From Octopus sinensis (Eukaryota): DNA of 64,000 nt. The DNA lies in assembly GCF_006345805.1 (NCBI RefSeq), contig NC_042999.1, positions 6,448,001-6,512,000 of the forward strand, given 5' to 3'. The position numbers were made by a program, and so were the translations under genes. Position 1 is the first letter of the stretch, and each line of letters opens with the position of its first letter. The notes beneath the pieces were generated by a model that saw only the letters and a list, made by a program, of their open reading frames with translations, did no database searches and was not told the DNA's origin. Below, in pieces: positions 1 through 64,000 of the stretch.

Positions 1-179
1 AAAATCCCTATTTTTTACAATTTTTTGACTGCTGTGTCACCATTTTTCGGTGTATTTCAACCAGAAAAATGTTCACTTAAAGAGAATAACAAGCTACATA
101 ATGCAAAATTTTTACTTTTCAAAAATTCCAATTCTAAAGGGTCGAAACAAACCTGAGCAACGCCGGGCGATACTGCTAG
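1..179 (+). mobile_element. Non-autonomous Helitron family H2, 3' part
   Basis: Ends ...GAGCAACGCCGGGCGATACTGCTAG|T; body matches 3490-3669 and 48910-49115. Confidence 0.75.
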
Positions 180-744
180 TTTATACATATTCACCAAACC
201 TTCATCAAACACACACAAAACATCGTCATTATGAAATTTCTCTCACTCTCTCTCTCTTGCCCGAAATGGTCATGACTGCTGGAACTTGACTGAGGAAAGA
301 GAGCCACAAATGACCTGTCTGTTTTTGCCTGTCCTAATTGTTGTTTCTCTTGTCCACCTTTGTATCGTCTATCTGTCCGAACATTTTAATGTCCTCTATT
401 GCGTTTTTGTTCCATTTTTATTTAAAATCACAGAATGTAAAAAAATATATATTTCCTAATAAAATACAAATAGAGCCATTCTATTTGTATTTTATTAGAA
501 TATATACATTTTTACATTCTGTGATTTTATGTATTATTTTTTTTATGTGTTTGTAGACCATGGCGTTTTTTATATATGATTAAATGTTTGAGTGGTGGTG
601 TTGTATGTAAAGTCGTTGACCTGAATTTAATGTTTGTTCTATAACCAATGCTTCTTCATTTTCATCTCATATTTGAGTACTTCTTTTGCAGTCCTTTTAT
701 TTCTATATTACGAGATAAATATTATTTCTTGTTATGTGTGTGTA

Positions 745-806
<62 letters not shown>

Positions 807-814
807 GGGAAGAT

Positions 815-1590
815 AGTTTTTGTATGTGGCAGATGCTCAGGAGCAATAAACACTGAAAATGCGCAGAGACCAACTTCTGCCACATTCCAGGGAGAAAAAC
901 TAGAAGTAGTTGATAGTTTCCATTACCTAGGTGATCAAGTCAGTAGCAGGGGTGGATGCTCTGAAAGTGCAGCTGCTAGAATAAGAATAGCTTGGGCAAA
1001 GTTCAGAGAGCTCCTGCCTCTGCTTGTGACAAAGGGCCTCTTGCTCAGAGTAAAAGGTAGACTGTATGACGCATGTGTACGAACAGCTATGCTACATGGC
1101 AGTGAAACATGGGCCGTGACTGCTGAGGACATGCATAAGCTTGCAAGGAATGAAGCCAGTATGCTCCGATGGATGTGTAATGTCAGTGTGCATGCTCAAC
1201 AGAGTGTAAGTCCCTTCAGAGAAAAGTTGGACCTAAGAAGCATTAGATGTGGTGTGCAAGAGAGACGACTGCGCTGGTATGGTCATGTGGCAAGAATGGA
1301 TGAGGATAGCTGTGTGAAAAAGTGCCACACCCTAGCAGTTGAGGGAACCTGTGGAAGACGTAGAACCAGGAAGAAGCATCGGATGTGGCGTGCAAGAGAG
1401 ACGTTTGTGCTGGTATGATCATGTACTACGGATGGATGAAGAGATATGTGTGAAGAAGTGCCACTCCCAAACAGTTGAAGGAATCCGGGGTAGAGGTAGA
1501 CCCAGGAAGACATGGGATGAGGTGGTCAAGCATGACCTTCGAACAATGGGCCTCACAGAGACCAAGACATCTGGAGATATGCTGTGACTG
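815..1590 (+). mobile_element. RTE-clade LINE fragment, RT C-terminus with internal duplication
   Basis: YLGD, MLHGSETW, RRLRWYGHV.RMDE, GRGRPRKTW motifs in ORFs 1026-1418 and 1339-1587. Confidence 0.9.
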
Positions 1591-1594
1591 CAAA

Positions 1595-1808
1595 AGATGA
1601 GGATATTTGTTCTCATCTTGTTTGTTGTTAACACGTTTCGGCTGATGTACCCTCCAGCCTTTTTCAGGTGTCTTGGGGAAATTTCGAACCAGGGTTCTCA
1701 TTCTTAAGGTAGTTTTCGATGTTATTATTATTATTATTCAGGTCACTGCCTGGGATCAAACTCGAAATCTTGGGGTTAGTAGCCTGCACTCTTAACCACT
1801 ATGCCAGA
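1595..1808 (-). mobile_element. tRNA-headed SINE family E carrying a hammerhead-like motif, copy 1
   Basis: A box TGGCATAGTGG (1806-1796), B box GTTTGATCC (1761-1753), (AAT)n, then ACAC-CTGAAAA-AGGCTG/CAGCC-GAAACGT; homologous to 14911-15296. Confidence 0.7.
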
Positions 1809-2005
1809 TGAGGACAAAAATCTGTCAAATGTAAATAATTCCTCATCTCTTGAATATAGAACTGTAGGGTTAATTTGTTTGACTAATATTCTTCAAGGTG
1901 GAACTCCAGCACAGCCACAGTCTAATGACCAAAACAAGTAAAAGAATTCCAGTTACAGAGACTCTGTCTGGGATTTTGAAATCAGTTATTTTATCTAAAT
2001 AGAGA

Positions 2006-2590
2006 TTATCATCATCATCGTTTAACGTCAGTTTTCCATGCTGGCATGGGTTAGACGGTTTGACTGATACTGGTGAGCCAGCGGCTGCACCAGACTCGAT
2101 CTGATCTGGCAGTTTCTACAGCTGGATGCCCTTCCTAATGCCAACCACTCTGAGAGTGTAGTGGGTGCTTTTACGTGACACCGGCATGAGGGCCAGTCAG
2201 GAAGTTCTGGCAACAACCACGCTCAAAAAGTGTTTTTTATATGCTACCAGCACAGGAGCCAGTCCGATGGCACTGGCAACGACCACGCTTGAATGTTGTT
2301 TTTCACGTGCCGGTAAGGTGACTCTGACAACAATCATGCTTGAATGGTGCATTTCACGTGCCACTGGCATGGGAGCCAATCCATGACCTTGGCAATGATC
2401 ATGAACGGACGTGCTTTTAACATTCGACTGGCACAAGTGCCAATCAGGCCACATCAGTGATTTTGATTTGATTTCACTTGCCTCAATAGATCTTCGCAAA
2501 CAAAGTTCATGGTCCAATGAACGGGGGGTACTCATAAGTGGGCCGGTTACAGCCCACATTCAGATGTGCTTTTAACATTCCACTGGCACA
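2006..2590 (-). mobile_element. RTE-related 3'-end repeat (family A) with (GAT)n tail and tandem subunits
   Basis: Shared GGAAAGCGGACGTTAAACGATGATG-type end and GGAAGGGCATCCAGCTGTAGAAAC core; roughly 20 copies in the window. Confidence 0.8.
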
Positions 2591-3003
2591 CAGAAACTAA
2601 AAACCTACAGCAATGTTTACAAGACTAGAGATTAGGATACTGGCACAGTGCTAGACCAAATGTCTAATTGCATTTCTATTCATCTGTTGCCTGAATCAAT
2701 GTTGCTGACCTCTGATAAATCACAAATACCAGTAATATACTATGTGCATTCCTGCTCTATAAAATGTGGTTGTACATCTCAGAAAGAAGCCCACATTTGC
2801 AACACTAAAATCCGAGAGTTGTTGAATGAATGCAAGCAATGTGCCAGGCAGAGGCAAACTAAAATGTTGGGGTTCAAGTCTTTTGTGTGATATTCGCAGT
2901 TAATAGAAAATTAGTAAAACAGTTGAGGGAAGGGCAAACCTCTTCTAGCCTGGTGGGCTGCTGGAATTTTAATTTCTCTAAACAATTCAGTTATTAGTCC
3001 ATC

Positions 3004-3817
3004 AAATGTTTATGAGTTTGTTTTGCAAGATTCTTGTTGTGGAATCATGTGTTGAAACAGATATTGTTATATTTCGTGATGGTCATTTATTCTTCCTTGT
3101 CAAATAAACACAATCTTTCGTCTCGTACCTGTGAACTCTTCAGTAACTCTTTCCAGAATGGACTAAACAGAACAGGAACAGGCATGTGGATGGAAGAGTC
3201 GCTGAAGAGGTCACAGATGTGTGACGAAAGATTTCCAGACAATGGACCTAAGAAAAAATTAGAACCATAATAAACGAATGAACAACGAATATATATATAT
3301 ATATATATAAGCTGAAGTTGGCAGGTTTGGTAGCCTTCAACTAACACTATCTCCTCCGAGACCCTGCAGCGCAAGTTGACCAAAATCAAGTATGATAGAA
3401 AAAGGCTTGCTCTTCCTTCTGTAGAAGATAAAATTCAAATCAGACCATGTTAACACCAAAAATTATTTACATCAAAAAGGTGCTTTTTTTTTTCTATGAA
3501 AATCCCTATTTTTAAAGATTTTTTGACTGCTGTGTCGCCATTTTTCGGTGTATTTCAACCAGAAAAATGTTCACTTAAAGAGAATAACAAGCTACGTAAT
3601 GCAAAAATTTCAAAACTTTTCAAAAATTTCAATTCTAAAGGGTCGAAACAAACCGGGCGATACTGCTAGTGTGTGTGCGTGTGTGTGTGTAAATAGATAA
3701 ATAAAATGACCGTCCCGAAATATAAGAATATCTGTTCCAACACAAGGTTTCACTTCAGGAATCTTGGAAAGACTTCCGTTCGTTGCGGATTCTTGCAAAG
3801 CAAATTCATAAACATTT
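3004..3817. mobile_element. Long-TIR fold-back element with a nested Helitron
   Basis: Arms about 3004-3090 and 3700-3817 are reverse complements (TGTGTTG.AACAGATATT.TTATATTTCG.GA.GGTCATTT); related to 34031-34265. Confidence 0.6.
3295..3669 (+). mobile_element. Non-autonomous Helitron family H2
   Basis: 3' hairpin remnant + CTAG (3666-3669)|T; body matches 48727-49115. Confidence 0.75.
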
Positions 3818-4561
3818 TTACAATATATTCCTAGAATAATTTTGTGCGCAGCTTAAATGCATGTCGCTTTAGTTTGACCGTTTTTGTTTTGTATAGGTGG
3901 AGGATAAGAAATTTGAAAAACAAATGTTTCAAATTGTTTTTTTTTTAATTTTTAAAATTTTAATGGCAATTACAAGTGTTTCAGAATGTGACGGAACAAA
4001 AGAAATTCTATGTAATTCGTGACAGCAATTAGGAAAATCCGCCAGCAGATTTTCCTCAAAACCCATCGAGTGTCACTTTTTACTATAAACCGTAAACACC
4101 ACGTCTCTGTGCTATAATTTGGGTTAATCTCTCCTTCAAAATTTTATTTTTTTTTATATGCATTTTTCAAGGAGAGGTGCGAAACTGCATTAACCCCAAA
4201 ATAATTTTATAATGAATTTTATAACATATCAATATTCTTCAATGTCGATAGAAAAACAAAAATAAAATAACTGCTGCTAGAATTTCGAATGTTTCTACTA
4301 AGTTTCTTTAAATTATTTAGACTTATTGCCACACATGTTTACATTATACAGAATCTCATCAAAATAATAAGTTCTAAAAGAGTACTTTCTATATATATAT
4401 AAATTCTTGGACGGTTTGATGTATCATTCCAAATTGTCAACAACATTATTCCAGCTGTTTTGAAGTTTCATATTTCGTCTGCGAAATCTTTTGGACTATT
4501 GGAATTAATACGTTATGACCTGAAGAACATAAACAAAATTCCTATTTTATAGCAATTTAGG

Positions 4562-4684
4562 GTTCGGTTCGGATATCTTCGGTATATTTTCCCTTGTAGT
4601 AGGAACCATTCACCCGTTGGACAAGAGGTGAGGGAGATATCCGAAGGGAATTGTCCAGATATACCGAAGATATCCGAACCGAAC
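4562..4684. repeat. Perfect 26-bp inverted repeat, 71-nt spacer
   Basis: GTTCGGTTCGGATATCTTCGGTATAT (4562-4587) / ATATACCGAAGATATCCGAACCGAAC (4659-4684). Confidence 0.9.
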
Positions 4685-6297
4685 TGTCAAAAGTTGTCGA
4701 GTTATATCGAAGGAATGCCGACAAGACTTTCATCACGAAATACAAGAAGAATTTTTACCAAAAAAATCGTTCTAGTACTCACAGGGTATCCACCTATTTT
4801 ATTGGTAAAAGAAGATGTGACGGTCGTCTTTGGTACAGCAACATCTTTGACACCTAAAAGAACCGGCATGTCTGTCTTGGAGACGGGAACCTGTTTAAAG
4901 GATGGCGGAGTATATAAGAGAGACAGAATGGTTGTAGTTGGTGATAGATTCGGTTACAGGAATGTCGAAGATGACATTGGGGTTTAATTTAAACAATTAA
5001 ATTAAGGAGAAGGAGAGAAGCCTTTAAAGAAACTGATTACCACGTGTTGGAGTGTTTATAGTTGTCTTCCTCTAACACAGGAGAGCTCACAGTCAGTGCG
5101 CGCACCTGTCTAATTAAAACCGTAATTAAAAACAGAATTTACGACGAAGTTGGCAATAAAAGGGGAAATGATGAAAAAGAAATGAGTAAATAATTAAAAA
5201 GGAGACATCTACACTCTAAGAAAGTGTGTGGTGGGGTTGTTTGGGTCTGAAACACCAGAGCAGATTTTTAAAAAAATTATTCTACTCATGTGGTGTTTTA
5301 AGCTAATTACGAATATCAATTATTTTTCGAGAAATTAAAGCAATGCTTCGATATTGATGCACGACTTCCCTTCAGGCAAGACTTTCACCCGTCCTCCCAC
5401 CAAAAAAACCCCACCCTTTATAAAAGCTACGGGGAATACGAATCTGCAAAAAAATTGGTAAAAATCGGCATTTTTAAATTACCACCTCCTCCATCCTCAT
5501 TTCCTTCACTTTTTTAATTTTTGTCAGAAATTTTTTTTTTCAAAATATGCGGAAAAATATGGTGATTATGATTCTGAAAAAAATTTCCAAAAATTTCTGT
5601 AAAAATTTTTTTCAGAATTTTTTTTTTTATTAATATGCGAAAAAATACGGACATCATGATTCGGACAAAAATTTCAGAACATCTCTGTACTTACGGTTTT
5701 AGGGTTAGTGTTGGGGAAAAAAGTCAAAATTGAAGAAGTTGAGAAGAAAGTGTTTGTGTGGGGGGATTTCACAATGCCGATTTTTGGCAATTTTCCGGAA
5801 CCCCCGTATCCGAAAACGGGGATTTTTTTGAAAAAAAAAAAAAAAAAATTTAATAAACAAATTTGGGAGAAAATGGGGGTGGGGGACGGGTGGAAGTCTT
5901 TCCAACTTCATTCCCTTACACAAGCTTCCCCCATGTCAAAGATAAAGAGACTAAGCTGAAAAAGATAAATGATGTCGTCACCTCACACTTTGTAGACCAA
6001 CACCGAAGGACTGCTTTGATTAATAATAAAAAAATACTCCATACCTATTTGGGTGGCAGAAATTCCCTCCAATTCATCCTGCAGTCTTTCGCTTAAAAAA
6101 AAATGGTTGTAGTTGTGACATGAAACATTACAGTTGTGGAGAGAAGTTAACTAAAATCAAAAAGAACCCCCAACCTTGAGTAAAAACGGTATCTCCTTTC
6201 CTAGAACTTGTCAAGATATCCCAGTGGTTCTCACCCACTTTTTAACCCAAGGTGGAATCTCAGAACCTATGGTGTTTTAAAAGTCCTATTATTTTTT

Positions 6298-6650
6298 TCA
6301 TCATCATTATCATCATCATTTAACGTCAGTTTTCCATGCTAGCATGGGTTGGACGGTTCGACCGGGGTCTGGGAAGCCAGGAGGCTGCACCAGGCTCCAG
6401 TCTGATCTGGCAGTGTTTCTACAGCTGGATGCCCTTCCTAACGCCAACCACTCCGAGAGTGTAGTAGGTGCTTTTTACGTGCCATGGGTACAGGTGCCAG
6501 GGGAGGCTGGCAGCGGCCACGATCGGTTGGTGATTTTTACATGCCACCGACACGGAATCCAGTCAAGGCGGTTCTGGCAACGCCCACGTTCGGATCGTGC
6601 ATTTTACGTGTCACCGGCACAGGTATCACAACTACAATTTCCATTTGATT
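6298..6650 (-). mobile_element. Family A RTE-related 3'-end repeat
   Basis: (CAT)n tail at 6298-6318 followed by the shared core. Confidence 0.8.
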
Positions 6651-7831
6651 TTTTGATTAAAAATTATTAGGAATTGCATGGGAAAATTTTTTTTAGATCT
6701 TTGGTTTATTGAGGAAGTCTAAGCAGTTTATTGCAGATAAATATTTAAAAAAAAAATGTATGGACCCTGGACGAGAATCACCGAGACACCTCAGGACACT
6801 CACAGCATTATCATGGGTGACTGTGATGTTAAGGCACTTGAAATAGCTCAGTCAGCAGAGGGAGGCAAGGACACACACACACATACGTCTCAACCTGTTT
6901 GGACACACGTAGGTGACCAGTGTGTTCTTCATCAGGAGTTCAGCAGAGTGCGACTCATTTGGTATTGCCCTCTTTCAACAGAGAATCAATACTACAGCTA
7001 AACTGGGGTCTGATGTGGATTTAAATGGTAGATACCTTGATGATAATAGAAGACACTTGCCCGAGGTGCTGCGCAGTGACATTGAACCCGAAGCCATGTG
7101 GTTGGGAAGTAAAGTATTTTCCCACACATCCATGTTTGCGCCTATCATTACATGTTATGAATGTGTGTGTGAATATGAATATAGAAGGAAACCAGGAAAC
7201 ATCGGAAGGTGGAAGTTCGTAGTGGTTTGGCGTAGATAGGTATACTCCATGATGAGGCAGGTCTGAATTTGAGATGTACTTATCATTGATTTAACCTAGA
7301 CAAGTAAAATCCATGGGATCACTGGAGAAAAACTCACAAGTGCAGGATAGGGAAAGTGCAGATACTTTACAGCTGTTTCTGGGAAAGTTGCAAATTAGAG
7401 GTAAATCTGTGCATTTTTTGTATTGCACAGAATGTGATCTGTAACCCATCCCATCGTCAGAAGAAAAGGGCGGGTTGGGAACCAGTGATTACAGTTGTGA
7501 ATACACTGAAGATAACAATAATAATATAAATTGATATACACACACTCTCAGTTCTGCTAGTGTTCTCTGAAAATTTTTGATGTCATTTGAAACCTTCTCG
7601 GCATTACCATGGATTATTGTGAAGGTGGAACACTGGGTCTGACAGATCCCCTCCGGAGCATCATTAGATATTTTGCTGAAACAAGATGCCAGCAGCAACA
7701 GCTCCCATGTCAGTGACCCCTGCTCCTCTGAACGTGTCCTTGTGAGTGGATTTGGTAGACAGAAGCTGAACAAATCCCATCACACAGACATGCGTGCATA
7801 CATGTATATATATATAGAATAGCTCGCCTCT

Positions 7832-8372
7832 AGCCATGAACTCACTTCATTTGTCGGGTCTTCAAAGTCACCTCTGGAGATATGCCGTAACTTCGAAGGC
7901 CCGACAAATGAAGTGAGTTCATGGCTCTCAGGACAGCCTGCTGTGCTAACCTTGGATCGTAGAGTGACCCGCTGTTCTTGAGGAGACCTATTGATTCAAA
8001 TACGTCAGCACCAACATCAAAATAAAAATCAAATGGAAATTGTAGTTAAGACACCTGTGCCGGTGACACGTAAAAAGCACCGTCCGAACGTGACAGTTGC
8101 CAGAGGCACCTGACTGGCGTCCATGTTGGTGACATGTAAAAGCACCAACCAATCGTGGCTGTTTGCCAGCCACCTCTGGCCCCTGTGCTGCTGGCATGTG
8201 AAAAGCACCCACTACACTCACGTAGTGGTTGACGTTAGGAAGGGCATCCAGTTGTAAAAACTCTGCCAGATCAAACTGGAGCCTGGTGCAGCCTCCTGGC
8301 TTCCCAGACCCTGGTCGAACAGTCCAACCCATGCTAGCATAGAAAACAGACCTTAAACGATGATGATAATGA
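7832..8372 (+). mobile_element. 5'-truncated RTE insertion (last codons LWRYAVTSKARQMK*, 3' UTR, GAT tail) with a 37-bp inverted duplication at its 5' end
   Basis: Arms 7832-7868 / 7890-7926, 35 of 37 complementary; 3' UTR matches 39841-39970 and 26215-26585. Confidence 0.8.
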
Positions 8373-8392
8373 TTATATATACATACACACAT

Positions 8393-8404
<12 letters not shown>

Positions 8405-8489
<85 letters not shown>

Positions 8490-8525
8490 ATATATATATA
8501 TATGTATGTATGTATGTATATGTAC
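8405..8525. repeat. (TA)n/(TATG)n microsatellite
   Basis: Seen directly. Confidence 0.95.
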
Positions 8526-8726
8526 GTATGCGTGTGTGTCTTTGTGTCTCTGTTTGTCCCCTACCACCGCTTGACAATCGTTACTTAGCGGTTCGGCAAA
8601 AGCCACCGACAGAATAAGTACTCGCATTTATTTTCAAGTACTGGCGTCGGTTCGTTTGACTAAACCCTTCAAATCGATGCCCCAGCACGGTCGCACTCTA
8701 AAGACTGAGGCAAGTAAAAGACCATA

Positions 8727-8958
8727 GAGAGCTGGCAGACTCGTCAGCACGACGGGCGAAATGCTATGCGGTATTTCGTCTGCCGCTACGTTCTGAGTTC
8801 AAATTCCGCTGAGGTCGACTTTGCCTTTCATCCTTTCGGGGTCGATAAATTAAGTACCAGTTACGCACTGAGGATCGATATAATCGACTTAATCCTTTTG
8901 TCTGTCCTTGTTTGTCCCCTCTGTGTTTAGCCCCTTGTGGGTAGTAAAGAAATAGGTA
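8727..8958 (+). mobile_element. tRNA-headed SINE family B
   Basis: GAGCTGGCAGA..CGT.AGC head, GTTCAAATTCCG B box, GTCGACTTTGCCTTTCATCCTTTCGGGGTCGATAAATTAAGTACCAG core; more than 10 copies in the window. Confidence 0.85.
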
Positions 8959-8994
8959 CTATATATGTACATATATAGACGGTGCCTTTTTATT

Positions 8995-9049
8995 CCGGAA
9001 GTAGTTTATTTTGTTTCCGGGTACGAAACCGAACCGGAAGTGACGTCAC
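8995..9049 (+). promoter_or_regulatory. Promoter of the THAP gene: ETS motifs and ETS-CRE composite
   Basis: CCGGAAGT at 8995-9002; CCGGAAGTGACGTCAC at 9034-9049, about 275 nt upstream of the ATG. Confidence 0.65.
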
Positions 9050-9323
9050 TACTTCTCTGTTCCACGCTTTTCAGGAGGAATCAAAACAAAACTTTATCAC
9101 AATTAAAGCCAAGATCACAGATTATTTATAAAGATCGGGTTTTACGGCGATGATGATGATAGTTCCTTTCTGAATATACAACCGATGCTTTAGAAATGTA
9201 CGAAGCCAACCAGAAAACGAAGGAGGTGGAAAATAAAGGAGAAAAAGTTTGATGCAACAACAACAAGCATCGTCAAGATTAATTAAAGTGTTGTTGGATT
9301 GATTAGATCCGGATCGATACCAA

Positions 9324-12300
9324 ATGGCTGGAAATCAAACACCTGGGGTGACGACGGCTTCGACCTGTATAACAACAACAACAACAACGACCACATCGAC
9401 GTCATCGATGTCTGTATCGGGTGGAAAGGGTTCGATCAGCTCAGAGACCCCTCCTCCAGTGGCTGCTGTGGCCGTGACCACAATTAAGCCATCGTCGGAT
9501 GAGAACAAAACGAAGCTGCTTCAGTTGTTCATCTCCAAGCAAAAAGGACAGAATGCTTTCTGTTGTGTCCCCATGTGTAAGAATTCTTCCAAGAAAAACC
9601 CCAATTTGCATTTCCACACCTTTCCAAAAGAAGACAAGATAATCACTTCTGGTGCTCGATGTGGAGAAAATCTTCGCAAAGTTTGGCTTTGTCAAATCCA
9701 CCGCAAAAAATTCAAGTAAGTTAATTATTTGGAAAGATCCAGGTACCCCAACCCCTTATTATAGATAAACAAAACTTTAAAATTAGATTTTTTTTTGCAA
9801 AGAAATATACTTTACAATTCAGTATTATTAATTAGTGACTGGATTAATTAAAATCGTTTAGTTTTGATTAGATTTATAGATCCCGGATCGAATGTGTAAT
9901 ATTTACTACTCCTTATTGTTGCAGAAAATTATTATCAAGGCTAGACAATCGTTGGCACGTCGGATTAAGTGCTTTGCTGCACTTCTTCCGGCTCTTTACG
10001 TTCTGAGATCAACTTTGCCTTTCATCCTTTTGGGGGTCGATAAAATAAGGACCAGTTGAGTTCTGGGTTCGATGCAATCAACTTGGCCCCTCCCCCGCCT
10101 TGTGCCAAAAAATCATCATCAACATCATTATTATTATTATTATTACGTTAAAGTGGGGAAAAACCCTGTTTTATGTTGAAATACAATATTGTTTAATGTT
10201 AATCTCATGTCCTGACTCCGAATATTAACTTATTCTTGCCCTTTCTCGGATTCCCTTCTTTTTATTAGTTTCCGATTTCAAGTTGACTTCATGTAAACCG
10301 AGTGCAGAGAAGTAGAATTGTGTTGCACAGGGTTTCGATCCCGCCTTGAAACTACTTCTCTTACTTCACTCAGAACACGAGGAAGACATGTCTGTCAGAT
10401 CCCTTACATTATACAGTATATACTGTAGTAGGGAGATAATCGATTACTTGGTCAGAAAAAGTAGTTGTGTACTTTCTGAATCAGTTATGGATTTTTCCGA
10501 TGTCGGCGCTAGATCGATCGTGTGTGACACATACACCTATTATTTCCCCGTGTCTTGAATGTTGTCTCACGGGGAAAAGTCTTTCTTAGTCTAAATCTGT
10601 ATATTTCACAGTCTGCCTTGCATACATCAGTCTTTCATACTACACACACACACACACACACACATGTATACATTTAAGTTCTGTTTGGAGCAAGGTCCTG
10701 TGTCTATGGCTTTTCCTGAGAATTGGAAAAGATGTCTTCCTGGGGTTAAAATGTAGTAATATATATTTCTTTATTGCCCACAAGGGGCTAAACATAGAGG
10801 GGACAAACAAGGACAGACAAAGGGATTAAGTCGATTACATCAACCCCAGTGCGTAACTGGTATTTATTTAATCGACCCCGAAAGGATGAAAGGCAAAGTC
10901 AACCTTGGAGGAATTTGAACTCAGAACGTAATGGCAAACGAAATACCTATTTCTTTACTATCTACAAGGGGCTAAACACAGAAGGGACAGACAAAGGGAT
11001 TAAGTCGATTATATCGACCTCAGTGCGTAACTGGTACTTATTTGATCGAATCCGAAAGGACGAAAGGCAAAGTCGACCTCGGCGGAATTTGAACTCAGCA
11101 CGTAGCGACAGATGAAATACCGCTAAGCATTTCGCCCAGCGTGCTAACGTTTCTGCCAGCTCGCCACCCTTAAAAGGTAGTAAGGGTTCTAGAACGGCCA
11201 CCTTACATTGGCAAATAAACTTTTCCAGTACAGTATCGTTACTATTTAAATCTCATTTAGAGATTTTAAAACTGTTTTTTCTCCTGATACATAATGTTTT
11301 GCATAACCCTTTTGATATCAACCCACCTGAAACTGCCCCCGGTTCTATGATATAAGCTTCTTAACCTTTCATCAGAATGTCTTGTTAATTTAGATTCCAA
11401 ACACTGGCCCCTTTTGTCTTTGTAGCAGTTGACTATAATGCTTTTGCTCCACCAGTCGTTGAGTATGACTTCTTCGTGTCCAACCTGATCAAGTATGAGG
11501 GATTATTAGGTTGTATTCTACGCCATCAGATACTTGAAGCATCACCACAGTAATTTCTGACCGACCAGGGGCTTAACCTGTCCTCATATCCTTAACTGCT
11601 TTGCCTATCATCATATTGCTGAGTAAACTGGAGCAAGGTGAAATAAAGTGTCTTGCATAGGTGCCACCAGTAATTGAACTTACAACCTTATGCTCATGGG
11701 TCAAATGTCCTAACAATTAAGTCACATACCTTTACAGTCATTTTATATAAGTGTGTAGAAATTTGATACAAGAGAAATTCTAATTCTTGTATGTCTACCA
11801 TATTTCCTGATTGCCAGTACCGCCTGACAGGCCCCCATGCCAGTGGCATGTAAAAGCACCCACTACACTCTCGGAGTGGTTGGCGTTAGGAAGGGCATCC
11901 AGCCATAGAAACTCTGCCAGATCAAGATTGGAGCCTGGTGCAGCCATCTGGTTCGCCAGCCCTCAGTCAAAATCGTTCAACCCATTCTAGCATGGAAAGC
12001 GGACGTTAAACGATGATGATGATGATGTAGTAAAAATATATTTCCAAAGATTGCTCTTATGTGATGGCTAACGCTCAAAAAGGTTTATTTTTTTCCTTTT
12101 GCAATACATTTATTTTGATTTTTTTTTCAGAATTACGAAAGATACTCTTGTGTGTAGCGAACATTTCAACAATGAAGATTACAAGCCAAGAACCAGAAGG
12201 AACAAGCTTTATGGTCAACCTGGTCATTCTTTGCGGCTTTATGATAATGCTTATCCAACATTATTTAGCTGGAACAACTGGGGCAGAAGATCGTCGGGAA

Positions 12301-13391
12301 CAGAGGAATGTCAAATGGAGACGAATAATAATTGCAACTTTGAACATACAGAGGTACCGGTCATTGATATGATGCACAATTATAGCCTTCCGAGTGGAAT
12401 CGACGATGCTGGGACGATAATTCAGGATTTAAGGAGACAACTTGACCAAGCAAAAATCGACAGTTTTCGATTTTCCTTAGAACGGTACAGTGCCGATGAT
12501 GCTTTAGTGGAACATTACACTGGCTTTGATTCTTATGGAATTTTAACCAAATTCTTTCATACTCTTGAAGAGTGGGAACATGCTTCGATTATGCGGTCCA
12601 AGATTCGTGTGAGTAGCAGAACTACCGAGGGGTTGCAGCCGGTCAGCTGTGAGAAGGGGCTTCAACTCATTGACCAACTAGTTTTGTACCAAATGTATAT
12701 ATATCGAGGACTGTCCGTCATGGATTTAGCAGCAAGATTTCTGGTGCCGGTTGATACCGTTTGGGACATAATTATTACCTGGGCAGATATTTTGTTCTTT
12801 TTTCTTGGTGTTATGACAGTTTGGCCGTCGAAAGAAGAAGTGAGAGAAAGTCTGTTGCCGAGTAGCCTGAATGGTTTCAAACTAAGTGACGCTCGAGTTT
12901 GTCTTGAATGTGTGGAATTAAGATCAGAAACATCTGCGTCCCATGTTTTGAAAAGTCTGCCATATAAAGAATATAAATCAACTTACACTCACAAGGGTCT
13001 CATAGCTATTATCCCAAATGGCACCGTGATATTTGTCTCTCCTCTTATGTCTCATTCTCTGTCTGACCAAGATTTAACGATAAAATCTGGCGTTTTAGAT
13101 CTCTGTGAAAAAGGTGACGCTATAGTTGTGGACAGTGATTTTAAGATAAACAAATTGTGTTCCGAGCGTGGAATCAAAGTGTACCATTCCGATTATAAAC
13201 TGTGGGAAACATCAGAAATAACAGAAGATATGACAGTCTTCTGGTCACCCATCAAAAATGTGATGAGAAAGATCCTTGAAAATCAACTTTTTCTCTGTGT
13301 TCCATCGAATATCAAAGAAACGGTCTCACAAATGTGGGCCGTTGCTTGTCTGCTTTGCAATTTCCAAATACAACAACCGAAAACAACGTAA
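9324..13391 (+). CDS. THAP domain / HTH / Harbinger-ISL2EU-like DDE-fold protein, probable domesticated transposase, 2 exons, 550 aa
   Basis: join(9324-9715,12131-13391), AA|gtaag...ttttcag|A, 1653 nt in frame. The intron splits the THAP C2CH motif (CCVPMC...FHTFP...W...LVCSEHF). Downstream HTH_Tnp_4-like DQLVLYQMYIYRGLSVMDLAARFLV and DDE_Tnp_4-like YKEYKSTYTHKGLIAIIPNGTVIFVS...SD...SGVLDLCEKGDAIVVDSDF...VACLLCNFQ. No stops or frameshifts. Confidence 0.9.
10765..11168 (-). mobile_element. SINE family B, dimeric copy, in the THAP gene intron
   Basis: Reverse complement of the family B core, twice. Confidence 0.8.
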
Positions 13392-13520
13392 CAATTGCTA
13401 ATTAAACTGTTAATTACATTTGGAATTTTAATGAATTATTTTTATTTTATAACAAAATATTAAAAAAAAATCACTCATTATTTCTTCGTTTAATGTTGGG
13501 TCTTTTATTGTGGAATTGTG

Positions 13521-13838
13521 AAGGTGCATGGCTCAGTGGTTAGAGTGTTGGCTTATGAGCTCAAATCCCGGACCGGGCTGTGTGTTGTGTTCTTGAGCAA
13601 GACACTCTATTTCACATTGCTCCAGTTCACTCAGCTGTAGAAATGAGTTGTGATGCAACTGGTGCCAAGCTGTATCAGCCTTTGCCTTTCCCTTGGATAA
13701 CAATGATGGCGTGTAGAGGGGAGGTTGACATGCATGGGCGACTGCTGATCTTCCATAACCTTGCCTGGACTTGTGCCTGGGAGGGTAACTTTCTAGGTGC
13801 AATCCCATGGTCAGTCATGACCAAAGGGGGTCTCAGAT
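13521..13838 (+). mobile_element. tRNA-headed SINE family D
   Basis: GCATGGCTCAGTGGTTAGAG head, TTGAGCAAGACAC core; matches 51080-51422 and 63221-63622. Confidence 0.8.
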
Positions 13839-14079
13839 TATTGTGGAATTGGCAATAACTAGCTTTTAGTGTTATTCTTCGTATTTGTAGAGAAGCAAAC
13901 TAGGTTGGAGGTTAAGATATGGTCATGGGTTCAATTCTTACTATAGTCAGAATAAGGTACAAACAAATTATATTGTGGTTCAGGGATCATTTGGGAAAAG
14001 GGTTTCCAGTTATGATTTTGCTCCAATGAAATACTTTCTTCCAACCGTACCGCCTGATTGGTACTTGTGTCAGTGGAAT

Positions 14080-14487
14080 GATAGAAGCACTTCCGAGTGT
14101 GATCGTTGCCAGGGCCACGGATTGGCTCCCGTACTGGTGGCATGTGAAAAGCACCATTCGAGTGTAATTGTTGCCTTACCGGCACATGAAAAACAACATT
14201 TGAGCGTGGTCGTTGCCAGTGCCGCCGGACTGGCTCCCATGCAGGTAGCACGTAAAAAGCACCTTTTGAGCATAGTCGTTGCCAGAACTGCTTGACTGGC
14301 CCTCATGCTGGTGGCATGTAAAAGCACCCACTACACTCTCGGAGTGTTTGGCATTAGGAAGGGCATCCAGCTGTAGAAACTTTGCTAGATCAGACTGAGC
14401 ATGGTGCAGTCTCTGGCTCATCAGTCCTCAGTCAAACCATCCAACCCATGCCAGCATGGAAAGCGGACGTTAAACGATGATGATGAA
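14080..14487 (+). mobile_element. Family A RTE-related 3'-end repeat
   Basis: Tandem subunits + core + (GAT)n tail. Confidence 0.8.
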
Positions 14488-14910
14488 GGTTAGTTTGGAA
14501 AAAAAAGTCAACTGTGAATGCCACCTCCTTTTCTAAGATTTGATCCAAACCCATTTCATTCTCACTTGGGATGCATCATTTAGGAATTCATCTAAATATT
14601 TCAATTTATTGACCAATATGTAACCACTTTTCCAATTCATTTGCATCTGGTCCTTGGGGTTCCTTTAGCAGAATTCCTCTATTGCAAAGACTCAGAGCAA
14701 ACATTATGTCCCTTCCACCTCTGTTTTTATTTACAAACACTTGTGCTGAGCATCGATCAAGGAATACCTGAAAGGAGTCACAGGCACTGCCATTACTAAT
14801 TTGAAAAATAAAATACAATTGATACCTTTAACTCCAATTTATTAAATTATATCTAAATCTTTTCATTTTGAAAGATTATCTGCCATACATTGTCAAAGTT
14901 CTCTCAGAAT

Positions 14911-15296
14911 ACAGTTCTATATTTATGAGATGAGGAATTATGTACATTGTTTACATTTGACGGATATTTGTCCTCATCGCCTCCCCTGGCACCTGTACTA
15001 GTGGCGCATAAAAAGCATCCACTACACACATGGAGTGGTTGGCGTTAAAAACACTGCCTGATCAGATTGGAGCCTGGTGCTGCCTCCTGGCTTCACAGAC
15101 CCCAGTCAAACCGTCCAACCCATGCTAGCATGGAAAGCGGACGTTAAACGATAATGATGATCTTGTTTCGGCTGATATACCCGCCAGCCTTCATCAGGTG
15201 TCTGAGGAAAATTCGAACCTGGGTTCTCATTTCTAAGGTATCTTTCGATGTTATTATTATTATTCAGGTCACTGCCTGGAATCGAACTTGGAATCT
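14911..15296 (-). mobile_element. SINE family E copy 2 (intact CTGATGA/GAAA core), interrupted by a family A insertion at about 14979-15160
   Basis: B box GTTCGATTCC (15287-15278); ACAC-CTGATGA-AGGCTG GCGGGTATAT CAGCC-GAAAC (15201-15165); 3' tail resumes at 14978-14911. Confidence 0.75.
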
Positions 15297-17051
15297 GCTG
15301 CTGTCACTAAAACATTCAGTTTATGCTAAAATTCTTAAAGTTTCAACATCAATTGGTTGTTTGATTAACCTAACACAGCAGCACTTGATAATTACTTTAA
15401 TAATGACTCAAGCTTATTGATTTTATTGGGTCAACATAATTAAATGAATCAGCCTAATCATTTATCTGGGATTTATTTTATTGATCCTGAAGGAATATAA
15501 ACTAGATTTTGATGGCTTTTGGATTAAGGATCCAACTTCTACGGATTCTGACAACAAATCCACAGCTAGTTCTTCAATCTAACCAATTCTTACTGGTTCA
15601 ACTTGTAGTAATTAAGTTCCACTTTTATTTTTTATTTGACCATCCATCATCATTTTACATCCGTCTTCCATGCTGTCATAAGTTGGACATGGTGGGCAAG
15701 GCTGGAAGATTGTATTAAGTTCCAGGCATCTGTTTTGGCATGGTTTTTGTAGTTGGGTGCCAGTGCTAATACCAACCACTTCACAGAATGTACCTGGTGC
15801 TTTTTATGCACCACCAGTATGGGCACTCACTGACATTGTGTCAAAGTGGACGTGGAGCCTTACGAAGGAGATGACAAAGGACTGAAGTATTTGGTGCACT
15901 CAAGACAATCTGTTGTGCCCACCACAACAGAATCGATGTCCTAAAACCACCTTGGTAATGCTTGTCCATGAAGGGCACTGGTCAGGTTGCTACGTAAAAT
16001 GTATACGGCTGTAGAAACAAAGGACTGAAACAGACTATGGAACCTTGGTCGGCTCTTGCCCCTGCTAAGTCCCTATCAAACTATCCAACCCATGCCAGCA
16101 TGAAAAATGGACATTAAATGATGATGAAGACTTTCCCCATGAGTCCACTTTGACATCAGGACTGAACCACTAAAGCCATCATGAATTATTATTTTCGGAC
16201 TAAAGGTGGCAGAATCATTAGCATGGGTGAAGCGCTAAGTGGTATTTCGTCAGCTGCGGCGCTCTGAGTTCAATTCCGCCGAGGTCGAATTTGCCTTTCG
16301 ATAAATTAAGTACCAGTGAAACACTGGGGTCGATGTAATCGACTAGTCCCCTCCCCTCAAATTTCAAGTTCTCAGTAGAAAGGATTATTTTAGGACTAGT
16401 GACAAGAGTTCGCAGTCTGGGTAAAGGGACATAACTCTGCACGTTAAGCAAATAATGAAATTGCACTGGGTCAAAGGTGAGTGAACAGTGTAAAACGTAT
16501 CCAGTTGTTAAAATAATTTATATCTTCTACATTGAAGCCCGATAGGATTGGGTAATCAGTTGTGCTGCTGCAAGATATGGAGATGAATCACTACTGTGTT
16601 GCAAAGAAAAACTTAATCAATCGTAAATAGGCGGCGAGATGGCAGAAACGTTAGCATGCCGGGCGAAATTCTTTATGATATTTCGTCTGCCGCTGTGTTC
16701 TGAGTTCAAATTCTGCCGAGGTCGACTTTGCATTTCATCCTTTTGGGGTCGATAAATTAAGTACCAGTTACGCACTGGAGTCGATGTAATCGACTGAATC
16801 CATCTGTCTGTCCCCTCTATGTTTAGCCCCTTGTGGGCAATAAAGAAATAAGAATTATCTCAGTGGAATGATCAACAACCTGATTTAAATAATGGTATGC
16901 AGTGGCACATAAAAGTACCCATTACACTCTATAAATTGGTTGGTGTTGGGAAGGGCATCCAGATGTAGAAAACCAGGCCAAATCAGATTGGAGTCTGGTG
17001 CAGCCTTCCAGCCCTAGTCAAACCGTCCAACCCATGGACAACAGATGTTAA

Positions 17052-17258
17052 CTCTTTCGTTACCAACCCGACTCTGGCTCTGAGTACAAATGTCATTATT
17101 TCATAAATTCTGAATCAAAATCTTCCACCAAACCCTAGTCACAATTTATGTTCCTAACATTAGCTTAATGATAACCAAGTTATTTTACTAAACTCTTTGT
17201 TATATTTATAATTAATTGAAAGAAACACAGAGCATCTCAAAATACAGTAACGAAAGGG
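17052..17258. mobile_element. piggyBac-type MITE
   Basis: TTAA|CTCTTTCGTTAC ... GTAACGAAAGGG|TTAA; same TIR family as 36354-37396. Confidence 0.85.
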
Positions 17259-17828
17259 TTAAATGATGCAGTTGACTATGAAGGGAACGTCTCAGAGGGT
17301 CTAGTGGGTGCTTTTTACATGCCACTGGCACGAGGGCCAGTCAGGCGGTACTGGCAACGGCCACGCCCAAATGGTGATTTTTTTTTACATGTCACCTGCA
17401 CAAGTGCCAGTAAGGCGAAGCTTGAATAGTGCTTTTTACGTGCCACCGGCACGAACGCCAGTTTGCCGCCGTGATGGCGCTCTTAGAGCTTCACTAGCAC
17501 GGATGCCAGGCATCGAATTTGATTTCACTTGCTTCAACAGGTCTTCCCATTTTGTGTCACGATGAACCTCCCAGAGAACTACGCTAGTGACATGCATGTC
17601 TGTGGAGTGCTCAGCCACTTTCACGTTAATTTCATGAGCAGGCTGTTATATTGATTGGATCAACTGGAACCCTCGTCGTCGTAACCGACGGACTGCCATT
17701 ATTATTATTATTATAACAACTTGATAAGTGTCAGTCAGAACTTTAAATTTAAGAAAATTCCCTCAACAATTAAAAACTTGGAAATAAACGGATAAGAAAG
17801 GAGAAGCTTGGAGATCAAATAAAGAGAC

Positions 17829-17834
17829 TTTATT
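17829..17834 (-). terminator. Candidate MCM5 polyadenylation signal AATAAA (another at 17919-17924)
   Basis: TTTATT on plus = AATAAA on minus, about 140 nt after the stop codon. Confidence 0.5.
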
Positions 17835-17970
17835 AAGACACAATTATTAAATTTAGCTTTACAAATATACAAAATAGTTTTTGGGGATAACAATGCAATT
17901 TTATAAAAAAAAAAAAGATTTATTGGGATATTTGCCCTTCTATCTACAACCTTCAGTTTGTGGCAAAGAA

Positions 17971-42552
<24,582 letters not shown>

Positions 42553-42612
42553 TTTCCCGAACAAATTTAGTTACAGCTGAAGACAAACAACGAGATTTTA
42601 GAAGCGGATAAG

Positions 42613-42635
42613 TTGGCGGGAGATATTTCGCGCGC
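42613..42635. promoter_or_regulatory. Paired E2F-type motifs just upstream of the MCM5 start
   Basis: TTGGCGGGAGA (42613-42623) and TTTCGCGC (42626-42633) in a small CpG-rich patch in AT-rich DNA; MCM genes are known E2F targets. Confidence 0.6.
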
Positions 42636-43142
42636 TTTTTCTATCATTCTTACAAAAGTTATAGTAGGAAAAGACGAAACGAAACAAAGGATTTAATTTT
42701 GTTTGTAAAGAAAATAGAAAACAGAAATTATAATTTTAGAAATAGACTTTAAACAGAAAAAAGATATCTTTTTAGAATAATAAAAATAGGATTTAGTGCA
42801 AATTTTTTGTGCTTTAAGTATTTTTCGTAATTTGCTTTATATAAATCAAGTCGTTGAAGTACACAGGAGTAGTTTTATAGTAATTTAAAAGTTAAAACAA
42901 TGAATGTAAGACAGCCGTAAGAACGAATAAATGTGGGAAATATTTATTGAGCTATATATTTAATTATGTATAGGAGGAAATCAAACGGCAAAAAGGCAAC
43001 GGTGGAGTGATGTAACTCTCAGTCAAAACTGTTTTAATTTAAATTAAAGTACATTCTGAGATTTTACACCTAGTTGTGTATCTCTGAACTCCAGTGCATG
43101 ATCAGAATCTAATTCATCTTGCTATAAAAAACGGTAAGAAAG

Positions 43143-43520
43143 GTGGCGAGCTGGCAGAATCGTTAGCACGTCGGGTGAAATGCTTAGCGTTATTTCGTCT
43201 GCCGTTACGTTCTGATTTCAAATTCCGCCGAGGTCGACTTTGCCGTTCATCCTTTCGGGGTCGATAAATTAAGTACCAGTTACGCACTGGGGTCGATGTA
43301 ATAGACTTAATACCTATGTCTGTCCCTGTTTGTCCACTCTATGTTTAGCCCCTTGTGGGTAATAAAGAAATAGGTATTTCGTCTGCTGTTACGTTCTGAG
43401 TTCAAATTTCGTCGAGGTCGACTTAGCATGTCAACCTTTCGGGAGTCGATAAATTAAGTACCAGTTGCGTACTGAGATCGATCTAATCGACTGTCTCCCC
43501 ACTCCCAAATTTCAAGCCTT
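43143..43520 (+). mobile_element. SINE family B, dimeric copy
   Basis: Head + core twice. Confidence 0.85.
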
Positions 43521-43813
43521 GTGCCTAGAATAGAAAGGATAAATAACGGTACGAATTTTAGCTAGGTCTTGTTATTTAGTTAAATTTGTTGTTAATTATT
43601 AAAACTTTATGTCGTCTTGAATATATTTTGGGAAACTAGTTTTCGACTGTCTTTGCTTCTTTAGAGACTTCTTCACTTCTAAAGAGACTTCTCCAAGTTT
43701 TTACAAAAAAATTAATACAAGAACTCTTTTGCAACATTTTGGTTTCCAGAATTTATTGATATTGGAGTGTGTATGTGTGCGCGCGCGCGTATATATATAT
43801 AAATATATACACA

Positions 43814-44565
43814 CAGAGTGGGCCGTAATGATGGGACACATTCTAAATGCTACTCTCTTGGATTATAAAAATTATAGAGTACCGAATATATTTATTACAT
43901 AACTGATATTTAGGGGTTCAACATGTTATCTAAGTTTTTACTATTTTTTGCAGGTGGTTGGTGTTGGTGACCCTCATGATGTTGTGGACACCAAAAGAAA
44001 TTGCAAACGTGCTTGAAGCATACTTCACTAGCCAAAGATCCATCGTTTCAGTACAAAGAAAATCTGACAGCATTTTGGAAAGTGAGAGGCATCATCCTGA
44101 AAGGTGATCCTGTGTGCTGTTACAAACCTCTGTGAGACAGGCAGAGTGCAGTGATTTTTTTTAGGACAAACATGGAGCAATGACATTTTTGAGGACAAAC
44201 ATGGAGCAATGATTTTTTTTTAGGACAAACATGGAGCAATGACTTTTTGAGGACAAACATGGTGCAGCTGTTTCAGCAACTGCTGAGTGCAACAAACATA
44301 TGCTGAAGGCCTTCTTTCCTGAGTTACAAAGGCTTGCCCTGACACAGATGTGGATGCAACAAGATGGTGCCACGAGTCATGCAGCGTGACTGTCAATGAC
44401 AACTCTTCGAGAACAATTTCCTGAGAACATCTCATTTCGAGATTTGGTAATATCCACTGGACATCCAGATCACTGGATCTAACTCCAGTGGACTACTTTC
44501 TGTGGGGTTACCTCAAGGATAGGGTATATGTAAGAAGGCCCCACACAGTAGTGGAACTAATATAA
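43814..44565 (+). mobile_element. Tc1/mariner transposase relic (DUF4817-type HTH + DDD/E fragments)
   Basis: CAGAGTGGGCC start. Broken frames give LEAYFTSQRSIVSVQRK, WMQQDGATSHA and SPDLTPVDYFLWGYLKDRVY-like motifs. Confidence 0.75.
44153..44268 (+). repeat. Minisatellite, 4 x about 29 bp (TTTTTAGGACAAACATGGAGCAATGA)
   Basis: Seen directly inside the mariner relic. Confidence 0.9.
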
Positions 44566-45358
44566 AGCATGCCTACAAAGTCAGAAAACAGCACAGCCCC
44601 CATGACTTTTAGAAACATTTTTTCACTCTCAGAGTTGCTGAACCATGGAACAAACTACCTGCATCAGTTGCTAGTTGCATCCTTTAAAACTTCCATGCTT
44701 CCTGAAATTCGCCAACACTACACCTGATATCCCCCCACCTCCATACACATGCACACATGTATATCATGACTCCTCATACATTGTTCACTTTCATGACTTT
44801 TCTACATAATTCTATGTACTCTGTAATTCTATGCACCTTTGATGAATTGTAGTACACCTGAGCACTCTACACAATAATTTCAACATAAATCCCATCCACT
44901 GCTCAGGATTGCACCTAAGGACTCATGCTCTTGTTTCTACAACATTGGAAAGTTGAACTATGAACTTTTAAATTTCTTTCTTCTTTCTCTCCATCTCCTT
45001 ATTCTTTTAGCCCCTTCCTCTATGTCGTCATCCCATTAATATATACCTTTCTCATTTTCCCTATTTTCCCCCATTTGTCTCTGATGATGGAATATCCCAT
45101 ACTCGGGGATATCCCAGAAATGGGTATAAGCCTTTGAATTTTTTCCAATAATAATAACGTATATGGCTTGAGATGTTTGCCTTGCCTTAATGTTTGTTGT
45201 CCTCTCTAACAATTATATATCCGCTCTATCGGAAATCTGCAATGACTCCTTAACTACCGTCTCGGCTATAACCTTGCAGCCCCAGTAATCTGTTATAGCA
45301 CTTATCTAGCATACCTAATTGTTTAGATCACTTGTGAACTACACCCCCATACTTTGTG

Positions 45359-45411
<53 letters not shown>

Positions 45412-45714
45412 ATATGTGTGTGTGTATATGTATATATATCATCATCATCATCATCATCGTTTAACGTCCGCTTTCCATGCTGGCATGAGTTGGACGGTTC
45501 AACTGGGGTCTGGCAAGCCCGAAGGCTGCACCAGGCCAGTCAGATCTGGTAGTGTTTCTACAGCTGGATGCCCTTCCTAACGCCAACCACTCCGAGAGTG
45601 TAGTGGGTGATTTTATGTGCCACCGACACAGGTGCCAGATGAGGCTGGCAGACGGCCACGCTCGGATGGTGTTTTCTTATGTGCCACATGTTGCTCAAAA
45701 TATCTGGTAGTGTC

Positions 45715-46440
45715 AGCTATAGCCGAGTCACCCGTATAGTTAATCAGGTGATACATGAAGGAGCCATACCCAATGACTGGTGTAGCAGCACTATAGTCAA
45801 CTGCTACAAAGGTAAAGGTGACACTTTAGATACAAATAATTACAGAGGTATCAAGTTGTTGGATCAGGTAATGAAGGTCACGGAGAGGGTCAGTCTAAAT
45901 GAGATACAGTTTGGGTTCATGCAAGGGAAAAGCACTGCTGATGCTATATTCCTGGCAAGACAGCTGCAGGAGAAATACCTGGCCAAAGATAAACCTCTGT
46001 ACCTGGCTTTCGTTGACATGGAGAAAGCTTTTGACTGGGTCCCCCGATCCCTTATCTTGTGTCAATGAGGAAACTAGGAATAGATGAATGGTTAGTGAGA
46101 GCTGTGCAAGCCATGTACAGGGATGCTGTCAGTAAGGTGAAGGTTGGCAACAGGTACAGTGAAGAATTCCGAGTAGGAGTCCACCAAGGATCAGTCCTCA
46201 GCTCCCTTTTATTCATCATAGCTCTCCAGGCAATAACAGAGGAATTCAAGACAGGATGCCTCTGGGAGCTCCTCCATGCTGATGACCTTGCTCTAATTGT
46301 TGAGTCACTATCAGAACTAGAGGAAAAATTTCAGGTGTCGAAGCAAAGATTAGAATCAAAGGGCCTTAGTGTCAACTTAGCTAAAACCAAAGTCTTAATA
46401 AGTAGGAAGGCAGACAAACCACAAATCCTTTCAGGGTGCA
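45715..46440 (+). mobile_element. RTE-clade reverse transcriptase fragment, decayed
   Basis: NYRGIKLL, QFGFMQGKST.DAIF, FVDMEKAFD, GVHQGSVLS, LHADD (YADD box) in ORFs 45679-46068 and 46059-46526. Confidence 0.92.
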
Positions 46441-47378
46441 GCAGAAGTAAAGCCCTTTTTTTATTTGTATTTTTTATAATTTTCTGTTGCATAAATTTCT
46501 TTTTTTTTATATTTTATATGATATGATTTTATAATGAATCTTTTTTCTCTCTTTATTTCAGGAATTTTAGATAAATATGGCCATAGAATAAAATTTCAAA
46601 TGTGGAAGGAAATCCCTGGATTTGGAAACCTTGAAGTAAATTTAGTAAAGTCAAAGGTTTTAGTTGGCAAGAAAAATGGCAAGATTCAGCTACCATCTGG
46701 GAAGGGATCATGTTTGATATGCAAAAAGGGAGTTGGTAGGAATTAGATTTGGTGCCTCCAATTACTGATGTACAAACAGTATTTATTTTGTAGTTGGGGA
46801 CCCCGTGCCAGTAGCAAATAAAAAGCACCATCTGAATGTGGCTGATGCCAGTGCCACCTTGGCTGGTGGCACATAAAAGGCACCATCTGATCGTGGTTGA
46901 TGCTAGCTCCTCTGGTCCCTTGTGCTGGTGGCACGTAAAAAGCACCCACCCACTACACTTACGGAGTGGTTGGCATTAAGAAGGGCATCCTGCTGTAGAA
47001 ACACAGCCAGATCAGTTTGCAGCCTGGTGCAGCCTCCTGGCTTCCCAGACTCCGGTCAAACCGTCCAACCCATTCCAGCATGAAAAATGGACATTAAGCG
47101 ATAATGATGATAATGTTGAGTTTATTCAGAAGTTTGAAAAGAATAATAAATGAAAGCTGAAATTATAAAAAAATTAGTGGCAACGATGTCTGTACAAAAA
47201 AAAAAATAAAAAGACTATGTTAGTGTTTGTTTGAAACAAGTCAATGTGTATTAAAACAATATCTTTTACCTACCTCCTAAAATTCCTGGATATATATATA
47301 GATCCCAGGAAGTATAAGCCCAAAGCTCCAAAGCAGTTTTGAAATTGAGTCAAGGGTTTCCAGTTTCCTTTAGCAATT

Positions 47379-47390
47379 TTTCGCGCCAAA
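47379..47390. promoter_or_regulatory. Distal double E2F site TTTCGCGCCAAA
   Basis: Matches the overlapping inverted E2F element known from the mammalian DHFR promoter; about 105 nt 5' (minus strand) of a GAG|GTAGGT donor at 47274. Confidence 0.45.
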
Positions 47391-47451
47391 ATTTTAAATG
47401 GGTAACAAGTACTCTTCGATTTCGTGTAGAGAGAGAGGTGGGTAGAGAGTG

Positions 47452-47694
47452 GGTACTACTTGAGAACAGTGGTCCCGGTGCACGCACTCGCATATCCGCG
47501 CTAGCTAGTCGTGACTAGTCGATCCTTACTTTGTGTTTTTGTGTTTTATTTACTTTGGTTAACAAAAATTATTTATTTTGTGTTTTATTTACTTTGCTTG
47601 GTAGTCGTTGTAGGATCGACTAGTCACGACTGGCTTGCGCGGATGTGTGAGTATGCAAGTGCGTGCACCGGGACCACTCTACTCAAGTAGTACC
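47452..47694. mobile_element. Palindromic MITE, about 75-83-bp TIRs starting GGTACTAC, putative 8-9-bp TSD (Merlin-like)
   Basis: Arms 47452-47526 / 47612-47694; flanks TAGAGAGTG / GAGATAGTG (7 of 9). Confidence 0.8.
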
Positions 47695-47924
47695 GAGATA
47701 GTGAGTGAGTAAAGGTGTATTTTGTTATTTATATGTGTTTTTTGTTGGGGGGGGGGTACAATATAAATTTTGAAATGCAGATTTTTTGGCAGATTCGGAA
47801 TCTCTGCCCTCGATATAGTGTGTTCATATAAAAATGAAACCCCAAAAATACCCCAAAGGGGGTGCAGTCCATGATCTTTACTTCTGCCGATTTGTACATG
47901 CCCCGGTGACCGACCTATGAAATT

Positions 47925-48312
47925 TGGGGAATGATTTACCATATGGTGAATGTATCCGAGTATGTGGAGATTACAATAGCTTGCCAAGTTGTCAGTCATA
48001 ACCATAGTTCCTGGAAGAACATTTTGTCTGATAACATTCTCCAACGTCTCTGTACTCCTATCGGGTGCATGCTGAAGAATCCTTTTCTGATTGTGGTGTC
48101 ATAACATCTGACAACCCAAGTTTTGACACACATTCTTCCCACATTGTTCTTGCTATTGAAGAACAAGCTTTCATCGATCTCCACCGTATGATCCAGACCA
48201 CCAATGGGAGTTTTGTCCAGCACCAGTTTGCCGGACAAACATCTCTACAGAACTGGTACCACTGAACGGCAGTTTTTATATCAATGCAATTCATTCTTGC
48301 AGATATCGCCAC
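47925..48312 (-). mobile_element. Merlin (IS1595/ISXO2-like) transposase fragment, frameshifted
   Basis: VQWYQFCRDVC, TVEIDESLF.SKNNVGR...WV, VLPGT.V.TD..SY..L...GY.H..VNHS motifs. Confidence 0.85.
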
Positions 48313-48323
48313 AGCAATCTCTA

Positions 48324-48725
48324 TCTTTATATATAAAAGTGAGGTTGTGTGCTGTCTGTCTCCTACGATTTAGATTCCTAACTACTCCCACATTTTGCGG
48401 TGCAGTTTAACCAAAAGCAGGTATCTTATAGTCGTGATTCATATCGAGCCCTTCTGGGTATTAGCGCGCATCTACGATGAATCTACAATTTAAAATAAAA
48501 AAATTACCATAATTTTTTTCCATTTTAATGCATTTTTTCGCTATTATATAAGGGAAGTAACTCTCTAAAAATGTCTACGATGAGTCAACGATTTAAAAAA
48601 AATTTACCATCATTTTTTTTCCATTTTTAATGCACTTTTTTGCTATTTTTTTGCTATAACTCTCTAAAAATGCTTATATAGTTATTTCCCTTACAAACCC
48701 GAGCAACGCCGGGCGATACTGCTAG
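48324..48725 (+). mobile_element. Non-autonomous Helitron family H1
   Basis: A|TCTTTATATATAAAAG ... CCCGAGCAACGCCGGG hairpin, CTAG|T; 402 bp. Confidence 0.88.
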
Positions 48726-48726
48726 T

Positions 48727-49115
48727 AATATATAAAGCTGATGTTGTCTGTGTATGGCAGGTTTGGTAGCCTTCAACTAACACTTATCTCCTCCGAGACC
48801 CTGCGGCACAAGTTGACCAAGATTGAGAGTATGTTAGAAGAAGGTTTGCTCTTCCTTCCGTAGAAGAAAAAATTCAAATCAGACCATGGCAACACCAAAA
48901 ATTATTTACATCAAAAACGTGCTTTTTTTCTATGAAAATCCTTATTTTTTATTCGATTTTTTGACCGCTGTGTTGCCATTTTTCGGTGTATTTCGACCAG
49001 AAAAATGTTCACTTAAAGAGAATAACAAGCTACATAATGCAAAAGTTTTACTTTTCAAAAATTCCAATTCTAAAGGGTCGAAACAAATCCGAGCAACGCC
49101 GGGCGAGACTGCTAT
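48727..49115 (+). mobile_element. Non-autonomous Helitron family H2, in tandem with H1
   Basis: Matches 3295-3669; ends GCAACGCCGGGCGAGACTGCTAT. Confidence 0.8.
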
Positions 49116-49743
49116 TTTCTTTATAATCGTAATGTATTCTGTTTGAAAGGTATTTCTATAAATTTTAGAAAAAAACCCATTTTCCTGAAAGTTTCGAGGG
49201 AAAAGCTCGGATCTTGTGAATTTTCCGAAGTCCTCTCCCGCACTCTCCCGTTGCATTAACCAAAATTAGTTTCGTTTACCATAGCTCTTTATTTAAAATC
49301 CTGCTAGAATCGACTTTACATCATTCTACATTTGTTAAAACAAACCGGAGCCAGTTCATTTGAGCATTTCTCTGTCTGCTACAGATTGGTGCCTTTTACC
49401 ATTTCTTAATTTCGCTATTCTCCATAAAGTCGTTATAATGAGTAAGGGAGATAAACATGCAATACCTGGAAGAAGTTAGAAAAAGTTATTTCCCCTTGGA
49501 AATAATTTTGCGTTTGCATGGCTTCCCTTTATGTCACCATGCTCGCTGTCTCCACAAACACACACATAAATACATACAGGTGCACACACATGCGTATATG
49601 TTCCTATACATACATATATGTGTGGACACTGCCTCATGTGTCAGAGGCAACCAGGAGAAAAAAAAAACCCAATACTAAATAAAGGCGCACGCATGGCCGT
49701 GTGCTGAGAAGTTTGTTACCCTAACTTTTCTACAACACTATAT

Positions 49744-49796
<53 letters not shown>

Positions 49797-50310
49797 TTAG
49801 CGTCCGTTTTCCATGCTAGCATGGGTTGGACGGTTCTACTGGGGTCTGTGAAGCCAGAAGGCTTCATCAGGCCCAGTCAAATCTGGCAGTGTTTCTACGG
49901 CTGGATGCCCTTCCTAATGCCAACCACTCCGTGAGTGTAGTGGGTGCTTTTTACGTGCCACCCGCACTGGTGCCAGACAGAGCTGGCAAACGGCCAAGAA
50001 CGGATGGTGCTTTTTATGTGCCACCGGCACGAGGGCCAGGCGAGGCTGGCAACGGACACGAAACGGGGCGGCGCTGGCAACGGTCGCGAAACGGAAAGTT
50101 CTCTTACATGCCACCGGCACTGGTAACACATCTGCAATTTCCATTGATCGATTTCCATTCTGATCCTCACTTGCCTCAACACGTTTTCACAAGTAGAGTT
50201 ATAAATACATATATATATATTCTTTTATTTGTTGCAGTCATTTGATTGCGGCCATGCTGGAGCACCGCCTTTAGTCGAGGAAATCGATCCCATATATATA
50301 CATACACACA

Positions 50311-50710
50311 TCTTTATATATAAAAGAGAAGTTGTGTGTCTGTCTCCTACGATTTAGATTCCTAACTACTCCCACATTTTGCGGTGCAGTTTAACCAAAA
50401 CCGGGTATCTTATAGTCGTGATTCATATCGAGCCCTTCTGGGTATTAGCGCGCGTCTACAATGAGTCTACGAGTTAAAATAAAAATTTACCATCATTTTT
50501 TTTCCATTTTAATGCATTTTTTCGCTATTATATAAGGGAAGTAACTCTCTAAAAATGTCTACGATGAGTGAACGATTTAAAAAAAAAATTACCATAATTT
50601 TTTTTCCATTTTTAATGCATTTTTTTGCTATTTTTTTGCTATAACTCTCTAAAAATGCTTATATAGTTATTTCCCTTACAAACCCGAGCAACGCCGGGCG
50701 ATACTGCTAG
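50311..50710 (+). mobile_element. Non-autonomous Helitron family H1
   Basis: A|TC ... CTAG|T; 400 bp; near-identical to 48324-48725. Confidence 0.88.
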
Positions 50711-51079
50711 TATATGTATAAATCTAAATTGAGGGAATGGAACTGGTAAAATCCAGGCTACATGTGTTTCCTAGCTAGCAGAACCTCAGAAGTAATAATT
50801 ACCCAATGTTGAGTACTCCCACTAGCTGCTCATCAAACCAAAGGTACCTGCTACATTCCCTTAATTTGGATATTTTTACTCACATTCAGAACAACCCTGG
50901 TTGCTAACTGTGAACTATAAAAAAACTTTTTTCAGCTTATCAAACTTCTATATGAGAAAAACCTACAACCTTTTATGCCAATAAACTATTATTGTTCCTG
51001 AAAGTTGTTATTTTATACCTATTATGGACTGCTTGGAGTTTACTAACTTCCTAGACCTGGATTCTTGGATCTTACATTT

Positions 51080-51422
51080 ACATATTATATCTGAGACCCC
51101 CTTCGGTCACGACACAGACCATGGGATTGCACCTCGAAAGTTACTCTCCCAGGCACAAGTTCTTTATGGAAGACCAGCAGTCGCCTATGCATACCGGCCT
51201 CACCTCTCCATGCCACCAGTGTTATCCAAGGGAAAGGCAAAGGGGCCGATACAGCTTGGCACCTGTGGCGTCGCAACTCAATTCTACAGCTGATTGAACT
51301 GGAGCAACGTGAAATAAAGTGTCTTGCTCAAGAACACAACACGCAGCCCGGTCCGGGATTCGAACTCACAACCTCACGATCACAAGCTCGATGCTCTAAC
51401 CACTGAGCCATGCGCCTTCACA
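51080..51422 (-). mobile_element. SINE family D
   Basis: Reverse complement of 13521-13838. Confidence 0.8.
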
Positions 51423-51789
51423 ACATATTATATATAAATAAATTTGTAGTACAATATATTGACTCATGGAATCCTGTGGCAATCAAGGAAAAGCTCCTTT
51501 ACAGGACCTGGCTATCAAACCTCTTAATAATCTAATATAGAAAAGTATAATGTAGAGCTCAGTGCAGCTGAAATCCAGCTGAAGTTGTAGAGTGCAGTGT
51601 GCAGCATGCACATTGGTGCATGTTTATTGGTGCATGCCTGTAAAGTAATTTATTATACACTAAAATTCTTATTACTTGATGGAGGTTGTGAAATGGATCT
51701 AATCCAATGGATCTAATCCTATGGATATCAAGTGGTTAAATAAATGTGTTCACCAATCATACCTCCTGACTTCTTAAGGTATGTATGTA

Positions 51790-52470
51790 TATAATAATAA
51801 TAATGAAATTATTGTATACAGTGCTCAGGTGCACCACAACTTGTCAGAAAGTGCATATAAAGTACATGCAGTAATGTAGAAATGTCTGGAAAGCGAACTG
51901 TGTATGAGTCAGATACATGCCTGTGTGTGTATGGAGGGAAGAAAATCAGGTGTAGTGTTGGCGAATCTCAGGAAGCATGGAAGTTTTGAAGGATGCAGTG
52001 CTCCGACAACCGATGCTGGCAGTTTGTTCCATGCTTCAGCAACTCTCAGCATGAAAAAATGTTTCCTGAAGTCATGGGAGCTGTGCTGTTTTCTTACTTT
52101 GTAAATATGTCCACGGGTGTTAGATGGGTGGAGTTTGAAAAGGTGCTCAGAGTTATTGTTTGTACGATGGTTGATAATTTTATGGGTGTCTGCCAAGTCA
52201 GCTGCCAGACGTCGGAGTTTCAATGTGTCCATGCCCAGGGAAGTAAGGCGTTCAGGATATGGCAAATGCCTGATGGAGGGTATTCTTTTGGTTGCACGTC
52301 GCTGAACAGCTTCCAGACGATTGATATCCTGGGCAAGATAGGGGTTCCAGACCGGTGATGCAAATTCCAGGTGAGGTCTTACCATAGCTATATAAAGCCG
52401 CAGATAGATAGCCGGAGAGCGGCTCACAAAGGATTTGGTGAGTGATGCCAAGACACCCTCAGCCTTCTTG
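51790..52470 (-). mobile_element. CR1-clade LINE 3' fragment
   Basis: ORF 52529-51909: LY.AMVRPHLEFASPVWNPY...LEAVQRRATK...YPERL..LG..TL..RR; (ATT)n tail. Confidence 0.92.
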
Positions 52471-52474
52471 ACAA

Positions 52475-52556
52475 TATGTATGTATGTATGTTTGTATGCA
52501 TGTATGTATGTATGTATGTATGTATGCATGCATGTATGTATGTCTGTATGTATGTA

Positions 52557-52591
<35 letters not shown>

Positions 52592-52595
52592 ATGT

Positions 52596-52635
<40 letters not shown>

Positions 52636-52640
52636 ATGTA

Positions 52641-52673
<33 letters not shown>

Positions 52674-52675
52674 CT
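52475..52675. repeat. (TATG)n/(TG)n microsatellite
   Basis: Seen directly. Confidence 0.95.
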
Positions 52676-52744
52676 CTTCTATTTCTTATTTATTATAAAT
52701 CTTCCACTGGGGAGGGAGCCTGTTTCTAACAAAGATACCAGGCT

Positions 52745-54700
52745 CCATCTTTGGGATGTAATTAACACAGACAAATTCACATTTGGAACTTAAGAAAAGT
52801 CTTGCATATTTTTACTGTTCCACTCACAGATTGCACTTGTAATGTATGAATCAGCTGCTTAATTTCTGAAAATCCTTGTTTATCCAGATTCTCCTTTGAG
52901 CATTTACTAACAAAACCTAATGTTCCAATTATTATTGGTATGAATATGAATTCATAGTCTGGATATAGAAACTGGGGGTTTCGAAGCAGTTGTCCATAGA
53001 TATCCTCTTTTTCTTTGATTTTCAAAGAGATATTTATATCTGCAACTATATGACAGTTCATACCTTTGCCCCTCTGTCCCAAACTACAATATCCGACATT
53101 TTAGGACAGGTGTTAATCACATGCATAATGTCTTCCACAGAAACATGACATGGCTTACACATGCGGTTGGACCTTGGGATTACAAGAGCATCACTGTCTC
53201 TCTTGTTCACCAGGTACTTTGTGGCAATCTCCTGTTCCTGGATTGCAAATGCATAGCCTTCAAAGTATGATGTAATGTAGTGGCCTTGTGTCCAAGAGTG
53301 GCTGTGCTTCGTGTCAATTCTATTGTCTCCTTCAAGCTTCCGGGCAACATACCCATACATAGTCTTTTTTTTTTCGTATGCTGAGTGCTTTCCATTCAGG
53401 TCTTCTCTGAGGTAAGAGAGCCCAGCTGTTTTGGGGCTGTATAGGGTATCATCAGGAAGAAAGTGTTTCTTGAGGAGCTCACTGCCAACTTACTTCACTT
53501 TTCAGGACTGCATTTATATATTTATTTTTGCTGTTGTTGTCCAGCAGATGCTGCCTGAGTGATACCATACGACATTCGAAGACCGTCTGCACTGACCTCA
53601 GGCCTCTACCACCTTCATTTTGTCTTAGGTAGAGCCTGTCAACATCACTATTTCTGTGGAAGTTCCCAGTTGTTGTCAGGATTTCGCGGGTTTTGATATC
53701 TATGGAGTGGATTTCCTCTACCGACCAATCAAGTATCCTAAATGTTGGGACCAGCACTGGTACTGCAAATGCATTGTGGGATATTGTTTTGTTGTGAGAG
53801 GAGAGTTCTGACTGCCGTATCTTCCTAAGCCTGGTGTAATATTCTCGGGTCACTCTACCTTTATTTACATTGATGATACATTTTCGTCTATACTTAGGTG
53901 CTTGTAACATTCTTTGTGTGGAATGGGGAAGATAAAGAGACCGTTGATGCACAGGTTTTGCATTTGGGGGACTGACGTTCTTTATTCTATAACCAAATAC
54001 GAACATTTCTTTTGGCCAAATTCCATTCCTATATTAGCTGAAAATATTATTAATTCCAATTGTTTTTTGGCAAATGTTAACGCTTTTAGTATAAATCTTG
54101 AGGTTGTCTACAAAGAAATTATGAGTTACATTAATATTTTTAGCAGTTGAAGATCCTAGCATGTAACCATTAGTTTTCTGTAGAAGGAACGATAATGGGG
54201 TCAGTGCTAAAATGAAAAGAAGTACAGAAAGACTCTCTCCCTGGAATATTCCCTTCGTAATGTCTATACTATCAGAAACAATTATTTCATTCTCATTAGT
54301 AAGGGTAAGAATAGGTGTCCATGTCTTTGTGAGTCTCCCTACAGCAGCAATTAGCATGGTAGGTACGTTTGCCAGATGTAGGGCACTTCAACAGCCATGA
54401 ATGAAGGATAGAGTTGAATACCTTCTAATCATCAAACCATACTGTCACAAGGTTTCTGCGTTGTTTTCTCACTTGAGACAGTGCAGCTTTGTTTATTAAA
54501 AGCTGTTTGGCACATCCCCACAATCACTTCTTTCCACCAGCCTGTTCATCAGTCACGCTGCTGTTCGACTCACGATGGTCCTGGAGGAATTGGTTGCGGC
54601 AACTTGTGTACAGTTTGTACATAATGTTTAGGTAAGCAGTGGGCATGTAGTTTCCTGCCATCTCGGTGATTTCATTTTTGGCAACAAGATTTGTCCCTGC
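52745..54700 (-). mobile_element. R4/Dong-like (RLE-type) non-LTR retrotransposon, decayed
   Basis: RT: EQAGGKK..WGC..QLLINK, GIFQGESLS.LLF, FFVD; RLYL.Q.EGGRGL; CCHC knuckle CKPC.......H....C; C-term PIIIGTLG...TVKICK. Confidence 0.88.
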
Positions 54701-54869
54701 TGTAGCAAGCTAATTTGGTAGAGCAGTCTGTCCTTCCACAGTCCTTTTCAACATACATACCAACTGGTTTCTATAAAATGTTGGCTTCTTGTACCAATAT
54801 CCAACTATTAGGTGCCTTCCCATTCTGCAGTTTGCCTACTGCTATAGCAAAGGTTTCTGCATCAATTTT

Positions 54870-55110
54870 GTTTGTTTGTTTGTTTGTTTGCATGTATGTA
54901 TGTATGCATGTATCCTATGTATGTATGTGTGTATGTATGTATGTATGTATGTATGTATGTATGTATGTGTGTATGTATGTATGTGTGTATGTATGTATGT
55001 ATGCATGTATATGTATGTATGTATGTGTGTGTGTATGTATGCATGTATGTATGTGTGTGTGTATGTATGTATGTGTATGTGTATGTATGCATGTATGTGT
55101 GTGTATGTAT
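54870..55110. repeat. (TATG)n/(TG)n microsatellite
   Basis: Seen directly. Confidence 0.95.
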
Positions 55111-55544
55111 TGTTACTTGGCCCTGGGTTTGACAGTTTTACAGGATGACCAACTTGGGGGCAGCATCAATCTCCAGTGTTTACTTTAGCAAGGTTTCTAC
55201 AGCCGGATGCCCTTCCTAAAACCAACCCCTTTACAGTGTGTACTGGGTGCTCTTTTATGAGGGACCAGCACAAATGAGGTCACCAAGTAACTTAGAGTGG
55301 GGAGGGGGGAGTGGTGGCAGTATTGATGGGGGTGGCTTTATGGCAGGTGTTGAGAGGCTAAAGTATGACAGGTGAGGAGAAGCAGTTGTGATGCTGTAGA
55401 GGAGATGCATGGCTACCTTACAGGTAAGGGAGAAAGGATGATGGAGATGAGGTTTTAGGGCATACCCTCAAGGTACAAAGAAGATGGAAGAGAAAGAACA
55501 AAGTTGGGGAATCAAGGATGGCTTGTTGGGTAGCTGGGTGGCTG

Positions 55545-56255
55545 TCTCTTTTACAATCTCTTGAACAAGCCTCAAATTGTGTAGGTCTTTACCTCAATGA
55601 GGCCAAGACTGAATACATAAACAAGTGCCTGTCCAACTGATTGCATCATCCATACTCTCAACAATGAGCCCTTAAATATGGTTTCTGATTACAAATATCT
55701 TGGGTCATACATATCATCATCTGGAAAAGACTTTCTAACTAGAAAGGGTATGGCCTGGTCAGCCTGTAAGGACATGCATAAGATCTCGTCATCAAATCTA
55801 AGTAGAGACTTCAAACTTGAAATCTTCAAAGCCACAGTCGAACCAATTCTACTATATGGCTCAGAAACCTGGACGTTATCAAAGAAGCTTGAGAGGCGGT
55901 TGGATGGAACCTACACCCGCCTCCTTATGAAAGCTCAAAATCTCTCGTGGAAGCGCCATCCAACCAAAATGCAAATATATGGGAAACTACCACCTGTGTC
56001 ATCTCTTGTGAAAGGTAGGAGAGTCCAGTTTGCTGGACATTGTTGTAGAGCTGAAAATGAGGTAATTTCTCCTCTTCTCCTCTGGAAGCCATCTACTCGC
56101 AATACCAGAGGGCGCACACTCTCTTACCCTGATGTAATCTCCAGGGATACAGGTATCCAGCAACAGGACCTCCGTAATGCCATGATGGACCGTGAAGTCT
56201 GGCGTAGCATGGTAAATTCCATTGTCTCAACCACGGTCGAACAATGATGATGATA
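55545..56255 (+). mobile_element. RTE-X-like LINE 3' fragment with (TGA)n tail
   Basis: ORF 55678-56247: YKYLGS, VEPILLYGSETW, RR.QFAGHC.R, M.DREVWR. Confidence 0.88.
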
Positions 56256-56499
56256 GCGTGAAAGTGGAGATAGGAATAGAAGTAAAGGCAGTGAATGGCA
56301 AATATGAATGATGAAACGATCGTACTGCATTACCTCTGGATATCCTTGTTGCTTATTTTGATTGAAATCACCCCATTTTGAATTGTATGGATAATACCAT
56401 ACTAAATTCTGGTGCCTCAACTTATGTACCATATTCATCTAAATCTATGTCTAGAAAGGTTGGCAGCATCATTAGAGCGTCAGTCAAATAATTCTTTTT

Positions 56500-57058
56500 A
56501 GGTGCAGGAGTGGCTGTGTGGTAAGTAGCTTGCTTACCAACCACATGGTTTCGGGTTCATTCCCACTGCATGGCACCATGGGCAAGTGTCTTCTACCATA
56601 GCCTCGGGTCAACCAAAGCCTTGTGAGTGGATTTGGTAGACGGAAACTAAAAACAGCCCGTCGTATATATGTATGTGTGTCTGTGTTTGCCCCCAACCAC
56701 ATGGTTTCTGGTTCATTCCCACTGTATGGCACCATGGGCAAGTGTCTTCTACCATAGCCTCGGGTCAACCAAAGCCTTGTGAGTGGATTTGGTAGATGGA
56801 AACTAAAAACAGCCCATCGTATATATGTATGTGTGTCTGTGTATATGTTTGTGTGTCTGTGTTTGCCCCCCCCCCCAACATCGCTTGACAACTGATGCTG
56901 GTGTGTTTATGTCCCAATAACTTAGTGGTTGGACAAAAGAGACCGATAGAATAAGTACTAGGCTTCCAAAGAATAAGTCCTGGGGTCGATTCGTTCGACT
57001 AAAGGTGGTGCTCCAGCATGGCCACATTCAAATGACTGAAACAAGTAAAAGAGATAAA
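56500..57058 (+). mobile_element. SINE family C with an internal tandem duplication of about 155 bp
   Basis: Head/core segment occurs at about 56539-56690 and 56694-56845. Confidence 0.85.
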
Positions 57059-57096
57059 AGATATATATATATGTTAATGTATACATTTATATACAA

Positions 57097-57491
57097 CTAG
57101 CAGTATCGCCCGGCGTTGCTCGGGTTTGTAAGGGAAATAACTATATAAGCATTTTTAGAGATGTAAAGTATAATAGCCATCTCAATACGGCTAACCACAA
57201 AGGGGGGTGTTACTGTAGCTTTTTATGTTCTGAGATTTAATAATACATTTTTAGAGAGTTACTTCCCTTATATAATAGCAAAAAAATGCATGAAAAATGG
57301 GAAAAAATTATGGTAAATTTTTTTTTAAATCGTAGGCTCATCGTAGACGTGCGCTAATACCCAGAAGGGCTCGATATGAATCACGACTATAAGATACCCG
57401 CTTTTGGTTACACTGCACCACAAAATGTGGGAGTAGTTAGGAATCTAAATCGTAGGAGACAGACACACAACTTCACTTTTATATATAAAGA
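57097..57491 (-). mobile_element. Non-autonomous Helitron family H1 variant
   Basis: A|TC at 57491, CTAG|T at 57100-57097; different internal segment near the 3' end. Confidence 0.85.
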
Positions 57492-57714
57492 TATAGAGAA
57501 TTATCATATAAACTCTCCTTCAGCTATTTCTAGTAAAAATGTGGAATGGTTCATCTTCTTGAAGTTCTTCAAATATTTTCTGTCTGGTTTCTAACTTTAC
57601 AGCTTAACAAAACAAGAAAAAACTGGAGATCATCTCGTAACCCACAAGTAATTTAATTCCATGAAAACCAACCGTAATTGGTGTGGAGGTTTCATTAAAT
57701 ACTCTTTACTCTTT

Positions 57715-58116
57715 ACTCTTTTACTCTTTTACTTGTTTCAGTCATTTGACTGCGGCCATGCTGGAGCACCGCCTTTAGTCGAGCAAATCGACCCTGGGAC
57801 TTATTCTTTTGTAAGCCCAGTACTTATTCTATCGTTCTCTTTTGCCGAACCGCTAAGTAACGGGGACGTAAACACACCAGCATCGGTTGTCAAGCAATGC
57901 TAGGGGGACAAACACAGACACACAAACACACACACGCATATACATATATATACATATATACGACGGGCTTCTTTCAGTTTCCGTCTACTAAATCTACTCA
58001 CAAGGCATTGGTCGGCCCGGGGCTATAGCAGAAGACACTTGCCCAAGATGCCACGCAGTGGGACTGAACCCGGAACCATGTGGTTGGTAAGCAAGCTACT
58101 TACCACACAGCCACTC
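57715..58116 (-). mobile_element. SINE family C
   Basis: Near full-length reverse copy. Confidence 0.88.
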
Positions 58117-60321
58117 CAGTTTCTTTTTCACAATTTTTTCGCAATGTCTTTGAGCTATTATCATACAACTCCATCCAATATTTCAATGTATTCAATGAGA
58201 ATTTTGTAACAAAGAAGAAAAACCTTAGCAAACTGATTCCACTCGAAATATCGATATATTTAATTGTGTGTTTGTTGTTGTTAATGTTGTTGTTTATTTG
58301 TTTAGCACTTGATGATGTGCCTCAGATGTTGTTCCAGGCTACCAAGCTCTCTGTGAATGCTGTGTTGAATGGGAGCCAAATTAATTGAGATAGATTTGAG
58401 AAATAATGGATTCCTTGCAGTACAAATGAATTTTTTGTTTCTTTATATTTCCATTCCGACTCCTCATTCCTGAACAGGTTTTCTGTTTCATTAAGAGTTA
58501 CTAATGAAAGACATTTTAATTATGAAAAACTTTAAAACCTGGCACTTTGTCAGTAACGATGATGAGTGTTTCCATTGATCCGATGTACGGAACAACCTGC
58601 TCGTGAAATTACCTTCAAGTGGCTGAGTACTCCACAGACACATGTACTCTTAACAAAGTTCTCAGGGAGATTCAGTGTGACACAGGATGAGACAAGGCTA
58701 GCCCTTTGAATTACTGGTACTACTCGTTTTTGCCAGCTGAGTGAACTGGAGCAAGGTGAGATAAAGTGCCTTGCTCAAGGACACAGTGCACCACTGAGAA
58801 TTGAACTGATGACTTAACGATCGTGAGCTGAATACTCTTAACCATTAAGCCACTCACCTTCATGAAAACTGGTGCTCCACCGGTTATGAGAATGAGTGTT
58901 CTAGTTGATCTGATCAATGGGGCAGCCTGCTCTTGAAATTAACATGCAAATGGCTGGACACTCCACAGACACGTGCACCAGGCACGTGCCATCAGTAATT
59001 ACTTAGGGTAGGCAGTTGGTGACGTTTATGTAGTAAAACACAAAAAATAAGCAAAACCCAGATGTGCAACTGAGTTGAAGACAGATTTACTTCTGCCTTT
59101 ATAACATGTAAAGAAAACAGTGTTGTAGGAGTGTACACAGCATGTGTACTACAGCAGTTCTATGCATAGCTTAAATAGTGAGATTGAAAAGCAGGGGTGA
59201 ATTATGCCTGGCTAATCTACAAAAATTAAAATATTTTGTATTTTATGCATTGTAATCAGAATAACCTTCAAAATTTTATTGAATTTGGTGCATATTTTGC
59301 CATAAAAAGAAAATGTTGCTATCGATCTATTTTATTCAAGGTAGGCACTGCCTACCTTGCCTACCCAGGCGGCATGTCCCTGGTGCATACCCCTAACATA
59401 GTTTTCTGGGAGAGATTCACCATGACACTGAATATGACAAGGCTGGACCTTTTGAATCCCTGGTACAATTCATCTTTGCCAGCAGAATCATTTGCATGCT
59501 AGGTGAAATGCTCAGCAGTATTTTGTCTGCCTCTACGTTCTGAGTTCAAATTCCGCCGAGGTTGACTTTGCCTTTCATCCTTTCGGGGTTGATTAAATAA
59601 GAACCAGTTACGCACTGGAGTCAATGTAATCGACTTAATCCTTTGGATCCACATTGTGAAATGACAGAGATCCATCACCACAACCATCATCACCACCATC
59701 AGCAGGCTTTAAAAAAAAAAGTTGTTCAACTAGGATTCTTCTAGGTGGTGCTCCAGCATGGCAGCTGTCTGATGACAGAAACGAGTATAAGATGAGACAA
59801 TTTGGTTACTAAATATTGAATACAAACTAACTAATAATACTATTGCAGTGGTTTTTATATTGCACGACACATCACCAGGTTCCCTGTTGTTGGTGAAGGG
59901 GTTTTGTAATTGAGGTTCTGGTGTCAGAAGTTTCAAAGGATGTGGACAAGTTCCGTTTCAAACTCGGTTCCTTCTCTGCAGTGAAATGGCAAAGCTTCAA
60001 TAGAGAGGAGTCACAATCATTGGAAAAACATCAGAAAAACCTTTGGATTATCATCATCATCACTTAATGTCTGTTTTCCATGCTGGCAGGGGTTGGACAG
60101 TTTGACAGGAGCTGGTAAGCCAAGGGGCTGTCCCGAGCTCCTTTGTCTGATTCAGTATGGCTTGTATGAGTGGATATCTTTCTTGACACCAACCAATTTA
60201 CAGAATGTACTGGGTGCCTTTTTTCATGGCACCAGCACTGGTGGAGGGTCACCAAGTAACTTGTAAGACAAAGACCCCTTGACTGGGAGTAGGGAGTAGT
60301 TTTGAGGGAGGCGGCTTTGTA

Positions 60322-60530
60322 CCCTGTCTATGATGTAGCGCATCAGATAGAGGTTGTCATGGATACTCCAGCCCGGCATGGTGCACGTTTGTGCCTTGTC
60401 GACCAGTTTCTTGATGACAAGCACCAACCTTTTGGCTAACACTTTGGCCAAAATCTTCAAGTCTGTATTGAGCAGAGTGATGGGCCTGAAGTTATCTATT
60501 ATGTCCCCCTTGTTTGGGTCTTTCTTCAGG
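60322..60530 (-). mobile_element. Tx1/L1-like RT fragment
   Basis: NFRPITLLNTDLKILAKVLAKRL...AQTC..PG.SIHDNL..MR.II. Confidence 0.8.
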
Positions 60531-60576
60531 CAGACAGATAGATAAATAGATAAATAGATAGATAAATTGATAGATG

Positions 60577-60609
<33 letters not shown>

Positions 60610-60628
60610 GTAGATAGATAGAGAGATG

Positions 60629-60670
<42 letters not shown>

Positions 60671-60775
60671 GAGATGGATAGATTGATAGATAGGTAGATA
60701 GATAGATAGATAGATAGGTAGATAGATAGAGAGATGGATAGATAGATAGATAGATAGGTCGATAGATTGATAGAT
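60530..60775. repeat. (TAGA)n microsatellite
   Basis: Seen directly. Confidence 0.95.
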
Positions 60776-61292
60776 CATCATCATCATCATCATCATCATT
60801 TAACGTCTGTTTTCTATGCTAGCATGGGTTGAACGATTTGACTGAGGACTGGCGAACTAGATGACTGCACCAGGCTCCAATCTGAGCTGGCAGAGTTTCT
60901 ACAGCTGGCTGCCCTTCCTAACGCCAACCACTCCGAGAGTGTAGATGTATAGATAAATGGATAGATAGATAAATAAATAGATGGATAGACTGATAAACAG
61001 CTAGCTAGCTAGATAGACAGAGAGATGGAGGTGGAGATGTGTTGGGACATCTTTGGCTTTATTCACCCCCAGCTGTACACCCAAGGTACAATTGGGGGTG
61101 AACAGAGGTGAAGTGACATAGTGGACTAGACTGTGTGAGTGGGCAGGGTGGTATAGAAGGGGAGTTTTATACAAGTGTTAGAAGAGATGGGCTAGAGGTG
61201 ACTGTAGCAAGTGATGGTGTGAGATATAGGAGTGGTTTAGTGGGGCTGTGATAGATATGCAAGGACATAGAGGGTGATGGAAAGATAAGAGA

Positions 61293-61710
61293 GGTGAGCT
61301 GGCAGAAATGTTAGCACGCCGGGCGAAATGCTTAACGGTATTTCGTCTGCCGTTACGTTCTGAGTTCAAATTCTGCTGAGGTCGACTTTGCCTTTCATCC
61401 TTCCGGGGTCGATAAATAAGTACCAGTTACGCACTGGGGTTGATATAATCGACTTAATCCGTTTGTCTGCCTTTGTTTGTCTCCTCTGTGTTTAGCCCCT
61501 TGTGGGAAGTAAAGAAATAGAAATAGGTATTTCGTCTGCCGCTACGTTCTGAGTTCAAATTCTGCCCAGGTCGACTTTGCCTTTCATCTTTTCGGGGTTG
61601 ATAAATTAAGTACCAGTTATGCACTGGGGGTCGATGTAATCGACTTAATCCATTTGTCTGTCCTTGTTTGTCCCCTCTGTGTGTATGCCCCTTGTGGGCA
61701 ATAAAGAAAC
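61293..61710 (+). mobile_element. SINE family B, dimeric copy
   Basis: Head + core twice. Confidence 0.85.
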
Positions 61711-62039
61711 AGGAAAGATAAGAGAGGTGTAAAGGATGGATTATAGCAGAGGGGAGAGAGCAAGGGCTAAATGCACAGAAAAGGGGTGATTGGTGGAAAT
61801 TGTGGCCAAGGAAGATAAGGATAAATAGAAGTGGTTCTGAGAGGTGGTGGAGGAGGTGAGCAAAGAGAGGGGATGTAGTATGTGCCTAGTGTGCTCTCAG
61901 GTGATGTTTGGATGTTTGGCTTAATCTATTTCCAGAAACAGGCGGACAGGTAGATAAATTGTGACCCCCTGGGTTATAAGAGAACCATTTGGAAATTTCT
62001 GGAGCAAGTCAATTTGTATGGCTCTGATGCTATTACCCT

Positions 62040-62219
62040 CTGATAGGCTCCTGTGCTGGAGGCGCATAAAAACGCCCACTACACTTTCAGAGTGGTTGGC
62101 ATTAGGAAAGGCATCCAGCTGAAGGGCATCCAGATCAGATTGGAGCCCGGTGCAGCCACTGGCTTTCCTGACCTCAGTCAAACCATCCAACACATGCCAG
62201 CATGGAAAACGGACGTTAA

Positions 62220-62253
<34 letters not shown>

Positions 62254-62278
62254 CGATGACGACGACGACGACGACGAC
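62040..62278 (+). mobile_element. Family A repeat with an expanded (GAT)n(GAC)n tail
   Basis: Core + long trinucleotide tail at 62220-62278. Confidence 0.8.
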
Positions 62279-63220
62279 CTTGCTGAGGCTGGTTCAGTTA
62301 CCTTCAAAGACTTCGTCCAATGTAGTGAGAGTTGTTATTTAATTCCAGTCAACCTTGATGAAGAGAAATACAATCAAAGGTTTTTCAAAATATACCTAGG
62401 AGTACATTAATCAATGTATTGTTTCCATGAGTAGGGTGTGCTTTGAGGGAGATCTAGTTGATATTTCTACCATAGGGCCTCCTCATTGTTTGGTTACCTG
62501 AAGTAAATTATCCTGGTGGACTCCTTTTATTTTTTTATTCACAGACCCAAGGAGCAAACAAGATTTATCCTGTGTTTTGAGGGTAACAGAGTGAGCTGTT
62601 TGAGTTTAGTGTATGTGTGTGTGTGTATGTAATTAACTTTAATGATCTTTTAAAAAGACAGATCTGTACATGCAATGGACAGGTGATCAAACATAAATGT
62701 AGAAGAAAGGGACATGTCCCCAAAAGTCAAAGGTTTGTCATCATCATCATCATCATCATTTAATGTCCGCTTTCCATGCTAGCATGGGTTGGACGATTTG
62801 ACTGAGGTCTGGCGACCCAGACTCCAATCTTATCTGGCAGAGTTTCTACAACTGGATGCCTTCCTAACGCCAACCACTCTGAGAGTGTAGTGGGTGCTTT
62901 TACGTGCCACCAGCACGGGGCCAGTCAGGTGGCACTGGCAATGGCCAACCCAAAATGGTGCTTTTTATGTGCCACCTGCACAGGAGCTAGTCTGGTGACA
63001 CTGGCAATGACCTCACTCGAATGTTTCATGTGCCACCAGCACGTCATGGATTTGAACCCCTAACTCATTGATTAATGGTTGTTAAGGATTTATTCAGTTT
63101 TTTTTTTCATTTTTAGATAAGGTTAGTCCACATTGCTTCATAAAGAGCATAAGTCTGGTTCCCCTGTTTCTCTGGCACATACATCTTCCTCACCTGGACA
63201 GGACGCTGGTCGTCACAAAA

Positions 63221-63622
63221 TTACTCATTTTTGCCAGCTGAGTGGACTGGAGCAACATGAAATGAAGTGTTTTGCTCAAGAACACAACGCGTCGCCCGGT
63301 CCAGGAATCGAAACCACAATCTTACAATCATGATCCTGACACCCTAACCACTAAGCCACGCACCTCCACAATAATGCGCTCTTTTAAAGCCTAGCCAGGC
63401 TCATGGGCCCAGTTTCCCAGTTTCTATGGCGTATGTGTCCCTAGCTGGATGGGACGCCAGTCCATCGCAGCGTTACTCATTTTTGCCAGCAGAGTGGACC
63501 GGAGCAACATGAAATGAAGTGGTTTGCTCAAGAACACAACGTGTCGTCCGGTCCAGGAATCGAAACCACAATCTTACGATCATGATGCTGACACCCTAAC
63601 CACTAAGCCATGCACCTCCACA
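63221..63622 (-). mobile_element. Two closely related SINE family D heads
   Basis: About 150-bp segment at about 63221-63370 and 63472-63622. Confidence 0.75.
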
Positions 63623-63689
63623 TAAGGAGGAAGTGAAATTGCTGGTCCAGGATTTGAAGCTTTAAAACTGTGTCATCTCACTCTCTCTG

Positions 63690-63853
63690 TCCTGGTCTGC
63701 CTGCCTGTCTGTCTGCTTGTCAATCTGTGTCTGTCTGTCTCTGTATCTGTCTCTATCTCTGCCTGTTTGTCTCTCTCTGTCTCTGTCTATCTCTCTGTTT
63801 CTCTCTCTGTATCTCTCTCTGCCTGTCTGTCTCTGTCTGTCTGTCTGTCTGTC

Positions 63854-63916
<63 letters not shown>

Positions 63917-64000
63917 GTCTGTCTCTCTGTCTGTCTGTCTGTCTCTCTGTCTGTCTGTCTCTCTCTGTCTGTCTGCCTGTCTCTCTCTCTCTGTCTGTCT
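63690..64000. repeat. (TCTG)n/(TC)n microsatellite
   Basis: Seen directly. Confidence 0.95.

Follow-up and report, generated by a model that had tools for sequence, protein, structure and literature searches.

A conserved octopus gene derived from an ISL2EU transposase and lacking the catalytic triad

Gene structure, transcripts and neighbouring genes

The window, a stretch of 64,000 nucleotides of the Octopus sinensis genome, carries on its forward strand a gene with two coding exons. Coding exon 1 (9324..9715, +, 392 nt) encodes residues 1-130 and two nucleotides of codon 131, and its product comprises a low-complexity N-terminus rich in serine and threonine followed by the first half of a THAP zinc finger. 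An in-frame stop (9300-9302) lies just 5' of the ATG at 9324, and the start MA(G/E/D) is common to all orthologues. A phase-2 GT-AG intron of 2415 nt (9716..12130, +; donor GT at 9716-9717, acceptor AG at 12129-12130), which contains interspersed repeats, splits the finger, with Pfam THAP positions 1-40 encoded by exon 1 and positions 51-87 by exon 2. Coding exon 2 (12131..13391, +) supplies residues 131-550 and the TAA. The spliced frame of 1653 nt (550 codons plus TAA) is free of internal stops, confirming the original prediction of an undamaged 550-aa product interrupted by one phase-2 intron within the THAP finger. Since exon 2 stays open over 439 codons, against at most 138 aa for the other stop-to-stop frames between 9000 and 13800, its openness is not a matter of chance. 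The spliced product is 100% identical to the 550-aa O. sinensis protein XP_029633586.1 (LOC115209356), whose sole annotation is 'uncharacterized protein'.

The intron has the same position and phase 2 in five genomes, namely those of O. sinensis, O. bimaculoides (2047 nt), Argonauta (1698 nt), Sepia pharaonis (about 8.8 kb) and a further decapodiform (L008; 9082 nt). Sepia transcripts align in two blocks spanning the 8.8-kb intron, and these cuttlefish orthologue mRNAs cross a junction equivalent to 9715/12131, the one proposed for the octopus gene. A spliced transcript was also found for another decapodiform, and a cuttlefish paralogue (P0008, run SRR8281684) is likewise transcribed and spliced. 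The match to the public 550-aa record and the cuttlefish transcripts suggest that the Octopus gene itself is expressed and spliced in the same way. A sequence considered as an Octopus transcript (L018) proved instead to be genomic DNA, a contig from another octopod that is 90% identical and shares the acceptor site. Exon 2 is 95% identical to that of O. bimaculoides at the DNA level, versus 81-88% for the flanks and the intron.

Two neighbours serve as synteny anchors. Upstream and divergent lies the probable first coding exon of a PDCD2-like gene (4705..4953, -); tblastn aligned 59 aa of this exon with the beginning of a Sepia PDCD2_C gene (L026) at 44% identity, and the ORF of the window had no Pfam match itself. 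Downstream and convergent are the 3' exons of MCM5 (17970..22333, -), in which Pfam recognizes MCM5_C at 19675-20040 (-) and MCM_lid at 21173-21400 (-), and which line up collinearly with MCM5 in Argonauta and O. bimaculoides. The expected orthologue beside MCM5 was found in both of these octopods, where the whole order PDCD2-like gene, transposase-derived gene and MCM5 is kept, and the PDCD2-like neighbour is also kept in Sepia pharaonis. MCM5 is absent from the 61 kb downstream of the Sepia orthologue, and no MCM5 or PDCD2 exons were found within 10 kb of the gene in the further decapodiform.

A TCCGGAT-like element located 12-18 nt upstream of the ATG is common to several species, and ACTTCCG elements are common to Argonauta and decapodiforms. 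The ETS-CRE promoter motif noticed in the octopus sequence thus finds partial support. However, the cuttlefish transcripts begin at least 195 nt 5' of the ATG, and the shared elements may therefore lie within the 5' UTR.

Domain architecture and the catalytic triad

A Pfam scan of the spliced protein identified a THAP C2CH zinc finger (9561..12266, composed of 9561-9715 and 12131-12266, +; residues 80-176) with 52.6 bits and a DDE_Tnp_4-derived RNase H-like domain (12906..13361, +; residues 390-541) with 55.4 bits. These two parts of the predicted THAP, HTH_Tnp_4 and DDE_Tnp_4 architecture stand firmly, and the transposase-derived helix-turn-helix between them (12660..12797, +; residues 308-353) is weak at 19.1 bits, below the gathering cut-off of 27 bits. 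In the AlphaFold2 model this segment forms three helices (310-323, 327-334 and 338-359) with a pLDDT of about 90, and the THAP region reaches about 90-95. The octopus protein has the THAP C2CH signature with its conserved P, W, F and P positions, and alignment to human THAP1 (2ko0) shows that C80, C85, C-x2-H, FP, W and F are retained and that the coleoid family carries a loop insertion of its own in the finger. Residues 169-174 read AYPTLF, at the place of the AVPTIF motif of THAP proteins. Foldseek matched the RNase H-like domain to retroviral integrase cores and to the ISCth4 and Mos1 transposases.

Between the finger and the helix-turn-helix lies the motif MHNYSLPS (12372..12395, +; residues 212-219), which is invariant in the coleoid family. 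Its M-H-N/S-Y part, invariant across the family, stands at the position aligned with the HCF-1-binding motif (HBM) of transposases, where 18 of 38 related transposases have the canonical [DE]HxY. The HBM consensus in THAP proteins is Asp/Glu-His-X-Tyr adjoining a coiled coil (PMC13631171). The octopus protein departs from this consensus by having Met in place of the acidic first residue, so HCF-1 binding by the MHNY motif is doubtful. Following the motif, AlphaFold2 predicts a long helix (12399..12467, +; residues 221-243), which by analogy with the THAP-protein layout (PMC13631171) is possibly a coiled-coil or dimerisation helix. The presence of the canonical motif in many ISL2EU transposases suggests that these may engage a host cofactor.

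The triad codons of the octopus gene are GAA for E390 (12906-12908), GAC for D465 (13131-13133) and AAA for K506 (13254-13256). The original mapping of a dead triad (E, D, K) had been made by eye, and it was borne out by MAFFT alignments, in which the same columns read D, D and E in 71 of 125 relatives. In the AlphaFold2 model the three residues occupy the canonical places, with E390 on the first strand (385-396), D465 at the end of the fourth (461-465) and K506 in a helix (496-514). Across the coleoids these columns read EDK, ENK, EDD, END and EEE. Since they drift between species, catalysis is evidently not what the family conserves.

Copy number, transposon hallmarks and selection

The gene has one full match in the 2.72-Gb Octopus genome and is single-copy. 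The next-best matches are fragments 35-40% identical, mostly with stop codons, so the search for near-identical copies that would betray a mobile element gave none. ISL2EU elements have terminal inverted repeats (TIRs) with a 5'-AT-3' target-site duplication (PMC4482050), and beside their transposase lies another ORF, encoding a YqaJ exonuclease domain (PMC4482050, PMC9179366), a layout that we also found in one relative (P0009). No TIRs bracketing the gene were found among the long inverted repeats nearby. The only such repeats pair an upstream arm (8729-8961) with an intronic copy (10757-11162), so that the gene does not lie between the two arms, in agreement with the earlier failure to see TIRs. 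With an ISL2EU YqaJ ORF as the tblastn query, the window gave no match below E = 1. Single copy, syntenic locus and the lack of TIRs and of the YqaJ ORF together rule out a still-mobile or recently dead transposon.

We also considered the co-domestication of a YqaJ gene, comparable to the pairs HARBI1/NAIF1 and ALP1/ALP2. The only YqaJ match in the Octopus genome is a multi-exon host gene on another contig, unlinked to the locus, with 50-55% identity in bivalves, gastropods, echinoderms and hemichordates and 28% to the ISL2EU YqaJ ORF, and such a pair is unsupported.

At E <= 1e-3 the protein has 3572 relatives; those with a name at the top of the ranking are multi-species proteins of teleosts, sea stars and sea spiders. 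All seven coleoid sequences fall into a single clade (SH-aLRT 100) on a stem of length 0.91, in which the cuttlefish paralogue P0008 is sister to the octopod and decapodiform orthologues (SH-aLRT 95). With 41-44% identity, P0008 was considered as a possible orthologue from Nautilus or another mollusc. This assignment was rejected because P0008 and the cuttlefish orthologue P0021 both come from run SRR8281684; since the best Octopus match of P0008 is the same gene, it represents a paralogue missing from Octopus. The gene appears to be absent from the non-cephalopod proteins compared.

Purifying selection is evident throughout. The NG86 dN/dS was 0.063 between O. sinensis and O. bimaculoides (dS 0.24), 0.11-0.14 between Octopus and Argonauta, and 0.08 within decapodiforms, with all bootstrap maxima below 0.22; in octopod-decapodiform comparisons dS is saturated. 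These values of 0.06-0.14 are far from the ratio near 1 that would have spoken against a host gene. By region, dN/dS was 0.02-0.04 for THAP, 0.02-0.06 for HTH and 0.06-0.15 for the DDE-derived part.

Origin, alternatives and significance

We propose, with a probability of about 0.88, that this host gene descends from an ISL2EU transposase, has a dead triad, was captured before octopods and decapodiforms diverged, and probably acts as a DNA-binding or chromatin regulator. Copy number, the missing TIRs, the triad, selection, cuttlefish splicing and synteny all favour the domesticated ISL2EU/Harbinger transposase that had been predicted. The dating of the capture draws on octopod and decapodiform genomes and is a lower bound. 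In the proposed course of events, an ISL2EU-type (PIF/Harbinger-related) transposase would have been captured as a host gene before the octopod-decapodiform split and duplicated once prior to it. Neither the transposon ends nor the YqaJ ORF is left, and the THAP finger is now interrupted by the intron. Selection has retained the finger, where conservation is highest, MHNYSLPS with the long helix, the HTH and the overall RNase H-like fold. The domain identities make it most likely that the protein binds DNA, recruits partners and has a regulatory role. The THAP finger, perhaps with help from the HTH, would bind specific DNA sites, and self-association or partner docking may fall to the helix together with the RNase H-like domain, now inactive. 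Because the binding modules are kept and the RNase H-like domain is inactive, the protein would be a regulator of transcription or chromatin, not a nuclease.

The retained modules are exactly those with which the parent transposase bound DNA, and they would also suit a transposon repressor. In this view a catalytically dead transposase, kept by the host or by the element itself, would use its THAP finger to occupy ISL2EU ends and so prevent the mobilisation of related elements. Truncated P-element proteins repress P elements in this manner, and decayed ISL2EU-like fragments persist in the Octopus genome. However, relics 35-40% identical and mostly broken leave little to repress, yet strong constraint has lasted across the octopod-decapodiform split. 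The invariant motif and the THAP loop insertion acquired by the family suggest new targets. These arguments are not decisive, but on balance we regard repression as improbable.

The purifying selection on the RNase H-like part (dN/dS 0.06-0.15) could also reflect an enzyme still at work, a recombinase or nuclease taken over by the host that cuts or joins DNA with other acidic residues than the canonical ones, for instance E390 and D465 together with a third. The first triad position is Glu in every coleoid member, decapodiform members have E-D-D, and the cuttlefish paralogue has E-E-E; in the all-acidic E-D-D members some residual metal binding is conceivable from the residues alone. However, the second position (D/N/E) and the third (K/D/E) vary among orthologues, Argonauta has one acidic residue among the three, Octopus has Lys at the third, and the coleoid family scores 28-57 bits against DDE_Tnp_4, compared with about 130 bits for relatives whose triad is intact. 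Because the triad residues vary between orthologues, a conserved enzymatic function is unlikely, and we rate it below repression. An old immobile transposon copy or gene-prediction artefact, open by chance, as the bare label 'uncharacterized protein' might allow, can practically be dismissed with an ORF open in at least 7 species at a syntenic locus, dN/dS far below 1, conserved splice sites, spliced cuttlefish mRNAs, and stops in the other ISL2EU-like fragments of the Octopus genome.

The domesticated host gene is best understood beside its relatives. ISL2EU transposases (PHIS/PIF-Harbinger-related) have the same order of THAP, HTH and DDE_Tnp_4, and teleost and echinoderm members are 25-36% identical to the octopus protein over nearly its full length. 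Unlike them, the octopus gene has lost the triad, lacks TIRs, the AT target-site duplication and the YqaJ ORF, and is single-copy, syntenic, intron-containing and under purifying selection. Arabidopsis ALP1 is a PIF/Harbinger-derived, catalytically inactive, Polycomb-associated protein without a THAP finger and with a co-domesticated Myb-like partner. By analogy, both may be transposases of the same superfamily kept as host proteins after loss of catalytic residues and probably used as scaffolds binding protein or DNA, but ALP1 belongs to another kingdom, has a Harbinger rather than an ISL2EU parent and lacks the finger; no partner gene was found at the octopus locus.

Vertebrate HARBI1 and Drosophila DPLG are domesticated PIF/Harbinger transposases (PMC5753468, PMC9710019). 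Like the coleoid gene they are ancient, single-copy, syntenic and derived from a transposase of the same superfamily, but the DPLGs come from PIF proper, often co-domesticated with a Myb-like gene, whereas the coleoid gene comes from ISL2EU. HARBI1 lacks the THAP finger that the coleoid gene has, and it retains the DDE triad. With cellular THAP factors (THAP1, THAP11/Ronin) the octopus protein shares the C2CH finger, the short H-x-Y and then a helix, which is the layout of HCF-1 recruiters, but its motif is the non-canonical MHNY and not Asp/Glu-His-X-Tyr. THAP9 is likewise a THAP-bearing gene derived from a transposase, but the C-terminal two thirds of the octopus protein are RNase H-like of the PHIS and not the P-element type; catalytic activity has been reported for THAP9, whereas the octopus triad is gone.

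Domesticated transposases have recurrently yielded regulators, as exemplified by RAG1, HARBI1, ALP1 and THAP9, and to our knowledge well-supported cases in molluscs are few. The coleoid gene offers a clean case, a single datable capture with conserved intron and neighbourhood, in which each lineage has degraded the catalytic site in its own way but constraint on the fold and the DNA-binding modules persists. We found no paper describing the gene, and a full-text search found no ISL2EU-derived host gene. Tentatively, and with the odds somewhat against it, this could be the first documented host gene of ISL2EU origin, a coleoid-wide regulator in which the THAP finger and the HCF-1-type motif were rewired to new targets or partners in lineage-specific cephalopod regulation. 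For cephalopod biology, the gene is a candidate factor of transcription or chromatin that is restricted to one lineage.

Gene structure and its surroundings

The THAP-DDE_Tnp_4 gene on contig C3 of the 2.72-Gb Octopus sinensis assembly (window C3:6448001-6512000) consists of two exons on the forward strand, i.e., exon 1 at 9324-9715, with an ATG at 9324 and a GTAAGT donor from 9716, and exon 2 at 12131-13391, which follows a T-rich tract plus the acceptor AG (12129-12130) and closes with a TAA at 13389-13391. The intact spliced ORF of the original prediction was recovered in full: 392 and 1261 nt add up to 1653 nt, with 550 codons and no internal stops, and the product matches 100% the 'uncharacterized protein LOC115209356' (XP_029633586.1). 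Exon 2 constitutes a 439-codon stop-to-stop frame, every other frame in 9000-13800 being at most 138 aa long. Two of the three anticipated Pfam domains were found, THAP at residues 80-176 (52.6 bits) and DDE_Tnp_4 at residues 390-541 (55.4 bits), while HTH_Tnp_4 at residues 308-353 stayed below its cut-off (19.1 vs 27 bits). The intron is indeed of phase 2 and inside the THAP finger, the break falling between positions 40 and 51 of the Pfam model.

A TCCGGAT-like element located 12-18 nt 5' of the ATG is common to the species (window 9290-9323; upstream in L015, L007, the Sepia pharaonis locus L026 and the decapodiform contig L008), and ETS-like ACTTCCG elements precede the ATG in Argonauta and decapodiforms. 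Judged from cuttlefish transcripts, both may belong to the 5' UTR.

Short interspersed repeats of at least two families, roughly 150 and 95 nt long, have many copies in the window, including the intron of the gene, and are also present around the Argonauta orthologue. One list of copies comprises 11870-12027, 6298-6457, 45438-45596, 49764-49931, 62738-62883, 23561-23620 and others, and a second one 32926-33022, 22707-22797, 57961-58057, 56567-56819 and 19402-19497. Upstream of the gene, at 8374-8553, a long microsatellite of the (TA)n/(CA)n type gives rise to many spurious inverted-repeat pairs. Two forward-strand frames of retroelement-like sequence, one of 212 aa at 780-1418 (…LRWYGHVARMDE…) and a partly duplicated one of 83 aa at 1336-1587, gave no Pfam match at E<=0.01 and are probably a decayed LINE tail.

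Loss of the catalytic triad and status as a host gene

In MAFFT alignments with relatives bearing IIDCTE, ADRGF and RIHVER, the catalytic columns hold E390, D465 and K506, and the codons read directly are GAA (12906-12908), GAC (13131-13133) and AAA (13254-13256); because the two agree, the triad mapping previously made by eye is exact. Among the 125 relatives no shorter than 330 aa, 71 show D-D-E at these columns. The cephalopod family carries E-D-K in O. sinensis and O. bimaculoides, E-N-K in Argonauta, E-D-D in Sepia and one other decapodiform, E-N-D in one further decapodiform and E-E-E in the cuttlefish paralogue. The D to E change at the first position is thus the sole substitution common to the whole family, and the other two positions drift, as expected with catalysis no longer under selection. 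The family scores 28-57 bits against Pfam DDE_Tnp_4, whereas relatives whose triad is intact reach about 130 bits.

An AlphaFold2 model built from 48 sequences (mean pLDDT 74; 230 residues at 90 or above) puts E390 on strand 385-396, D465 where strand 461-465 ends and K506 within helix 496-514, i.e., the three residues are predicted to occupy the usual places of the RNase H-like DDE fold. Foldseek matches in the PDB, all with modest E-values of about 1e-3, included Metnase, the transposases ISCth4 and Mos1 and the catalytic cores of retroviral integrases, as well as the THAP2 domain.

Six-frame searches of the whole genome, queried in turn with each exon and with the paralogue, yielded one full match, in line with the expected lack of near-identical copies; the next-best matches are 35-40% identical across 120-180 residues and mostly contain stop codons. 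Terminal inverted repeats bracketing the gene were likewise not found, the long pairs joining an upstream interspersed repeat (8729-8961) to its intron copies. In ISL2EU elements, which generate AT target-site duplications, a YqaJ exonuclease domain is encoded by a second ORF (PMC4482050; PMC9179366). Such an ORF adjoins one relative, P0009, and none was found in the window. The gene is a host gene, not a transposon, and represents a domesticated transposase of the PHIS superfamily, for which we put the probability of ISL2EU-type origin and domestication at about 0.9.

No evidence was found of a co-domesticated YqaJ ORF. The only YqaJ match in the Octopus genome, LOC115220466 (P0220; G000:C16:4445791-4446228; L027:1348-1977, minus strand), is a multi-exon, unlinked gene on another chromosome, only 28% identical to an ISL2EU YqaJ ORF but conserved at 50-55% identity in hemichordates, echinoderms and, among molluscs, bivalves and gastropods; possibly it is a long-standing host gene that descends from a virus or a transposon. 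Three further DDE_Tnp_4 matches in the genome (C6:89536901-89537365, C25:5669812-5670327 and C8456:116945-117394; 96-105 bits) lie in stop-free open frames of 311-373 aa and may represent either Harbinger-type transposases that are still intact or further domesticated copies, e.g., a HARBI1-like gene.

Conservation and age of the coleoid family

Orthologues were identified in the octopods O. vulgaris, O. bimaculoides (XP_014767474.1) and Argonauta hians (76% identity), in Acanthosepion (Sepia) pharaonis and in two further decapodiform sources (59-61% identity). The window is collinear with the Argonauta and O. bimaculoides loci, where a divergent PDCD2_C-domain gene is followed by the gene and a convergent MCM5; in the window, Pfam confirms MCM5 exons at 19675-20040 and 21173-21400, minus strand. 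The proposed synteny with MCM5 holds in these two species. In Sepia, MCM5 does not occur in the 61 kb downstream, whereas a divergent PDCD2_C gene flanks the upstream side as in the octopods, and the first exon of this Sepia gene matches window 4705-4953, minus strand. The phase-2 GT-AG intron interrupts the identical codon in O. bimaculoides, Argonauta, Sepia and L008, with lengths of 1.7-9.1 kb across these orthologues, and the identical acceptor occurs in a genomic contig of another octopod.

Two cuttlefish transcriptome contigs, both encoding an uninterrupted 569-aa ORF, align to the Sepia pharaonis locus in two blocks (9800-10360 and 19163-20681), so they lack the 8.8-kb intron; splicing is likewise seen in a third decapodiform transcript, which has a one-base shift within an A8 run. 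The public Sepia model P0016 (CAE1138293.1, 754 aa; L026:10001-81520) fuses the gene to downstream membrane-protein exons 44-61 kb distant, and the transcripts favour the 569-aa product.

Nei-Gojobori dN/dS on the codon alignment was far below 1, as anticipated, with all bootstrap replicates at or below 0.22. It reached 0.063 between O. sinensis and O. bimaculoides (dS 0.24; 95% bootstrap interval 0.036-0.104), 0.11-0.14 between Octopus and Argonauta and about 0.08 among the three decapodiform sequences, the octopod-decapodiform dS being saturated. By region, dN/dS was 0.02-0.04 in THAP, 0.00-0.08 in the motif-helix segment, 0.02-0.06 in HTH and 0.06-0.15 in the DDE-derived part, with faster evolution in the linker and the S/T-rich N-terminus.

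When analysed in IQ-TREE together with 58 relatives, all seven coleoid sequences fell into a single clade (SH-aLRT 100) whose stem is long (0.91), with octopods and decapodiforms reciprocally grouped. The cuttlefish protein P0008 (537 aa; THAP 58.7 bits; transcript contigs L009-L011 from SRR8281680, SRR7369732 and SRR8281684), 41-44% identical, is sister to both groups (SH-aLRT 95). The O. sinensis genome holds no counterpart of it. Since P0008 is expressed in cuttlefish beside the true orthologue and its best Octopus match is the gene itself, it is an older paralogue missing from Octopus. Capture and inactivation predate both this duplication and the octopod-decapodiform split, because all members share the first-position D to E change. 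Published time trees place that split a few hundred million years ago. Among named sequences, proteins of teleosts, sea stars and a sea spider come closest outside the clade, and no orthologue was seen in a non-cephalopod mollusc, Nautilus and other mollusc genomes lying outside the search.

The sea-star THAP-DDE_Tnp_4 proteins P0085 (Asterias amurensis/A. rubens, at least 90% identical between the two), P0063 (Patiria miniata) and P0099 have the triads D-N-K, E-H-E and E-A-A, and could be independent echinoderm domestications of ISL2EU-type transposases. A metazoan survey, which attributed most of the THAP genes in Octopus to BTB/POZ, put their number in O. bimaculoides at 25 and gave this one no separate mention (PMC10027918). 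Our literature search found neither this gene nor any other host gene derived from ISL2EU described, which is weak evidence of absence.

Likely function

The THAP finger retains both N-terminal cysteines and the C-x2-H, FP, W and F positions of human THAP1, has AYPTLF at its C-terminal end, and is longer than that of THAP1 by an insertion of some ten residues specific to the family. The invariant MHNYSLPS just C-terminal of the domain is followed by a predicted helix (221-243). This order of finger, motif and helix resembles THAP transcription factors, whose HCF-1-binding consensus is [DE]HxY (PMC13631171); however, the motif here is without the acidic first residue, so HCF-1 binding by the family is only a hypothesis.

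Given the ISL2EU-type origin and domestication, the best-supported mechanism, rated somewhat more likely than not, is that of a sequence-specific DNA-binding regulator; it draws on the THAP-like layout, on the constraint in the HTH and on an RNase H-like fold that is conserved although inactive. The C-terminal domain would then be used for docking partners or for oligomerisation. Such a protein would act in the manner of ALP1, or of catalytically dead domesticated transposases generally. A role as a transposon repressor is possible, although weakened because the relics in the genome, at most 40% identical, leave little to repress. Residual catalysis is unlikely, since orthologues differ at triad positions two and three, while the selection, synteny and transcript results exclude a neutral relic or an artefact of annotation.

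The canonical [DE]HxY stands between the THAP finger and a helical region in about half of the ISL2EU-type transposases examined (alignment A3; P0039, P0040, P0043-P0045, P0047, P0052 and others), with 18 of 38 related transposases having it at the place aligned with MHNYSLPS. This suggests that ISL2EU-type transposons themselves may recruit a host cofactor.
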